Assembly: GCA_944392815.1 (NCBI GenBank)
Contig: CALXXY010000002.1
Location: 128,001 to 192,000 of the forward strand
Origin: an uncultured Alphaproteobacteria bacterium
GTDB lineage: Bacteria; Pseudomonadota; Alphaproteobacteria; Rs-D84
Direction of reading: 5' to 3'
Length of the DNA: 64,000 bases
The position numbers were made by a program, and so were the translations under genes. Positions 1 through 64,000 of this stretch are shown here, piece after piece. The notes under the pieces were generated by a model. That model had not been told where the DNA came from and ran no database searches. It saw nothing but the letters and a program-made list of their open reading frames with translations. Every line of letters begins with the position of its first letter. Position 1 is the stretch's first letter.

Positions 1-958
1 TGGCACCCTGCAACGTGAACCCACCAGAAATCTGACCACGGCCACCCGGAATTGGTTCACGAATCGTTGGGGCGGACAAAACCTCGCCGTCCAGGACGAT
101 TGCGAAACGTTCATTTACATGTTCGGTCGTCAGTTTTGCAAATCTGCGTGCGCCCGCCGCATCGAACACAGTCGTCACGACCGGCAAATTATTTTGGTCA
201 AAATCCGCCTGGGAATCTTTTAACGATTCGCCCGATACCTCTACATGCGAATACACAGGAATCAATTGCCCGGGCGCATCAATATACGGTAAAAATTCTG
301 TTCCCTTTGGCGGACGTCCAGACGCTAACTGTTCAGCGGTCACATTTTCATTCACCAAATGGAAAGTCATCTTTGCCGTCTGACCAATTAATTCTTTGAT
401 ACGTTCTGGATTATCCACACCAGGCAATTGTATCAAAATATATTTTCCGCCCTGGCTTTGAATAGATGGTTCTTTGGTCCCCAGCGCATCAACACGACGA
501 CGCACAATTTCAATACTGCGCGACAAAGCGTCCTGGACCATTTCTTCGCGTGCACGCGCCGAATAAGTCAACGAAACATTGCGCCCATCAACGGTAATGT
601 CCACAGTGTCACCAAATTCACTGCGCAAACGTCCGCGCGCCTTGGACACATCGTCGGCATTACGCACAACGAACGACACAACACCATCATGATTGCGCAG
701 ATTTGAAAAACGAATAACACCTTTGTCCCTGTCTATCAAGGCACTGCGTGCCTCTTCGTACAATTGCGTGGTTTTATCCTGCATCATGGTTGTGGTGTCA
801 ACCTCTAATAATAACTGGGCACCACCCTTTAAATCCAACCCCAACTGAATTGGTTGAATCCACGACGGGAAATAAGGCGCCAAACTGGGCGCCATTGTTG
901 GCACAGCCAATAATACACCAAACACTGCGACAAAAATTATTGCCAGTTTTTTTAACAT
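1..958 (-). CDS. secD: Protein translocase subunit SecD (runs off window start)
   Basis: Hand translation from ATG 958: MLKKLAIIFVAVFGVLLAVP...QLGLDLKGGAQLLLEVD (SecD motif), ending at window edge GGRGQISGGFT; follows yajC. Confidence 0.93.
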   Translation of the reverse strand, partial: MLKKLAIIFVAVFGVLLAVPTMAPSLAPYFPSWIQPIQLGLDLKGGAQLLLEVDTTTMMQDKTTQLYEEARSALIDRDKGVIRFSNLRNHDGVVSFVVRNADDVSKARGRLRSEFGDTVDITVDGRNVSLTYSARAREEMVQDALSRSIEIVRRRVDALGTKEPSIQSQGGKYILIQLPGVDNPERIKELIGQTAKMTFHLVNENVTAEQLASGRPPKGTEFLPYIDAPGQLIPVYSHVEVSGESLKDSQADFDQNNLPVVTTVFDAAGARRFAKLTTEHVNERFAIVLDGEVLSAPTIREPIPGGRGQISGGFTLQGA

Positions 959-971
959 ACCACTACCCTTT

Positions 972-1310
972 TTACTCTACACTTGCGATTGCGCCCTTGG
1001 CCACTTCGATAACGACGCCCTTGGCAATTTCCATTTCCACTGTTTTTTCGTTTACTTTTTTAACAGTACCATAAATACCGGCCGCCACAATACGATTGCC
1101 AACCTGAATGGAATCAACCATTTTTTGATATTCAGCCATACGCTTTTTATTTGGGCGCACCATAAACAGATAAATAATTGCAAATATAATCAGACAGTAC
1201 AGCAATAATCCCCACCAATCAGTTGCCTGGGGCGCCACCGTTGTTGCGGCCTGGGTTGCTGCGTCTGCGACTGCTGCTGTTTGTTCCATAATTTTCTCCT
1301 TAACTGCCAA
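972..1310 (-). CDS. yajC: Preprotein translocase subunit YajC
   Basis: TM helix then YLFMVRPNKKR, IQVGNRIVAAGIYGTV; directly upstream of secD. Confidence 0.93.
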   Translation of the reverse strand: MAVKEKIMEQTAAVADAATQAATTVAPQATDWWGLLLYCLIIFAIIYLFMVRPNKKRMAEYQKMVDSIQVGNRIVAAGIYGTVKKVNEKTVEMEIAKGVVIEVAKGAIASVE

Positions 1311-1367
1311 TTATCATGGGTTCAGAATAGTAAAAAAAGCCCGTTATGTAAAGGAAAATAGTTATAT

Positions 1368-3116
1368 TCATACACGTTCAAACCAACCATCAATTTGTGA
1401 CAACGGAATAATTTTGTACACAGGACGTCCATGATTGCATTCCCCACCCCGTGTGGTGTTTTCAATATCACGCAACAAAGCGTCCATTTGCGCCATATCC
1501 AATTTTTGCCCCGCCCGCACACTGTGATGACATGCATAATTTGCCAATTTTAAATGCAACCGTTCCGCCAGTTGTGATGAATGCCCATAATCGCGAACCT
1601 CGGCTGCGATGGCACGAAACAAATCTGTCCAATCCAAATCCCAATCAGCCGGCCGTTCAAATACAGCAATCGCATCATCACCAAACGCATCAACACGCAC
1701 ACCCGCCGCCGCCAATTGTTCAGAAATTGATAACACCGCCGCAACATCTTCGTCACGCAAATGTATAACAATTGGCGTTAATAATGGTTGAACATGAATG
1801 TCATGCCGACGCAAACGTTCATACGTTATGCGTTCATGCGCAGCATGTTGATCAATAATAACCAGGTTATCAGCACTTTGCGCCAAAATATATTTGTTGC
1901 CAATTTGACCAATGACACGCCCCAGCGGCCTGGATTCATCTGGATTTTCATCTGACGCGTTTTGTACATTTAACGAATGTGGCGCCGTCGCGGTCGTGCC
2001 AGCAAACACAGATTTCAATTCCACCCCCCGCTTGGGCGACGAAACATGAAACGCGCCCGGCGCAAAATGTAAATCCTGGGCAACAGGCCTGGGCGCAAAA
2101 ATTTGCGCGGGCTGCACCCCGGTCGCCACACGTGGCGCCGCATTCAATGTTTGTGACAACACGTCGCGCAATGATTTAATAATAAACGCGCGCACATGCG
2201 ACGGTTCCAAAAAATGCACATCTGTTTTGGCGGGCGACACATTCACATCAACATTGCGCGGATTCATTTCCAAATACAACGCGCACAACGGAAATTCACG
2301 CGCATGCATAACGTCCATATACGCCGCACGCAACGCCCCCACCAACACTTTGTCCCGCACAGGCCGCCCATTCACAAATAAAAATTGATCCACAGATGTT
2401 GCCCGTCGCAACGTTGGTTCCGAAATCAATCCATGCAATCGCAAACTGGAATCAGACGTCGACACCGCGTCCACATTCAACATACGCCCCCGCACATCAT
2501 CGCCCATAACCGCCGCCACACGTTCGGCCATATCCTGATTTTTTGGGAATCGCCATTTATTATTTAATGTAAAACCAACGTCCGCGCGCGCCATGGCCAA
2601 ACGTTTCACCACGTCCAACACAGACATCATTTCAGCCCTGTCGCCACGCAAAAATTTTAACCGCGCAGGCGTTTTCGCAAACAAATTTTGAACACGGATT
2701 CGCGTTCCCCCGTCCCATGCAGACGGCCGTATTTCACCAGACGCACAATCCAGCACCCAACCATTGTCATCAATTCCGTTAAATGTATCAATGGTCATAT
2801 CTGATACAGACGCAATTGACGGCAACGCTTCGCCACGAAATCCCATAAAATTAATATTTAATAAATCATCAGACGGTAATTTAGACGTTGCATGCCGCAT
2901 AATACTGTGCGCCAAATCGTCGCGCGACATACCGCCCCCATTATCAATCACAGAAATCATGGTGCGTCCACCATCAACCACATCAATAACAATCTGGTCA
3001 GCACCGGCGTCCAGCGCATTTTCCACCAATTCTTTGACAACGCTGGCGGGCCGTTCCACAACTTCGCCGGCGGCAATTTGATTTATCAAAAAATCCGGCA
3101 AAACGCGAATCGGCAT
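1368..3116 (-). CDS. mutL: DNA mismatch repair endonuclease MutL
   Basis: NQIAAGEVVERPASVVKELVENALDAG, GFRGEAL, C-terminal DQHAAHER and CNHGRP endonuclease motifs. Confidence 0.98.
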   Translation of the reverse strand: MPIRVLPDFLINQIAAGEVVERPASVVKELVENALDAGADQIVIDVVDGGRTMISVIDNGGGMSRDDLAHSIMRHATSKLPSDDLLNINFMGFRGEALPSIASVSDMTIDTFNGIDDNGWVLDCASGEIRPSAWDGGTRIRVQNLFAKTPARLKFLRGDRAEMMSVLDVVKRLAMARADVGFTLNNKWRFPKNQDMAERVAAVMGDDVRGRMLNVDAVSTSDSSLRLHGLISEPTLRRATSVDQFLFVNGRPVRDKVLVGALRAAYMDVMHAREFPLCALYLEMNPRNVDVNVSPAKTDVHFLEPSHVRAFIIKSLRDVLSQTLNAAPRVATGVQPAQIFAPRPVAQDLHFAPGAFHVSSPKRGVELKSVFAGTTATAPHSLNVQNASDENPDESRPLGRVIGQIGNKYILAQSADNLVIIDQHAAHERITYERLRRHDIHVQPLLTPIVIHLRDEDVAAVLSISEQLAAAGVRVDAFGDDAIAVFERPADWDLDWTDLFRAIAAEVRDYGHSSQLAERLHLKLANYACHHSVRAGQKLDMAQMDALLRDIENTTRGGECNHGRPVYKIIPLSQIDGWFERV

Positions 3117-3123
3117 ATCTGGG

Positions 3124-3594
3124 CTATTCCTTGAATTTTACTTCTAAAATTTCATATTCTTTTTCACCACTGGGCAATTTAACAATGCACGTATCACCCA
3201 CGCATCTGCCAATCATGGCCCGCCCCACTGGCGAAGTACATGAAATAACATGTTTGCCGTCGGCCTCGACATCAGACAAAATCCGGCACTGCATACGATT
3301 GCCATCTTCGTCCTCGGCCATGACACGCGCACCGAACACCACCCTGTCGCCGGTCAAACTGTCCACATCAATAACATTGGCATTATTGATAAAATCTTCG
3401 ATAAATTGAATACGTTTGTCTATTTGCCGTTGCTTTTCCTTGGCCGCGCTGTAATCAGCGTTTTCAGACAAATCACCCAAAGAACGCGCCCATTGAACAG
3501 TTTTCAAAATTTCTGGACGTTGAACTTCCTTTAAATCTTTTAATTCTTTAATCAGGCCATCAAACCCAGCCCGCGAAATCGGCTTTTTTTCCAT
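3124..3594 (-). CDS. greA: Transcription elongation factor GreA
   Basis: GDLSENADY motif, SPVGRAMIG; start taken at MEKKPIS (ATG 3594). Confidence 0.95.
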   Translation of the reverse strand: MEKKPISRAGFDGLIKELKDLKEVQRPEILKTVQWARSLGDLSENADYSAAKEKQRQIDKRIQFIEDFINNANVIDVDSLTGDRVVFGARVMAEDEDGNRMQCRILSDVEADGKHVISCTSPVGRAMIGRCVGDTCIVKLPSGEKEYEILEVKFKE

Positions 3595-3699
3595 TTTTCT
3601 TTTATCCCCATATATATTTTCGTTGAAATTATAAGCATTCATTTTAATTTTGCAATTGTCAAATGAACAGGGTATACTTTTTTAATTAACTGATAACAT

Positions 3700-4761
3700 A
3701 TGATATTCAGACCAAAAATTTTGAACAGATTCCTGCTGCGCAGATTTTTTTCCGGCGTGGGGTTGGTAATGTTGGTTGTATGCGGGATTATTATGGCGGT
3801 GACGTTTGTGGAACGTTTGCCATCAAATCCAACTGCCCTTGCCGCCATGGCCGACGCATGGCGCAGGTTATTGGAATACGTCCCGCTGTTTTTGCCGCTG
3901 GCTGTATTTATGGGAACATTGCTGGCGTCATATAATTTGACCAAATCCAGCGAAAGCATTATTGTGGCCAGTGCGGGTCTGTCGCCGTATCAAATGGCGC
4001 GCCCATTTTTAATTGGTGCCGCACTGATTGGCGTTGTCGCAACCACAGTATTAAATCCATATTCAGTAAAATTAAATTCGGCCGATATAACGGCGGATCA
4101 CCTGGTATTAATTGATGACGAAATCTGGTTGCGCGAATCATCGGACAACGGATATATCACCATGAACGCCAAAAACATGCACAAATCTGGAAATATATTG
4201 TTATTTGATAACGCCACAATATATGTACAAAGCACCGATTTCAAATTATCCCAACGAATCCAGGCGTCCACCGTCACATTATCGGACAGCGGCCTGGGGG
4301 CAACAAATGCCACCACATGGGACGCCCGCGGAATTCCCACCACCACAGATTGGCACATGCAAACGCTGCTGACGCCACAAACCGTATTGGACAGATATCT
4401 GCAGCCCGATCAAATTTCATTTTGGCAATTGCCACAATTTATTAAAAAAATGCAGCAAATTGGCGTCCCGGTACGTGCACACTTGGTTCAATTTTGGACA
4501 TTGCTGTTTTTGCCATTGACCATGGTCGCCATGGCAACATTGGGTGTTGCATTTTCCCAAACGCGCCAGCGCAGAAATTACAGTTTTGGTGTAAAATTCG
4601 GCATGGGCATCTTAACATGCTTTGCGGTGTATTTTCTGGTCAATATGTTTGGTGCATTGGGATCGACCGGTGTTGTACCACCACTGTTGGCGATAATTGC
4701 GCCGCCATTGATAATAATTGCGGGCGCAGGTGTTTTCATTACCAGTTTTGATACTATATAA
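3700..4761 (+). CDS. LptF/LptG family LPS export permease
   Basis: 3 TM + periplasmic beta domain + 3 TM; SESIIVASAGLSPYQMARP motif. Confidence 0.88.
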   Translation: MIFRPKILNRFLLRRFFSGVGLVMLVVCGIIMAVTFVERLPSNPTALAAMADAWRRLLEYVPLFLPLAVFMGTLLASYNLTKSSESIIVASAGLSPYQMARPFLIGAALIGVVATTVLNPYSVKLNSADITADHLVLIDDEIWLRESSDNGYITMNAKNMHKSGNILLFDNATIYVQSTDFKLSQRIQASTVTLSDSGLGATNATTWDARGIPTTTDWHMQTLLTPQTVLDRYLQPDQISFWQLPQFIKKMQQIGVPVRAHLVQFWTLLFLPLTMVAMATLGVAFSQTRQRRNYSFGVKFGMGILTCFAVYFLVNMFGALGSTGVVPPLLAIIAPPLIIIAGAGVFITSFDTI

Positions 4762-4788
4762 ATATATATAAATGAATGGGGGAACAAA

Positions 4789-4920
4789 ATGCCATTGCGT
4801 AAAAAAAACACAAAACGAAATCAAATTATTATATGGACCATTATCGCAGTTATTGTGATATTAATGATTGTATCGTTCCCGGCCACCCAATCCGTGACCG
4901 AAGTTGTCCTGCACCCATAA
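4789..4920 (+). CDS. Small single-pass membrane protein (43 aa)
   Basis: GGGGGA RBS; MPLRKKNTKRNQIIIWTIIAVIVILMIVSFPATQSVTEVVLHP fills the gap between lptG-like gene and xerD; below ORF-track cutoff. Confidence 0.65.
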   Translation: MPLRKKNTKRNQIIIWTIIAVIVILMIVSFPATQSVTEVVLHP

Positions 4921-4927
4921 CCCAATT

Positions 4928-5794
4928 ATGAACTATATTGATATATTTTTAGAATCACTGTCTGCAGAACGTGGCCGCAGTCAAAAAACATTGGACAGTT
5001 ATGCGTCCGACCTGCGCCATGCAGACGAAAATCTACCCGGGGGACTGTTGGGTGCAACGGGCACGGATATTCAAAATTATTTATCAAATCTGAATGAACG
5101 CCCAACATCAATTGCCCGCCATGCCAGCGCCCTGCGCGGATTTTACAAATTTTTAATGCTGGAAAAAATCATTTCACAAAATCCTGCCGCCAACCTGGAA
5201 TTACCCAAACGTACCCAGTCATTACCAAAATGTTTATCATTACAGGAAATTGAATTGCTAATTTCGTCCGCGGGTGACGTTCATAATGCCACACGTCTGC
5301 GCGCCATGATGGAATTGGTATACGCATCAGGCCTGCGCGTGTCGGAATTATGCGAATTACCAATGACCGCAAACCTGGGGGATAAATTATTAATTCATGG
5401 CAAAGGTGCCAAGGAACGCATTGTTCCCATGCACGAACGCGCCCAATACGCCCTGCGGAAATGGTTGGAAATTCGTGGCGATGATAAATCAAAATATATA
5501 TTTCCAGGCCCCGGCAAAACGGGCCACATAACCCGCGATGGATTTTTCAAAATTCTGAAAAAATGCGCGGTATTGGCCGGCATCAACCCCGCCAGGGTCA
5601 GCCCCCACGTACTGCGCCATTCATTTGCGTCGCACCTGTTGGCGGGTGGTGCAAACCTGCGTGCAATACAAACCATGCTCGGGCACGAGGATATTTCCAC
5701 AACACAAATATACACCCACGTTTTACCGGATAAATTGCGTGAAACAGTTGTACAACATCACCCACTGGCACATATGGGGGACAATAATAAATGA
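4928..5794 (+). CDS. xerD: Tyrosine recombinase XerD
   Basis: YASGLRVSEL, HGKGAKER, SPHVLRHSFASHLL, LGHEDISTTQIYTHV. Confidence 0.9.
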   Translation: MNYIDIFLESLSAERGRSQKTLDSYASDLRHADENLPGGLLGATGTDIQNYLSNLNERPTSIARHASALRGFYKFLMLEKIISQNPAANLELPKRTQSLPKCLSLQEIELLISSAGDVHNATRLRAMMELVYASGLRVSELCELPMTANLGDKLLIHGKGAKERIVPMHERAQYALRKWLEIRGDDKSKYIFPGPGKTGHITRDGFFKILKKCAVLAGINPARVSPHVLRHSFASHLLAGGANLRAIQTMLGHEDISTTQIYTHVLPDKLRETVVQHHPLAHMGDNNK

Positions 5795-6300
5795 TAAAAA
5801 AATGTGATCACCCTGGCTGCAACAAAGCCGGCACCTGTCGTGCACCCAAAACGCGCGATTTGCGTGAATATTGGTGGTTTTGTCGTGAACATGCCGCCGA
5901 ATATAACAAGAATTGGAATTATTACGCCGGCATGACCCCAGACGAAATAGAAGAAGATTGGGAACGCCAAACGTTTGGCGCGCCCCTGCGCGATAAAAAT
6001 CAGGTCGAATCCGATCAACGCGATTATATAAAATTTTTGAACGATTTTATCACAGGCCGCGATACATTTGACCGCGCACCCGCACGACGCAATACCCTGC
6101 CCGGTCGCGTGACAGCGGCATTGAATGCGTTGGAATTACCGATAACCGCATCATGGCGTGAAATTTCGGCACGATATCGCGCATTGGCCAAACGCCACCA
6201 CCCAGATACCACAACCGGTGACAAAACCGCAGCCGCGAAACAATTTACAAAAATCACCGACGCATATAACGTGTTAAAAAAACATTTCGGCAAAAAATAA
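5791..6300 (+). CDS. J-domain protein with N-terminal Cys/His motif
   Basis: C-terminal HPD motif; N-terminal CDHPGC...RAPK...FCREHAAEYN typical of alphaproteobacterial DnaJ-like proteins; ATGA overlap with xerD. Confidence 0.85.
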   Translation: MIKKCDHPGCNKAGTCRAPKTRDLREYWWFCREHAAEYNKNWNYYAGMTPDEIEEDWERQTFGAPLRDKNQVESDQRDYIKFLNDFITGRDTFDRAPARRNTLPGRVTAALNALELPITASWREISARYRALAKRHHPDTTTGDKTAAAKQFTKITDAYNVLKKHFGKK

Positions 6301-6332
6301 TCAAGAAATACTGAAGTCGGATTTATAAATTA

Positions 6333-6509
6333 ATTTGATGCAGAGAGTATTATAAATCAATTAGAATTGTGCAGATACGCGTGATTTGACGCAGGGAGTG
6401 TTATAAATCAATTAGAACCGCGCAGATGCGCCGCGGTTGGCGTCGGGAACGTACAGAAGCTACGTGACCAAAGCCAACCGCAAGCAGATGCGTGGTTATA
6501 ATTGATTTA
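6333..6509. repeat. Palindromic MITE/RPE-like element (6404-6509) preceded by a degenerate 51-bp tandem duplication
   Basis: Terminal IR taaatcaattagaaccgcgc / gcgtggttataattgattta (18/20), inner IR gcggttggc / gccaaccgc; 6333-6383 resembles 6384-6434. Confidence 0.7.
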
Positions 6510-7401
6510 GGTAGGCGATGGCGTCCATGGCCGCACTACACCCTGTCCCGACAGCCGTCGCGATTTGCATTTTTATATCCGATTCGACGTCACCGGCAAC
6601 AAACATGCCACGGGGCAAAGATGATGGGGATAAACGTCCCATGTTATCACGGGGAACATCTTCGGACAGGTAATCGGTGTTGGCCTCGTGCCCGATGGCA
6701 ACGAATAAACCGTCGCAGATGATTTCATCGTCGTCAGTGGTGGTGATAACCAAACGTTCATCATCACGTTTGACAATTTTTTTCAAATCTGTGTTGAACA
6801 GACATTCGATGTTTTCACGTTCGGCCACACGATTGCGCAGGACGGCCTCGGCCCGGGTGAATGCACCTTTGCGATAAACAATTTTCACACTGCGGGCGAT
6901 ATCAGCCAGATACAAAGCGTCGTTTAATGCGGAATTCCCGCCCCCCATAACAACGACATCTTTTTCAGAAAAGAAAAATCCATCACAGGTTGCGCAATAC
7001 GACACACCTTTGCCGAATAATTCACGCGCGCCTTCTATTTGTAATTTACGCGGGGACGCCCCAGTTGCGATAATAACAGTTTTGCCAACATAGCGGTTAT
7101 CATCGTCGCACAGGATATTAAATCCCGTTTCTGCATCACCAGCAATACTTTTGGCGGACACAAATTTAATTTCTGCGCCAAACGATTCGGCCTGTTTTTT
7201 CATAAATTCGGACAATTCCAAACCACTGCCGGCCCACCCCGGATAGTTTTCCAGCACGGCGATTCCGGCCGTCTGTCCCCCCAGGGTATCGCCCCCCAGA
7301 ACCAAAGTTTTTTTCCCGCCACGTGCACAATACAGCGCGGCCGTCAGCCCAGCCGGTCCAGACCCCAAAATTAAAACGTCATACATAACTATATCGGTCA
7401 T
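6496..7401 (-). CDS. trxB: Thioredoxin-disulfide reductase
   Basis: GSGPAGLTAA, GVSYCATCDG, GGGNSA, FVAGD motifs. Confidence 0.93.
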   Translation of the reverse strand: MTDIVMYDVLILGSGPAGLTAALYCARGGKKTLVLGGDTLGGQTAGIAVLENYPGWAGSGLELSEFMKKQAESFGAEIKFVSAKSIAGDAETGFNILCDDDNRYVGKTVIIATGASPRKLQIEGARELFGKGVSYCATCDGFFFSEKDVVVMGGGNSALNDALYLADIARSVKIVYRKGAFTRAEAVLRNRVAERENIECLFNTDLKKIVKRDDERLVITTTDDDEIICDGLFVAIGHEANTDYLSEDVPRDNMGRLSPSSLPRGMFVAGDVESDIKMQIATAVGTGCSAAMDAIAYLNQL

Positions 7402-7653
7402 ATTTAATTCTCCTGAATAAAGTATGAATTATTTCTGGCACAGAATAACATAATTGGGCACCGCGCGCAAATAATTTCGCGCTGGCATAAAAATGTTGAT
7501 TTTTTTGCGCATTCGCAATAAAATTTCAACGTTATGATGATTAAATTTATATCTTTGTACGTGTCACAGTCCCCTTTTGGGGTGCGGTTTTAATTTATTT
7601 TTCATTTAATACACATATAATATATACAAACATATAAAATACAGGACAAAGTT

Positions 7654-8934
7654 ATGCTAGACATCAGATTTATTCGTGAAAACCCAGACGCAGTAAAAAA
7701 CGCCTGTCGGGTCAAGGGATTCGATGACAACGTTGATAAAATTTTGGAATTGGACGCGCGCGTGCGCGAATTAAAAACAGTCACCCAAAATATGACGGCT
7801 GAAAAAAACAAAATCACACGTGAAATTCCAACCGCCGTGGACAAAGCGCCATTAATTGCAAAATCCAAACAAATTGGCGACGAAATCGCGGCTGATTTGG
7901 CTGAATTGGCCGAAAAAGAGGCATTATTAACAGATTTACTGCACCGCGTTCCACAAATCCCAGACGCATCGGCCCCGATTGGCCCAGACGATTCGTACAA
8001 TGTCGAAATTCGCCGTGTTGGCACGCCACCGAAATTTGATTTCACCCCACGTGCCCAGTGGGATTTGTTGGATATGAACGGTTGGTGGGCACCAGAAAAA
8101 ATTGCCAAAATTTGTGGCACACGCACATATTGCCTGATTGGTGAAGCAGCCGAATTACAATTGGCAATTGAAACATATGTTATCCAAAAATTAATTTCGC
8201 GCGGATTTACATTTATCGAATGCCCATCTATTACAAAACCGCAAACGATTTTTGACGCAGGCCATTTCATGGGCGCGGATTTATCCGTCATGAATAACGA
8301 CGTATTCATGTTAACCGGCACAGACAGATGTTTGGCCGGGACTGCAGAAATCATTTTGAATTCGCTGCACAGCGGTGAAATTTTATCCGAAAACGATTTG
8401 CCAATAAAATACGCTGGATTTTCGCCCTGCTTCCGCAAAGAGGCCGGCGCCGCAGGCCGCGACACACGCGGACTGGCCCGATTCCATCAGTTTAACAAGG
8501 TTGAACAATACGTATTTTGCACACCTGAACAAAGCGACGAAATGCATGAATTGTTATTGAATAACCTGTGCGACGTTATGGCAGATTTGGAATTACCATA
8601 CCGCGTAATTGCAAATTCTACGGGCGACATGGGATTCAACAAAGTAAAAATGAACGATGTCGAGGCCTGGGTTCCATCTGAAAATTCGTACAAAGAAGTT
8701 GGCAGTTGTTCGTCCATCGGCACATTCCAGGCGCGTCGCACAAACACCCGCTATCGTGAAAACAAAACGAACGAGGTTAAATTCTGCGCCACATTAAACA
8801 ACACCGGTATCGCCGTGCCGCGTGCATTGGTACCATTTTTGGAAAATCATCAAAACGCAGACGGCAGTGTAAATATCCCAGAAAAACTGCAGCCGTTAAT
8901 GGGTGGCCGCAAAAAAATCGGTGGAAAACACTAA
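7654..8934 (+). CDS. serS: Serine--tRNA ligase
   Basis: MLDIRFIRENP, CFRKEAGAAGRDTRGL, HQFNKVEQ, EVGSCS. Confidence 0.97.
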   Translation: MLDIRFIRENPDAVKNACRVKGFDDNVDKILELDARVRELKTVTQNMTAEKNKITREIPTAVDKAPLIAKSKQIGDEIAADLAELAEKEALLTDLLHRVPQIPDASAPIGPDDSYNVEIRRVGTPPKFDFTPRAQWDLLDMNGWWAPEKIAKICGTRTYCLIGEAAELQLAIETYVIQKLISRGFTFIECPSITKPQTIFDAGHFMGADLSVMNNDVFMLTGTDRCLAGTAEIILNSLHSGEILSENDLPIKYAGFSPCFRKEAGAAGRDTRGLARFHQFNKVEQYVFCTPEQSDEMHELLLNNLCDVMADLELPYRVIANSTGDMGFNKVKMNDVEAWVPSENSYKEVGSCSSIGTFQARRTNTRYRENKTNEVKFCATLNNTGIAVPRALVPFLENHQNADGSVNIPEKLQPLMGGRKKIGGKH

Positions 8935-8959
8935 AAAACCGGCAAATGCCGGTTTTTTA
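8933..8959. terminator. Bidirectional intrinsic terminator
   Basis: aaaaaaccggc-aaat-gccggtttttt between convergent genes. Confidence 0.85.
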
Positions 8960-9406
8960 TCATCTTTGTTTTTCTGATTTTATCGCGAATTTTTTTGCAG
9001 ACAGCAACGGGAAATAAAAATCCTTTAAAATATTTGTTGTGTTTCTGTATTTAATCGCCTTTAAGGAATTTAACAACGTCTGTTGTGCTTCTGCACGATA
9101 CCAATCATATTCGTTATACAGGTTTTCCATTGAATTGACAACCGCACTGTACATCAGATATACACGATTGTCGTCCGTACCGGCCGGCATAAATGCATCA
9201 ACCAAATCCATCGGTTCCAAGCCCGCCTTTACACGCACATCATAATCCCCGAACATTTTCGGATTTGCGGCAACACGTGAAACCACGGAAATCGCGTCAT
9301 TTATTCTTTTCAGTGCAATCTGGTCATTGGCGCGTAAACGCTGTTTTTCCAAGAACTTTATGCACTCGGCAAAAAACTGTTGCAATGTCGCATCATAATC
9401 AATCAT
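8960..9406 (-). CDS. Hypothetical protein (orphan A)
   Basis: 148-aa ORF from MIDYD with AGGGAG RBS and own terminator; no family recognised. Confidence 0.75.
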   Translation of the reverse strand: MIDYDATLQQFFAECIKFLEKQRLRANDQIALKRINDAISVVSRVAANPKMFGDYDVRVKAGLEPMDLVDAFMPAGTDDNRVYLMYSAVVNSMENLYNEYDWYRAEAQQTLLNSLKAIKYRNTTNILKDFYFPLLSAKKFAIKSEKQR

Positions 9407-9547
9407 TTTATTACTCCCTGTAATTACACACAGTATTATAGACAAACATAAAAATATGTCAATATTTTATATATAATTTGTTGAAAATGCAAAATTATAG
9501 TACAATCTATTGTTTGCGAAAAAATTATTATACAGGGCATTAAAACT

Positions 9548-9723
9548 ATGGTTATAAAAATCAGAAACATTGCAATTATTGCGCACGTTGACCACGGAAA
9601 AACGACGCTGGTTGATAATATGTTGAAACAATCCGGCACATTCCGCGAAAATGAAAAGGTTGCCGACCGCGTCATGGACAGCGGCGATATAGAACGCGAA
9701 CGCGGCGTTACTATTTCAGCAAA
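9548..9723 (+). pseudogene. typA: Truncated 5' copy of typA (first ~58 codons)
   Basis: Near-identical to 10569-10744; fused out of frame to a copy of the serS 3' end. Confidence 0.92.
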
Positions 9724-9850
9724 TTTTGGAAAATCATCAAAACGCAGACGGCAGTGTAAATATCCCAGAAAAACTGCAGCCATTAATGGGTGGCCGCAAA
9801 AAAATCGGTGGAAAACATTAATAAAAAAACCGGCATTTGCCGGTTTTTTA
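9724..9850 (+). repeat. Duplicate of serS 3' end plus terminator
   Basis: Near-identical to 8837-8959 including the ccggc/gccgg hairpin. Confidence 0.92.
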
Positions 9851-10414
9851 TTTCTGACGATTAACACGCACCAATGTCATAATGCCACGCTTTACCTGCA
9901 TCACAGGTTTCATAGCATTGTTAAATTGCGCGATTTTTTTCGCCTGATTTGATACGCGTTCAGCCAATTTGATAATTTTGTTTGCACTTTGCGCAGCGAT
10001 AAAATCAGATGCCGCTTTGTTATCTGTACGCTTATATTCCCATTTTTGCACCAATGAACAAAAATAGAAAAAATCAGAACTTGTTTTTGCATCAAACGCG
10101 CCAGGCACATTGTTCAACACCATAATTGTTGGATCCGGCACAATGTAAAACGCATAGTTGGCACCAACGCCCTTTTCCCTGGCAAAAGAATTTGCACGCC
10201 ACAACCAATCTTCTTCTGTCGCGGCCCGCGAAAAATATTCAGCCGGATTACGTGCAACACCCCCCAAATACACCAACGCGCGCGCCGCAGCCACACGTTC
10301 ACCATGCGCCATTTTGGCCCAATTACGCGCGATTTGTGCACGTGCAATACCGTGATATGCGGCAAACCCATTGCGAATCGCCGTATGAACTTCTTGTTCT
10401 TTAAATTCTTTCAT
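9848..10414 (-). CDS. Hypothetical protein (orphan B)
   Basis: 188-aa ORF with AAGGA RBS; same position in the duplicated unit as orphan A. Confidence 0.78.
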
Positions 10415-10568
10415 AATAATATGTCCTTGTTTTTTAACCCCTATACATATAACACAAAAATAAAAAATGTCAATATTTTTTACAGATATTTGTTGAAAAT
10501 TTCATTTTATAGTATAATCTATGGACTACGAAATTTTTAGCACAAAATACAAACAGGACACATAAATA

Positions 10569-12407
10569 ATGACTATGAAAATTCGCAATATTGCAATTAT
10601 TGCACACGTTGACCACGGAAAAACGACGCTGGTTGATAATATGTTGAAACAATCCGGCACATTCCGCGAAAATGAAAAGGTTGCCGACCGCGTCATGGAC
10701 AGCGGCGATATAGAACGCGAACGCGGCATTACTATTTCGGCAAAACCGACCGCGATTCAATGGAACGATTATAAAATCAATATCGTGGACACCCCGGGTC
10801 ACGCCGATTTTGGCGGCGAAGTGGAACGTATTTTATCCATGGTTGACGGCGTTGTGTTATTGGTCGATGCGGCCGAAGGCCCACTGCCCCAAACCAAATT
10901 TGTATTGTCCAAGGCATTAAAACTGGGGCTGCGCCCGATTGTGTGCATTAATAAAATCGACAGATCTGACGCCCGCCCGGACGAGGTTTTAAACGAAACA
11001 TTCGACCTGTTTGATAAATTGGGCGCAACCGATTCGCAATTGGATTTTCCATACCTGTTTGCATGTGGCCGCGATGGTTGGGCTGTGCGTAATTTAACCG
11101 ATGAACACAAAGATTTAACCCCGCTGTTTCAATTAATCATAGACCACGTCCCTGCCCCTGACTGCAACGGCACACGTTGTCAAATCGACGCGCCATTTTC
11201 TATGTTGGCCACCACGCTAGAGGCCGACCCCTATGTAGGACGCATTTTAACCGGCAAAATCGAATCGGGCACGGTTCGCGTTGGCCAAACTGTCAAAGCC
11301 ATCAATATGCGTGGCGAATTGGTCGAATCAACAAAAATCACAAAAATAATCGAACACCGCGGCATTGAAAAAGTATCCCTGGATTCAGCGTCCGCCGGCG
11401 ACATCGTTGTGGTTGCCGGATTTTCGCGCGCAACCGTGGCAGACACCCTGTGTGCGCCAGACGTCACCGAACCAATTCCGGCCATGCCAATTGATCCGCC
11501 AACCCTGACCATGACGTTTTTTGTAAACACATCGCCATTGGCGGGCCAATCGGGCAAAAAATTAACATCACGTATGATTGGCGAACGCCTGTTCAAAGAG
11601 GCCGAAACCAACATCGCCCTGCGCGTGACACAAAGTGCAAACAACGAATCGTTCGAAGTATCCGGCCGTGGTGAATTACAATTGGGTATTTTAATCGAAA
11701 CAATGCGCCGCGAGGGATTTGAATTAAGCGTATCCCGCCCACGCGTTGTTATGCAGGACGGCCCAAATGGTGAAAAACTGGAACCAATCGAAGAAGTCGT
11801 CATCGACGTAGACGACGAATTTTCTGGTGTTGTTATTGAAAAAATGACCAAGCGCAAAGCGCAAATCACAGAAATGAAATCGTCTGGCGGCGGCAAAACC
11901 CGCATAGTATTTTCCGCCCCATCGCGCGGATTAATCGGATATCTGTCCGAATTCCGCACAGACACGCGTGGCACGGGCATAATGAACCGCGTCTTTTCTG
12001 GATACGAACCGTATCGCGGCCCGATTTCACAATATCGCCCAGGCGTGTTGGTATCAATGGAAAGTGGCGTGACAACAACATACGCCCTGCATAATTTGGA
12101 ACCACGTGGTGTGCTGTTTGTCGGCCCACAAACCGAAGTATATTCCGGCATGATTGTTGGCGAACACAGCAAAGAAAATGATTTAGAGGTCAACCCAGTC
12201 CGTGGCAAAGAATTAACAAACGTCCGTTCCGTCACGGCCGACGAAAAATTATTCCTGGCCCCGCCACGTAAAATATCATTGGAAGAAGCCCTGTCCTATA
12301 TCCAGGACGACGAATTGGTCGAAGTCACCCCCGCAACGATTCGTCTGCGCAAAAAAGAATTGGACAGCAACATTCGCAAAAAAACACGGAAAAACACGGA
12401 AATTTAA
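10569..12407 (+). CDS. typA: Translational GTPase TypA/BipA
   Basis: [53 protein letters not shown]. Confidence 0.98.
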   Translation: MTMKIRNIAIIAHVDHGKTTLVDNMLKQSGTFRENEKVADRVMDSGDIERERGITISAKPTAIQWNDYKINIVDTPGHADFGGEVERILSMVDGVVLLVDAAEGPLPQTKFVLSKALKLGLRPIVCINKIDRSDARPDEVLNETFDLFDKLGATDSQLDFPYLFACGRDGWAVRNLTDEHKDLTPLFQLIIDHVPAPDCNGTRCQIDAPFSMLATTLEADPYVGRILTGKIESGTVRVGQTVKAINMRGELVESTKITKIIEHRGIEKVSLDSASAGDIVVVAGFSRATVADTLCAPDVTEPIPAMPIDPPTLTMTFFVNTSPLAGQSGKKLTSRMIGERLFKEAETNIALRVTQSANNESFEVSGRGELQLGILIETMRREGFELSVSRPRVVMQDGPNGEKLEPIEEVVIDVDDEFSGVVIEKMTKRKAQITEMKSSGGGKTRIVFSAPSRGLIGYLSEFRTDTRGTGIMNRVFSGYEPYRGPISQYRPGVLVSMESGVTTTYALHNLEPRGVLFVGPQTEVYSGMIVGEHSKENDLEVNPVRGKELTNVRSVTADEKLFLAPPRKISLEEALSYIQDDELVEVTPATIRLRKKELDSNIRKKTRKNTEI

Positions 12408-12415
12408 TTCCGCAC

Positions 12416-12447
12416 ACGACCTGTTCGCCACAGGTCGTTTTTCTTTT
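12416..12447 (+). terminator. Intrinsic terminator of typA
   Basis: acgacctgt / acaggtcgt hairpin followed by T-run. Confidence 0.75.
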
Positions 12448-12493
12448 CCCGCCCCACCCCCTTGCAAAAAATTAAAAATCTGTAAAAATTATA

Positions 12494-13360
12494 ATGAATA
12501 TGAAAAAAAATTCTACTAACAAACGATTATTTTTAATGGCCGGATACAGTGCACAGCAAATTGTGGACACGGCCCTGATTTACATGGTGCGCGCTTTGGC
12601 CGAATGCGGCGACGTTGTGCTGTTCATGGACAGTGATGTTCCAAACAGCGAACTGGCCAAAATTTCAAAATACACTGTTTACGCAAACGCGAAACGCCAT
12701 GGCGAATATGATTTTGGGTCGTACAAGCGTGCATACACATACGCGCGCGATACAGGCATTTTAAAAAATTATGAATTTGTATATTTAATAAACGATTCGG
12801 TATACGGACCATTGTATCCAATCGCGCCATATTTTGAAAAAATGGAATCGTTTAATACACCGGCATTCGGATTGGTGTGGCACCCACACAAAACGTCACC
12901 ACATATTCAATCGTGGCTTATTGGAATGCGCCCAGATGTATTTTTATCCCCATGGTTTGATGAATTCATAACGTCCGTCACACACCAGGTGGACAAAGGA
13001 ACCGTCACATACCTGTACGAACGCGGATTCACCCGCCAATTGGAAACACGCAATATCCCGTGGCGCTGCACGTTTGCCGCCCCTGGTCGCAGCATTTACA
13101 ACAAAATAAAAAAATTTTATCGCATGGGATTGCCTTTTATGAAAAAATGCGCGTTCACACGACACAACGGCCGATTGGGCGGACAGATTTTATATGTTTT
13201 AAACCACATATCACCCGACGCCCGCGATTCGTTTTTGTCCGCCGCACGTGCGACATATGGTGACAAATACATAACATGGCTGTTGACGCGAAATCCATTT
13301 AAAATATGGTTGCGAAACATAAAATATTTCACTCACAAAATTTGCACAGAAAAACTATGA
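12494..13360 (+). CDS. Rhamnan synthesis protein F-like protein
   Basis: YDFGSYKR, LINDSVYGP, HIQSW, YERGFT, PFMKK motifs of RgpF-like proteins. Confidence 0.78.
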   Translation: MNMKKNSTNKRLFLMAGYSAQQIVDTALIYMVRALAECGDVVLFMDSDVPNSELAKISKYTVYANAKRHGEYDFGSYKRAYTYARDTGILKNYEFVYLINDSVYGPLYPIAPYFEKMESFNTPAFGLVWHPHKTSPHIQSWLIGMRPDVFLSPWFDEFITSVTHQVDKGTVTYLYERGFTRQLETRNIPWRCTFAAPGRSIYNKIKKFYRMGLPFMKKCAFTRHNGRLGGQILYVLNHISPDARDSFLSAARATYGDKYITWLLTRNPFKIWLRNIKYFTHKICTEKL

Positions 13361-14196
13361 AACAAAAAATAAAAAAAATCGCTGCCATAACAATGGCACG
13401 CAACGATGAATTTTTTCTGACCCGGTGGATAAAATATTACGGTGACGAAATCGGCACAGAAAATTTATACATTTATCTGGACGGTACGGATCAAATTATC
13501 CCGAAAAATGCCGGGCACGCACATGTAAAAAAATTACCCCACACCGATATGACACGCGCCACAGGCGACAAATATCGCATAGGGTTAATGAATGATTTAT
13601 CACGCGAATTGTTAAAAACATATGACATCGTCATCGGTTGCGATTGCGACGAATTTTTAATCGTCGACCCCAACACAAATAAATCATTGTCCGAATATCT
13701 GTCGACGATACACATAAAAAATACGGTATCTGGCCTGGGGCTGGACGTTGGTCAAAATATGAATATGGAACATGAATTAAATCCGCACGCACCAATATTG
13801 ACCCAACGCGAATACGCCCTGTTGTCCACACGATATACAAAACCAGTTGTAAAAAATGCGCCCATTGATTGGGGTTCTGGATTCCACAGCATATCGGGAC
13901 ACAATTTTCATATTGATAAAAATTTATACCTGTTGCACTTTGGCGCGGTCGATATGAAAATGCTGGAACAAAAGGCCGCGGCCCGCGGCGCAGATTGGCT
14001 GGCCCACCTGCGCAGACGCGGCAACGGCACAATTAACGCAGTGACCCAACTGCCCGCACAAAACGAAAAATGGTTGCGCCGCGCACGCATTTTGCAAACC
14101 ATCGCGCGCCCAATATATGCACTGGACAAACCTGGAATGTTGGGAATAAAGCGCGTGGTAAAAATTCCCACCCGTTTTAAAAAATCAGGCATATGA
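13357..14196 (+). CDS. Glycosyltransferase family 2-like protein
   Basis: AITMARNDEFFLTRWIKYY, DCDEFL (DxD), WGSGFH, LLHF. Confidence 0.82.
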   Translation: MKQKIKKIAAITMARNDEFFLTRWIKYYGDEIGTENLYIYLDGTDQIIPKNAGHAHVKKLPHTDMTRATGDKYRIGLMNDLSRELLKTYDIVIGCDCDEFLIVDPNTNKSLSEYLSTIHIKNTVSGLGLDVGQNMNMEHELNPHAPILTQREYALLSTRYTKPVVKNAPIDWGSGFHSISGHNFHIDKNLYLLHFGAVDMKMLEQKAAARGADWLAHLRRRGNGTINAVTQLPAQNEKWLRRARILQTIARPIYALDKPGMLGIKRVVKIPTRFKKSGI

Positions 14197-15327
14197 TTTT
14201 ATTAACGCCAAAATTTGTTCAGATATAACATCTGCATCGAATCGGGCCAATCCTTCGCGCGCCAATTTCTGCATTTTACGCACGTTTATTTTTTCATTAT
14301 AAACATCAGACATACACGCCGCCAATTCATCTGCATTTCCGGGGCGAAACAATAATCCCCCCGCCCCATCAAACAAAATCTCTCTTGGCCCATTTTTACA
14401 ATCAGACGCAATATTCACCCGCCCCACAGCCGCGGACTCGACCAGAACTGTTGGCAAACCTTCGCTGAAACTGGACAAAATATTCGCCATTGCCCCACGC
14501 ATATATCCGAACGGGTTCGCCAACGGTCCCGTAAATATTATATTTTTCCCGGCCGACAGCGTTCCCGCCAATTGCTCATATTTTTCGCGAAAACTGCCCC
14601 CGCCAATAATGAACAGTTTTACATTCGGGCGATTATTTTGATTCCAAAATATATCAAACGCCCGCAACACAGTCGGAATATCTTTGTCCGCATACAGCCG
14701 TGACACACACGAAAAATATTTTCCGCGCGGCCGCACGGCCACATCTGACGCAGCCGCAACGCTTTTTAAATCCAACGGATTATATATCCGCATAACTTTA
14801 TCGGCATATTCTGGATATATCTTTTTAAATTCATCTGTAAACCCATCGGTCAGCGCAACCATCATGTCATAATTTTTCATATACCGAATATATTTCCCAG
14901 ACACAAAAGTATTAATTGACGCATGCCACCACGCAATTTTTGGTTTACGCACATTTTTAAATTCTGAATTAAATGAAAAATTGTAATAATCGACATATAA
15001 ATCAATGTCGCCCGCACCACGCAATCCATGCAACACGCGCAACCACCACCGATACACATCGCGGCACCAATGCTGAATTAATCGCAACAAAAAGAAATGC
15101 GCCAAATCGGTCCCCAACCAACGCGATGGATACAGCGTAAACAAATGTACATTCGGGTGCGCAGCGAACCAATCCAGATAAACGGGCTCTTTGACCTTGG
15201 CATATGTCACAACAAACAATTCCAAATGTTTGTTTTTAACCAATTCGTCCAGTGTGCGAATCAATACTGACTCGACACCGCCTATTTTCATATCACGCAC
15301 ACAAAACGCTATTTTAATTTTTTTCAT
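14185..15327 (-). CDS. Glycosyltransferase family 4 (GT-B)
   Basis: GGVESV N-terminus, SSFSEGLPTVLVES (EX7E), GPREIL. Confidence 0.9.
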   Translation of the reverse strand: MKKIKIAFCVRDMKIGGVESVLIRTLDELVKNKHLELFVVTYAKVKEPVYLDWFAAHPNVHLFTLYPSRWLGTDLAHFFLLRLIQHWCRDVYRWWLRVLHGLRGAGDIDLYVDYYNFSFNSEFKNVRKPKIAWWHASINTFVSGKYIRYMKNYDMMVALTDGFTDEFKKIYPEYADKVMRIYNPLDLKSVAAASDVAVRPRGKYFSCVSRLYADKDIPTVLRAFDIFWNQNNRPNVKLFIIGGGSFREKYEQLAGTLSAGKNIIFTGPLANPFGYMRGAMANILSSFSEGLPTVLVESAAVGRVNIASDCKNGPREILFDGAGGLLFRPGNADELAACMSDVYNEKINVRKMQKLAREGLARFDADVISEQILALIKSYA

Positions 15328-16349
15328 TTATCACAGATTTTTATAAACCGGCAAATTTTGCAGCGCAATTTGCGCGCCCACCGACATGGTGGCATATCCA
15401 ACGCCCCCATTTTTTCCAATTCAACAAATCGCGCGCGCGCAGCGTCCAAATCTGCCCTGTTGTCCAGATATTTAATTTTTCGAAACGCCCATTTAATAAA
15501 ATACCATTTAAAATTTTTAGACCATTGACGCATTTGATATTCATTGGCGTTTTTCTGATACCGAACAAAAGCATCAGCAATTCCATCGCACAAACTGTGC
15601 AAAATGCGCAACTGTTTGGCGGACAAAACAATTCCACCAAAATTCGTCACATAAAAATATAACGGCAAAGGCGCAATTGTCACCCGTGGATTTTTCAACA
15701 TCACAGCCGACCACCACGGAAAATCTTCGAACAAAATACCTTTGATAAATGGTGTATCAGCAATTAATTCACGCCGATATAAATTTTTCCAAACCTGGCA
15801 ATGTTTAACCAACCATTTGCGTTTTGGATTAAACGCATTGTGCGCGCGTTCCGTCGCATACGCGTAAATATCGTCGGTCACCAATGTTTTCACAGCGGCC
15901 GGATTATATTTTTTATGCGCGCGCCACGGCACAACATTATCAGTATCCATTTTCAAAACATGCCGCACCATTAATTGCGGGCGATAAATTCTGTCATACG
16001 TGAACGACACAATATCCGCCCCATCGCGCATAGCCAGAAAATATGCAATTTCCATAGTTTGCGGGTGAATAAAATCATCGCTGTCCAAAAACAAAATGAA
16101 ATCCCCATCGGCCACCTGCATACCGGCATTACGTGCGTCCGACAGTCCCCCGTTCTTTTTGGTAATAATTTTAAATCGCGAATCACGTGCGGCATATTCG
16201 TCCAATATAGCGGCCGAATTATCAGGACTGCCGTCATTTACACAAATTGCCTGCCAATCAGAAAACGTCTGATTTAAAACACTGTCCAAACACCGCCGCA
16301 AATATTTTTCAACATTATATATTGGAATAATCACAGATATTGCGGGCAT
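15324..16349 (-). CDS. Glycosyltransferase family 2
   Basis: ISVIIPIYNVEKYL, VNDGSPD, GLSDARNAG, FLDSDD, FED. Confidence 0.93.
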   Translation of the reverse strand: MPAISVIIPIYNVEKYLRRCLDSVLNQTFSDWQAICVNDGSPDNSAAILDEYAARDSRFKIITKKNGGLSDARNAGMQVADGDFILFLDSDDFIHPQTMEIAYFLAMRDGADIVSFTYDRIYRPQLMVRHVLKMDTDNVVPWRAHKKYNPAAVKTLVTDDIYAYATERAHNAFNPKRKWLVKHCQVWKNLYRRELIADTPFIKGILFEDFPWWSAVMLKNPRVTIAPLPLYFYVTNFGGIVLSAKQLRILHSLCDGIADAFVRYQKNANEYQMRQWSKNFKWYFIKWAFRKIKYLDNRADLDAARARFVELEKMGALDMPPCRWARKLRCKICRFIKICDK

Positions 16350-16370
16350 ATTTGAATCCTTTGTCTGGGG

Positions 16371-17279
16371 TTAATTTTTATACATTTTATTAATCATCAC
16401 GTCGGCAAAACTGCCCGGGACGGGATTTTTCGCCTGGGCATAGGTCGTTTTTTGGAAAAACGCACCCGACGTCACACGGTCAAAAGTTTCCTGATTAAAC
16501 GGCTTGTCCGCATACGCCCACCACAGCGCATGTGTTGGATCCTGGTCCACATGGGGCATTTTGGCAAAATATTTTTTTGCCCGCGCATCATTTGTCACCA
16601 AAGTTTTAAACAGCAACTGGTGCATAAAATAATCAAAACTGTGATTTTCGTGCACCCAATAATCCAGTATCATCGCGCGCCACGCGTCCAGCAAATACGC
16701 ACCACGCCGCGCACGAATGAAACAATTTTGTATAAAACTGTACGGACTGCCAACATGCTGACCCGCCATATAGACAAAGAAATCCTCTTTCATAATCCAG
16801 TCGGGAATTGGCGCGGTCGCAAATCCGGTTGAATCCAACCAAACACCACCATGTTCATACAGCAATTCCACACGACAAATATCGGCAAAATGCGCATTTT
16901 TAATTTTACCCGCCGCACGTTTTTCCCAAATAATATCGGGCAAAGTAATATATTCGCGCAACGATTTTTCGTCCAAAACCACCAATTCCTGTTTACAGTT
17001 TTTACGCACACTGCGAAAACATGCCTGAACCAATGGCGGTGCACTTTGTTCACCCTGCAACCATATGGTAAAAATTTTTTCACGCCCCGCATCGCGTTCA
17101 ACGGGCCGTTCCACCACCGCGGCCGCAGCCGGCAAATATCGCCGAAAATATCGTGGAATCACACGCGAAATCACATCGCTGCGCACAGCGCGCCGCGTTT
17201 TTCTGTCGCGCCAAAACCAGTTCAACACATGGCCCTGAATAATAATTTCAGTCATGGCCCAAAATCTGGACAAGTTCAT
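16371..17279 (-). CDS. Capsular polysaccharide synthesis protein (GT32-like)
   Basis: IFTIWLQG..APPLVQAC, AHFADICRVELLYEHGGVWLDST, DYFMH. Confidence 0.87.
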   Translation of the reverse strand: MNLSRFWAMTEIIIQGHVLNWFWRDRKTRRAVRSDVISRVIPRYFRRYLPAAAAVVERPVERDAGREKIFTIWLQGEQSAPPLVQACFRSVRKNCKQELVVLDEKSLREYITLPDIIWEKRAAGKIKNAHFADICRVELLYEHGGVWLDSTGFATAPIPDWIMKEDFFVYMAGQHVGSPYSFIQNCFIRARRGAYLLDAWRAMILDYWVHENHSFDYFMHQLLFKTLVTNDARAKKYFAKMPHVDQDPTHALWWAYADKPFNQETFDRVTSGAFFQKTTYAQAKNPVPGSFADVMINKMYKN

Positions 17280-17322
17280 AAAATTTTCCTTTGTATAATT
17301 ATTCTTCGATGTCTCTCATCTC

Positions 17323-18417
17323 TTACTCCATATCAATTGGTGCACTGTCCTGGCCGACGGTATCATCATCAGCCGCGGGCCCAGTTGTCATTTCTTCGGC
17401 TATGCCATTTGCACGCGCCATGATTTTATCCAACAGTTCCTGTTGTGCATCTGGGTGATCACGCAACCATTGGCGTGCATTATTTTCACCCTGGCCCATA
17501 CGTTCATTATTATACGAATAAAAACTGCCGGCTTTTTCAATTAAATCGTATTTTACACCCATATCCAAAATTTCACTTATGCGCGAAATACCTTCGCCAT
17601 ACATGATTTTGAAATCCACAGTACGGAACGGTGGTGCGACTTTGTTTTTCACAACCTTGACCCGGGTTTCATTTCCGATGATGTTTTCTTTGTCCTTTAT
17701 CTGGCCAGTGCGACGAATATCCAAACGCACCGACGCATAGAATTTCAAAGCATTCCCCCCAGACGTAGTTTCCGGATTACCAAACATCACCCCAATTTTC
17801 ATACGAATTTGGTTGATAAAGATTAACAGCGTATTACTGCGCGACACAGACCCCGCCAGTTTTTTCAAACTTTGCGACATTAAACGCGCGGTTGTTCCAA
17901 CAAAAGAATCCCCGATATTACCCTCCAGTTCTGCTTTGGGTACCAATGCCGCAACCGAATCGATAACGACCACATCGACCGCGCCAGATTTAATCAAAGT
18001 ATCTGCGATTTCCAACGCCTGTTCCCCAGAATCTGGCTGGGATATAATTAAATTAGCAACGTCAACGCCCAATTTTTTTGCATAACTGGGATCCAACGCA
18101 TTTTCAGCATCAATATACGCACACGTGCCGCCTTTTTTCTGGGCCTCGGCCACGGCATGCAACGCCAGTGTTGTTTTACCACTGCTTTCCGGGCCGTAAA
18201 TTTCAACAATACGCCCGCGCGGATAACCACCAATCCCCAGCGCAATGTCCAACCCCAACGAACCGGACGAAATCGCCTCTATATTCTGTTGGGAACCATC
18301 GCCCATTTTCATGATGGCCTCTTTGCCGAATTGCTTTTGAATTTGTGCCAATGCAGATTCCAACGCCGGATTTTTTGCCGGTGCGGCTGCGGTATTTGCT
18401 GCTTCTTTTTTTGCCAT
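17323..18417 (-). CDS. recA: Recombinase RecA
   Basis: [35 protein letters not shown]. Confidence 0.99.
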
Positions 18418-18505
18418 TAAAAATCCCCTTTACTTATCAGCAAAATGATACAATTTATTTATGCCATGCGCAATTAAAATCAAAATTTTACGCGCATACA
18501 CAAAT

Positions 18506-19690
18506 TTATTTTTTGACAACGACCAACAACGCCGACAGCGCCCCAATAATCGCCGTCACCACCCACACAGCCGATGTCCCGCCAAACATCGTAATACACG
18601 CCGCCCCCAACAAAGGCGCAACAACATTTGGCAAATTCACACTGGTGCGAAACACACCATAAAATTTCGTCTGTTCGGATTTTTTCGCAGTATCAAAAAA
18701 CAACAAATCATGCACAGATTCCATTAACGCCCCCGATATTTGCCACGCAACAAATATCACCAACAACGGCCAACCTGTTGTAAACACAGCCAACCCAGAC
18801 AATACCGCGAACGACACAAACCCAATTGTTAACCATTTTTTCTTGCCATATCTGCGAACCAAATGCGCCATGGCGTCCGACAATAATAAATACGGCACAA
18901 TCCCCAGGGTCAACACCCAACCCAATGTATCTTTGGAAAATCCATTTTCAATAACAATAATTGGCACATATAAATACCGCATTGCCCGCAACGCATAATA
19001 TCCAAAATTCACCGCATACGCACGTGGCATACCGGACCGCCGGAAAAAATCAATGGCATTTTTAATCAACGCCCGCGCAGTTTTGCGGGGATTTACCGGC
19101 TTGATTTTTTTATCCTCTTGGGTGATGCGGAATAATTTGAACGCCAACCACCCAGCGAAATAAATCGCCGCAGACGCAAAAAACGCGGCCCTGTTATTAA
19201 ATTGCCCAGCAATTGCGACCGCAATCATAGGCGCAAAAAACGCCCCAACATTGGTCCACAAATGATACCGCGAATTTAATCGCGCCATACCAATGCGCCC
19301 TGAAAAATCAGACATAAACAGCGGAATCAACACCCCCACCAACGTAATTGCAATCCCCGTCGTATAATCCAAAATCACAAAAGTACTGGGCCGAATAGAA
19401 AACCCCATCATCGCATAGCAAATTGCCAAAAACAACAAAGCGAAATAAAACACGCGAACCTTGGAAAACCGGCGCAATATTTCATTGGCAAACAGCCCAA
19501 CAATCATACAAAACGCGGCATAAATACCAACATACACACCAACAGTCGCAGAACTGGCAAATATTTCCATTAACACCAACGAATACACAGCATTATAAAT
19601 ACCGTCGGCAAATCCAGTAAACAACCCCAGGTTCGCGAACGAAAACCCGCTGACGCCACTTTTAACAGAAACGTATTTATCCCGTGCCAT
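18506..19690 (-). CDS. MFS transporter
   Basis: About 12 hydrophobic segments in two halves, 394 aa. Confidence 0.8.
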   Translation of the reverse strand: MARDKYVSVKSGVSGFSFANLGLFTGFADGIYNAVYSLVLMEIFASSATVGVYVGIYAAFCMIVGLFANEILRRFSKVRVFYFALLFLAICYAMMGFSIRPSTFVILDYTTGIAITLVGVLIPLFMSDFSGRIGMARLNSRYHLWTNVGAFFAPMIAVAIAGQFNNRAAFFASAAIYFAGWLAFKLFRITQEDKKIKPVNPRKTARALIKNAIDFFRRSGMPRAYAVNFGYYALRAMRYLYVPIIVIENGFSKDTLGWVLTLGIVPYLLLSDAMAHLVRRYGKKKWLTIGFVSFAVLSGLAVFTTGWPLLVIFVAWQISGALMESVHDLLFFDTAKKSEQTKFYGVFRTSVNLPNVVAPLLGAACITMFGGTSAVWVVTAIIGALSALLVVVKK

Positions 19691-19767
19691 AGCAGATATA
19701 TTATATCACACCCCAGCCCAAAATAAAAATCCCGACACATTATTTTATGTAAAAAGAAACTCGGCCT

Positions 19768-19829
19768 CGTCCCGTCGCGGAACAAAGTTCCCCTCTGCGG
19801 AGGGGTGGCGCGCTTTGCGCGACGGGACG
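19768..19829. repeat. REP-like palindrome
   Basis: 12-bp perfect IR cgtcccgtcgcg / cgcgacgggacg enclosing a cccctc-tgcg-gagggg hairpin. Confidence 0.6.
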
Positions 19830-19885
19830 CGCAGACAAATTCATATTATCCTGTTGATAATGTTAATGCAAACACCATGTCGTAA

Positions 19886-19917
19886 TAAAAAACAGTCCGC
19901 GCCCATCGGGCACGGAC
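19886..19917 (-). terminator. Intrinsic terminator of secB
   Basis: Minus strand gtccgtgccc-gat-gggcgcggac then tgtttttt. Confidence 0.75.
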
Positions 19918-19943
19918 CATAACAACACTCTATACTCTGAACT

Positions 19944-20405
19944 TTATTTGTTGGCTTCTGCCGGCTGCTGCGGCTGTTGTGCCTTTTTCTGTTTTTCTTC
20001 GTACAGTTTTTCGAAATCAACCGGCTGCATAACAAATGTTGGGAATCCGGATTCAGACGTCATACGCGCCATCAACGCACGCACTGACGGGAACAACAAA
20101 GTCGGCACATTAATCAACAAAGTGCGTTTTTTAACTTCCTCGTCTTTTTCTTCCTCCATCTGAACCAGACCAGAATAAGTAGATTCAATCAGGAATATAG
20201 ATTTATCGCCATTTTCCAATTTTGAATGAATTTTTGTAATCAAATCCACCATAAACAAGTTGTTTTCTGCGCCCTTGATTTGAATATCGATATTGATTTC
20301 CATTTTGGCCTGGCCATTATCGCTTTTGAAAAACAATTCAGGCACGTTCGGGCTTTCGAACGAAAAATCTTTCAGGAATTGTGTAATGATGTTAAATTTT
20401 GCCAT
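19944..20405 (-). CDS. secB: Protein-export chaperone SecB
   Basis: QFLKDFSFESPNVP, PTLLFPSVR, GFP..MQPVDF. Confidence 0.95.
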   Translation of the reverse strand: MAKFNIITQFLKDFSFESPNVPELFFKSDNGQAKMEINIDIQIKGAENNLFMVDLITKIHSKLENGDKSIFLIESTYSGLVQMEEEKDEEVKKRTLLINVPTLLFPSVRALMARMTSESGFPTFVMQPVDFEKLYEEKQKKAQQPQQPAEANK

Positions 20406-20487
20406 TGCGTTTACTCCTTTTTTTACGCATCATTTTATGATAATATAGCATTATAAATATGATTTTACAAGTGGGGGGATTAACAAA

Positions 20488-21588
20488 ATGTCACATTGGA
20501 TAAAACGGACAATATTCCGTACATTTGGGGCTGTGCTGTGCCTGGCGGCATTAACATCGTGCGACGTATCCACCCCAACCCACAGTGGTGACAATTCTGT
20601 AATCCCGTCAAACCTGCGCATGGTGTCATATAATGAATTGCCCGGCTGGCGCGATGACGATGTGCGCTATGCTCTGCAGGCGTTTCGTAATTCATGCCGT
20701 GCAAAAATTCAATTTACCGGCCGCGTAATCCCAGACCGCGCATTATTTGCCGAAAAATGCAGAATGTTGCCGTCTGCGTCGGCCGACGTTGCAACAATTC
20801 GCGCATGGTTCGAATCCAATTTCCAACCGTACCAGATTTTTGACGACAACGGTGGCGACACAGGCCTGTATACTGGATATTATTCGCCGATAATTCCGGG
20901 CTGTCGCACAAAAACCGCCCAATGCAACGAACCGCTAATGGGCGTCCCAACCGACGGCCGTAATTACAAGGGCGTCCCCAAAAAACAAATCGTAGAACAG
21001 CAAATCGGCCGGCCATTATATTGGGCAAACATCGTTGACGTTCAAAACATTCAAATCCAGGGCAGCGGCATGTTGCAACTGGACGACGGTACAATGGTCA
21101 AATTGAATTTCGCCGCAGTAAATGATTTACCATTCAAATCAATTGGTGAACAATTGCGCGCCCGTGGGATTCGCCCGCCAAACGGCTATTCCGCAGACGC
21201 AGTGTGGCAATACCTGAAACAAAACCCAACACTGGCGCGCGAAGTAATTTATAACAATCCGCGCTATGTGTATTTTTACGAATCCGTTCCACCGGACGTC
21301 ATCGGCAAATTGGGAACACCGCTGTCAAAAATCCGTTCCATTGCAATGGACGACGACATTTATACATTGGGATTGCCGGTATACGTTGCGACGTCACTGT
21401 CAGACGGGCGCCAGTTCCGTCGCCTGATGATTGCCCAGGACACCGGCAGTGCCATTCGCGGCTGGATTCGTGCCGACATCTTTTTCGGCAAAGGTGACGA
21501 AGCATATCAATTTGCCCACGGCCAACATTCAATGGGAAAAATGTATATCCTGATGCCCAAAGAATACACATATGTCAAACCTGAATAA
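20488..21588 (+). CDS. mltA: Membrane-bound lytic murein transglycosylase A (lipoprotein)
   Basis: LTSC lipobox, TGYY, IQGSG, AQDTGSAIRG..RADIFFG (3D domain); divergent from secB. Confidence 0.93.
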   Translation: MSHWIKRTIFRTFGAVLCLAALTSCDVSTPTHSGDNSVIPSNLRMVSYNELPGWRDDDVRYALQAFRNSCRAKIQFTGRVIPDRALFAEKCRMLPSASADVATIRAWFESNFQPYQIFDDNGGDTGLYTGYYSPIIPGCRTKTAQCNEPLMGVPTDGRNYKGVPKKQIVEQQIGRPLYWANIVDVQNIQIQGSGMLQLDDGTMVKLNFAAVNDLPFKSIGEQLRARGIRPPNGYSADAVWQYLKQNPTLAREVIYNNPRYVYFYESVPPDVIGKLGTPLSKIRSIAMDDDIYTLGLPVYVATSLSDGRQFRRLMIAQDTGSAIRGWIRADIFFGKGDEAYQFAHGQHSMGKMYILMPKEYTYVKPE

Positions 21589-21901
21589 AAAATTTGAAAA
21601 ACGCAGTGCCCGCCCTGGCACCATCGGTGGTGCAATGGGTGAACTGTTGCAAATTTTTGGCATACGCGCATCGGACGCGGATTTGGCCGCGCGATGGGAT
21701 AAAATCATGGGTCCTGAAATCGCAGGCGTTGCAAAATTGGCGGCAATTAAAAAAATGCGCGATGGTCGATTTAATATCACCCTGCGCCCGGCGAATCCGG
21801 CATTCACATTACAATTATCATATATGGAAAATGAAATAAAAAATAAAATAAATAAATATTTCGGTCGCGACGCCGTCGCCAAAATCAGTTTCCGCAGATA
21901 A
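21572..21901 (+). CDS. DUF721/DciA family protein
   Basis: WDKIMGPEIA, LQLSY...IKNKINKYFG..AVAKI pattern. Confidence 0.8.
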   Translation: MSNLNKKFEKRSARPGTIGGAMGELLQIFGIRASDADLAARWDKIMGPEIAGVAKLAAIKKMRDGRFNITLRPANPAFTLQLSYMENEIKNKINKYFGRDAVAKISFRR

Positions 21902-21997
21902 AGCACTACACAGAATCCCCCCCTTGTCATCGCGAGCAAAGCGTGGCGATCCAGTAAATAAAAAGTACTGCGGGCGTACCACCCGCAGACAACATCT

Positions 21998-22033
21998 ACA
22001 CTCTATACTCTACACTCTACACTCTCCACTCTG
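21998..22033. repeat. Degenerate 7-bp tandem repeat (ACTCTAC-like, about 5 units)
   Basis: acactctatactctacactctacactctccactctg. Confidence 0.7.
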
Positions 22034-22062
22034 TTATTGTCACGCTGTGCGCGACAATAACT

Positions 22063-22347
22063 TTACTGTTTGTTTATCACGCGTCTTTCCCACCAAACGG
22101 CAATTGCCGGCACCAGGAATATTACAACACCCGCCAATCCCCACAGTGCCAATGCGCCAATCGCATAAACATAAAACATCGGTGCAGACACACCCGTCAC
22201 CCACACCCCAAAATACATAACCGCCGGCACAAAAGTCAACGCCCATATCAACAACACTAACAAAGTATTCACCGCAAAAGCCCGAAACAAAATGCGCTGC
22301 TTGGACAATAATTTCATTTGACGTTTTCCAGAAAAATCTTTTTTCAT
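22063..22347 (-). CDS. Small integral membrane protein
   Basis: Two to three TM segments, ends FLVPAIAVWW. Confidence 0.75.
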   Translation of the reverse strand: MKKDFSGKRQMKLLSKQRILFRAFAVNTLLVLLIWALTFVPAVMYFGVWVTGVSAPMFYVYAIGALALWGLAGVVIFLVPAIAVWWERRVINKQ

Positions 22348-22395
22348 ATCTGCCACCTTTGGTTCATACATTATTATATCACATTAACAGATATA

Positions 22396-22872
22396 TTAAA
22401 ATTTGAATCTGCTCATATTCGCATGGGTCAACGCAATCGCAATAGCGTCACTTTCATCAGGCGTTTTTGGATTGGCGGCCGGCAACAACATACGCACCAT
22501 TTTATAAATTTGCTCTTTGCCCGCATGCCCCGCAGACGTCAGGGCTTTTTTAATTTTATTTGGTTCGTATTCAAAAATCGGAATATCCCGATTGGCCACC
22601 GCCACAATTGCCGCCGCACGCGCATGCCCCAAAATCAGCGTAGTTTTTGGATTTTGATTTACAAATGTAATTTCAATACTGCACACGTCCGGCGAAAATT
22701 TTTGACACAAATCGTCCACCCCGCGAAAAATAGTCACCAACCGTTCCGGCAACGGCAAATTCGATTTAGGCAAAATCACGCCACTGGCGACATAGTGATA
22801 CGCCGGCCCATCAACATCTATGACGGCCCACCCCGTATGCAACAAACCTGGATCAATTCCCAAAACCCGCAT
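22396..22872 (-). CDS. ruvC: Holliday junction resolvase RuvC
   Basis: LGIDPG, IEITFV, DESDAIAIALTH. Confidence 0.97.
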   Translation of the reverse strand: MRVLGIDPGLLHTGWAVIDVDGPAYHYVASGVILPKSNLPLPERLVTIFRGVDDLCQKFSPDVCSIEITFVNQNPKTTLILGHARAAAIVAVANRDIPIFEYEPNKIKKALTSAGHAGKEQIYKMVRMLLPAANPKTPDESDAIAIALTHANMSRFKF

Positions 22873-22924
22873 TTTATACCTTTATATAATATGTAATATA
22901 ATAACATAATATAAAACTAATTAC

Positions 22925-22953
22925 AAAAAATCCGCGCAGGTGGCGCGGATTTT
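22925..22953 (-). terminator. Intrinsic terminator of yebC-family gene
   Basis: aaaatccgcgc / gcgcggatttt hairpin. Confidence 0.75.
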
Positions 22954-22975
22954 AATTGCAACTGGTGCCCTGGAT

Positions 22976-23692
22976 TTATGCGGCGGCGGTGAAAACCTTC
23001 TGCACGTCGTCATTATCGTCCAACGCATCAACCAGTTTTTCCAATTTTGCATATGCTTCGTCGTCCAAATCCATAGGCATATTCGGAATCCATGTCAATT
23101 CGGCTTTTTCCGGTTCACCCAATTTATCGGCCAACACTTTTTGTACAGTCATAAAATCATCTGGCTTGGTCGTGATGATGAATCCATCTTCGTCAGATTC
23201 CAAATTGTCGGCATTTGCGTCCATAATGATTTCCATCATTTCATCTTCGCTTTTGCCGATGGACGCAGGATAGAAAATCTGACCAGCACGTGTGAACATA
23301 AATACAACACTGCCCTCTTCGCCCATGTTGCCACCATTTTTGGCAAAGATATTGCGAATTTCAGGAACGGTTCTGCGCGGGTTGTCGGTTAATGCCTCGA
23401 CAATAACGGGAACGGCGCCCGGACCATAACCCTCGTACCGCACGGCCACATAGTTTTCAGTATTTGCGCCAGATGCTTTGTCAATTGCGCGTTTAATATT
23501 GTCATTGGGCATAGAGTTTTTACGTGCATTTAAAATCGCCAAACGCAGACGCGGATTGTTATCCGGATTTTTATCGCCCAATTTGGCGGCCATAGTTATT
23601 TCACGCGCCAATTTTGTAAACAAACCACTGCGCGCCGCATCAACAGCACCCTTTTTGTGCTGAATGTTATGCCATTTGCTGTGTCCACTCAT
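22976..23692 (-). CDS. yebC: YebC/PmpR family protein
   Basis: MSGHSKWHNIQHKK, YEGYGPG, EALTDN, DDVQKVF. Confidence 0.96.
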   Translation of the reverse strand: MSGHSKWHNIQHKKGAVDAARSGLFTKLAREITMAAKLGDKNPDNNPRLRLAILNARKNSMPNDNIKRAIDKASGANTENYVAVRYEGYGPGAVPVIVEALTDNPRRTVPEIRNIFAKNGGNMGEEGSVVFMFTRAGQIFYPASIGKSEDEMMEIIMDANADNLESDEDGFIITTKPDDFMTVQKVLADKLGEPEKAELTWIPNMPMDLDDEAYAKLEKLVDALDDNDDVQKVFTAAA

Positions 23693-23744
23693 AATTTGAC
23701 CTTTTATATATATTGGATTAAAATTACTGGCAAAAGGATACCAA

Positions 23745-24323
23745 ATGATTGGAAAATTGCAAGGAAATGTTGACTACGTCGGTGACGGATTCATCATCTT
23801 GATGACAGGCGGCGTGGGATACAAAGTTTTTACCCCAGAATATCTGACGCCAAATTCCAATGTTTCCCTGTGGATTGAAACCGTCGTACGCGAGGATTCA
23901 ATTCGCCTGTTCGGTTTTTCATCAATTGCCGCACAAAATTTGTTTAATCAATTAACGGCTGTATCTGGCGTTGGCCCAAAATTGGCACTGGCAATAATGG
24001 GCGCGATTAAAACAGATACATTAATGACGGCAATCGCAACGGGCGACGCAAAAACAATCACCGCCGCCCCCGGGGTTGGTAAAAAAGTGGCCGAAAAAAT
24101 CATAGTCGAATTAAAATCCAAAATTGGCGGCGCATCATTTTCTGTACCGGGCGCGTCTGATACGTCTGGCGCCCTGCCCGATTTATTGGCCGCACTGGAA
24201 TCATTGGGATACAGACGTTTGGACATTGTGGACATGGCACAAAAATTGGTATCGGAAAATCCAGACGCCGATGTATCAAAACTGGTACCAATGGCATTAA
24301 AACAAATCAGCGGGAATAAATAA
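23745..24323 (+). CDS. ruvA: Holliday junction branch migration protein RuvA
   Basis: GGVGY, VREDSIRLFGF, VSGVGPKLA, PGVGKKVAEKIIVELK. Confidence 0.96.
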   Translation: MIGKLQGNVDYVGDGFIILMTGGVGYKVFTPEYLTPNSNVSLWIETVVREDSIRLFGFSSIAAQNLFNQLTAVSGVGPKLALAIMGAIKTDTLMTAIATGDAKTITAAPGVGKKVAEKIIVELKSKIGGASFSVPGASDTSGALPDLLAALESLGYRRLDIVDMAQKLVSENPDADVSKLVPMALKQISGNK

Positions 24324-24325
24324 AT

Positions 24326-25636
24326 ATGAACAATAACGAAACAATTTTTGCGCTGTCGTCGGGACATGGAAAATCCGGTGTCGCAGTCATACGTGTATCG
24401 GGCGACGATTTGTATAATCTGTTTTTGCAAATCACAAATCGCAAATCTGCGGACAGTCGCCACGCATATTTTGCAAATTTTCGCGACACCGCCGGCGATT
24501 TAATTGACCAGGTTATCGCCGTGTACTTTGCCGCCCCCCACTCTTTCACCGGCACAGATGTTATTGAAATACATTCCCATGGCGCGCCGGCCGTTGTTGA
24601 AAAAATATTTGAATACCTGCGTGATATGGGCGCCCGCATGGCGGTGCCGGGCGAATTTTCACGTCGCGCATTTTATAATAACAAAATGGATTTGGCGGAC
24701 ATAGACGGCCTGGCGGCACTGCTGGACGCACAAACAGACGCCCAACGAAAATCGGCACTGGCGTCTATGTTGGGCGGCGACAGTGAAATATATAACGCAT
24801 GGCGGGGGCAGATGATTGAAATTTCCGCGTATGCGGCGGCAATCCTGGATTACGCAGATGATGAATTACCCGCAAACATCGGGGAAACAATCCACATCAA
24901 AACAAAAAAATTATACGATGAAATTACCACCGCCATTTCGCGCTATGCGGCGGTTCGCGCCATACGCAGCGGTTTTAACGTTGCATTGGTTGGGCGCACA
25001 AACGTTGGAAAATCATCGCTGTTTAATGCGATTCTGGGTGCAAATCGCGCCATAGTATCAGACACCCCCGGCACCACCCGCGACGTAGTTTCCGCCACTA
25101 TCGACATGGGCGGATATATGGTGAACTTATCAGACACGGCCGGAATCCGCCGCGCCACCGACACGGTTGAAAAACAGGGAATCGAACGCACAAAAACCGA
25201 AATCGAAAACGCAGACATTATAATATATGTACAAAGCGCAACGAACAAAATCACAATCCCGCCACGCCACGCACAAAACGAAATTTATGTTGTAAACAAA
25301 TCGGACGTCGGCAAAAATCCACCCGCCCACGGCGCTGTGTATGTATCCGCCAAAACGGGCGATGGGATAAAAAAATTAATCACCGCAATAAACAAAAAAA
25401 TCGCACGCATCGCCATGACGGCCGAATCCGGCGTTGCAGTAAACGCCCGCACACGCGAATTGTTAACCACAGCGGCCACAGAATTAAAATCTGCCCTGGC
25501 CGCGCCAACGGGCAATTATGACATATTCGCCGAACACACCCGTCGCGCAGCGGACGCAATTGGAAAAATCCTGGGCACTATTACAGCGGCCGATGTTCTG
25601 GACGCCACATTTTCACAATTATGTTTAGGAAAATGA
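24326..25636 (+). CDS. mnmE: tRNA modification GTPase MnmE
   Basis: SFTGTDVIEIHSHG, GRTNVGKSSL, GTTRD, DTAG, C-terminal CLGK. Confidence 0.96.
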   Translation: MNNNETIFALSSGHGKSGVAVIRVSGDDLYNLFLQITNRKSADSRHAYFANFRDTAGDLIDQVIAVYFAAPHSFTGTDVIEIHSHGAPAVVEKIFEYLRDMGARMAVPGEFSRRAFYNNKMDLADIDGLAALLDAQTDAQRKSALASMLGGDSEIYNAWRGQMIEISAYAAAILDYADDELPANIGETIHIKTKKLYDEITTAISRYAAVRAIRSGFNVALVGRTNVGKSSLFNAILGANRAIVSDTPGTTRDVVSATIDMGGYMVNLSDTAGIRRATDTVEKQGIERTKTEIENADIIIYVQSATNKITIPPRHAQNEIYVVNKSDVGKNPPAHGAVYVSAKTGDGIKKLITAINKKIARIAMTAESGVAVNARTRELLTTAATELKSALAAPTGNYDIFAEHTRRAADAIGKILGTITAADVLDATFSQLCLGK

Positions 25637-25775
25637 AATATTAATTTGATTTTACATAAATTTTCACAAAGTTATAAAAACACTTTAACTTTATTTACAG
25701 GGGGTGAACTCATGCAGTATTTATACACTACATGAGTTCGTTGCCCCCACAGCAGGTGTGCCGTTATATTTGATT

Positions 25776-27356
25776 TTACTCGTGACGATTGGGATATTTG
25801 CCCTCTATCAAATTCTGACGCACCACGTGATGCTTTACCTTTTGCGTACTGGTGGTGGGTAAATCATCGGTTGTCATGGCGAAATGCGTCACCCATTTAT
25901 ATGAAGCGACTTTTTTATTCGCCTGGGCAACGGCCGCAGCCAATTTTTCCATGGTCATATCGGGTTCGACACTAAACACGCCATATGTGACGGTTTTGTT
26001 TTTAACCTTGTGTTCGAACACGGCGACATTTTTAACACCGGGGATTTCGATAAACATGCCCTCTAATTCATCAGGATACACGTTTTTACCGGAATCCAAC
26101 ACAATGACCTGTTTTTTACGTCCGGCGAAATGCAGTTCACCATTTTTATCCATGGTCACCATATCGCCAGTGTTAAAGAACCCACGATCATCAAACACTT
26201 CGGCATTTACGGCCGGATTATTCATATATCCGCCAAACACCTGGTGACCGCGCACCCACAAAACACCGACGCCATCTTCGTTTTTATCACGAATTTCGCA
26301 TTCGTTATTAATGGTCGGTCCACCAAAGGCGAACGGGAAACGTTTTTTTGTTGGCTTTGAAATACAGATTGGCCCCACAGTTTCGGTCAAACCATATCCC
26401 TGAATAAACGTCAATCCCAACCGTTCATAGAACGTTTCAACCTCGGGCTTGGTGGCGGCACCACCGGCAATCAACAATCGTGCACGTCCGCCAAACACGT
26501 CCAGCACAGGTTTTTGAACCTTTTTCACCAACCCGCCCAGGCCGATTTTCTGCAGTATTTTGCCATATTTTAATACCACAGACACCAACCACCATTTATG
26601 TTGGGCTTTGATATTTTCTATGATGCGATTACGCAGAACCTCCCACAATCTGGGGACAGCCGGAATAACATGCGGGCGATACGCTTTGAAATCGGCCATG
26701 ATTTCCTTTGGATTAATGCTGGGCTGCAACAGAACGCCGGCGCCATAATGCAGCGTTGCCAACAATTCCACCGCGAACCCGAAAATATGATACATTGGCA
26801 AAAATCCATACATCACAAATCCGGGCTTAATCCAGTGATGCATGTCTTCCAATGAATTGGAACATTCCACCAAATTAAAATGCGTCAGTGGCACAACCTT
26901 TGGCGTACCAGTTGAACCCGACGTAAACGACAGCGTCGCAACATCAGTCGCGTCCAACGCCACAGGTTTTAACCGCGCGTCCAGTTTTTCGTCCGGCTGC
27001 GTAATATCATAAAATTTAAACTTTTTCGTTTTATAGAAAAATGACGGTTCAGCGCACACCAAATGACACTTGGTGATTTCCGTCATATTATCATATTCAA
27101 ACGGTGTTAAATTGGTATCCAGCAACAACGCAGTCCCGCCCAAATACCAGATTGCAAACAAAGTAATCGGAAATTCTGGGATATTATGCGCCAGCACACC
27201 AACCACATCACCCTGCTTTACACCGGCGGCATGCAGCGAGGTTGCGCGTTTTTTCACCAATTCCACAAATCCTGTGAACGTGACCCCTTCGCGGACCAGG
27301 AATAAATTATCCGGCCATTTTGCTGTGGTCTGTTCCAGCAATTGATACATATTCAT
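25776..27356 (-). CDS. Long-chain fatty acid--CoA ligase (AMP-binding)
   Basis: FTSGSTGTPK, QGYGLTE, FNTGD, GKNVYP. Confidence 0.9.
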   Translation of the reverse strand: MNMYQLLEQTTAKWPDNLFLVREGVTFTGFVELVKKRATSLHAAGVKQGDVVGVLAHNIPEFPITLFAIWYLGGTALLLDTNLTPFEYDNMTEITKCHLVCAEPSFFYKTKKFKFYDITQPDEKLDARLKPVALDATDVATLSFTSGSTGTPKVVPLTHFNLVECSNSLEDMHHWIKPGFVMYGFLPMYHIFGFAVELLATLHYGAGVLLQPSINPKEIMADFKAYRPHVIPAVPRLWEVLRNRIIENIKAQHKWWLVSVVLKYGKILQKIGLGGLVKKVQKPVLDVFGGRARLLIAGGAATKPEVETFYERLGLTFIQGYGLTETVGPICISKPTKKRFPFAFGGPTINNECEIRDKNEDGVGVLWVRGHQVFGGYMNNPAVNAEVFDDRGFFNTGDMVTMDKNGELHFAGRKKQVIVLDSGKNVYPDELEGMFIEIPGVKNVAVFEHKVKNKTVTYGVFSVEPDMTMEKLAAAVAQANKKVASYKWVTHFAMTTDDLPTTSTQKVKHHVVRQNLIEGKYPNRHE

Positions 27357-27425
27357 AATAAAAATTCCTTGTTGTTTTTATATTGGACAACCACTATTAT
27401 ATCCACCAAGGAAAAGATTGCAATT

Positions 27426-28196
27426 ATGAAAATACTTACACTGAACATCAATTCTATACGTGCCCACGCAGAAAGTTTTATTGATATTTTGCGTGCTGGT
27501 GAATACGACACTATCCTGGTCCAGGAATTAAAGGTTGATAACGCCAATTTCCCATACAATATATTTGACGATTTTGGGTATAATATAAAAGTTTTCGGCC
27601 AAAAATCCTGGAATGGCGTGGCCGTATTTTCCAAATATTCTATCGAAGATGTCACATGTGGCATGCCGAATTTCCCGGACACAAACGCCAGATTTATCGA
27701 ATGCGTAATTGACGGTCATGTGCGGATAATCAACGTATACATGCCAAATGGCGACACAGTCGATTCCCCGAAATTCCCATATAAATTGGATTGGATGCGC
27801 GCATTTACCGAATACATCAAACAATACACCGCGTCCCCAGAACAGGTTATAATCGGCGGGGATTTTAACGTGGCCCTGACCGACGCAGACGTATGGAAAC
27901 CCGCAAATTATGTCGGAATTGCCATCGCCGCACCGGCCGCCCGCGAAATAATGCAATCGTGGATTGATATGGGCTGGGTGGACGTATGGCGCACCCTGCA
28001 CCCGGATACGATTGGATACACATGGTACGGATATCGTGGCGGTGATACAGTCGGCAAAAACATGGGATTACGCCTGGATTATTTTCTGGCAAATGCCGCG
28101 GCGATGAGTGCGGTAAAATTCTGCGAAATAGATACAGCCCCGCGCATGGCCCCAAAACCCACAGACCATTGCGGATTAATGATAAAACTGGATTAA
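27426..28196 (+). CDS. xth: Exodeoxyribonuclease III
   Basis: NINSIR, QELK, GQKSWNGVA, GGDFN, GLRLDY, TDH. Confidence 0.94.
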   Translation: MKILTLNINSIRAHAESFIDILRAGEYDTILVQELKVDNANFPYNIFDDFGYNIKVFGQKSWNGVAVFSKYSIEDVTCGMPNFPDTNARFIECVIDGHVRIINVYMPNGDTVDSPKFPYKLDWMRAFTEYIKQYTASPEQVIIGGDFNVALTDADVWKPANYVGIAIAAPAAREIMQSWIDMGWVDVWRTLHPDTIGYTWYGYRGGDTVGKNMGLRLDYFLANAAAMSAVKFCEIDTAPRMAPKPTDHCGLMIKLD

Positions 28197-30722
28197 TTAA
28201 TCGTCCACCCGCGCCAGGTCATCATACACTTTGTATTTAATATCACCCGTTGGCCTGTATTCATACGGCGCGCCCCCAACCAGGAATATATCAATCATTT
28301 CCTTGGCCCGGCCAACCGCAGCATTCATCATTTCCTGGGTGGTGGCGGCATCAAAATCAATTACCCGCGCGTCATTGTGTTTCAATTGCAAAAATTTCAT
28401 AACAGGCGCATTGGATTTTTCCGTCACATTTAACGAAAAACCCCCGTTTTGCAGCATATACGCCTCGATAGGCAACTGTGGCATATTACCTTTGTCCAAT
28501 TGTGATTTTGTGGGTGCGGCCCCAGTTTTAATGTCCATCACACCGCCGTCCCACACGCGGTCAGCGCGCGCACGAATAACATGCCCATCAATCACCATTT
28601 TACCGGGCACTTCGGCCACACTGTGCGGAATTTGCGCCATAAAATTGGAAATCACAGGCGCAATTTCGACAAACCGCCTGTGCCAAAAATGAAACAGAAC
28701 ACTGTCTGTGCCCAATTTTTCCAACGCACGCGCGTCCATTTGTCGCACCAGATTATCAACTGAAAAATCACGTGACGTTTCAATTACACTGTGCACCAGA
28801 TTTCCAAAATCCCGCACGTCTGGCCCCACCCAATAATCGTCCAACACGCGCAAACGCAACATATGCCGCACATAGAACGCGTATGGATTGTGAATTAACA
28901 ATTCCAATTCGGTCACATACACGTCACCCCAATCTTGGTCAACAGACGGTGGCGAATAATCCAATGGCCGCGCGTCAACCGCGTCGCGCCCACGCACAGC
29001 ACCCAAAATATCGGCCGCCGCATTCGACACATCAAACGCACCACGTCGCACAATTACACGTGATAGAAATCGCGATGCGGTCGTTTTAACCCCACCGGCC
29101 GTGGCACTGCGGGTCCAATACACTTCTGGTCCACATGATAAATTCATAAAATCCAATGATTGCAAAGATACTTTTCTGTCGGGCGACGGCAATCCAATTT
29201 GTTCGGCAACCGCACGCGGCAACCACGCGTTTTCATAACCCCGCGCCGGGAACATGCCGTCATTTAACCCGGTCAGTATCACAACATCAGCCGTCTGCAT
29301 ACGCGATTCGATCGTCCCCAACACAATGATTTTAGCCGCGTCATTCATGGGGTTGCGCACCTGGACACCGGAAATCGCGTCCGCCAACAACGCCCGTGCA
29401 CCGGGCAAATCAATTTGCACCCCCGCGCGCGCCACACACTCAGACAATTCAGAAATCGCCCCCCATACCTGAACAGACGCCGCGTCCGCCACCTCAAATG
29501 CAGGCGTAAAATTAATTTCACCACCATCAACCAAATTAATTATCAAATTCATCAAATTACAATCGGCCGCCATATACAGCGCATCAAACACAGAATTTTT
29601 ACCCTGTTGCAGCCAATCATCAAACAAATTTAAAATTGCACGCCCCGCGGGCACCATGGTTCCAGGCACCCCACCCGAAAAATCCGCGTCCAACCCGCGC
29701 CCCGCCAGCGCAGACGCAATACGCTGATTCCCCGCCGCGTCCGGCGTTATCACCAACACAGATTTATCATCGCGCACAGCGCGCGCAGCAATTTCAGCAA
29801 CTGCGGCGGCTTCCTCGCTTTCGCGGTCGCACACAATTAAATGGCAATTGCGCACAGAATCCGTTCCATGGGCGGGCGCAGGCGAATTTCCAAACGCATG
29901 ATTTAAAAATTCAATTGGCGACGCGCCCACATCAATTGGGATTAAATCAGCCGGCCGCACCCCAATCCGCGATAAAAATTTATATTCGGCATTATACGGA
30001 TTTGTATACAATTCAAAATCAGACACGTCCCCCGCAATATGCCCAGACATTATAATCCGCCCATGTGCCGCGCCCGCCACCGCCGCCATTAAATCAGCCG
30101 TCGCCGGCACCGACGCAGTCGACGCACAAACAATAACCAATTTATATTGATTTAAATGCCCAATCCATGCGCGAATATCGGCATTACGCTTTTGCGTCAC
30201 AGTTGGCCGATTATCAGATATTTCATTTTGTACACCGGCCAAAATTCCTAAAATTTCCGCTTTGTGCTGAAAATGCGCGGCATATTTTTCATCGACCAAA
30301 CCCGCCCAGTCAATTGTTGTGGCGTCAATTCCTTCGTTTTCCAGATAATTTTGCATACGCAATAAATCATGCGCCACCGGCAACGCAGTCGCCAAATTTC
30401 CAATACTGCTGTCCGCGGTCAACAGTTTGGCAACCGTCACCACACGCAAAGTATCCGACACAGCGTCCGTATTTTCCGCGTCATTATCTGCATCATCATC
30501 GGGGTCATCGGTACCCTCGCCCAGTGCGACCAAACGTGGCAAAATAATGCTGTGGCCCGCCCGCGCAACCAAATATTTTTCCACCCCACGCACAGCACGT
30601 CTGCTGGGCAAAAAAATCAGCATATCTGCCATATCCACCCCGGACATATCCATCACGCGCACCAACGCGTCCATCATTCGTCCAGGATTAGTTGCATAAA
30701 AAATATTTTTATTTGATTCCAA
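28197..30722 (-). CDS. addB: AddB-like double-strand break repair protein with C-terminal PD-(D/E)XK nuclease
   Basis: FLPSRRA, GLNDGMFP, SRFL, RADR..MDIKTG, QLPIEA as in alphaproteobacterial AddB. Confidence 0.85.
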   Translation of the reverse strand: MESNKNIFYATNPGRMMDALVRVMDMSGVDMADMLIFLPSRRAVRGVEKYLVARAGHSIILPRLVALGEGTDDPDDDADNDAENTDAVSDTLRVVTVAKLLTADSSIGNLATALPVAHDLLRMQNYLENEGIDATTIDWAGLVDEKYAAHFQHKAEILGILAGVQNEISDNRPTVTQKRNADIRAWIGHLNQYKLVIVCASTASVPATADLMAAVAGAAHGRIIMSGHIAGDVSDFELYTNPYNAEYKFLSRIGVRPADLIPIDVGASPIEFLNHAFGNSPAPAHGTDSVRNCHLIVCDRESEEAAAVAEIAARAVRDDKSVLVITPDAAGNQRIASALAGRGLDADFSGGVPGTMVPAGRAILNLFDDWLQQGKNSVFDALYMAADCNLMNLIINLVDGGEINFTPAFEVADAASVQVWGAISELSECVARAGVQIDLPGARALLADAISGVQVRNPMNDAAKIIVLGTIESRMQTADVVILTGLNDGMFPARGYENAWLPRAVAEQIGLPSPDRKVSLQSLDFMNLSCGPEVYWTRSATAGGVKTTASRFLSRVIVRRGAFDVSNAAADILGAVRGRDAVDARPLDYSPPSVDQDWGDVYVTELELLIHNPYAFYVRHMLRLRVLDDYWVGPDVRDFGNLVHSVIETSRDFSVDNLVRQMDARALEKLGTDSVLFHFWHRRFVEIAPVISNFMAQIPHSVAEVPGKMVIDGHVIRARADRVWDGGVMDIKTGAAPTKSQLDKGNMPQLPIEAYMLQNGGFSLNVTEKSNAPVMKFLQLKHNDARVIDFDAATTQEMMNAAVGRAKEMIDIFLVGGAPYEYRPTGDIKYKVYDDLARVDD

Positions 30723-31269
30723 TTATTGCCCTGATTGGTTCAATTCCAGTTTTCTTTTCCGCCGACGTTTCCAAAATATCGGCCGCCATTGCCGGGTGAT
30801 TTTCATGTGAAATTTGTTGCTGATTTTGTTCACGTACCCGCTTGTCACGTTTGGTGTATACAACCTGATACGCAATACCATGCGCATCGCAAAAATCCAT
30901 TAAATCCAAATCAGCCGGCCGCACCCCAATCCGCGAATCCACCAACACAAACAATCGTCGCAATTGACTGCGCGTCATCAAATATTCTTCCAGTCGGCGC
31001 ACCCATTGCATGGCCACATCGCGTGAAACCCGCGCATACCCGTATCCAGGCAAATCGACAATCATTACCCTGTCGTCAATATTAAACAGGTTCAACGTCT
31101 GGGTCCGCCCGGGTGTATTTGACGTCCGCGCCACATTTTGCCCCAACACAGCATTTATCAATGACGATTTGCCAACATTACTGCGCCCAACAAACGCATA
31201 TTCAGGAAATTGCGTATTCGGCAAATCAGCCACCCGTTCAAATCCGCCAACGAATTTAATCATCTGCAT
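30709..31269 (-). CDS. engB: GTP-binding protein EngB/YihA
   Basis: GRSNVGKSSLIN, TPGRTQ, DLPGYG, TKRDK. Confidence 0.95.
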   Translation of the reverse strand: MQMIKFVGGFERVADLPNTQFPEYAFVGRSNVGKSSLINAVLGQNVARTSNTPGRTQTLNLFNIDDRVMIVDLPGYGYARVSRDVAMQWVRRLEEYLMTRSQLRRLFVLVDSRIGVRPADLDLMDFCDAHGIAYQVVYTKRDKRVREQNQQQISHENHPAMAADILETSAEKKTGIEPIRAIIGIK

Positions 31270-32056
31270 TCCCCTGGTTTAATAATCGTTTGTACGCTTC
31301 TTTTTTTGAAATTCCTGTTCGCTGGGCCAATTGTGCCGCCGCAGATTTAGTATTTTCCCCCGCGATATCATTGATAATTTCAGATATTTCCGCGTCCGAC
31401 ATTTTATGTTCAGGCGCCGGTGCAACAACAATAACAATTTCACCCCGTGGCGGTTCTATGTGCAATAAATCCGCGGGATATCCGATAATTGCCTGTTCAT
31501 GAATTTTGGTAATTTCGCGAACAAGTGCAATCTGACGTTCAGGCATAACCCGCGCCAGCGCAGCAATCGTTGTCATAATGCGATTTGGACTTTCGTAATA
31601 AATAATAGTATGACGAATTTTGTTATCATCACGCAGTTTTTTTTCATCAAAAAATCCACAAAACGTAAATCTGTCGGTTGCAAACCCAGACAACACCAGC
31701 GCAGAAATCGCCGCCACCGGCCCCGGCACAACGTACACAGGAATATTTGCCGCCCGTGCCGCACGCACCAATCGAAACCCCGGGTCACTTATCCCCGGCA
31801 TACCCGCATCAGACACAGCCGCAATTGTCACACCATTTTGCAATTTTTCAATTAATTGTGGCACCACATCACGTTCATTGTGTTCATGACATGAAACGCG
31901 CGGTGTTTTGATATCAAAATGCGTGGCCAATTTGGCAAACACCCGCGTATCTTCGGCCGCAATTAAATCAACCCCACGCAACACATCGACCGCCCGCGGC
32001 GACATATCAGCCAAATTTCCAATCGGCGTTCCAACAATATAAAGCCCAGATTGCAT
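31256..32056 (-). CDS. rsmI: 16S rRNA C1402 2'-O-methyltransferase
   Basis: TPIGNLAD, AEDTR, SDAGMPGISDPG, YESPNR, REITKIHE. Confidence 0.96.
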   Translation of the reverse strand: MQSGLYIVGTPIGNLADMSPRAVDVLRGVDLIAAEDTRVFAKLATHFDIKTPRVSCHEHNERDVVPQLIEKLQNGVTIAAVSDAGMPGISDPGFRLVRAARAANIPVYVVPGPVAAISALVLSGFATDRFTFCGFFDEKKLRDDNKIRHTIIYYESPNRIMTTIAALARVMPERQIALVREITKIHEQAIIGYPADLLHIEPPRGEIVIVVAPAPEHKMSDAEISEIINDIAGENTKSAAAQLAQRTGISKKEAYKRLLNQGNADD

Positions 32057-32092
32057 TACAAATCCTTTTATAGTAAAATAATACAGAAATAA

Positions 32093-33721
32093 ATGGATTT
32101 TTCAATGCATATGAACAGATTTTTTGGATTTTTGGCAGTTTTATTAATGGCGGGCTGCGCCGGTGACACCACCCCAAAAACAGATTGGTACGGTGAATAC
32201 GGCGCACTGGAAACTGGCACCCCGGTGGCATTGCAGTATGGCTCGCCCGATTTGCAACCCGGCACCGCCACAGATAACCTGTTGGGCGCCCCAGTGCACC
32301 GCATGGCTGTAATGTTGCCAATGTCTGGTGACGCGGCGGATACAGGCCGCGCAATCCAAACAGCGATAGAGGCCGCCACCCTGCAATCCGCACCACAAAA
32401 TCTGTCGGTTGCATTTTATGACACTGCATCTGATATAAATACCGCAATCACAGACGCATTGGCCACAGAACCAGAAATCATTATTGGTCCAGTATTTGCA
32501 AATGACGTGCGCGCACTGCGCAATGCAAAACCCGCCAACACACCGGTATTATCATTCACATCTGATGCGTCCGCACTGGGGGACGGCGTTATGACAATGG
32601 CATTATTACCCACCAACGGGACCGAGGCCATAGTCCGCGAAATGTCAGCCGACCGTGTCACTGGATTTATAATTTTGGCCCCAGATACAGAATCGGGCCA
32701 CCTGATGGCGGGCGCGGCACAAAGTGCGGCTGAAATTTACAATATCCCGGTATCTGGAATCTTTTATTACACCGAACATGATTCAGAATCCATAAAATCC
32801 GCCACATTGGCCGCGTCAATGAACGCTGCGCGCAGTGCGGCCAACACACGTGCACGCGAAATATTGTCCGACATATTAACAAACGAACGTTTAACAGTGA
32901 TTGAAAAATCATCGCTGACCATACAATTGGATCGCATGTCAAAAATGGACGTAATCGGCGAATTACCATATGACGCCGTTTTATTCCTGGGCAACGGTGA
33001 CGACACAGAAAGTTTGGCATCATTCATGCGTTATTACGGTGTTGGGACACGCGACGCCCGTTTTTATGGCACAGCCCTGTGGGACGGATCTGATATAACA
33101 AACGATTTAACAATGATTGGCGCAAAATATTCTGCATTACCAGATATGGCACCATCATTTACAAATCTGTACGAACGCATATCAGGTGAATTTCCAAACC
33201 GCCTGGCCGGATTCGGATACGACGCCGCCAACATGGCGATGGGCATGATATATTCCCACAAATCAGACGCAGCATACCTGTTGGACCCCAGCGGCTATGC
33301 TGGTACAGCCGGCCTGTACAGATTGGAACCAAACGGCGAAAACGAACGCGCATTGCAAATTATGCAGTTAACTGGAAACGGCACACCGATTGTTGTACGC
33401 AACGCGCCAATAAATTTCATGACGCCAATTTACCATCTGCAACAGGATAAAATCAAACCGGCTGCGGCGATGGATTTGGAAACACCGGGCGTAAATCCAA
33501 ATGATTACATCAGTATTCCCACGCGTCTGGCCGACAAATATGAATCAGAAACATACGGCGCACATATAACCAAACGCGCCACGCCGACGCACCCATTTGA
33601 AACAATAACCATTTTACCCGAAGACGACCGGGACATCGTCATCACCACCCCAGATTTTCAACCCGTAAATCTGGAAACGGTTAACCGTACATATATCGAC
33701 AGTGTGGAAATAGAAGAATAA
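32093..33721 (+). CDS. LpoA/LppC-like penicillin-binding protein activator lipoprotein
   Basis: LMAGC lipobox, AVMLPMSG, IIIGP, GYDA; divergent from rsmI as usual. Confidence 0.8.
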   Translation: MDFSMHMNRFFGFLAVLLMAGCAGDTTPKTDWYGEYGALETGTPVALQYGSPDLQPGTATDNLLGAPVHRMAVMLPMSGDAADTGRAIQTAIEAATLQSAPQNLSVAFYDTASDINTAITDALATEPEIIIGPVFANDVRALRNAKPANTPVLSFTSDASALGDGVMTMALLPTNGTEAIVREMSADRVTGFIILAPDTESGHLMAGAAQSAAEIYNIPVSGIFYYTEHDSESIKSATLAASMNAARSAANTRAREILSDILTNERLTVIEKSSLTIQLDRMSKMDVIGELPYDAVLFLGNGDDTESLASFMRYYGVGTRDARFYGTALWDGSDITNDLTMIGAKYSALPDMAPSFTNLYERISGEFPNRLAGFGYDAANMAMGMIYSHKSDAAYLLDPSGYAGTAGLYRLEPNGENERALQIMQLTGNGTPIVVRNAPINFMTPIYHLQQDKIKPAAAMDLETPGVNPNDYISIPTRLADKYESETYGAHITKRATPTHPFETITILPEDDRDIVITTPDFQPVNLETVNRTYIDSVEIEE

Positions 33722-33726
33722 AAACA

Positions 33727-33744
33727 CCCCGCCAAATGGCGGGG
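33727..33744. terminator. Bidirectional terminator
   Basis: ccccgcca-aa-tggcgggg between convergent genes. Confidence 0.65.
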
Positions 33745-33752
33745 ATTAATTT

Positions 33753-34088
33753 TTATCGCTGTTTATAATGATCACAATACGTCGCGATTCTGCGGGCCAA
33801 TTTAATCGTCGCGATACAATGCTGGGGCGAACCAAAATCCCGTTCGAAATCCAACCCTTTATATTCAGGCACATTATAAAAACGTTCACTACATTCACTT
33901 GACTGATGGGATATCACCCTTTCACCATTTGGATCAATATACTCTTCTATACAGCACCCATCAATAGTCGGCCACATTTGCACCAATGGCAACCCAGGCA
34001 TTTTGTCTCTTAACGCATATCCCAATTCACAACGATATTCACAACCATCACACGTTTTAATCTTGTGTCCGTTTCTTTGTGTAAACAT
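33753..34088 (-). CDS. Cys-rich hypothetical protein
   Basis: 111 aa with AAGGGGG RBS; CxxCxxxC near N-terminus. Confidence 0.7.
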   Translation of the reverse strand: MFTQRNGHKIKTCDGCEYRCELGYALRDKMPGLPLVQMWPTIDGCCIEEYIDPNGERVISHQSSECSERFYNVPEYKGLDFERDFGSPQHCIATIKLARRIATYCDHYKQR

Positions 34089-34195
34089 AATAACCCCCTT
34101 TAATCACCCCCAGCATACCGCAAAACCCCATACAATCAACAAAAAACAAATTTACCCGCGATTAACCTGTGGTTCTCATCTCACCCGTCCAACAC

Positions 34196-34226
34196 AAAAT
34201 AAAAATGCCCCATTCGGGACATTTTT
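34196..34226 (+). repeat. 31-bp direct repeat copy 1 (terminator hairpin)
   Basis: aaaataaaaatgccccattcgggacattttt identical to 35132-35162. Confidence 0.9.
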
Positions 34227-34603
34227 TAACACATTGCGGCATCGGCAAACCCAAATTGTGTCAGCGAATTTTCACGCGCCTGGATACAAATAAATTGCAT
34301 TTCGCTGGAACCTGTATTTTCAATCGTACGCGCTGCACCGGTTGCAACACGAACCGCACTGCCCGCGACAACCGGGATTTGTTCACCGTCAACGGTTATA
34401 ATACCCGCGCCAGACAAGATTATATAAACTTCTTCGTTTTGATGATGCAAATGATTAAACGGAACCTTGAACCCGATCGGTACCACGTTTATCGACACTT
34501 CACAACTGGTCAGATTCAGCGCATCGTGCAAAAACGCCTTGCCGTTTTCACGCTTTGCAATTTCAGACATAGAACCAAAATCAGATTTAGTGTATTTAGA
34601 CAT
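34226..34603 (-). CDS. Cupin domain protein
   Basis: PFNHLHHQNEEVYIILSGAG cupin motif. Confidence 0.9.
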   Translation of the reverse strand: MSKYTKSDFGSMSEIAKRENGKAFLHDALNLTSCEVSINVVPIGFKVPFNHLHHQNEEVYIILSGAGIITVDGEQIPVVAGSAVRVATGAARTIENTGSSEMQFICIQARENSLTQFGFADAAMC

Positions 34604-34784
34604 TTATTTCCCCTTTTGTTAAAAACTGTGCTTAAAATATATGGCTAAAAAACAATTCTGTAAAGTACGCACAAAAATGTAAGCATACATACACATTGGT
34701 AACTTTTGCCGGATTTCCAGCACATAGGACGCCAAAAAAATTTTTTTAATTGTCATTTTTGTATGTTACTGTATAATTTGCAGT

Positions 34785-35120
34785 ATGAAACACAAAACCA
34801 AAGAAATTATATCCGCGCAATGCCCTGTTGCCCTGACGGTGTCACTGATTGGCAACAAATGGAAATTGATGATTATGCGCAATTTGCTGACACGCCCGTG
34901 GCGATTTAACGAACTGCAAAAAAGTATCGGAATTATTAGTCAAAAAGTGTTGGTCGATAACCTGCGCGCGATGGAATCGGACGGCCTAATAATCAGAACG
35001 GTGTTTCCGGCGGTTCCACCGCACGTTGAATACTCGCTGTCCGAACTGGGCCAGTCAATGCGTCCGATATTACGGGCAATGGAAAAATGGGGCACCGAAT
35101 ACCAAAAAAAACGTTTATAG
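34785..35120 (+). CDS. HxlR family winged-helix transcriptional regulator
   Basis: CPV..T..LIGNKWKL, RFNELQK, VPPHVEYSLSELG. Confidence 0.93.
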   Translation: MKHKTKEIISAQCPVALTVSLIGNKWKLMIMRNLLTRPWRFNELQKSIGIISQKVLVDNLRAMESDGLIIRTVFPAVPPHVEYSLSELGQSMRPILRAMEKWGTEYQKKRL

Positions 35121-35131
35121 AATAAATATAT

Positions 35132-35162
35132 AAAATAAAAATGCCCCATTCGGGACATTTTT
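35132..35162 (+). repeat. 31-bp direct repeat copy 2 (terminator after tRNA-Tyr and hxlR)
   Basis: Identical to 34196-34226. Confidence 0.9.
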
Positions 35163-35166
35163 ATTT

Positions 35167-35253
35167 TGGTGGGAGTGGGTGGATTCGAACCACCTCAGGC
35201 TTAAGCCAACAGATTTACAGTCTGCCCCGGCTCTCCAACTCCGGCGCACGCCC
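35167..35253 (-). tRNA. tRNA-Tyr(GTA)
   Basis: Cloverleaf with GCAGA-CTGTAAA-TCTGT anticodon arm, long variable arm, TTCGAAT loop, encoded CCA. Confidence 0.95.
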
Positions 35254-35332
35254 AATCTCTATTCCGCCCGCCTTCGCCAATGGCTTCGGTGGGCAATGGA
35301 TTTTCAGCCCTTGCTTCGCTGCGGTGAAAATC

Positions 35333-35351
35333 CTTGGTGCGGGCAGCGGGA
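35333..35351 (-). repeat. Duplicate of tRNA-Gly 3' end (att-like)
   Basis: cttggtgcgggcagcggga identical to 35448-35466. Confidence 0.85.
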
Positions 35352-35449
35352 AACCGCGCGTATAAAAACACAACGAGTTGCGTTATTAGCAACGAGTTGA
35401 TGTTTGCGTCGCAAGGTTACCCAACTCAACTGCACCTTACCTATTCTCT

Positions 35450-35524
35450 TGGTGCGGGCAGCGGGACTCGAACCCGCATTTCAAGCTTGGAAGGCTTGCA
35501 TACTAGCCCTTGTACTATGCCCGC
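35450..35524 (-). tRNA. tRNA-Gly(TCC)
   Basis: GCGGGCA acceptor stem, CAAGC-CTTCCAA-GCTTG anticodon arm, TTCGAGT loop, ends ACCA. Confidence 0.95.
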
Positions 35525-35601
35525 AACAAATTCAAAGCCCTGTGATTATATACTAATTTTACCTAAACGCAAGTATTTTTCACAGGGCTGATTTAATTAT
35601 A

Positions 35602-36432
35602 TTACCGCATTCCGTGGATAATATCCTCCATTTCCAACAGGAATTCCATATCATACCCACGGGCCTTTAACCGTTGCAGCATGATATGTGCGGCCTCGGC
35701 TACACCCAAACTTTTGCAAATTTCGACCACAGTCACAATTTCGTCGCGATTCATTTTATCGGTTGGCATTAACGCCACCGCAACACCCAACTCACGCAAC
35801 GCCGCACGCATATATACCGCCCTGTTCCCGCGGCACCCGTATTCATACAGCGCCGCATATGTATTTGCATTATCCAAAAATTCATCATACAGATACGCAT
35901 TCGTATTTATGTTTTGCAACACGCGTTTTTCAATGGTTTCGCAAACTTTTTCATCAGAATACAAATATTCGATTGATGTCATGGCATTGCTGTTTGGCGA
36001 AAACGCGGCCTCCAGACCATCAGCAATCTGCTGTTTCCGCACAGCCATATCGGTAAAGAACTGGGCATTTTCAGCACACCCATACTGTGCCAGCACAGTA
36101 TATATATGTGCAGAATCCGCCTGCACCAACGCATCGGGCACATTATCATCAACAATTTGTTTCAGCAAAGCATCTTCGACAACCGCGCAGGCCGGACGAA
36201 TTGTGTTTTCTGTATCCGCGTCACTGGCCACAGTGTCGACCGGCGCCGCAACCACAGCATCGGCCACAAAACCACCATTTTGTGCGCCGCGTTTGCCAAT
36301 AATACCACCATCATACAGCACCCAGGCGGTTGCCCCCGCAACAATCAACACCACAAAAAACAGCCACCACCACACACGACGACGATGCCGTTTTTGTTGT
36401 GCAACATTTGAATTTGATTTTTTCTCTCTCAT
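35602..36432 (-). CDS. Membrane-anchored hypothetical protein with two Cys-containing helical repeats
   Basis: Basic N-terminus + TM; paralogous to 37363-38091. Confidence 0.85.
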   Translation of the reverse strand: MREKKSNSNVAQQKRHRRRVWWWLFFVVLIVAGATAWVLYDGGIIGKRGAQNGGFVADAVVAAPVDTVASDADTENTIRPACAVVEDALLKQIVDDNVPDALVQADSAHIYTVLAQYGCAENAQFFTDMAVRKQQIADGLEAAFSPNSNAMTSIEYLYSDEKVCETIEKRVLQNINTNAYLYDEFLDNANTYAALYEYGCRGNRAVYMRAALRELGVAVALMPTDKMNRDEIVTVVEICKSLGVAEAAHIMLQRLKARGYDMEFLLEMEDIIHGMR

Positions 36433-36453
36433 CTTTCGCCTTTTTTTGTTTTT

Positions 36454-36705
36454 TTATTTAATTGGCGGAAAACAATCGCCATCGGCCGGACAGCAATTGA
36501 ACCCCAAATCACCCATATCGGTATATACCTCGCCCGCACAGCAACCGTTTTCATCAACCGCCCCACCGTCAGGACATGTAATTGTATAATCCGCGCTGTG
36601 TGCATGATTTCCTGCATACAGGGCGATTCCGTATCCACAAAATCCACCCACCAAAAACCATACAACACATATTAAAATTATTTTCCAATTTAATTTTATT
36701 TTCAT
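36454..36705 (-). CDS. Small exported six-Cys protein
   Basis: N-terminal TM/signal; C-terminal domain homologous to end of 36702-37370. Confidence 0.8.
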   Translation of the reverse strand: MKIKLNWKIILICVVWFLVGGFCGYGIALYAGNHAHSADYTITCPDGGAVDENGCCAGEVYTDMGDLGFNCCPADGDCFPPIK

Positions 36706-37370
36706 AACGCATTACCATCATTTATCGGTGGATAGCACGTTCCGCCATCATCTGGACAACATGCAAATACTAAATTCCCCATATCGGTAAAAGTTTCTCC
36801 ATCGCAACAACCAAATTGATTGGGTTTGCTGCCGTCCTCGCACAGGCCAGACGCAACATTTCTGGCGGCTGTCTCGGCGTCCACCTGGACAGATTTTGAT
36901 TTATCAATTTCATTACAATCGGCATCATATTGATTCTGTAATAATTCCGTATCTGTATCCGACACACCATTTGCAACCAATGTATCTATATCAGATTTTA
37001 ATTCATTACATAAATTCTGACGCCCAATTAAATATTCGTCCAACGCAGATTGCGCCGTCATAACAACAGTTTCCACAACGGTTGTCACCGCGGGCGCCGC
37101 CGCCACCACCGCAGACGACGCAGACACACGCCCCGTACTGGTATTGCGCCGCCCAGTGGCCGAACGCGAACAGTCACTGCGATATTGCGCCTGTAAACTG
37201 GTCAATTCGGAACTTTGCGCATCTGTTGGCGATTTAATCGCGGACAGTTCATTTATGCGCGCCTGGATATCCGCACAACTGGCGCGTTCAGACACAGCCG
37301 CCGCATGCGCGCCACCGGCCATCACACACGCAATTATTAATGCCGAAAAATATTTGCGAATTTTATTCAT
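36702..37370 (-). CDS. Secreted Cys-rich hypothetical protein
   Basis: Signal peptide ending AHA; two Cys-bounded helical repeats; C-terminal six-Cys domain. Confidence 0.85.
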   Translation of the reverse strand: MNKIRKYFSALIIACVMAGGAHAAAVSERASCADIQARINELSAIKSPTDAQSSELTSLQAQYRSDCSRSATGRRNTSTGRVSASSAVVAAAPAVTTVVETVVMTAQSALDEYLIGRQNLCNELKSDIDTLVANGVSDTDTELLQNQYDADCNEIDKSKSVQVDAETAARNVASGLCEDGSKPNQFGCCDGETFTDMGNLVFACCPDDGGTCYPPINDGNAL

Positions 37371-38091
37371 TTATAATTTGTTCCATTTTTAATATGAAAT
37401 CAGTTGCCGGATCAATCAGTTGTTCAACTTTATCCAAAAATTCCTGGGCCTCGTGCTGCATATCCAGTTTTTTAAACGTATCTATGACAATTTCCGCATC
37501 ACGCGTTCCCATATTTTCAGTCGGCTGCAACGCACTGGCAATTTCCAATTCCCGCAACGCCAACGTTTTATACATATCCGTATTATCCGCGCACCCCCTG
37601 TCCGCCAAAGTGCTGTATGTATCCGCATTTGATAAATGGTTCACATAACTTGCGCTGTCTTCGGGAAACAGTCGTTGTTTCAACAATTGTTCAATACGCA
37701 CACACGTGGCCATAACCTCTGGCTGCGATTCCGCCACAGGCGATGCGACCACTTCGCGTTCAATCACAACCAACCGCCCCGCACAGCCGTTTGAATATGC
37801 GGTATTTAAATCCTGCAAAGTTTTTGCATCGTCCGGTGTTGCACCACGTTGGGTAATAGACACAATTTCATTGGCGATGGCATCACACTGTTGCGCATTC
37901 AACGCATTGCGCGCCGCACCATCATCACGATACGACAATCCCAAAATTAATCCACACGCAAACAGCCCAGCCAATGCAACGGCACTCCACACTTTATGCC
38001 CCACGCTGCAACAATTAATTGGGCACGCCTGTGCGGATTTTGCCACCCGCACTGTTTTATTTGACGATTTTTTTGCAACTGATTTTTTCAT
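37363..38091 (-). CDS. Membrane-anchored Cys-containing hypothetical protein
   Basis: N-terminal TM; shares modules with 35602-36432 and 36702-37370. Confidence 0.85.
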   Translation of the reverse strand: MKKSVAKKSSNKTVRVAKSAQACPINCCSVGHKVWSAVALAGLFACGLILGLSYRDDGAARNALNAQQCDAIANEIVSITQRGATPDDAKTLQDLNTAYSNGCAGRLVVIEREVVASPVAESQPEVMATCVRIEQLLKQRLFPEDSASYVNHLSNADTYSTLADRGCADNTDMYKTLALRELEIASALQPTENMGTRDAEIVIDTFKKLDMQHEAQEFLDKVEQLIDPATDFILKMEQIINE

Positions 38092-38135
38092 AAATCCCCC
38101 CTGCTGTTTATGACATTATACTATTTTTTAAAACT

Positions 38136-38846
38136 TTATTCCACAATCCCGTTATTGATTGTAATTGTTCTGTCTGCACGCGCAGCCAAATTCATATCAT
38201 GCGTCACAAATAACATAGCCATTTTTTTATCACGCACCAAATTCAACAATAAATCAAACACAGCCACCGCATGTGCAGGATCCAAACTGCCGGTTGGTTC
38301 GTCCGCCAACAAAATTTCCGGCGAATTCGCCAACGCCCGCGCCACAGCCGTACGCTGTTGTTCCCCGCCCGACATTTCACCCGGGAAATGCGACGCACGA
38401 TGCGCCACATTCGCGGCCCGCAACAATTTCATCGCCCGCGCATTTGCATTGCGTTCGTCCACGCCATTTGCCAACATAGGCAACGCAACATTTTCCACCG
38501 CTGTAAAATCAGCCAACAAATTATGCCGCTGATAAACAAATCCTATTTTACGCCGCCGCACAGCCGTACGCATTTCATCGTCCATTTTCTGCACAGGCGT
38601 CCCCGCCAACAATATACTGCCGCTGGTCGGTTTATCCAACAACCCGACACATTGCAATAACGTAGATTTCCCACTGCCCGACGGTCCAACCAACGCAACA
38701 ATTTCCCCACGCCGCAGGTCAAATCCCCCACCACGCAAAATGTGCAACGGTTGACCGCCTTCAATAAACGTTTTTTTAATATCACGCACAGACAACACAA
38801 CGTCATCATTTGATATTTTCGACAAAGATTTCAATATATTCGCCAT
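38136..38846 (-). CDS. lolD: Lipoprotein-releasing ABC transporter ATPase
   Basis: GPSGSGKST, MSGGEQQR, LADEPTGSLD, VTHD; follows lolC/E. Confidence 0.92.
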   Translation of the reverse strand: MANILKSLSKISNDDVVLSVRDIKKTFIEGGQPLHILRGGGFDLRRGEIVALVGPSGSGKSTLLQCVGLLDKPTSGSILLAGTPVQKMDDEMRTAVRRRKIGFVYQRHNLLADFTAVENVALPMLANGVDERNANARAMKLLRAANVAHRASHFPGEMSGGEQQRTAVARALANSPEILLADEPTGSLDPAHAVAVFDLLLNLVRDKKMAMLFVTHDMNLAARADRTITINNGIVE

Positions 38847-38861
38847 GGGTCAAAATTCCCC

Positions 38862-40115
38862 TTATTCATTTCTTAATACCTCGACCGGGTCAGTACTGGC
38901 CGCTTTCCACGCTGGATACAGCGTTGCCAAAAACGCCAACAATACCGCAATCAGCGCAATTCCCACGACGTCCCCCACCACCAATTTCGACGGCAATTCA
39001 GACAAATAATATAACTCGGCCGGGAATAAATCGCGTCCTGTCGCCCATTGGAAAAATTGCCGTATGGGTTCGATATAAATCGCAATAACAACCCCCAGCC
39101 CCGTTCCAATCAGTGCACCCAACACACCGATACTGGTGCCCGACAAAATAAATATTTTCATCATAGATTTGCGCGAAACACCAAACGTACGCAACACAGC
39201 AATATCAGTCGATTTATCTTTGACCAACATAACCAAACTGGACACTATGTTAAACGCAGCAACGATAACGATTAACATCAATATCAAAAACATAACATTG
39301 GATTCCACCTGTAATGCGCCAACAAATCCGCGATTTAAATCACGCCAATCGCGCACCACAAATCCGTCCGGCAATAAATTGGCCAACGCATCACGCACAT
39401 CTGTCGTCTGTTCGGGATCACGCAGGAACAAATCAATATGCGTGACAGCATTTGGGATATTCAAATATTTTTGTGCCGTTTCCAATGGCATAAAAATATA
39501 TCCTGAATCATATTCATACATACCCATGAAAAACGAAGACATCACCGGATACGACATGATCCGCGGCATAGACCCAAACGGTGTTGGCGTTGCATTATTT
39601 GCCGACACCAACGAAATCTGGTCACCCATACCCACGCGCAACGCCCGCGTCAGCGACGCCCCAGCCACCAATTCGCCATCATTAATTTTATCCAGCGGTT
39701 TTCCGTAAATTTTCGTACCTGTTTCCGTTTTCGCCGCCAAATCAGACATACGTATTCCACGTATCATCGCCCCGGTATTATTACCATTGGCGGTGGCCAT
39801 AACCTGGCCCTCGGCAATGGGGACGATACCAGTTGCATGTTCTGCGACAATTTTATTTTGGCGCATTTTATCAATTAAAAAATCATAATCAGTTATTGCG
39901 CCGTCCTGGTAATAAACAACCACATGCCCATTCATTCCAACAATACGCGACAACAACGTATCATGAAATCCGCCCATCACAGACATCACAACAATCAGCG
40001 TTGCCACCCCCAGCGTAATACCGATTAACGACACCCACGACACAACCGAACCAAACCCACGACGTTTGGCCCACAAATATCTGAATGCAACTTTTCTTTC
40101 CAGACGTGAAAACAT
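38862..40115 (-). CDS. Lipoprotein-releasing ABC transporter permease LolC/E
   Basis: LGVATLIVVMSVMGGF, VAAFNIVSSLVMLVKDK, YYLSELP, YPAWKA. Confidence 0.93.
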   Translation of the reverse strand: MFSRLERKVAFRYLWAKRRGFGSVVSWVSLIGITLGVATLIVVMSVMGGFHDTLLSRIVGMNGHVVVYYQDGAITDYDFLIDKMRQNKIVAEHATGIVPIAEGQVMATANGNNTGAMIRGIRMSDLAAKTETGTKIYGKPLDKINDGELVAGASLTRALRVGMGDQISLVSANNATPTPFGSMPRIMSYPVMSSFFMGMYEYDSGYIFMPLETAQKYLNIPNAVTHIDLFLRDPEQTTDVRDALANLLPDGFVVRDWRDLNRGFVGALQVESNVMFLILMLIVIVAAFNIVSSLVMLVKDKSTDIAVLRTFGVSRKSMMKIFILSGTSIGVLGALIGTGLGVVIAIYIEPIRQFFQWATGRDLFPAELYYLSELPSKLVVGDVVGIALIAVLLAFLATLYPAWKAASTDPVEVLRNE

Positions 40116-40132
40116 GTATTACCCCTGTTGGA

Positions 40133-41476
40133 TTAACCTTCTAAAAATGCGCGCAACGCATCGCCAACGAGTGGTGCGTCCGCCCCGGACGGCAATTGCC
40201 CCGCATCAACAATAGATATAATACGCGGCGACATAAACACCACCAATTCAGCAAACGGACTGATTAACGTTTCAGGCGTCGTCACAAACGAATGTGTTGG
40301 AATACCAATAATTACATAATTATCCCCAACATCAGACGGTATATTAAACGAAGACAATTCCCCATTGCTGGTACGCAAAACTATTTTGGCGTCTATTTTA
40401 TTTTTACCACCCCAATCGCCATATGTACCGGTTGCACCGATTACCAAATCGGTTTCCAATCTGTCTTCTTTGCTGCATTGTCCAATATCAAAACGCGATT
40501 GCCAACCATTGGGAATCACGAACGTACCCTGGGAAATCAAAACAACATTGGATTGCTGTGCCAAAAATTCCTGTAAAGTTTTTGTATTAATCTCAGGACT
40601 GACCACCAGCGCACGCCCCACAACACCCGGAATTGACATTTTAATATTTTTATCCCCGAACGCAGGCAATAAATTCATCCAGATAATTGGATTGTCCGTC
40701 CGCGGATACACACGATACACATCAATGTCCCACGCAATCATATATTTTTTGGACGCAACATCAGAAATAATTTTGGCCACTTCGCGTTCTGTTTGATAAT
40801 TACCCTCGAACACCATGGTTTTATCCTGCCAATCAACCAATAAATTACGCACATCAGCCCCATGCATAGCGTCCAACAATGCCATAATAATACTTTCGTT
40901 TTTTGGCATTTTAATCAACCATTTGCCCCGATTATCCAAATGAATTTCTGCATTTTCTGCATCATATGAATAATACGCACGCCCCATTTTCGCCATCAGT
41001 TCCACACTGTCGGCCAAATTTCCCGCGGTAATGGTGCCCGATATAGTATCATTCAATTCACCATCTTCGACAACGGCAATATCAGTCCCCTGCAACAGTT
41101 TATCCAATGCCTCTTTGACGGTTAACTGTTCAAATTCGTAATCAGACACCTGTAATTCTGGCAACGCATCACCCGTGCCCAACCGTATCATTTCTATTTT
41201 TTCTTCGGGTACAACGGACACAACAGTTTGATTATCCCAATCCACAGTGCACCGCTTTGGTAATTCGATGGAAAAACGCTGGGCGGTATCAGTTGTCAAC
41301 GCGGCCTTTTTCGGGAAAATAGGCACAGAATTTTCATCAATCACAAAATTTTCAACAACATTTATGGTGTCGTATTGCGGAATATTTTCCTGGGCATTTT
41401 TCTGTGTGCACCCCAAACATACCAGCGCAGTCACAATCAACGCCCCGCCGCCAAACAATTTGTTTAATATTTTCAT
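40133..41476 (-). CDS. Lipoprotein with secretin N-domain-like region (PilN/BfpB-like, tentative)
   Basis: CLGC lipobox; TVKEALDKLL and GNLADSVELMAK...YYSY resemble secretin N0/STN region; ends ELVVFMSPRII. Confidence 0.5.
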   Translation of the reverse strand: MKILNKLFGGGALIVTALVCLGCTQKNAQENIPQYDTINVVENFVIDENSVPIFPKKAALTTDTAQRFSIELPKRCTVDWDNQTVVSVVPEEKIEMIRLGTGDALPELQVSDYEFEQLTVKEALDKLLQGTDIAVVEDGELNDTISGTITAGNLADSVELMAKMGRAYYSYDAENAEIHLDNRGKWLIKMPKNESIIMALLDAMHGADVRNLLVDWQDKTMVFEGNYQTEREVAKIISDVASKKYMIAWDIDVYRVYPRTDNPIIWMNLLPAFGDKNIKMSIPGVVGRALVVSPEINTKTLQEFLAQQSNVVLISQGTFVIPNGWQSRFDIGQCSKEDRLETDLVIGATGTYGDWGGKNKIDAKIVLRTSNGELSSFNIPSDVGDNYVIIGIPTHSFVTTPETLISPFAELVVFMSPRIISIVDAGQLPSGADAPLVGDALRAFLEG

Positions 41477-41513
41477 GTTGTCCCCTTGCCTTTCGTTATC
41501 GCCTGTGGTCAAA

Positions 41514-41840
41514 CTATATGTTCATTATACGTTCGAATTCCTCCAGCGTCATTTCATAAATAGGTTTTTGTGTTGGCGTGGTCAATTCACGCACATGTTC
41601 ATATTGTTCACCAAATTTTTTTATCACCGCCGCAACGTTTGCCGGCACAGCATTTTTATTTGCGTCCAACAACCGCCGCCCGTATTCATAAACATATTCC
41701 AACACGTCCGCCAAAAAGAATCGCCCAACATAGTTTTCCATTGCGATTCCGCCCTTTTGCACGCATATTGCAGACATGACCATTGTCATCTGGTTATACA
41801 AATTCGCCAGTTTAATAAAATTTTGAACTGTCAACGCCAT
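41514..41840 (-). CDS. Hypothetical protein
   Basis: 108-aa ORF with AGGA RBS, first gene of the minus-strand run. Confidence 0.7.
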   Translation of the reverse strand: MALTVQNFIKLANLYNQMTMVMSAICVQKGGIAMENYVGRFFLADVLEYVYEYGRRLLDANKNAVPANVAAVIKKFGEQYEHVRELTTPTQKPIYEMTLEEFERIMNI

Positions 41841-41916
41841 ATGTGTTTCCTATATTCCCATTACTGCATTATAAAAACTATTGCCCCCCAAAGGCAATTA
41901 AATTATAATACAAAAT

Positions 41917-42297
41917 ATGAGAATTAAATACATAGCGTTTGCATTAATATTGACCGCATGTGCGTCCGCCAATCGCGGCAGTATTGATGACGCCACAATA
42001 TTGAATTGGGAAAACGAATCCGTCACCATGGAACAATTCGTCCGCGATCACAAATCGTGCCTGGGCATAGATAAACCATCATACATGCCCCGTTCCCGTA
42101 TTGCGAAACTGCTGTCCCCGAACCAAAGCAGTATTATGCCCGATTGGGACGGCCTGTGGGTGACATTCCAATCCAATGAATACAGGGACGTTGGCCAACG
42201 CGCATTGTTATCAGTGCCACGAAACACCACGTCTAAATCGGTTGGTGCATATCGTAAATGTATGTTCCGCCGCGGGTATTTGTTGCGCGCGATGTAA
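41917..42297 (+). CDS. Hypothetical lipoprotein
   Basis: LTAC lipobox; DHKSC ... YRKCMFRRGY. Confidence 0.8.
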   Translation: MRIKYIAFALILTACASANRGSIDDATILNWENESVTMEQFVRDHKSCLGIDKPSYMPRSRIAKLLSPNQSSIMPDWDGLWVTFQSNEYRDVGQRALLSVPRNTTSKSVGAYRKCMFRRGYLLRAM

Positions 42298-42348
42298 TTT
42301 TTTCATGTACGCTTTTCAATTTCATAAATTTATGATATAATCAGCCAC

Positions 42349-43029
42349 ATGAAACGTTCCATATGGTTTTGGCTGTATTTTGTTATCGCAATTATTTTGG
42401 CGGTATATTTCGCAACCCAGATTATAATTACCTGCACGGGTCGTGGCGATTTATCATATGTGCGCAACATTTCCATTACCGCGGACGTCGCAAACAAAGA
42501 TTTAACCCCCATCGCGGCCGCGGCGGCGGTGGCCCCGGGCACACGTGCATTTGGCCACACACTGGACGAAATAAATGCCCGCATTGCGGCAACCCCGGGC
42601 GTTAAAAACAGCGCTGTGCGCCGTTTACCAAACGGGAATCTGTCTGTACATGTTGAATTATATCAACCTGTTGCCCAATGGACAGATGGGTTGCAGTATT
42701 ATCCACTGTCGGCCGACGGCACAATTGTAAACAAACCAACGGACACGCGTGATGAAAACACGGTCGTTTTTCGTGGCGACGTACCGGACAACATTGGTGA
42801 TATAACCGCCGCCGCCCATAATATTATCGCTGATTTGAATTATTTGGAATTTATCGAACACAGACGCTGGAATTTGCATACAACAGGCGGCATTACTGTA
42901 ATGTTGCCTGAACATAACCCAGCGGACGCGATTGCACGCCTGAACGTATTGAACCAAAATCACCAGATTTTATCCCGGGACATCGATATTTTGGACATGC
43001 GTGACGATGCGCGAATATTGGTAAAATAA
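42349..43029 (+). CDS. ftsQ: Cell division protein FtsQ
   Basis: N-terminal TM, POTRA (VKNSAVRRLPN), RRWNL, ILDMR. Confidence 0.88.
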   Translation: MKRSIWFWLYFVIAIILAVYFATQIIITCTGRGDLSYVRNISITADVANKDLTPIAAAAAVAPGTRAFGHTLDEINARIAATPGVKNSAVRRLPNGNLSVHVELYQPVAQWTDGLQYYPLSADGTIVNKPTDTRDENTVVFRGDVPDNIGDITAAAHNIIADLNYLEFIEHRRWNLHTTGGITVMLPEHNPADAIARLNVLNQNHQILSRDIDILDMRDDARILVK

Positions 43030-43036
43030 ACACGAA

Positions 43037-44821
43037 ATGAATTTGCTGGATTCATCTTTTTTATGCTTGGACATTGGGACGGGCGGTGTCCGCGGTATTG
43101 CGCACCACGTGCGAAATGGTCGCATTGCAAAATCGGCCGTGTATTCTGTGGACAACACGGATACAGTATTTGCATTAAAATCTGTAATCGATGAATTGGA
43201 AAATCAAATTGGCGATCATTTTGATAACGCGTATATCACAGGCAACCTGGGGCCAACCATATTTAAAATCAGTCCCAAAACAAAAAATTGGCGTGGCGAA
43301 CATAAAATAGTCCCATCGGACGTGACGGCACTGGTTTCACAAATTACCCCGCCTGATGGATATTATCCGTTGCATATAATTCCATTACGATACAAAACAA
43401 CAAACATTCAAAAATTATATTCGCCCATTGGATATACAGACACGTCCCTGACCGCGATATTCAGCGCAATATTTTATTCCACCGAATCCACGGAAAAAAT
43501 CACATCCATTTTGCGCGCTGCACATATACAACCATATTCTTTTTATGATCCCCAATTTTTACAGGCGATGGAACACCACGCAAAAAAATCTGCGGAACTC
43601 TATATTGATTTTGGCGCTGAATTCACCAGTATTTTAATCTGGTTGGATAACGGCCCGGTATTTCAACAAAAAATTCCATTTGGCGGGACAAACATTACAA
43701 ATGACATTTCTGAAAAATTGGGAATTGATTTTAACGTCGCTGAACAAATAAAACGTCGCGTTGCATGTATGATGCCAAACGAAATGGACAGATTTACCCC
43801 CGCCGACGCCGCATACGATTTTTCACGTGCGGACGTAAATGGAATAATTGTCCCACACATGGTTGACATTTGCGCCCGTATCAAGGACGCCTGTGCCGCC
43901 CCATTCAAACACCGCATGCCGAACAAAATATTTATATCTGGTGGCGGGGCAGAAATTGAATCAATATCCGATTTTATTGAAAATGTGTTCGGATTACCCG
44001 TGGAAAACATTCATGTATCGGCCAGTGTCCAGTCACTGTCCACATACATCTGGAACGCGGAATCGGCACACCGCAACGCATACAGCGCACGCAGCGAACG
44101 CATAAATAACATACGCACACGCATCGTATCATTGTTTACACCGCGTCCCAAAAAACGGATTCAATTTATCCCTGTAATGCCCAGCACCCTGTGTTTTGAT
44201 ATGAAAAGTCCGGAAACATATTCCATGTTTCGTTCGGGTGGAATATCAATGATACACGTTGATATAATGGACGGGCTGTATGTGGAAAATATCCGTGGCA
44301 GTATTGCTGAATTAAAATATATCCGCACGCATACAAATGCCCACCTGCATGTACATTTAATGACCGAAAGTCCGACCGTCTGGGCATCAGACGCCATTGC
44401 CGCCGGCGCCAACACAATTATTGTATCAACGAACACATCAGGCGTGCGTGCAGCCATTCGTCAAATTCACGCGGCGGGCCGCCGTGCGGGCGTTGCGTTA
44501 AATCCCGACTCGTCAGTCCAGATATTAAAACCAATCCTGCGCGAATTGGACGAGGTTATGGTCATGGCCGTCGCCCCCGGTGCCGCGGGCCAACCATTTG
44601 ACGACAGTGTTTTGCACAAAATATCAGTATTGGCCGCAACGCGCAAAAAACACGGATTAAAATATATAATTTCTGTTGATGGCGGAATAAATAACGAAAC
44701 CGCCCAAAAATGCTGGGCGGCGGGCGCAGATTTATTGATCAGTGGTTCATACCTGGCACACAGTGCGGATTTCCCATTGGCCGTACAAAGTTTATTAAAA
44801 CATACCGACAAAACAAATTAA
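43037..44821 (+). CDS. FtsA - ribulose-phosphate 3-epimerase fusion
   Basis: N-terminal LDIGT, IDFGAEFT, GGTNITNDI, AEQIK, ISGGGA (FtsA); C-terminal HVDIMDG, VHLM, GVALNP, VDGGIN, GADLLISGS (Rpe). Confidence 0.9.
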   Translation: MNLLDSSFLCLDIGTGGVRGIAHHVRNGRIAKSAVYSVDNTDTVFALKSVIDELENQIGDHFDNAYITGNLGPTIFKISPKTKNWRGEHKIVPSDVTALVSQITPPDGYYPLHIIPLRYKTTNIQKLYSPIGYTDTSLTAIFSAIFYSTESTEKITSILRAAHIQPYSFYDPQFLQAMEHHAKKSAELYIDFGAEFTSILIWLDNGPVFQQKIPFGGTNITNDISEKLGIDFNVAEQIKRRVACMMPNEMDRFTPADAAYDFSRADVNGIIVPHMVDICARIKDACAAPFKHRMPNKIFISGGGAEIESISDFIENVFGLPVENIHVSASVQSLSTYIWNAESAHRNAYSARSERINNIRTRIVSLFTPRPKKRIQFIPVMPSTLCFDMKSPETYSMFRSGGISMIHVDIMDGLYVENIRGSIAELKYIRTHTNAHLHVHLMTESPTVWASDAIAAGANTIIVSTNTSGVRAAIRQIHAAGRRAGVALNPDSSVQILKPILRELDEVMVMAVAPGAAGQPFDDSVLHKISVLAATRKKHGLKYIISVDGGINNETAQKCWAAGADLLISGSYLAHSADFPLAVQSLLKHTDKTN

Positions 44822-45222
44822 TCTGCAATTTCAATGTGACGACTGTCACCATCACCGGTAATATAAATATGAATTGTGTTTTCCGGCAACATATCAGCCG
44901 CAATATCAGGCCATTCGATTAATGTTATATCGTTCTGCACAGCATACGGCAAACCAATTTCGACCAATTCTGATTTATCGTTTATTCTGTATAAATCGAA
45001 ATGCGATATCCCGTCATAGTTCTGCACAATGGTAAACGTCGGACTGGGCACAACAGTATCAGCCCCGCGCAACGTTTGAATAATCGTGCGTGCAATTTCA
45101 GATTTTCCCATACCCAAATCACCATGCAGCGCAACAACACACGGCGCATGCAATTTTTTTGCAAACTCGCGCGCGAATTCGTGTGTTTCATTCAAATTTT
45201 TTAAATCGTATGTTTTTGACAT
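44818..45222 (-). CDS. tsaE: tRNA threonylcarbamoyladenosine biosynthesis ATPase
   Basis: LHGDLGMGKS, VPSPTF, HFDLYR, LIEWP. Confidence 0.96.
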   Translation of the reverse strand: MSKTYDLKNLNETHEFAREFAKKLHAPCVVALHGDLGMGKSEIARTIIQTLRGADTVVPSPTFTIVQNYDGISHFDLYRINDKSELVEIGLPYAVQNDITLIEWPDIAADMLPENTIHIYITGDGDSRHIEIAD

Positions 45223-45225
45223 GTC

Positions 45226-47214
45226 TTACTCCAACAACAGCAAATCATCTTCCATTTTATGAATTGCATCGCGCAATTCAGCCGCATGTTCGAATTCCAG
45301 ATTTTCTGCCGCATCGCGCATTTGCTTGGTTAATTTTTTGATTTCTTTGCGCAAAGTTTCTGCGTCCATTACGCCATCAGTGGTATATACAAATTTGCGC
45401 TTTTTATCTGTTTTTTCCTGTTTGTCGCCAACCTCGGCAAAAACGGCCTTGGTCACAGTTTTCGGCGTAATATTGTGTTCACGATTATACGCCATTTGCT
45501 TTTCCCGGCGTCGCGCCGTTTCGTCCAGCGCAAACCGCATAGAATCTGTAATCGTATCGCCATACAATATCACACGCCCATTGGCATTACGCGCCGCGCG
45601 CCCAATTGTCTGAATCAACGACCGCGCAGAACGTAAAAATCCCTCTTTATCGGCGTCCATAATGGCCACCAATTCACATTCAGGCACGTCCAACCCTTCG
45701 CGCAGCAAATTAATCCCAACCAACACATCAAATTTACCCAAACGTAAATCGCGCAATAATTCGATACGTTCCAACGTTTCGATATCACTGTGCAAATATT
45801 TGGCCCGCACACCATTTTCAACGAAATAATCAGTTAATTGCTCTGCCATTTTTTTGGTCAGGGTCGTCACCAAAACACGCCCATGCACCTTTTTCACTTC
45901 GTCCAGCAAATCGTCCACCTGGTGTGCTGTGGGTCGAACCTCGCACGCGGGATCCAACAATCCAGTTGGTCGAATAACCTGTTCAGACACAATCCCGCCC
46001 GATTGATTTAATTCCCATTCAGCCGGCGTCGCGGACACAAAAATCGTTTGCGGACGCAGCGCGTCCCATTCATCAAACGTCAACGGCCTGTTATCGATAC
46101 ACGCAGGCAACCGAAATCCATATTGTGACAAAGTTTCCTTGCGCGCCCTATCCCCACGTGACATGGCCGAAATTTGCGGCACAGTCACATGACTTTCGTC
46201 AATAAACAAAACTGCATCGCGTGGCAAATATTCAAACAAAGTCGGTGGCGGCTGTCCAGGTGCCCGCCCAGACAAATACCGCGAATAATTTTCAATCCCG
46301 CGACATGTGCCTGTTGATTCCATCATTTCGATATCGAAATTGACACGTTCGCGCAAACGCTGTTCTTCTATATATTTCATATTATCATGAAAATATTTCA
46401 ACCGCTGTTCCAAATCAGCGCGAATTTGCCCAATCGCCTGCAAAATACTGGGCATAGGTGTCGCATAATGCGTATTCGGGTACACCGCCACCCTGTCCAA
46501 TTTTTGTAATTTCGCACCAGTCAGCGTATCAAATTCCCATATTTCTTCTATTTCATCACCCCAAAACGAAATTTTCCAACCCCTGTCCTGGGAATGCGAC
46601 GGAAACACGTCCAGCGTATCGCCACGCACACGAAAATCGCCACGTTCAAACGCCATATCGTTGCGCTTGTACTGAATATCAACCAACGAATGAATTACGT
46701 CATTAACACCCAATTTGTCCCCGACGTGCAAAACAACCTTCATTCCAGAATATTGTTCCGGCGACCCCATACCATAAATAGACGACACAGACGACACGAC
46801 GACAACATCGCGTTCCTCCAGCATAGCGCGCGTAGCGCTGTGCCGCATACGATCCAATTGTTCATTTATGGACGCGTCTTTATCTATATACGTATCGGTT
46901 GTGGGTAAATACGCCTCGGGCTGATAGTAATCATAATACGACACAAAATATTCGACATGATTATTCGGGAAAAAAGATTTCATTTCGGTATACAACTGCG
47001 CCGCCAAAATTTTATTTGGCGCCATAATCATAGCCGGCCGGCCCAATTCAGCAATTACATTCGCCATAGTGAATGTTTTCCCAGACCCCGTCACCCCCAA
47101 CAATACCTGGCTGCGGCGCCCATCACGCACGCCGGCCACCAATTCAGATATTGCCTGGGGCTGATCACCCATTGGCTTGTAATCACTTTGAAGATCGAAT
47201 ATTTTTTTATTCAC
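45226..47214 (-). CDS. uvrB: Excinuclease ABC subunit B
   Basis: [36 protein letters not shown] domain. Confidence 0.99.
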
Positions 47215-47261
47215 AAGGCATAATATAATTCATTATAATCAAAATACAAGGGAATAGAGAA

Positions 47262-49736
47262 ATGGCATTAAAACCCCGTTATAAACGCAGAATCTTTTGG
47301 TCCGCGCTGGTTGTCGTGGGATTGTTTATCATGGCCATTGCCATTATCCCACCATTAATTACATTGAATAATCTGAAACCGAAAATCCAGCAAACTATTG
47401 CGGAACAAACCGGTATCACGGCCCAGATAAACGGCGACGTACATTTCAGCTTACTGGGGCGCACAACGATTGTCGCGCACGATGTCACGATATCAAATGG
47501 CACCATTGGCGCATTAATGTTTTCGGTTCCCATCACACATATATTTGACCTGGATAACGCCCCGCTGTCTGGGAAAATCACGATATATAATGCAAATTTA
47601 TCAATTGGCAATTTGATACCTGGACAATTTAATCATGCAATTGAAATACATAATTCAGAAATAAATTTCAAAAACCGCGAATTTGAAATTATCGATGCCA
47701 CATTGGACAACGGCCATCTGGTTGGGGTAATTCGCACAAAACAACATAAATATGACATAGATTTCGAAAACGATGTTTTTTACGTCCGCAATCAAAACGA
47801 TAAATTGGAAATATCCGGCAATATATTCACAGACGGTTCTGTGCGTGGCACAATTTCCATGGAAACAGACAATATCAATCGTTGGTTCGGATTTGCTGAA
47901 CCTAAAATAGACAAAACAATCGCATTGACCATGCAATTTGATTGGGACGGTGGTCGTGGTTGGAAATTCACAAACATAAAAATGCCAAAAATTTCTGGCA
48001 ACATTACAATCAACCCCGACGGCAGTAAAATTGTTGAATTGCGTGGACATGATTTAATATATGATTTGTCATTTTTAACCCGCCCATCGCGTATATTTTA
48101 CCAAACCCAATTTGATTTGGATTTCACAGGCCAATTACAATTCGGTACGCGTACATTCAAACACCTGGCGGTTAATGCAATTGGTACACGCAACGAAATA
48201 CAAATCGAAAATATCATCGCAGACGATATCGCAATCAATGGCGGCACCATCGATGCAAACGGCGCACACAATTTAATGATAACTATGCCGTACCACAGCG
48301 CACCCGCTGTATGCACGTTTTCTGGCACCCCAGACGTATGGCGTTGTGATAAATTTGCATACGATGATTACGTTGGCACGATATCTGTATCGCCCGAATA
48401 TTTTGATTTGGTTGTATTTTCAGAACGCCCATCACCAAACCGCGCAAACGCAATTCGCGATTTATTAAAATTCGCCCCACGTGGAAAAATAGATTTTGAA
48501 TTCGCAGACATTGCGGGCACATATGAAATCGACGGCGATAAAATAATACCACAATACAGATTTGCAAACGGAAAAACTTTGTATTGGTTAAACCCAAACA
48601 TGAAACAAATACCACAATTCATGCGCGACACAATTGGTAATTTCACATGGCGCAACGATGTAATGTATTTCACCCCTGATTCAGGACGTTGGAATCTGGC
48701 TTTGACAGACACATATTTTCGTATTTCCGGAACAAATATCAAAGAATGGTTCCCAGGCATCGATTTAAATGCGTTTAATAACCTGCCCTATGTTATGTCT
48801 GGCACATACCGCGGCGACACAGTATCAAAACTGGAATTAAAAATCGCAGGTCATGAATTTACTGGCACAATATCAAACAACAATATCACATTGCACACCG
48901 ATATATTCGATTTGAATTCATTTATCAACCAAAATTACATTGATAATTACGAAGAATTATCGTTTTTAACCCTGCCCCCGATTACGGTTCCATTCAGTTT
49001 TCCTATGACTGTTTCGCTGTCTGCGGACGCATTGATATTTGATGGGAATATGTTTAAAAATTTTGTGTATTCATTAAAACCAAACATTCAAACTTTTTCA
49101 ATCACAGACCGCGAACGTGGCAATTTGTTGGCAACATTATCACGCGATGGCAACAAATACAAAATATTCGCACAATTAAATAAATTCTTGTTAAACGGCA
49201 CAATTCTGGGCACACAAATGCCACTGAATATCCGCGACAGCATGATAACAGGCGAAATCAACATGCGCACATTTGGCAATATCACACATGATTTAGAATA
49301 CAATCTGCGCGGCGATGTTGATTTAACATTTAATGGCGGATATTTAATCGGCATTGGCGTTGACTATTTATTTGCGTCCGCAAATCAAATCAACACATTT
49401 AACGCAGAATATGCATTGTCATATGCACTGGACGGCGGCGAATCAGCAATCAAAACAATGCGTATAATTGGCGAATACAACAGTGGCGATTTTATCACCA
49501 CCGCCCCGATTGAATTGCGCCTGCGCCACACAGATGTCACCGGCGAATTGGAAATAACCGACGGCGCAATGCAGGCAACATTTAACTTAACACTGCGTGG
49601 TACATCACCCGTACCGGCGCCAATTGATTTGACCATAAACCCAAATGGCACACGTGAATATTCACTGTCGGAAATTATGATGAATTTCGACGCAACATAT
49701 ATGCGCGATTTTGTTCGCACACACGACAGATTTTAA
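47262..49736 (+). CDS. AsmA-like protein
   Basis: N-terminal TM, LKPKIQQTIAEQTG..INGDVHFSL, beta-rich 824 aa. Confidence 0.7.
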   Translation: MALKPRYKRRIFWSALVVVGLFIMAIAIIPPLITLNNLKPKIQQTIAEQTGITAQINGDVHFSLLGRTTIVAHDVTISNGTIGALMFSVPITHIFDLDNAPLSGKITIYNANLSIGNLIPGQFNHAIEIHNSEINFKNREFEIIDATLDNGHLVGVIRTKQHKYDIDFENDVFYVRNQNDKLEISGNIFTDGSVRGTISMETDNINRWFGFAEPKIDKTIALTMQFDWDGGRGWKFTNIKMPKISGNITINPDGSKIVELRGHDLIYDLSFLTRPSRIFYQTQFDLDFTGQLQFGTRTFKHLAVNAIGTRNEIQIENIIADDIAINGGTIDANGAHNLMITMPYHSAPAVCTFSGTPDVWRCDKFAYDDYVGTISVSPEYFDLVVFSERPSPNRANAIRDLLKFAPRGKIDFEFADIAGTYEIDGDKIIPQYRFANGKTLYWLNPNMKQIPQFMRDTIGNFTWRNDVMYFTPDSGRWNLALTDTYFRISGTNIKEWFPGIDLNAFNNLPYVMSGTYRGDTVSKLELKIAGHEFTGTISNNNITLHTDIFDLNSFINQNYIDNYEELSFLTLPPITVPFSFPMTVSLSADALIFDGNMFKNFVYSLKPNIQTFSITDRERGNLLATLSRDGNKYKIFAQLNKFLLNGTILGTQMPLNIRDSMITGEINMRTFGNITHDLEYNLRGDVDLTFNGGYLIGIGVDYLFASANQINTFNAEYALSYALDGGESAIKTMRIIGEYNSGDFITTAPIELRLRHTDVTGELEITDGAMQATFNLTLRGTSPVPAPIDLTINPNGTREYSLSEIMMNFDATYMRDFVRTHDRF

Positions 49737-49743
49737 AACAATA

Positions 49744-50100
49744 TTAATGTTGCGTTTCACGTAAAAACGTGGCGCGTGTAATAATATTTCCATCGCCATC
49801 GGCATAGTATCTGTATTGTCCAATTGGCGCACTGTAAAATCCATGTGCACGAAAATCTATGCCGCGTCCACGCCGAACCAGCATTTTATTTTCACCAATT
49901 AAATCCGCACTGCGTCCATAAAATATACGCCCCAAAAAATTCAAAAACACATGTGATGTGGCCACGCGTGGCGCATACAGCACAGCCCCACGTTTAATCA
50001 ATCCAGACAATTTATATGCATCTGGATTTGATTTCAATACATTTTCCTGATACACACTTAAATTCAGCGCACGTGCCAATTTATCAATTTCTGGATTCAT
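49744..50100 (-). CDS. Hypothetical protein
   Basis: 118-aa ORF from MNPEID with GGGGGA RBS. Confidence 0.65.
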   Translation of the reverse strand: MNPEIDKLARALNLSVYQENVLKSNPDAYKLSGLIKRGAVLYAPRVATSHVFLNFLGRIFYGRSADLIGENKMLVRRGRGIDFRAHGFYSAPIGQYRYYADGDGNIITRATFLRETQH

Positions 50101-50224
50101 TACATTCCCCCACAATGTTATCCAAAAATTATACGCACCCACACCGCACGATTTAACAGGTATGATTTCCCACAAAAAAATACAGACGCCGCAATAGCGT
50201 CTGTATTAAATGCGCAGCGCAATA

Positions 50225-51994
50225 TTATCCTTTTTTGCGAATTTGAATATGAACCTCGCGCAGTTGTTTTTCTGTGACAGCACTGGGCGATCCCATCATC
50301 AAATCCTGGCCACGTTGGTTGGTTGGGAACGCGACCACAGCACGCAAATTCGGTTCGCCCAACATTATTTGAACCAATCTGTCCAAACCAAACGCACATC
50401 CACCGTGCGGTGGCGCGCCATATTGGAACGCAGTATACATACCACCGAATTTTTGTTTTACGATTTCTTCGTCATACCCAGTAATTTCAAAACAACGCAA
50501 CATAATGTCCGGATTAAAATTACGCAACCCGCCACTGCAGATTTCCGCACCATTCAAAACCATATCGAATTGCGCGGCCTTGATAGACAACGGATCTTTT
50601 GTTTTTAATTCGTCCAAAGTCGCCATCGGGTACGAAAACGGATTATGGGTAAACGCCAACCCAGTCGGCGATTCTTCGTCAACCTCGAAAAATGGGAATT
50701 CTTCTATCCAGCACAGACGGAATTCTTTTTCATCGATTAATCCCAAATCTTCGCCCAACTTTGTACGTAATTTCCCGGCGGCCTTGGCTGCATTTTCCGC
50801 AGTATCACAGATAAAGAACAACGAAGAATTATCCCCTGCAATTTCATGCAGTTTTGCAATTCTGTCCGCATCTAATTTTTTGGCAACAGGACCTTTGGCC
50901 TCGGCGGCGAACACGATATATCCCAATCCGCCCAGTCCCAATTCTTTGACCGCATAGTCCCCCAATTTATCGAACCAAGAACGTGGCTTGTCCGCGCTGT
51001 TTGGCGCAGGCACTGCACGCACAACACTGCCATTGTCAATTGCATTGGCAAATATACCAAAATCAGACCCACGGAACACATCTGTCACATCAGAAATGAC
51101 AATAGGATTGCGTAAATCCGGCTTGTCCGTGCCATATTTCAACATGGCCTGTTCAAACGGAATGTGTGGAATGTCGGCACAGATTTTTGCGTCCGGCACA
51201 AATTCACGAATGATTTGCGGCATCAAAGTATCACCAACGGCCTGGATATCCGGCAAATCCACGAACGACATTTCCAAATCCAATTGATAAAATTCCAACA
51301 ATCTGTCCGCACGCAAATCTTCGTCACGGAAACAGGGCGCAATTTGAAAATAACGATCAAACCCAGAAATTTGCAACAATTGTTTAAATTGCTGTGGTGC
51401 CTGGGGCAACGCATAAAACATACCATGATGATTACGCGATGGCACGATAAAATCACGTGCACCTTCGGGACTGGACGCAGTCAACACAGGCGTCTGGAAT
51501 TCAGAAAATCCCATTTCCCACATTTTGTCGCGAATAAATTTAATCATGCGATTACGCATTAAAATATTGTTATGCAATGTTTCACGCCGCAAATCGATAT
51601 AGCGATATTTTAAACGCAAATCTTCGGACACAGTGTCATCATCGCCAAACACCTGGAACGGCAACACATCAGAATTCGTTAACACATGCCAATCATTCAC
51701 ATGAATTTCGATTTCGCCGGTTGGAATTTTATCATTAACCGCATCGGCCGCACGCGCAACAACAGTACCCGTGATTTGAATCACGGATTCAGGCCGCACA
51801 CGTTCCATTTCTGCATTACCACCATCAAACACGCATTGCGTAATACCGTAATTATCACGCAAATCAACAAACAATAACGCACCATGGTCACGCTTGCGAT
51901 GCACCCACCCCGACAAAGTCACAGTTTCACCAACATTTGATTTGTTTAATTCACCACATGTATTGGTTCTGTATTTAGATTTCAACGATAACAT
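50225..51994 (-). CDS. aspS: Aspartate--tRNA ligase (probably non-discriminating)
   Basis: RTNTCG, RKRDHG, PEGARDF, LPQAPQQFKQL, CFRDED, GAPPHGG; start at MLSLKSK. Confidence 0.98.
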   Translation of the reverse strand: MLSLKSKYRTNTCGELNKSNVGETVTLSGWVHRKRDHGALLFVDLRDNYGITQCVFDGGNAEMERVRPESVIQITGTVVARAADAVNDKIPTGEIEIHVNDWHVLTNSDVLPFQVFGDDDTVSEDLRLKYRYIDLRRETLHNNILMRNRMIKFIRDKMWEMGFSEFQTPVLTASSPEGARDFIVPSRNHHGMFYALPQAPQQFKQLLQISGFDRYFQIAPCFRDEDLRADRLLEFYQLDLEMSFVDLPDIQAVGDTLMPQIIREFVPDAKICADIPHIPFEQAMLKYGTDKPDLRNPIVISDVTDVFRGSDFGIFANAIDNGSVVRAVPAPNSADKPRSWFDKLGDYAVKELGLGGLGYIVFAAEAKGPVAKKLDADRIAKLHEIAGDNSSLFFICDTAENAAKAAGKLRTKLGEDLGLIDEKEFRLCWIEEFPFFEVDEESPTGLAFTHNPFSYPMATLDELKTKDPLSIKAAQFDMVLNGAEICSGGLRNFNPDIMLRCFEITGYDEEIVKQKFGGMYTAFQYGAPPHGGCAFGLDRLVQIMLGEPNLRAVVAFPTNQRGQDLMMGSPSAVTEKQLREVHIQIRKKG

Positions 51995-52029
51995 TTTGGT
52001 CCCTTTGTTTTTACCGGGCACCATAAACG

Positions 52030-52165
52030 AAAAAATCGGAAACGGCACCCATATTTAAATTTCAGGGGCGCAATGGAATCACTGCGCGGTGCCACCCTGA
52101 TTTATCACTTTGATTGGGATTTGCGAACTCCGTGGTTGTCAGTCACATCATCGTCCCCGCCCCCG
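52030..52165 (-). promoter_or_regulatory. T-box riboswitch (Asp, GAC specifier) with ultrashort Stem I
   Basis: Minus strand UCAGGG-UGGCACC-GCGCAGUG(auuc)CAUUGCGC-CCCUGA antiterminator; K-turn stem GGAC-GAU-GA-UGUG[ACUGACAAC]CACG-GA-GUUC; upstream of aspS. Confidence 0.82.
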
Positions 52166-52302
52166 AAAAATATCAGATGTCTATACAACACTAATACAAG
52201 CTATCTAAATATCTTTTCTTAAGACATCTTACAACAGTAAGATTCTATAATTAGAATACTTGAAAAGCAAGTAATATTCAACAGTCATATACACAAACAA
52301 AA

Positions 52303-53361
52303 TTATGTTTTTAAAATATACAATAATTCACTAACATATTGTTTTTTCGTGTTTTTTTTATTGATATGACTATTATATCTCGGGTATTTTAATCTTACCA
52401 CTTCAACATTACCATATTTAGATAACACAGATTTTATATCTTTTTCTGACATTATACCTTCTGAACTATAAGATAAAATAAGATACTTATACTTTGCAGA
52501 ACTAGCTATTCTATCAAGATCCTGTAATGCTGTTTTTTTATTACAAAAAGACGATTTTTGATGTTCATATCCCCTTATCCCCGTAATTCCATGTATAACA
52601 GGATTATCATACTTTGCTATTGTTTCCAATAAATGATAATTAGGTGCATATTGTCTGGCATTATACGGCGGATCTAAATACAAAATATCTGTATTTATAT
52701 TTTCTAATAAAGTTAAACTATCAACATTAAATGCCATATTTTTTGACTTATTAAATACTAAATCAATAGGTTTAATTATAAATGGTTTTAATGCTCTGGG
52801 GTCCCATTTTTTATTAAATGCCGCATACACCCCAGATATATTGGCAAACAATCCAACACTTTCAATCAAACAGGCCAACAAAATATAATATTCATCATCT
52901 GTTAATAAATTTTTACTTTTCCATTTTTCTATCTGAATTCGTATCGCATCTATTTTCTGTGCATTCGCATCAGACAAATACATTCTGGGAATTTTTAAAT
53001 CTTTGGTTCCACCAACAGAGTAATTATTATAAATAAACCCAGAAACAGGTTCCAACTTGTTCAAATACGCAAGAACTATATCTAACGGAGATTCTAACAA
53101 TACCTTCTCAGCTTTTGCTATTTCTGGTATAATTTGTGCGAATTTTGGTTCCGAGTTATTTACAATATATGCCCGTTGCAAACAATACGATAAATATAAA
53201 AAATCGCAAGAGGTTACCGAATAGCCTTTTCTTTTAAAGAATTTTGCAACACTGGCAGTTCCGCTAAAAAAATCAAAGAATGTTTTGCCACTGACATTTT
53301 TTTGTTCCAAAGCCAGATATATTTTATCAAGCAAACTTTCTTTGTTTCCTATAAACCTCAT
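52303..53361 (-). CDS. DNA adenine methyltransferase (FokI-like, D12 class)
   Basis: MRFIGNK, FDFFSGT, YLDPPYNARQY..NYHLLET. Confidence 0.93.
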   Translation of the reverse strand: MRFIGNKESLLDKIYLALEQKNVSGKTFFDFFSGTASVAKFFKRKGYSVTSCDFLYLSYCLQRAYIVNNSEPKFAQIIPEIAKAEKVLLESPLDIVLAYLNKLEPVSGFIYNNYSVGGTKDLKIPRMYLSDANAQKIDAIRIQIEKWKSKNLLTDDEYYILLACLIESVGLFANISGVYAAFNKKWDPRALKPFIIKPIDLVFNKSKNMAFNVDSLTLLENINTDILYLDPPYNARQYAPNYHLLETIAKYDNPVIHGITGIRGYEHQKSSFCNKKTALQDLDRIASSAKYKYLILSYSSEGIMSEKDIKSVLSKYGNVEVVRLKYPRYNSHINKKNTKKQYVSELLYILKT

Positions 53362-54316
53362 ATTCTGACTCTTTTGTAGACAACAATGACTCGTTCGCTA
53401 TATTACGACATTCTGGGATATAATTAGTTATCAAAACTTCTCGGGTTGCGGTTTTATCACGTATCTTTAAATGATAATTTGAATTCGAATAATCCATATC
53501 TATCTCTGTCACACAATAATCAGAATGCAACATCAGCCAATTCATTAAAATCTCATTGACTCTACCTTTGTGCATTAAAACATTCGACAAAGCAAACCTA
53601 ACACCTTTTCTTGTCAAATTATCCAATAAATTTAATAATTTTAATTCTTCCGACTCATTCCAACCCTTGAACCCACGTTTACCATCGTTATACGTGCCAG
53701 TCGTTATAAGATACGGCGGATCTGCATACACAAAATCACTTGTCCCCAGGCCGGACACATCGAATACAGCAAAATCTTTATCACTAAACTCTATATCAAT
53801 TTTGTGCAACCTGTCTATAAACGCCAGTAAATTTTTTTCCATACATGGATTATAAGCACTTCTATTTTTGCCAAATGGATTATTAAATTCATGCGAATTA
53901 TTAAATCTGATTTGATGATTAAATGAATATGCTACTAAAACAAATAAGTCCAACGGATTTTTATATTTATTATATAATAATCTTAATTCGTTATATCCGG
54001 ACACATTGGTCAAAGACAAATCAAATTCCGATATTCTGCCATATATATGATTTAAAACATCTTGTTGTGATAATTTTTTTAAAACACTATACAGATCAAC
54101 AAGATACGTTAAATTATCATTTAATATAATTTTCCCAGCGGAAACATTTACCCCAACATTTCCACCGCCCGCAAATAAATCAACAAAACAATTTATGTTA
54201 TCCGGAAACAACGGCACCAATTGGGGTAACAGTTTATATTTACCACCTATGTAGTTCAATGGTGACTTTACAAAAACATCTGCTGTTCTACTCACTTCCT
54301 GCCGCCGCTGTTTCAA
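53327..54316 (-). CDS. DNA adenine methyltransferase (Dam-like, D12 class)
   Basis: KSPLNYIGGK, DLFAGG, YADPPYLIT, EVLITNY. Confidence 0.93.
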   Translation of the reverse strand: MKQRRQEVSRTADVFVKSPLNYIGGKYKLLPQLVPLFPDNINCFVDLFAGGGNVGVNVSAGKIILNDNLTYLVDLYSVLKKLSQQDVLNHIYGRISEFDLSLTNVSGYNELRLLYNKYKNPLDLFVLVAYSFNHQIRFNNSHEFNNPFGKNRSAYNPCMEKNLLAFIDRLHKIDIEFSDKDFAVFDVSGLGTSDFVYADPPYLITTGTYNDGKRGFKGWNESEELKLLNLLDNLTRKGVRFALSNVLMHKGRVNEILMNWLMLHSDYCVTEIDMDYSNSNYHLKIRDKTATREVLITNYIPECRNIANESLLSTKESEYEVYRKQRKFA

Positions 54317-55688
54317 TTGCTTTTTTGATTAAACTTGGGGGATTTGGCCCCAAAATCAAATCTCCATTTTCATTTAACAAAAATCCGACATCCAGTTCAA
54401 CAACTTTCGTATTATTACTTCCATATAAAACAACCGTCCTGACTGTTTGAATCCCAGGATAATATTTATTAACATACTCTTCATCAAACGCATCATACAG
54501 TTTTATTTGATTCACCCCATTGATTCTTTTGGAATATTTTTTTCCTTCTATTTCAACAATAAACCCAGATTGCACATCAAACATAACCAAATCAGGAATA
54601 TGTATAATTTTTGCTTTATTTCCTGACTTATATTCTACCCTGTTTTCATATTTTTGCAATGGAACAGGCCCGTCATTTGGGGTCAAAAAATACCCTTTTT
54701 CACACCCAGCATGATTTTCAAAAATTAATTTACCATTTGCATAATTTTCAATAGCTAAATGTAAAAATATCGTTGCCAGTTTTTCACCACTATTCTCATA
54801 ATGCCAGTATTCTTTTTCTATATCTGCCTTTGGTACATCAATCCCATCTAGTTTAATATTTAACTTATTCGCTATTTGAACAAATTTATTGTTTTTACCC
54901 ACATGTTTTTGTTCCAAACCATGTTTTGTTATAATAATATCTTTATCCCAACCTAATTTCCGTAACACGCACGAAATAGCTGACAGTGCCCCTATATTCG
55001 GATCATGCGCTAAACTACCATTTTTATATAATCTGCCGGAAATTTCTATTCGGTCATCTTTTTTTGTAATACTAATTGGTACATTAGTCACAGGCGCATT
55101 TCTCATACACGATTTAAAATCTATTAATTCGTCTACAGAACTAAATGGAGCATATCGTTCTTTAATTATTTTTTCATCTACTACCTGTATATCTACACCC
55201 ATAGTCAGCAATAATCGTGTTCCAAATATATTCGTTTGTGTTGGTTTCTTTGACGGCGTTATCTGTAAATTGTACAGCATAATTTTACGAATACCTGGAT
55301 ACACATAATTTATATATACAAATTTTGTACACCTTTGATATATAGCAGTATTACGACTTTCACTATCATCTGTTTTGGTTTCTTCTATCGCACATACAGG
55401 TATATCATCTAATTTTGGTTCTGTATCCTGATAAAATACTAAAAAATCAACAAAACTAGATTTTCCAGATACAATTTTAATAAATACGTCACTTACCACA
55501 CAATTTGTAAAGCCAACCAATGTGTATACAAATGTAAATTTACCGTCTTTTAATATCGGGACTATTCTTGTATCTTTATTAAAAACAGTATCACCACAAA
55601 CACCTTGTAATATTTTACATACCACAGCCACCTTTGGCCTTTCTTCGGTCAATATCCAAACACAAGATTTCTTATACGCTTTACACAT
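54288..55688 (-). CDS. Putative type II restriction endonuclease
   Basis: Overlaps two MTase genes; candidate PD-(D/E)XK motifs VDFL...EETK and PDLV...EIEGK. Confidence 0.7.
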   Translation of the reverse strand: MCKAYKKSCVWILTEERPKVAVVCKILQGVCGDTVFNKDTRIVPILKDGKFTFVYTLVGFTNCVVSDVFIKIVSGKSSFVDFLVFYQDTEPKLDDIPVCAIEETKTDDSESRNTAIYQRCTKFVYINYVYPGIRKIMLYNLQITPSKKPTQTNIFGTRLLLTMGVDIQVVDEKIIKERYAPFSSVDELIDFKSCMRNAPVTNVPISITKKDDRIEISGRLYKNGSLAHDPNIGALSAISCVLRKLGWDKDIIITKHGLEQKHVGKNNKFVQIANKLNIKLDGIDVPKADIEKEYWHYENSGEKLATIFLHLAIENYANGKLIFENHAGCEKGYFLTPNDGPVPLQKYENRVEYKSGNKAKIIHIPDLVMFDVQSGFIVEIEGKKYSKRINGVNQIKLYDAFDEEYVNKYYPGIQTVRTVVLYGSNNTKVVELDVGFLLNENGDLILGPNPPSLIKKAIETAAAGSE

Positions 55689-55788
55689 GCCGTTTCCTCT
55701 TCAAAAATATTATAACATTCTTCAATACTCATAACACATACAAGTAAAAACAACCAAGCATAAATTTATAACGCCACACTCTATCATC

Positions 55789-56232
55789 ATGCAACAAATT
55801 CAAAAATTAAATGAGCAAAAATCTAAGATGGAGTTGGAATGCAGCATTGAAAAAAAAGATGATATGCCATTTGACCAGGCACTAGCTACAGTATTGTACT
55901 TCGTCACCGACCTTGCTGGTATATGGTCAAAGGCAACTCTACAAGAAAAAAGAACCATTTTATCAATAGTTTTTACAGATAATTTATATTATTCAAAAGA
56001 TAACAAGTTCCAAAATCCGCCAATTTCACCAATATTTCAAATATCAGATGAACTTAAACATTCAATCACAAACATAACCGAAATATATAATTTTTCAGAC
56101 AAAGTCCCAGATCGTGAAAAAAATGACAAAATAAAAGATGAAAAAAATACAAAATCTGGGACTGGCTGTGACCCGCACAAATCAAATGATTTTATAACAA
56201 AAATGGGGGTAAACAATCATCTGGTGCCCTAA
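55789..56232 (+). pseudogene. C-terminal remnant of a site-specific (serine-type) recombinase
   Basis: IWSKATLQEKRTILSIVF resembles large serine recombinase tails; no catalytic domain; stop lies in tRNA 3' end. Confidence 0.55.
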
Positions 56233-56295
56233 GCAAGAATCGGACTTGCGACTCGTCCTTACCAAGGACGTGTTTTACCACTAGACTATTAGGGC
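56222..56295 (-). tRNA. tRNA-Thr(GGT)
   Basis: GCCCTAA acceptor stem, CGTCC-TTGGTAA-GGACG anticodon arm, ends ACCA. Confidence 0.93.
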
Positions 56296-56342
56296 AATCG
56301 TCACCCGCCAATTATAAATGCCCCACGCCAAAAATCAAGGAT

Positions 56343-56367
56343 AAAAAACACCCCGCACAACGCGGGG
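56343..56367 (-). terminator. Intrinsic terminator
   Basis: ccccgc / gcgggg hairpin with T-run on minus strand. Confidence 0.65.
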
Positions 56368-56387
56368 CGATTCAACAGACACCAAAA

Positions 56388-56963
56388 CTATTCAATACAG
56401 CAATTAACTGCGTTTTTTACCCAATTTTTTAACTTGGACATTTTGCCGGCCCCGGCCACATCAACCGACGCGTCCGCCACTTTTTCAGTTGCACGCGGCA
56501 TGGCTGTGGCTGCGGCTTTATTTTTTGTTTTAACCCATTTCACATCGGTCCCGCCGTTAATCATGCCCATATTCAAACCCCAAAATATACAATACAGCCC
56601 ATACGACCGGTCAAACAAATCGTACGCACCGTCTTTGTCCCCCGCGGCCAGGGCCTTGGTACCGACCTCGAATAAACGCATAGACGCGGCCAACAAATGT
56701 TTTGAAATGCACCAAACTTCACCCTCGTACGAAGGAATAATTTTTTGCATCATTTGTTTGCGTTGTTCGCGCACTTCGTCAATCAAATCATAAAATTCAT
56801 GTTTGCCGGTTTTCGCCCCAGAAAACATCAAATGTTCTTCGATTGAAATCAGATTCATAATCCCAATAGTCAAATCCTGGTCAGACGATAAATCTTTGGG
56901 ATTTACTTTTTTCGCAGCGTCCAATTTTTCCACAAATTCTTTTACATTTTTTATTTTTTCCAT
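56388..56963 (-). CDS. Conserved-looking helical hypothetical protein
   Basis: MNLISIEEH and WCISKHLL motifs, C-terminal CCIE. Confidence 0.85.
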   Translation of the reverse strand: MEKIKNVKEFVEKLDAAKKVNPKDLSSDQDLTIGIMNLISIEEHLMFSGAKTGKHEFYDLIDEVREQRKQMMQKIIPSYEGEVWCISKHLLAASMRLFEVGTKALAAGDKDGAYDLFDRSYGLYCIFWGLNMGMINGGTDVKWVKTKNKAAATAMPRATEKVADASVDVAGAGKMSKLKNWVKNAVNCCIE

Positions 56964-56984
56964 GTGCTGTCCCCCTTTTTTATT

Positions 56985-57494
56985 TTAATAACAAAAACAA
57001 ATCAGCCAACTGCACAACGCCAACGCCACCACAGGCAACACCACGCGTTCAAACGGGAAATGTGCATGTCCACCGTTTTTGAGTTTCATAAACTCATACA
57101 GTTTTTCAACCAATATAAACACCACCATACCAACCAAAGCGCCAAATATTATCGGATCCAGATATAACACATTCCAAATCCACACAGGGCTGTAATCCAA
57201 ATCACCCACATACGCAAATCCAATCATCGCAACCGACAGCCCAATCAGCAACGCATTACGCCCCGGAAAATTCCACCCCCGCGAATCACAAAATTTGGCC
57301 GCCCAATATCCCAACAGTGTCAACAAAGCCCCGGCCCAAATTCCAACCACAGCCGTCGGCACCCCCAATTGTTCTGCGACCCCAACGCCCGCCCCAATTG
57401 CAATCGTACATATCGGACACGCCGGATTCGCCACCGCAGCCCCCGGCACAACGGTCAAACACACACCCAACAATTTACGCAAAAACGATTTCAT
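56985..57494 (-). CDS. Membrane protein with N-terminal CPIC motif
   Basis: Signal-like start, CPICT, 4-5 TM segments, HFPFER. Confidence 0.85.
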   Translation of the reverse strand: MKSFLRKLLGVCLTVVPGAAVANPACPICTIAIGAGVGVAEQLGVPTAVVGIWAGALLTLLGYWAAKFCDSRGWNFPGRNALLIGLSVAMIGFAYVGDLDYSPVWIWNVLYLDPIIFGALVGMVVFILVEKLYEFMKLKNGGHAHFPFERVVLPVVALALCSWLICFCY

Positions 57495-57624
57495 ATTACA
57501 ATACCCCCTTTCCTGTATATTAAAAATATAATACATATGAATTTCAATATATATTATTTATGATACATATCAAAAAGTCAAATAATTTATTTACGAAATA
57601 AAAAAATCGTGTTATATTAACAAT

Positions 57625-58293
57625 ATGTCAAACACAGTTTTACCAGACGTAAAAATCAAAAACATATTACCCCGCGAAATAATGGAACGCGCGACACGTG
57701 GCCTGACATATATCGCGCACCCATTGCGCCTGCGCATATTGGAATTTTTGGACGTATACGGCATGTCATCGGTATCCGCAATCGCGCGCGGTGTCGACGC
57801 AGAACAAATGATTGTATCCCAATCGCTGCGAAAAATGCGCGATGCAAATCTGGTACAAACCCACAGACGCGGCATATTTGTATACTATGAAATTTGTCGT
57901 GATTACCCCGCGAGTATATTTGTATGCATGCGCAAACTGTTCGGCCACATGACCGACCAGTTGAAATTTTTACGCGCCACACACAAAGAAATTCTGCCCA
58001 CAGATTACACAACCATGGTCGCCAACAGGATAAAATTATTTGCAAATTTTGATAAAATGCGCATATTGGAATACCTGACATATAACGGCGAATCATGTGT
58101 ATCAGAAATCGTGTCTGGCACCCAGATTCCACAAATCAAAGTATCCCAGTATTTAAAAAAATTATTGGACGACGATTTTGTAAAATCCCGTCGTGACGGC
58201 AGACATGTGTATTACGACATAACCCCTGGGGTACACAAAACAACAATCGGCTGTATACATAAACGTTATGACAACGTCGGCCCGGCGTTTTAA
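57625..58293 (+). CDS. Tandem ArsR/SmtB family regulator (two domains)
   Basis: AHPLRLRILEFL...VSQSL...RRGIFVYY and ANFDKMRILEYL...VSQYL...RDGRHVYY. Confidence 0.9.
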   Translation: MSNTVLPDVKIKNILPREIMERATRGLTYIAHPLRLRILEFLDVYGMSSVSAIARGVDAEQMIVSQSLRKMRDANLVQTHRRGIFVYYEICRDYPASIFVCMRKLFGHMTDQLKFLRATHKEILPTDYTTMVANRIKLFANFDKMRILEYLTYNGESCVSEIVSGTQIPQIKVSQYLKKLLDDDFVKSRRDGRHVYYDITPGVHKTTIGCIHKRYDNVGPAF

Positions 58294-59261
58294 TCATTCG
58301 CCCGTTTTATGCGACATATTGGAATTATCCCAAACAGATAGCATTTAATATCGTTTTGTCGCATTTTAATTTTCATAACATTTATGCAATTAAGCACCTT
58401 GACATATTTTACAACCACATCAGGCATCTGTCTGATACGCGCCAAAAACGCGGCATAAAACGGTGTCATTGCACAATACCGCCACCAAACATCGCCGCAT
58501 AAATTCGCACGCCCCAACCAAGGTTGACGTAAAATATAATGAATTATTACCGGATTTTTTGTCGCGTCCATAAATTCAGATTCCGAATAAATCCCCTGTG
58601 CCACGGCAGGTTGCAACCAATTACCCGCCCCAGGCATATAATTAAACTTTAACGGCAAATACAAAATTCGCCCATCACAGGTTTTATTCAAAATATCCTG
58701 ATCAGGATACATAAATTGATCACATTTTGATAATTCAATCCATTTTTCATATAATCCCAACCGACGGATTTTATCCAAATCCATAACCAGCACACCACTG
58801 TTTATATACCCGTTTTTCTGGCTGGGCCACGCGCGTCCCTGTGACGCATCACGTACCCCGGCTATGACATTATCGCCCATATCACAATTATACAATTCGT
58901 CCAAACAATCATTAAAAGCGACATCGACATCAGCATAAATAATACGTTTTATTTTCGGCAACATTTTTGCCAACATAAAACGATAATAAATCCCAACCGT
59001 ATATTGATGTGTCACAGAATCATCAAAATCATTGTTTGCGTTTAAAAAACTGATTTTGCTGTTCGGGTCTATATTGGCAACGACACTGGTTAATTCGCGA
59101 CGTTTTGACCCACCAAAATCAGACGGTACAACACAATAAATATCATAAGCACACACGCCCCGACCATGATACAACAACGAAGTAATTGCCACCCCAGCGT
59201 GCGTCCACATATTATTATCGAAACAAAATGCTATTGAAATTTTTTTATTCGTCATGTTCAC
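58290..59261 (-). CDS. Glycosyltransferase family 8
   Basis: YYRF, IYADVD, YINSGVLVMDL, PDQDILN, IIHY. Confidence 0.93.
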   Translation of the reverse strand: MNMTNKKISIAFCFDNNMWTHAGVAITSLLYHGRGVCAYDIYCVVPSDFGGSKRRELTSVVANIDPNSKISFLNANNDFDDSVTHQYTVGIYYRFMLAKMLPKIKRIIYADVDVAFNDCLDELYNCDMGDNVIAGVRDASQGRAWPSQKNGYINSGVLVMDLDKIRRLGLYEKWIELSKCDQFMYPDQDILNKTCDGRILYLPLKFNYMPGAGNWLQPAVAQGIYSESEFMDATKNPVIIHYILRQPWLGRANLCGDVWWRYCAMTPFYAAFLARIRQMPDVVVKYVKVLNCINVMKIKMRQNDIKCYLFGIIPICRIKRAND

Positions 59262-59310
59262 CTGCCAAATGAATTATAAATACACAAAACATCAAATACA
59301 ATAAAAAACA

Positions 59311-59332
59311 AAATCGGGTTCGCACCCGATTT
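59311..59332 (-). terminator. Terminator after tRNA-Met
   Basis: aaatcgggt / acccgattt hairpin. Confidence 0.7.
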
Positions 59333-59338
59333 GATTTT

Positions 59339-59415
59339 TGGTAGCGGGAGAGGGACTTGAACCCCCGACACGCGGATTATGATTCCGCTGCTCTAACCGG
59401 CTGAGCTATCCCGCC
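59339..59415 (-). tRNA. tRNA-Met(CAT), elongator type
   Basis: GGCGGGATAGCTCAG..., GCGGA-ATCATAA-TCCGC arm, lacks initiator features, ends ACCA. Confidence 0.92.
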
Positions 59416-59551
59416 AATGCCCCGCATTATATCAAACAATTTCGCAATTGCAAGTAAAACAATCCTGTATGAATTTATTCATGTAAAAAATCATTATATT
59501 TTTTAATAAATTGTTGTTGCAAAAAATTTCTATATAGTATATATTTCGCGT

Positions 59552-60112
59552 ATGAAAAAAATCGCTGTTTCTTTCTTTACGTTGATTTTCGCCACATACG
59601 GGGCAATGGCCGACACAAATCCATTCATGGGCGAATATAAAAATCAAATCGCACTGAACATCGGCGCGGGCGTAAACAGCGGTTTTATTATTCCGCCACC
59701 AACCCAATTTGTACCATTTGTACTGTTGCATGTGCAATATTCGCAACCAACCACTTTTTTCAAAGTGCCCGCCCGTCAATCGATTAATATCGGTCAAACA
59801 TTGGGATTCGGCAGTAAATATGGTTGGGATTGGGATAAATTTACAATCCCTATGATTTTTTTATCCGAAGATATCGCCCTGGCCCATGGTGACAATTGGT
59901 ACGTTTCCGTCGGTCCCGGCGTCGGTCTGCAGGCACAGCAAAACGAACGTCTGGGCGCAAAATTATTGTTTCAATTTAAAATAATCGGTGGATACAGAAT
60001 AAATGACCACTGGGGCGTGGAATTATTTGTCCAGCATTTTTCCAACGCCAACACTGCACGCGAAAATTATTCATACGCATTTTACGGCGTCGGATTCACG
60101 TATAGTTTCTAA
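59552..60112 (+). CDS. PagL-like outer membrane lipid A deacylase / acyloxyacyl hydrolase family
   Basis: Signal peptide, HFSNA motif, terminal YSF beta-signal. Confidence 0.78.
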   Translation: MKKIAVSFFTLIFATYGAMADTNPFMGEYKNQIALNIGAGVNSGFIIPPPTQFVPFVLLHVQYSQPTTFFKVPARQSINIGQTLGFGSKYGWDWDKFTIPMIFLSEDIALAHGDNWYVSVGPGVGLQAQQNERLGAKLLFQFKIIGGYRINDHWGVELFVQHFSNANTARENYSYAFYGVGFTYSF

Positions 60113-60116
60113 CCCG

Positions 60117-60779
60117 TCACCATTCAATTGGTGTCTTGTCATGCGCGATTAAATATTCATTTGCGCGCGAAAAATGATGATTTCCAAAAAATCCACGACT
60201 GGCCGACAGTGGCGACGGGTGAACACTTTTCAAAATTAAATTTTTATCCGGGTCAACAAATTCTGCCTTGCGTTGGGCATAACTGCCCCACAGCATATAC
60301 ACAATATTTTCACGCGCTGCAACCGTGCGTATAACCGCATCAGTAAACTGTTCCCACCCGCGTCCAACATGCGACGCCGCCCTGTGCGCAGCCACAGTCA
60401 AAGTAGAATTCAATAACAACACACCCTGCTGGGCCCAACTAGTTAAATCACCATGCGTCACCGACGGCCGCCCCAAATCATTTTGAATTTCTTTGTAAAT
60501 ATTCACCAAAGACGGCGGAATCGGCGTTGGCGGCAACACAGAAAAACACAGTCCATGTGCCTGCCCTGGTTCGTGATACGGATCCTGGCCGATAATGACA
60601 ACCTTTACATTATCCAACGGACACAGATTAAACGCATTGAAAATATTCCCAGGCACCGGATACACCGCATGCCCAGCCAAATATTCGCCCCGTACAAAAT
60701 CAGTCAGTTTAATAAAATAATCTTTGTCGAATTCGGACGCCAACGCATCTTTCCATGTCTGTTCAATCTTTACATTCAT
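60117..60779 (-). CDS. ung: Uracil-DNA glycosylase family 1
   Basis: GQDPYH, PPSL, GVLLLN, HPSPLS. Confidence 0.97.
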   Translation of the reverse strand: MNVKIEQTWKDALASEFDKDYFIKLTDFVRGEYLAGHAVYPVPGNIFNAFNLCPLDNVKVVIIGQDPYHEPGQAHGLCFSVLPPTPIPPSLVNIYKEIQNDLGRPSVTHGDLTSWAQQGVLLLNSTLTVAAHRAASHVGRGWEQFTDAVIRTVAARENIVYMLWGSYAQRKAEFVDPDKNLILKSVHPSPLSASRGFFGNHHFSRANEYLIAHDKTPIEW

Positions 60780-61431
60780 ATTTTAATTCCTTTATCAAAC
60801 CAACCTGTGAACTTTTCCACAAAACGACATCAATATACCCACGTGGTAATCCTGTTCGCGCACACAAATCATCAAACATCGCATCACATGCGCATTTTAT
60901 ATCGGGGCATAATTTTTTATTATCTATTTTCGCGCTTAATGCCGGATTTCGTGCATACAGCGCGCCCAGACGTTGAATCCAAATATCATATTTCACAACA
61001 TTTTCACCCAAATTGCGTGCCAGATGATTTGCTGTAATTTTTCCAATATGCGGCAATTGCGATAAAAAATCCACCCGCGCCTCTGTTGTTTCCAACGCAT
61101 AATATTGCCGCGTCAAATCATCGCGATTATCCCAAATTTTACACAGGGCACTGATTTTGTTTTTATTATGAAATAACGCAAACAGCCCATCAAAATCCGC
61201 GCCATACGTGCGCAGAAAATCCATAATTTGCGCATGAATTTTTTTTGCCGTTTTTTGAGAAAACCCACCCGCCAAAATCACATATACGCAATTTTCAGCA
61301 AACTCGTCGGGCGATAAAATACGCCGATTGGATAAATTCGCGCGAATTTCATCAAACGATTGCGCATCGGAATCCAATCCCATTTCGCGCAACCGTTTAT
61401 CCAGCGCAAAAAACCAATCGGCATCAAACAT
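60763..61431 (-). CDS. HhH-type DNA glycosylase-like protein
   Basis: LPHIGKITANHLARNLG HhH motif, VKYD, IDVVLW. Confidence 0.7.
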   Translation of the reverse strand: MFDADWFFALDKRLREMGLDSDAQSFDEIRANLSNRRILSPDEFAENCVYVILAGGFSQKTAKKIHAQIMDFLRTYGADFDGLFALFHNKNKISALCKIWDNRDDLTRQYYALETTEARVDFLSQLPHIGKITANHLARNLGENVVKYDIWIQRLGALYARNPALSAKIDNKKLCPDIKCACDAMFDDLCARTGLPRGYIDVVLWKSSQVGLIKELKYECKD

Positions 61432-61436
61432 ATATA

Positions 61437-64000
<2,564 letters not shown>

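What the first reader, a model, noticed from the sequence alone, without database searches (positions are those of the whole stretch)
43037..44821. FtsA fused in frame to ribulose-phosphate 3-epimerase
Seen: one 594-aa ORF with divergent FtsA (about residues 1-370) ending in an amphipathic-looking helix INNIRTRIVSLF, a short basic linker PRPKKR, then a complete Rpe retaining metal ligands (HVD, VHLM, DGG). Known: FtsA normally ends with its membrane-targeting helix, and metabolic enzymes such as UgtP and OpgH couple nutrient state to division. I do not know this fusion. Inference: pentose-phosphate enzyme tethered to the divisome, or a streamlining fusion.
Basis: partly seen in the sequence, partly recalled or inferred. 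Interest (0 to 1): 0.8.

Follow-up and report, generated by a model that had tools for sequence, protein, structure and literature searches.

The report
FtsA–Rpe fusion in FtsZ-less gut bacteria
A cell-division protein (FtsA) and a sugar-phosphate enzyme (Rpe) are truly fused into one protein throughout a family of tiny-genome gut Alphaproteobacteria, and no gene for FtsZ, the normal partner of FtsA, could be found in that family.

Summary
Window 43037..44821 (+) is one 594-aa ORF with a full FtsA fold (residues 1-342), a tail helix (343-368), a basic linker and a complete ribulose-phosphate 3-epimerase (380-590).

It is not an assembly error. Independent contigs cross the junction without indels. 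All 122 family genomes examined carry Rpe in a 575-634-aa frame.

Sister families of the same order keep ftsQ-ftsA-rpe as separate, abutting or overlapping genes. The fusion therefore arose from neighbouring genes.

Both halves are under purifying selection: dN/dS is 0.08-0.09 for FtsA and 0.03-0.05 for Rpe. Active-site residues are kept. It is the only Rpe in this genome, which also has transketolase and RpiB.

New finding: FtsZ was found in 0 of 201 genomes of the fusion-bearing family but in 14 of 16 sister-family genomes. FtsQ, FtsK, FtsW, FtsI, MreB and ZapA remain.

Best reading: a bifunctional fusion born from an operon, with FtsA working without FtsZ. Whether tethering Rpe is adaptive is not resolved.

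The parts
42349..43029 (+). ftsQ (226 aa). It ends 7 nt before the fusion ORF starts.
   Evidence: Pfam FtsQ_DivIB_C PF03799, E 1.5e-9. The same ftsQ-then-ftsA order is seen in 10 other family genera and in sister genomes G025 and G038.
43037..44821 (+). Whole ftsA::rpe fusion ORF, 594 aa plus stop.
43037..44062 (+). FtsA core, residues 1-342 (subdomains 1A, 1C, 2A, 2B).
   Evidence: AF2 model pLDDT about 90-97 over this part. Foldseek best hits are FtsA (3wt0, 7q6f, 1e4g; TM to target 0.70-0.74, E about 1e-23), above PilM (0.56-0.64). The profile aligns to E. coli FtsA residues 13-358 with only short deletions.
44063..44140 (+). Tail helix, residues 343-368, ending ...INNIRTRIVSLF. It sits where the C-terminal membrane-targeting helix of unfused sister FtsA sits.
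   Evidence: Predicted helix 343-367. Alignment of 32 family sequences shows a recurring hydrophobic-x-x-hydrophobic-F ending. Sister FtsA proteins end ...KVKKWIDDNF or ...KNWIKEKL. The hydrophobic moment (median 0.66) is like the sisters' (0.61-0.83) but is not above shuffles.
44141..44173 (+). Basic, Pro-containing linker, residues 369-379 (PRPKKRIQFIP). It derives from the ancestral Rpe N-terminus.
   Evidence: pLDDT below 50 at 369-374. The stretch after the best helix has a median net charge of +4 in 31 family sequences. Sister Rpe starts MFKKRKQKIQISPSIF.
44174..44818 (+). Ribulose-phosphate 3-epimerase TIM barrel, residues 380-594, with H407, D409, H440 and D548.
   Evidence: PF00834, E 1.1e-43. 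2fli E 3.9e-59. Foldseek TM to target 0.90. Residues are kept in 31 of 32 family sequences.
44818..45222 (-). tsaE, convergent, overlapping the fusion's stop codon. ftsZ does not follow ftsA here.
   Evidence: Pfam TsaE PF02367, E 8.6e-33.

Best explanation
This is a genuine, family-wide gene fusion. In the ancestor of this family of reduced-genome gut Alphaproteobacteria, the stop of ftsA was lost. Source names are 'Candidatus Enterousia' and 'Alphaproteobacteria bacterium'. A paper places Enterousia in order Rs-D84. As a result ftsA and the abutting downstream rpe are read as one protein. Both modules still work. The N-terminal module is an ATP-binding, actin-like FtsA. Its former C-terminal membrane helix is now internal and is followed by a short, strongly basic linker. 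The C-terminal module is the cell's catalytically competent Rpe (Ru5P <-> Xu5P), which feeds transketolase and RpiB. It hangs from the non-catalytic N-terminal face of its barrel, close to the membrane. The family has no detectable FtsZ but keeps FtsQ, FtsK, FtsW, FtsI, MreB and ZapA. FtsA must therefore act without a Z-ring, most likely as a membrane-bound scaffold or activator for the septal peptidoglycan synthases. The fusion itself is most simply a fixed, near-neutral or co-expression-stabilising merger of translationally coupled operon neighbours. Shown here: the ORF, its conservation, its origin, the selection on it, the predicted fold, the conserved residues and the failure to detect FtsZ. 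Inferred: membrane binding, enzyme activity, FtsZ-independent division and neutrality of the fusion.
For: The single ORF and both domains are established. Independent contigs cross the junction with no indels. By my reading of the table, PF00834 lies in a 575-634-aa open frame in all 122 family genomes examined (10 genera, own genome included). Sister families have 199-259-aa frames. ftsA and rpe are separate and abutting or overlapping in 5 sister genomes: G025, G028, G032, G029 and G033. They are separated by one ORF in family f3; that ORF has ABC-transporter domains in G038 and G055, while G057 was judged from ORF sizes only. dN/dS in the two least saturated pairs is 0.08 and 0.09 for FtsA and 0.05 and 0.03 for Rpe. 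ATP-motif residues and Rpe residues H407/D409/H440/D548 are kept in about 30-31 of 32 sequences. The AF2 model has pLDDT 91.6 with FtsA and Rpe folds. There is only one Rpe in the genome, and transketolase and RpiB are present. FtsZ was not found in: the own genome; the own genome by tblastn with 8 sister FtsZ (best E 0.44) or by a sister-FtsZ HMM over 9013 six-frame ORFs (best E 0.15); any of 201 family genomes; or 5 genomes of 1-5 contigs with an order-specific profile. It was found in 14 of 16 sister-family genomes. FtsW and RodA, FtsI and PBP2, FtsK and MreB are present.
Against: ZapA, a Z-ring-associated protein, is retained in 23 of 24 congeners and in the own genome. That is unexpected if FtsZ is truly gone. 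No protein-level or activity data exist. The RNA-library contigs cover parts of both halves but cannot prove one transcript or one polypeptide. The amphipathicity of the tail helix is not above shuffled controls. FtsA in this family is more diverged from sister FtsA (median 49 bits) than sister families are from each other (97 bits), whereas Rpe is not (92 against 110 bits). The FtsA function may therefore have shifted. One species (G100) has lost key residues in both modules yet keeps the ORF. Neutrality of the fusion is an assumption: it has been stable across at least 10 genera, which could equally reflect selection.
Confidence: 0.6

Rival explanations
1. The fusion is adaptive. After FtsZ was lost, the Rpe barrel serves as a cross-linking or regulatory module. 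Homologues are dimers or hexamers. The barrel would give membrane-bound FtsA filaments the multivalency or metabolic input that a Z-ring normally provides, coupling division to pentose-phosphate flux.
For: The fusion and the absence of FtsZ coincide at family level: 122 of 122 genomes fused and 0 of 201 with FtsZ, while sister families are unfused and have FtsZ. ftsA-rpe adjacency predates the fusion across 5 sister families. It was seen in none of 74 stand-alone rpe loci from other taxa, which hints at an older functional link. In all 5 genomes that also hold a separate Rpe paralogue, the fusion and its catalytic residues are retained. Solved Rpe entries contain 6-12 chains. That they form hexamers is my recollection.
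Against: Fusion and FtsZ loss are each one event on the same branch, so the coincidence is a sample of one. Catalytic residues are conserved, as expected for an ordinary enzyme. Abutting or overlapping genes fuse easily without any selection.
Confidence: 0.2
2. The FtsA part no longer acts in division. It survives only as a membrane-anchoring or stabilising N-terminal extension of an essential Rpe.
For: FtsZ, the canonical partner of FtsA, is missing. Known FtsZ-less lineages tabulated in PMC10591338 (Chlamydia, Wolbachia supergroup J) have lost ftsA as well (passages read). FtsA diverged faster on the family stem.
Against: FtsA dN/dS is 0.08-0.09. ATP-binding motif residues are conserved in 29-30 of 31 sequences. 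All four subdomains are similarly conserved, and 2B is not decayed (majority fraction 0.64 against 0.59-0.73). The gene still directly follows ftsQ. FtsW, FtsI and FtsK are retained.
Confidence: 0.12
3. FtsZ is present but was missed, because it is too divergent, on an unbinned replicon or masked. In that case FtsA-Rpe acts as a canonical Z-ring tether that merely carries an enzyme.
For: ZapA is retained. Most of the genomes are metagenome-assembled.
Against: FtsZ was found in 0 of 201 genomes, 179 of them of high quality. The set includes assemblies of 1-2 contigs: G075 and G178 have one contig, G003 and G109 two. The Pfam Tubulin and FtsZ_C models rang in 13 of 14 control genomes. A sister-family FtsZ HMM run at maximum sensitivity gave nothing. 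No tubulin signature motif occurs in any six-frame ORF of 200 aa or more. The phage-like genes that flank ftsZ in sister families are present in the own genome without ftsZ.
Confidence: 0.06
4. The single ORF is an assembly or sequencing artefact, and there are really two genes.
For: None was found.
Against: More than 120 independent assemblies, 32 aligned sequences from 11 genera and contigs from other studies all lack a stop or an indel at the junction.
Confidence: 0.01

Closest known systems
Canonical FtsA (E. coli 7q6d, Vibrio maritimus 7q6f, T. maritima 1e4g/4a2a)
   Same: The fold matches, including the 1C subdomain (TM to target 0.69-0.74). It has nucleotide-binding motif residues, a position directly after ftsQ and a helix where the membrane-targeting sequence lies.
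   Different: It is about 30-35 residues shorter, through small deletions, and only 14-17% identical. The membrane helix is internal rather than C-terminal. A 215-aa enzyme is attached. No FtsZ is detectable in the genome, and ftsZ does not follow ftsA.
Stand-alone ribulose-phosphate 3-epimerase (S. pyogenes 2fli, Synechocystis 1tqj)
   Same: It is a TIM barrel with TM to target 0.90-0.91 and 32-33% identity. The His/Asp/His/Asp positions align. Transketolase and RpiB give the pathway context.
   Different: It is not a free cytosolic protein. Its N-terminus is joined through about 11 basic residues to FtsA.
Unfused ftsQ-ftsA-rpe operons of sister families in the same order (G025, G028, G032, G029, G033)
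   Same: Gene order is the same and the genes are orthologous. The FtsA C-terminal helix and the basic Rpe N-terminus correspond to the junction of the fusion.
   Different: These are two genes with a stop between them. Their genomes carry FtsZ with a canonical C-terminal tail.
Metabolic enzymes that modulate division (OpgH in E. coli, PMC3723540; UgtP in B. subtilis)
   Same: The idea is the same: a sugar-metabolism enzyme physically linked to the division machinery.
   Different: OpgH is a separate protein that localises to the nascent septal site in nutrient-rich growth (abstract start, listing). That it acts by inhibiting FtsZ assembly, and the whole UgtP case, are recalled. Here the link is covalent, it is to FtsA, and FtsZ is absent.
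FtsZ-less, peptidoglycan-containing bacteria (Chlamydia; Planctomycetes; Wolbachia supergroup J)
   Same: There is no FtsZ, while FtsK, FtsQ, FtsW, FtsI and MreB are kept (passages of PMC10591338).
   Different: The Chlamydia and Wolbachia J columns of that paper's table show ftsA lost together with ftsZ. This family keeps FtsA under purifying selection, and ZapA too. It is a gut Alphaproteobacterium with a genome of about 0.9 Mb and is not a known obligate intracellular organism.

Membership tests
FtsA (actin-like division protein) | ASKHA/actin fold with the FtsA-specific 1C subdomain | tested here: met
   Foldseek top hits are FtsA (TM to target 0.70-0.74, E about 1e-23), ranking above PilM (0.56-0.64). 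The profile aligns across E. coli FtsA residues 13-358.
FtsA (actin-like division protein) | Nucleotide-binding motifs: phosphate-1 DxG, phosphate-2 DxG..T, adenosine GGG (motif definitions recalled) | tested here: met
   D12 is kept in 29 of 31 sequences and G14 in 30 of 31. D191, G193 and T197, and G302-304, are kept in most of 32. The exceptions are L029, L031 and L032, plus conservative changes.
FtsA (actin-like division protein) | Amphipathic membrane-targeting helix at the C-terminal end of the FtsA part | tested here: inconclusive
   A helix is predicted at 343-367 and is homologous in position to the sister membrane-targeting helix. The hydrophobic moment is 0.66, but the z-score against shuffles is only 0.19.
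FtsA (actin-like division protein) | Encoded next to ftsQ in the division cluster | tested here: met
   ftsQ ends at 43029 and the fusion starts at 43037. The same order holds in 10 other genera.
FtsA (actin-like division protein) | Works with FtsZ, tethering the Z-ring | tested here: not met
   No FtsZ was found in the own genome or in 201 family genomes.
Ribulose-phosphate 3-epimerase (PF00834) | (beta/alpha)8 barrel of the Rpe family | tested here: met
   PF00834 scores 149 bits against a cut-off of 21.1. TM to target is 0.90 for 2fli and 1tqj.
Ribulose-phosphate 3-epimerase (PF00834) | Metal and catalytic His-x-Asp, His and Asp (residue roles recalled from the 2FLI and human RPE literature) | tested here: met
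   H407, D409 and D548 are kept in 31 of 32 sequences and H440 in 32 of 32. They align to the HIDIMDG, CHLM and VDGG stretches of 2fli.
Ribulose-phosphate 3-epimerase (PF00834) | Pathway partners present | tested here: met
   Transketolase and RpiB are in the own genome. PMC12306168 reports non-oxidative PPP genes without transaldolase in most genomes, in a passage about the Rs-D84 and UBA1242 genomes (passage read).
Ribulose-phosphate 3-epimerase (PF00834) | Epimerase activity | not testable with these tools
   This needs an enzyme assay or complementation.
FtsZ-less bacterial lineages | No tubulin-family gene in complete genomes | tested here: met
   0 of 201 genomes, including assemblies of 1-2 contigs, while controls rang in 13 of 14. 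Caveat: ZapA is retained.

The most novel reading that the evidence does not exclude
A whole family of peptidoglycan-walled gut Alphaproteobacteria divides without FtsZ. It would use a membrane-bound FtsA scaffold whose covalently attached, oligomerising Rpe domain supplies cross-linking and/or a direct read-out of pentose-phosphate metabolism. In this reading the fusion is part of how the Z-ring was replaced, not a by-product of genome streamlining.
Probability: 0.2. Interest if true: 0.9.

Novelty: new variant of a known kind. Interest (0 to 1): 0.72.

Why it matters
FtsA is understood almost entirely as the membrane tether and regulator of FtsZ. In the FtsZ-less lineages tabulated in the literature read here, ftsA was lost along with ftsZ. 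This family keeps FtsA under strong purifying selection with no detectable FtsZ, in at least 201 genomes. It therefore offers a natural system for asking what FtsA does on its own. It also shows that FtsA tolerates a 24-kDa enzyme placed directly after its membrane helix, which bears on how that helix and the FtsA filament are arranged at the membrane. Public annotation names these proteins only 'ribulose-phosphate 3-epimerase'. The division gene is therefore hidden in current records, and automated divisome surveys would score these genomes as lacking both FtsA and FtsZ. I found no paper describing the fusion or the FtsZ loss.

Tried and rejected
1. Docking of the two halves. Complex prediction with FtsA 1-368 against Rpe 376-594, both from alignment A1, returned 'no answer' (score 0.00, controls not run). 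It counts neither for nor against.

2. Amphipathic helix test. The best 11-residue hydrophobic moment was compared with 200 shuffles per sequence. The family median z-score was 0.19, because the basic context also gives high moments in shuffles. This does not discriminate.

3. G100 as a natural experiment. G100 has lost ATP-site and Rpe catalytic residues. Its 4 congeners are all canonical and only 31-36% identical to it, so this is one fast-evolving species and not a lineage-wide pseudoenzyme.

4. Decay of the FtsZ-binding subdomain. Per-subdomain conservation shows 2B no less conserved than 2A or 1C, so there is no support for selective decay. I did not map individual FtsZ-contact residues, because I could only recall them.

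5. Synteny with 1.5-kb flanks gave too few orthologues. The 16-kb flanks were informative.

6. Second Rpe copies as fission products: rejected. They are 31-35% identical paralogues.

7. Fusion outside the family: not found. Among the 150 best of 1.84 billion representatives, 19 proteins of 542-623 aa and 7 shorter fragments cross the junction. The rest are fragments confined to one side of the junction or free Rpe, mostly about 210-230 aa and a few longer, none with an FtsA-side match. In genome contigs, 6 of 80 kept loci are fused, and only those have an FtsA-like ORF beside rpe.

8. The answer itself warns that an empty result without a positive control shows nothing. The profile was built from sister FtsZ sequences.

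9. The frame sizes were checked by eye. G062 (472 aa) and G057 (891 aa) are long open frames in GC-rich DNA that I did not resolve.

10. Supplementary files of papers were not consulted. PMC12306168 may list division genes there.
Full report
OBSERVATION.

The window holds one ORF at 43037..44821 on the + strand. It has an ATG start and codes for 594 aa.
- Pfam finds FtsA (PF14450, residues 189-323, E 7.5e-15) and Ribul_P_3_epim (PF00834, residues 392-573, E 1.1e-43) in the same polypeptide.
- A profile of 68 family sequences aligns residues 7-338 to solved FtsA structures (7q6f, E 7e-23). It aligns residues 380-586 to solved Rpe (2fli, E 3.9e-59).
- An AlphaFold2 model built on that alignment has mean pLDDT 91.6 and pTM 0.61. 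It shows a long helix at 343-367, a low-confidence stretch at 369-374 and the first Rpe strand at 380-383.
- In Foldseek against the PDB, the N-terminal part matches FtsA best (3wt0, 7q6f, 1e4g; TM to target 0.70-0.74, E about 1e-23). This is better than PilM (0.56-0.64). The C-terminal part matches Rpe with TM 0.90.
- The alignment to E. coli FtsA runs over its residues 13-358 with only short deletions.

NOT AN ARTEFACT.

Contigs of public runs were laid on 42900-44900.
- One contig from a different study spans the whole stretch with 20 substitutions and no gap.
- A contig from another study spans 43817-44256 without a gap.
- No insertions, deletions or joints were listed in the 4 runs.
- An RNA-library run has contig pieces over both halves. 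This cannot show a single transcript.

In the 90%-cluster protein database, 119 of the 120 best hits (59-99% identity, 588-599 aa) carry both Pfam domains. The exception is a 543-aa entry. The few names that sources give are 'ribulose-phosphate 3-epimerase' from 'Candidatus Enterousia intestinigallinarum', 'Alphaproteobacteria bacterium' or 'Pseudomonadota bacterium'.

DISTRIBUTION.

The window lies in a 927-kb genome of 18 contigs that is 96.8% complete. The fusion is its only PF00834 match. Across 151 genomes of the order:
- By my reading of the table, all 122 genomes of the window's family (tool code f1, 10 genera, own genome included) have Rpe in an open frame of 575-634 aa.
- Sister families f2, f3, f5 and f6 have it in frames of 199-259 aa. 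Two unresolved long frames in GC-rich DNA and two contig-end fragments are the exceptions.
- I extracted and aligned 32 family sequences from 11 genera. None has a stop at the junction.
- In a search of 1.84 billion 50%-identity representatives, 19 proteins of 542-623 aa and 7 shorter fragments cross the junction, down to 29% identity. The other listed hits are fragments confined to one side of the junction or free Rpe proteins, mostly about 210-230 aa and a few longer. None of these has an FtsA-side match.
These come from MAGs named Enterousia, Alphaproteobacteria or Rickettsiales. Only those 6 have an FtsA-like ORF within 1.5 kb of rpe.

ORIGIN.

Sister families keep the two genes separate but next to each other.
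- G025 (f2) has ftsQ, then ftsA (420 aa, ending ...KILAKVKKWIDDNF), then rpe about 14 nt later (MFKKRKQKIQISPSIF...).
- G028 and G032 (f5) and G029 and G033 (f6) have ftsA followed by an overlapping rpe frame.
- In f3 one ORF of about 490-590 aa lies between them. It has ABC-transporter domains in G038 and G055. G057 was judged from ORF sizes only.

So ftsQ-ftsA-rpe is the ancestral arrangement of the order, and the family-f1 protein is a read-through merger. The 'basic linker' is the old, basic Rpe N-terminus. The recurring family pattern is ...(I/L)xx(I/L)F followed by a K/R-rich stretch with a median net charge of +4. The hydrophobic moment (median 0.66) equals that of the sisters (0.61-0.83) but does not exceed shuffles (median z 0.19). 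Amphipathicity is therefore plausible but not demonstrated.

ARE BOTH HALVES ALIVE?

- Nei-Gojobori dN/dS was computed for the two least saturated pairs. For L048-L060 (dS 0.3), FtsA is 0.08 and Rpe is 0.05. For L058-L059 (dS 0.7), FtsA is 0.09 and Rpe is 0.03. Most of the 231 pairs are saturated in dS.
- Within the genus, mean amino-acid identity is 0.54 for FtsA, 0.45 for the tail and 0.72 for Rpe.
- FtsA nucleotide-binding positions (D12, G14, D191, G193, T197, G302-304) and Rpe positions H407, D409, H440 and D548 are kept in nearly all of the 32 sequences. The roles assigned to these residues are recalled from the literature.
- The outlier is one species, G100, which has changed residues in both active sites. 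Its four congeners are canonical.
- No FtsA subdomain is selectively decayed. Majority fractions are 0.73 for 1A, 0.59 for 1C, 0.63 for 2A and 0.64 for 2B.
- The genome has transketolase and RpiB. This fits a published statement that most of the genomes discussed in that passage (Rs-D84 and UBA1242) have the non-oxidative pentose-phosphate genes except transaldolase (PMC12306168, passages read).
- Five of 107 congeners also hold a separate Rpe paralogue that is 31-35% identical. All five keep the fusion with intact catalytic residues.

THE UNEXPECTED CONTEXT: NO FtsZ.

ftsZ does not follow ftsA here; a convergent tsaE does.
- Pfam Tubulin and FtsZ_C give no match in the own genome. Controls rang in 13 of 14 genomes.
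- tblastn with 8 sister-family FtsZ proteins gives nothing better than E 0.44.
- An HMM of those 8, run with all filters off over 9013 six-frame ORFs, gives a best E of 0.15.
- No ORF of 200 aa or more has a tubulin signature motif.
- Across genomes, 0 of 25 genomes of the genus (24 congeners plus the own genome) have FtsZ, against 14 of 16 sister-family genomes.
- 0 of 201 family genomes in 18 genera have it, 179 of them of high quality.
- 0 of 5 of the most contiguous assemblies (1-5 contigs) have it with an order-specific profile. The tool's caveat about a missing positive control applies.
- In sister genomes ftsZ lies among phage-like genes (portal and terminase pieces). Their orthologues are present on contig C1 of the own genome with no ftsZ among them.

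The rest of the division and wall machinery remains.
- ftsQ.
- Two SEDS proteins and five transpeptidase-domain genes, including an adjacent RodA/PBP2-like pair on contig C6 and a SEDS gene with a transpeptidase gene about 1.7 kb away on contig C5. The RodA/PBP2 and FtsW/FtsI names rest on this gene arrangement.
- FtsK and MreB.

One complication is that ZapA, a Z-ring partner, is also retained in 23 of 24 congeners and in the own genome. I cannot explain this. It is the main reason to keep a small probability that a very aberrant FtsZ exists.

FtsA of this family is also unusually diverged from sister FtsA (median 49 bits, against 97 bits between sister families). Rpe is not (92 against 110 bits). 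This is consistent with a change of constraints on FtsA at the base of the family.

MECHANISM (best reading, confidence 0.6).

Shown: the ORF is single, fixed in the family, derived from operon neighbours, and under purifying selection in both parts. The predicted folds and key residues are intact, and there is no detectable FtsZ.

Inferred:
- The protein binds the membrane through the internal helix and the basic linker.
- The FtsA core binds ATP and polymerises, and acts with FtsQ, FtsK, FtsW and FtsI without a Z-ring.
- The Rpe barrel is tethered by its N-terminal, non-catalytic face. That placement follows from general knowledge of TIM barrels. The barrel remains an active epimerase close to the membrane.
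- The fusion itself needs no adaptive explanation, because abutting or overlapping genes fuse by loss of one stop.

Rivals:
- An adaptive scaffold or metabolic-coupling role for Rpe (0.2).
- FtsA reduced to an anchor for Rpe (0.12).
- A missed FtsZ (0.06).
- An artefact (0.01).

The docking job between the two halves gave no verdict and is not used as evidence.

COMPARISON WITH WHAT IS KNOWN.

The parts are members of FtsA and Rpe by fold, motifs and context. The FtsA feature 'works with FtsZ' is not met.
- OpgH is a separate protein described as localising to the nascent septal site in nutrient-rich growth (PMC3723540, abstract start in the listing). That it acts by inhibiting FtsZ assembly, and the UgtP case, are recalled. 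The analogy to both is therefore loose.
- A review table lists ftsZ and ftsA as jointly absent in Chlamydia and Wolbachia supergroup J (PMC10591338, passages read).
- Reviews name Chlamydiae, Planctomycetes and some Mollicutes as the FtsZ-less bacteria (PMC5147048, PMC4164004 and PMC6952346, passages read).
- I found no paper with the terms FtsA, 'ribulose-phosphate 3-epimerase' and fusion. None combines Rs-D84 with FtsZ. The main text of the paper on these reduced genomes has no mention of FtsZ, FtsA or cell division.
- Supplements were not available, and subscription papers such as Begmatov et al. 2023 on Enterousia were not seen.

VERDICT.

The finding is real and more interesting than first stated. 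The fusion is a new domain architecture of two known families and is fixed in one family. Its origin is mundane. It sits in a lineage that appears to have lost FtsZ while keeping FtsA. Novelty: new variant of a known kind. Interest: 0.72.

Noticed in passing
Own genome contig C1:96000-109000 (L160), outside the window; sister loci L157 and L158: A T7-like phage head module lies here. It has a portal (PF12236), a terminase split into separately encoded nuclease (PF22530) and ATPase (PF03237) pieces with DnaB-like, double-HTH and unknown ORFs between them, a capsid (PF19821) and a Lys/Ala-rich 128-aa ORF. The portal, both terminase pieces and a 571-aa ORF are orthologous and syntenic in two sister families, where ftsZ lies among them. 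This may be a domesticated phage-like or GTA-like cluster.
   Followed up: partly
Own genome C1:150567-150755 (-); 23 of 24 congeners: ZapA (PF05164) is retained although no FtsZ is detectable. What it binds is unexplained.
   Followed up: no
L032 / L071 (G100:C1:79533-81299): One species has a 589-aa intact fusion ORF that has lost FtsA ATP-site residues (D12S, D191N, G193E) and Rpe residues (H407Y, D409T, D548C). It is only 31-36% identical to its four congeners, which are canonical. It has no other Rpe.
   Followed up: partly
L031 (G088, genus g15): This fusion is 575 aa (stop-to-stop frame; 564 aa from its first Met). Its FtsA N-terminus lacks the DxG phosphate-1 motif (D12Y) and its tail helix is shorter.
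   Followed up: no
L015, L026, L040, L041 (sister family f3): An ORF of about 490-590 aa is inserted between ftsA and rpe. It ends in a basic amphipathic-looking tail (...ALFKRIFRKK). In G038 and G055 it has ABC-transporter domains (PF00664, plus PF00005 in G038); G057 (L041) was not scanned.
   Followed up: partly
L042, L166, L167 (G042, G095, G119); also G113 and G142: 5 of 107 congeners carry a second, stand-alone Rpe-family paralogue of about 225 aa. It is 31-35% identical to the fusion's Rpe. In L042 it lies between two ORFs I did not scan (my impression: sugar-metabolism genes), so it is probably an acquired sugar-epimerase gene.
   Followed up: partly
G027 (sister family f4, 0.7 Mb, 93% complete): No FtsZ, no Rpe and no FtsA with this protein query were found, but ZapA and FtsK were. 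This may be a second, independent loss of ftsZ in the order.
   Followed up: no
window 52000-56000: A low-GC island (0.32 against about 0.45) contains a Dam-like N6-adenine methyltransferase (PF02086, 52303-53361, minus strand). It is probably an acquired restriction-modification region.
   Followed up: no
window 40133-41512 (-), 41514-41840 (-), 41917-42297 (+): Three ORFs just upstream of ftsQ have no Pfam family. The 459-aa and 126-aa ones have lipoprotein-like N-termini. The usual mur and ddl genes are not upstream of ftsQ here.
   Followed up: no
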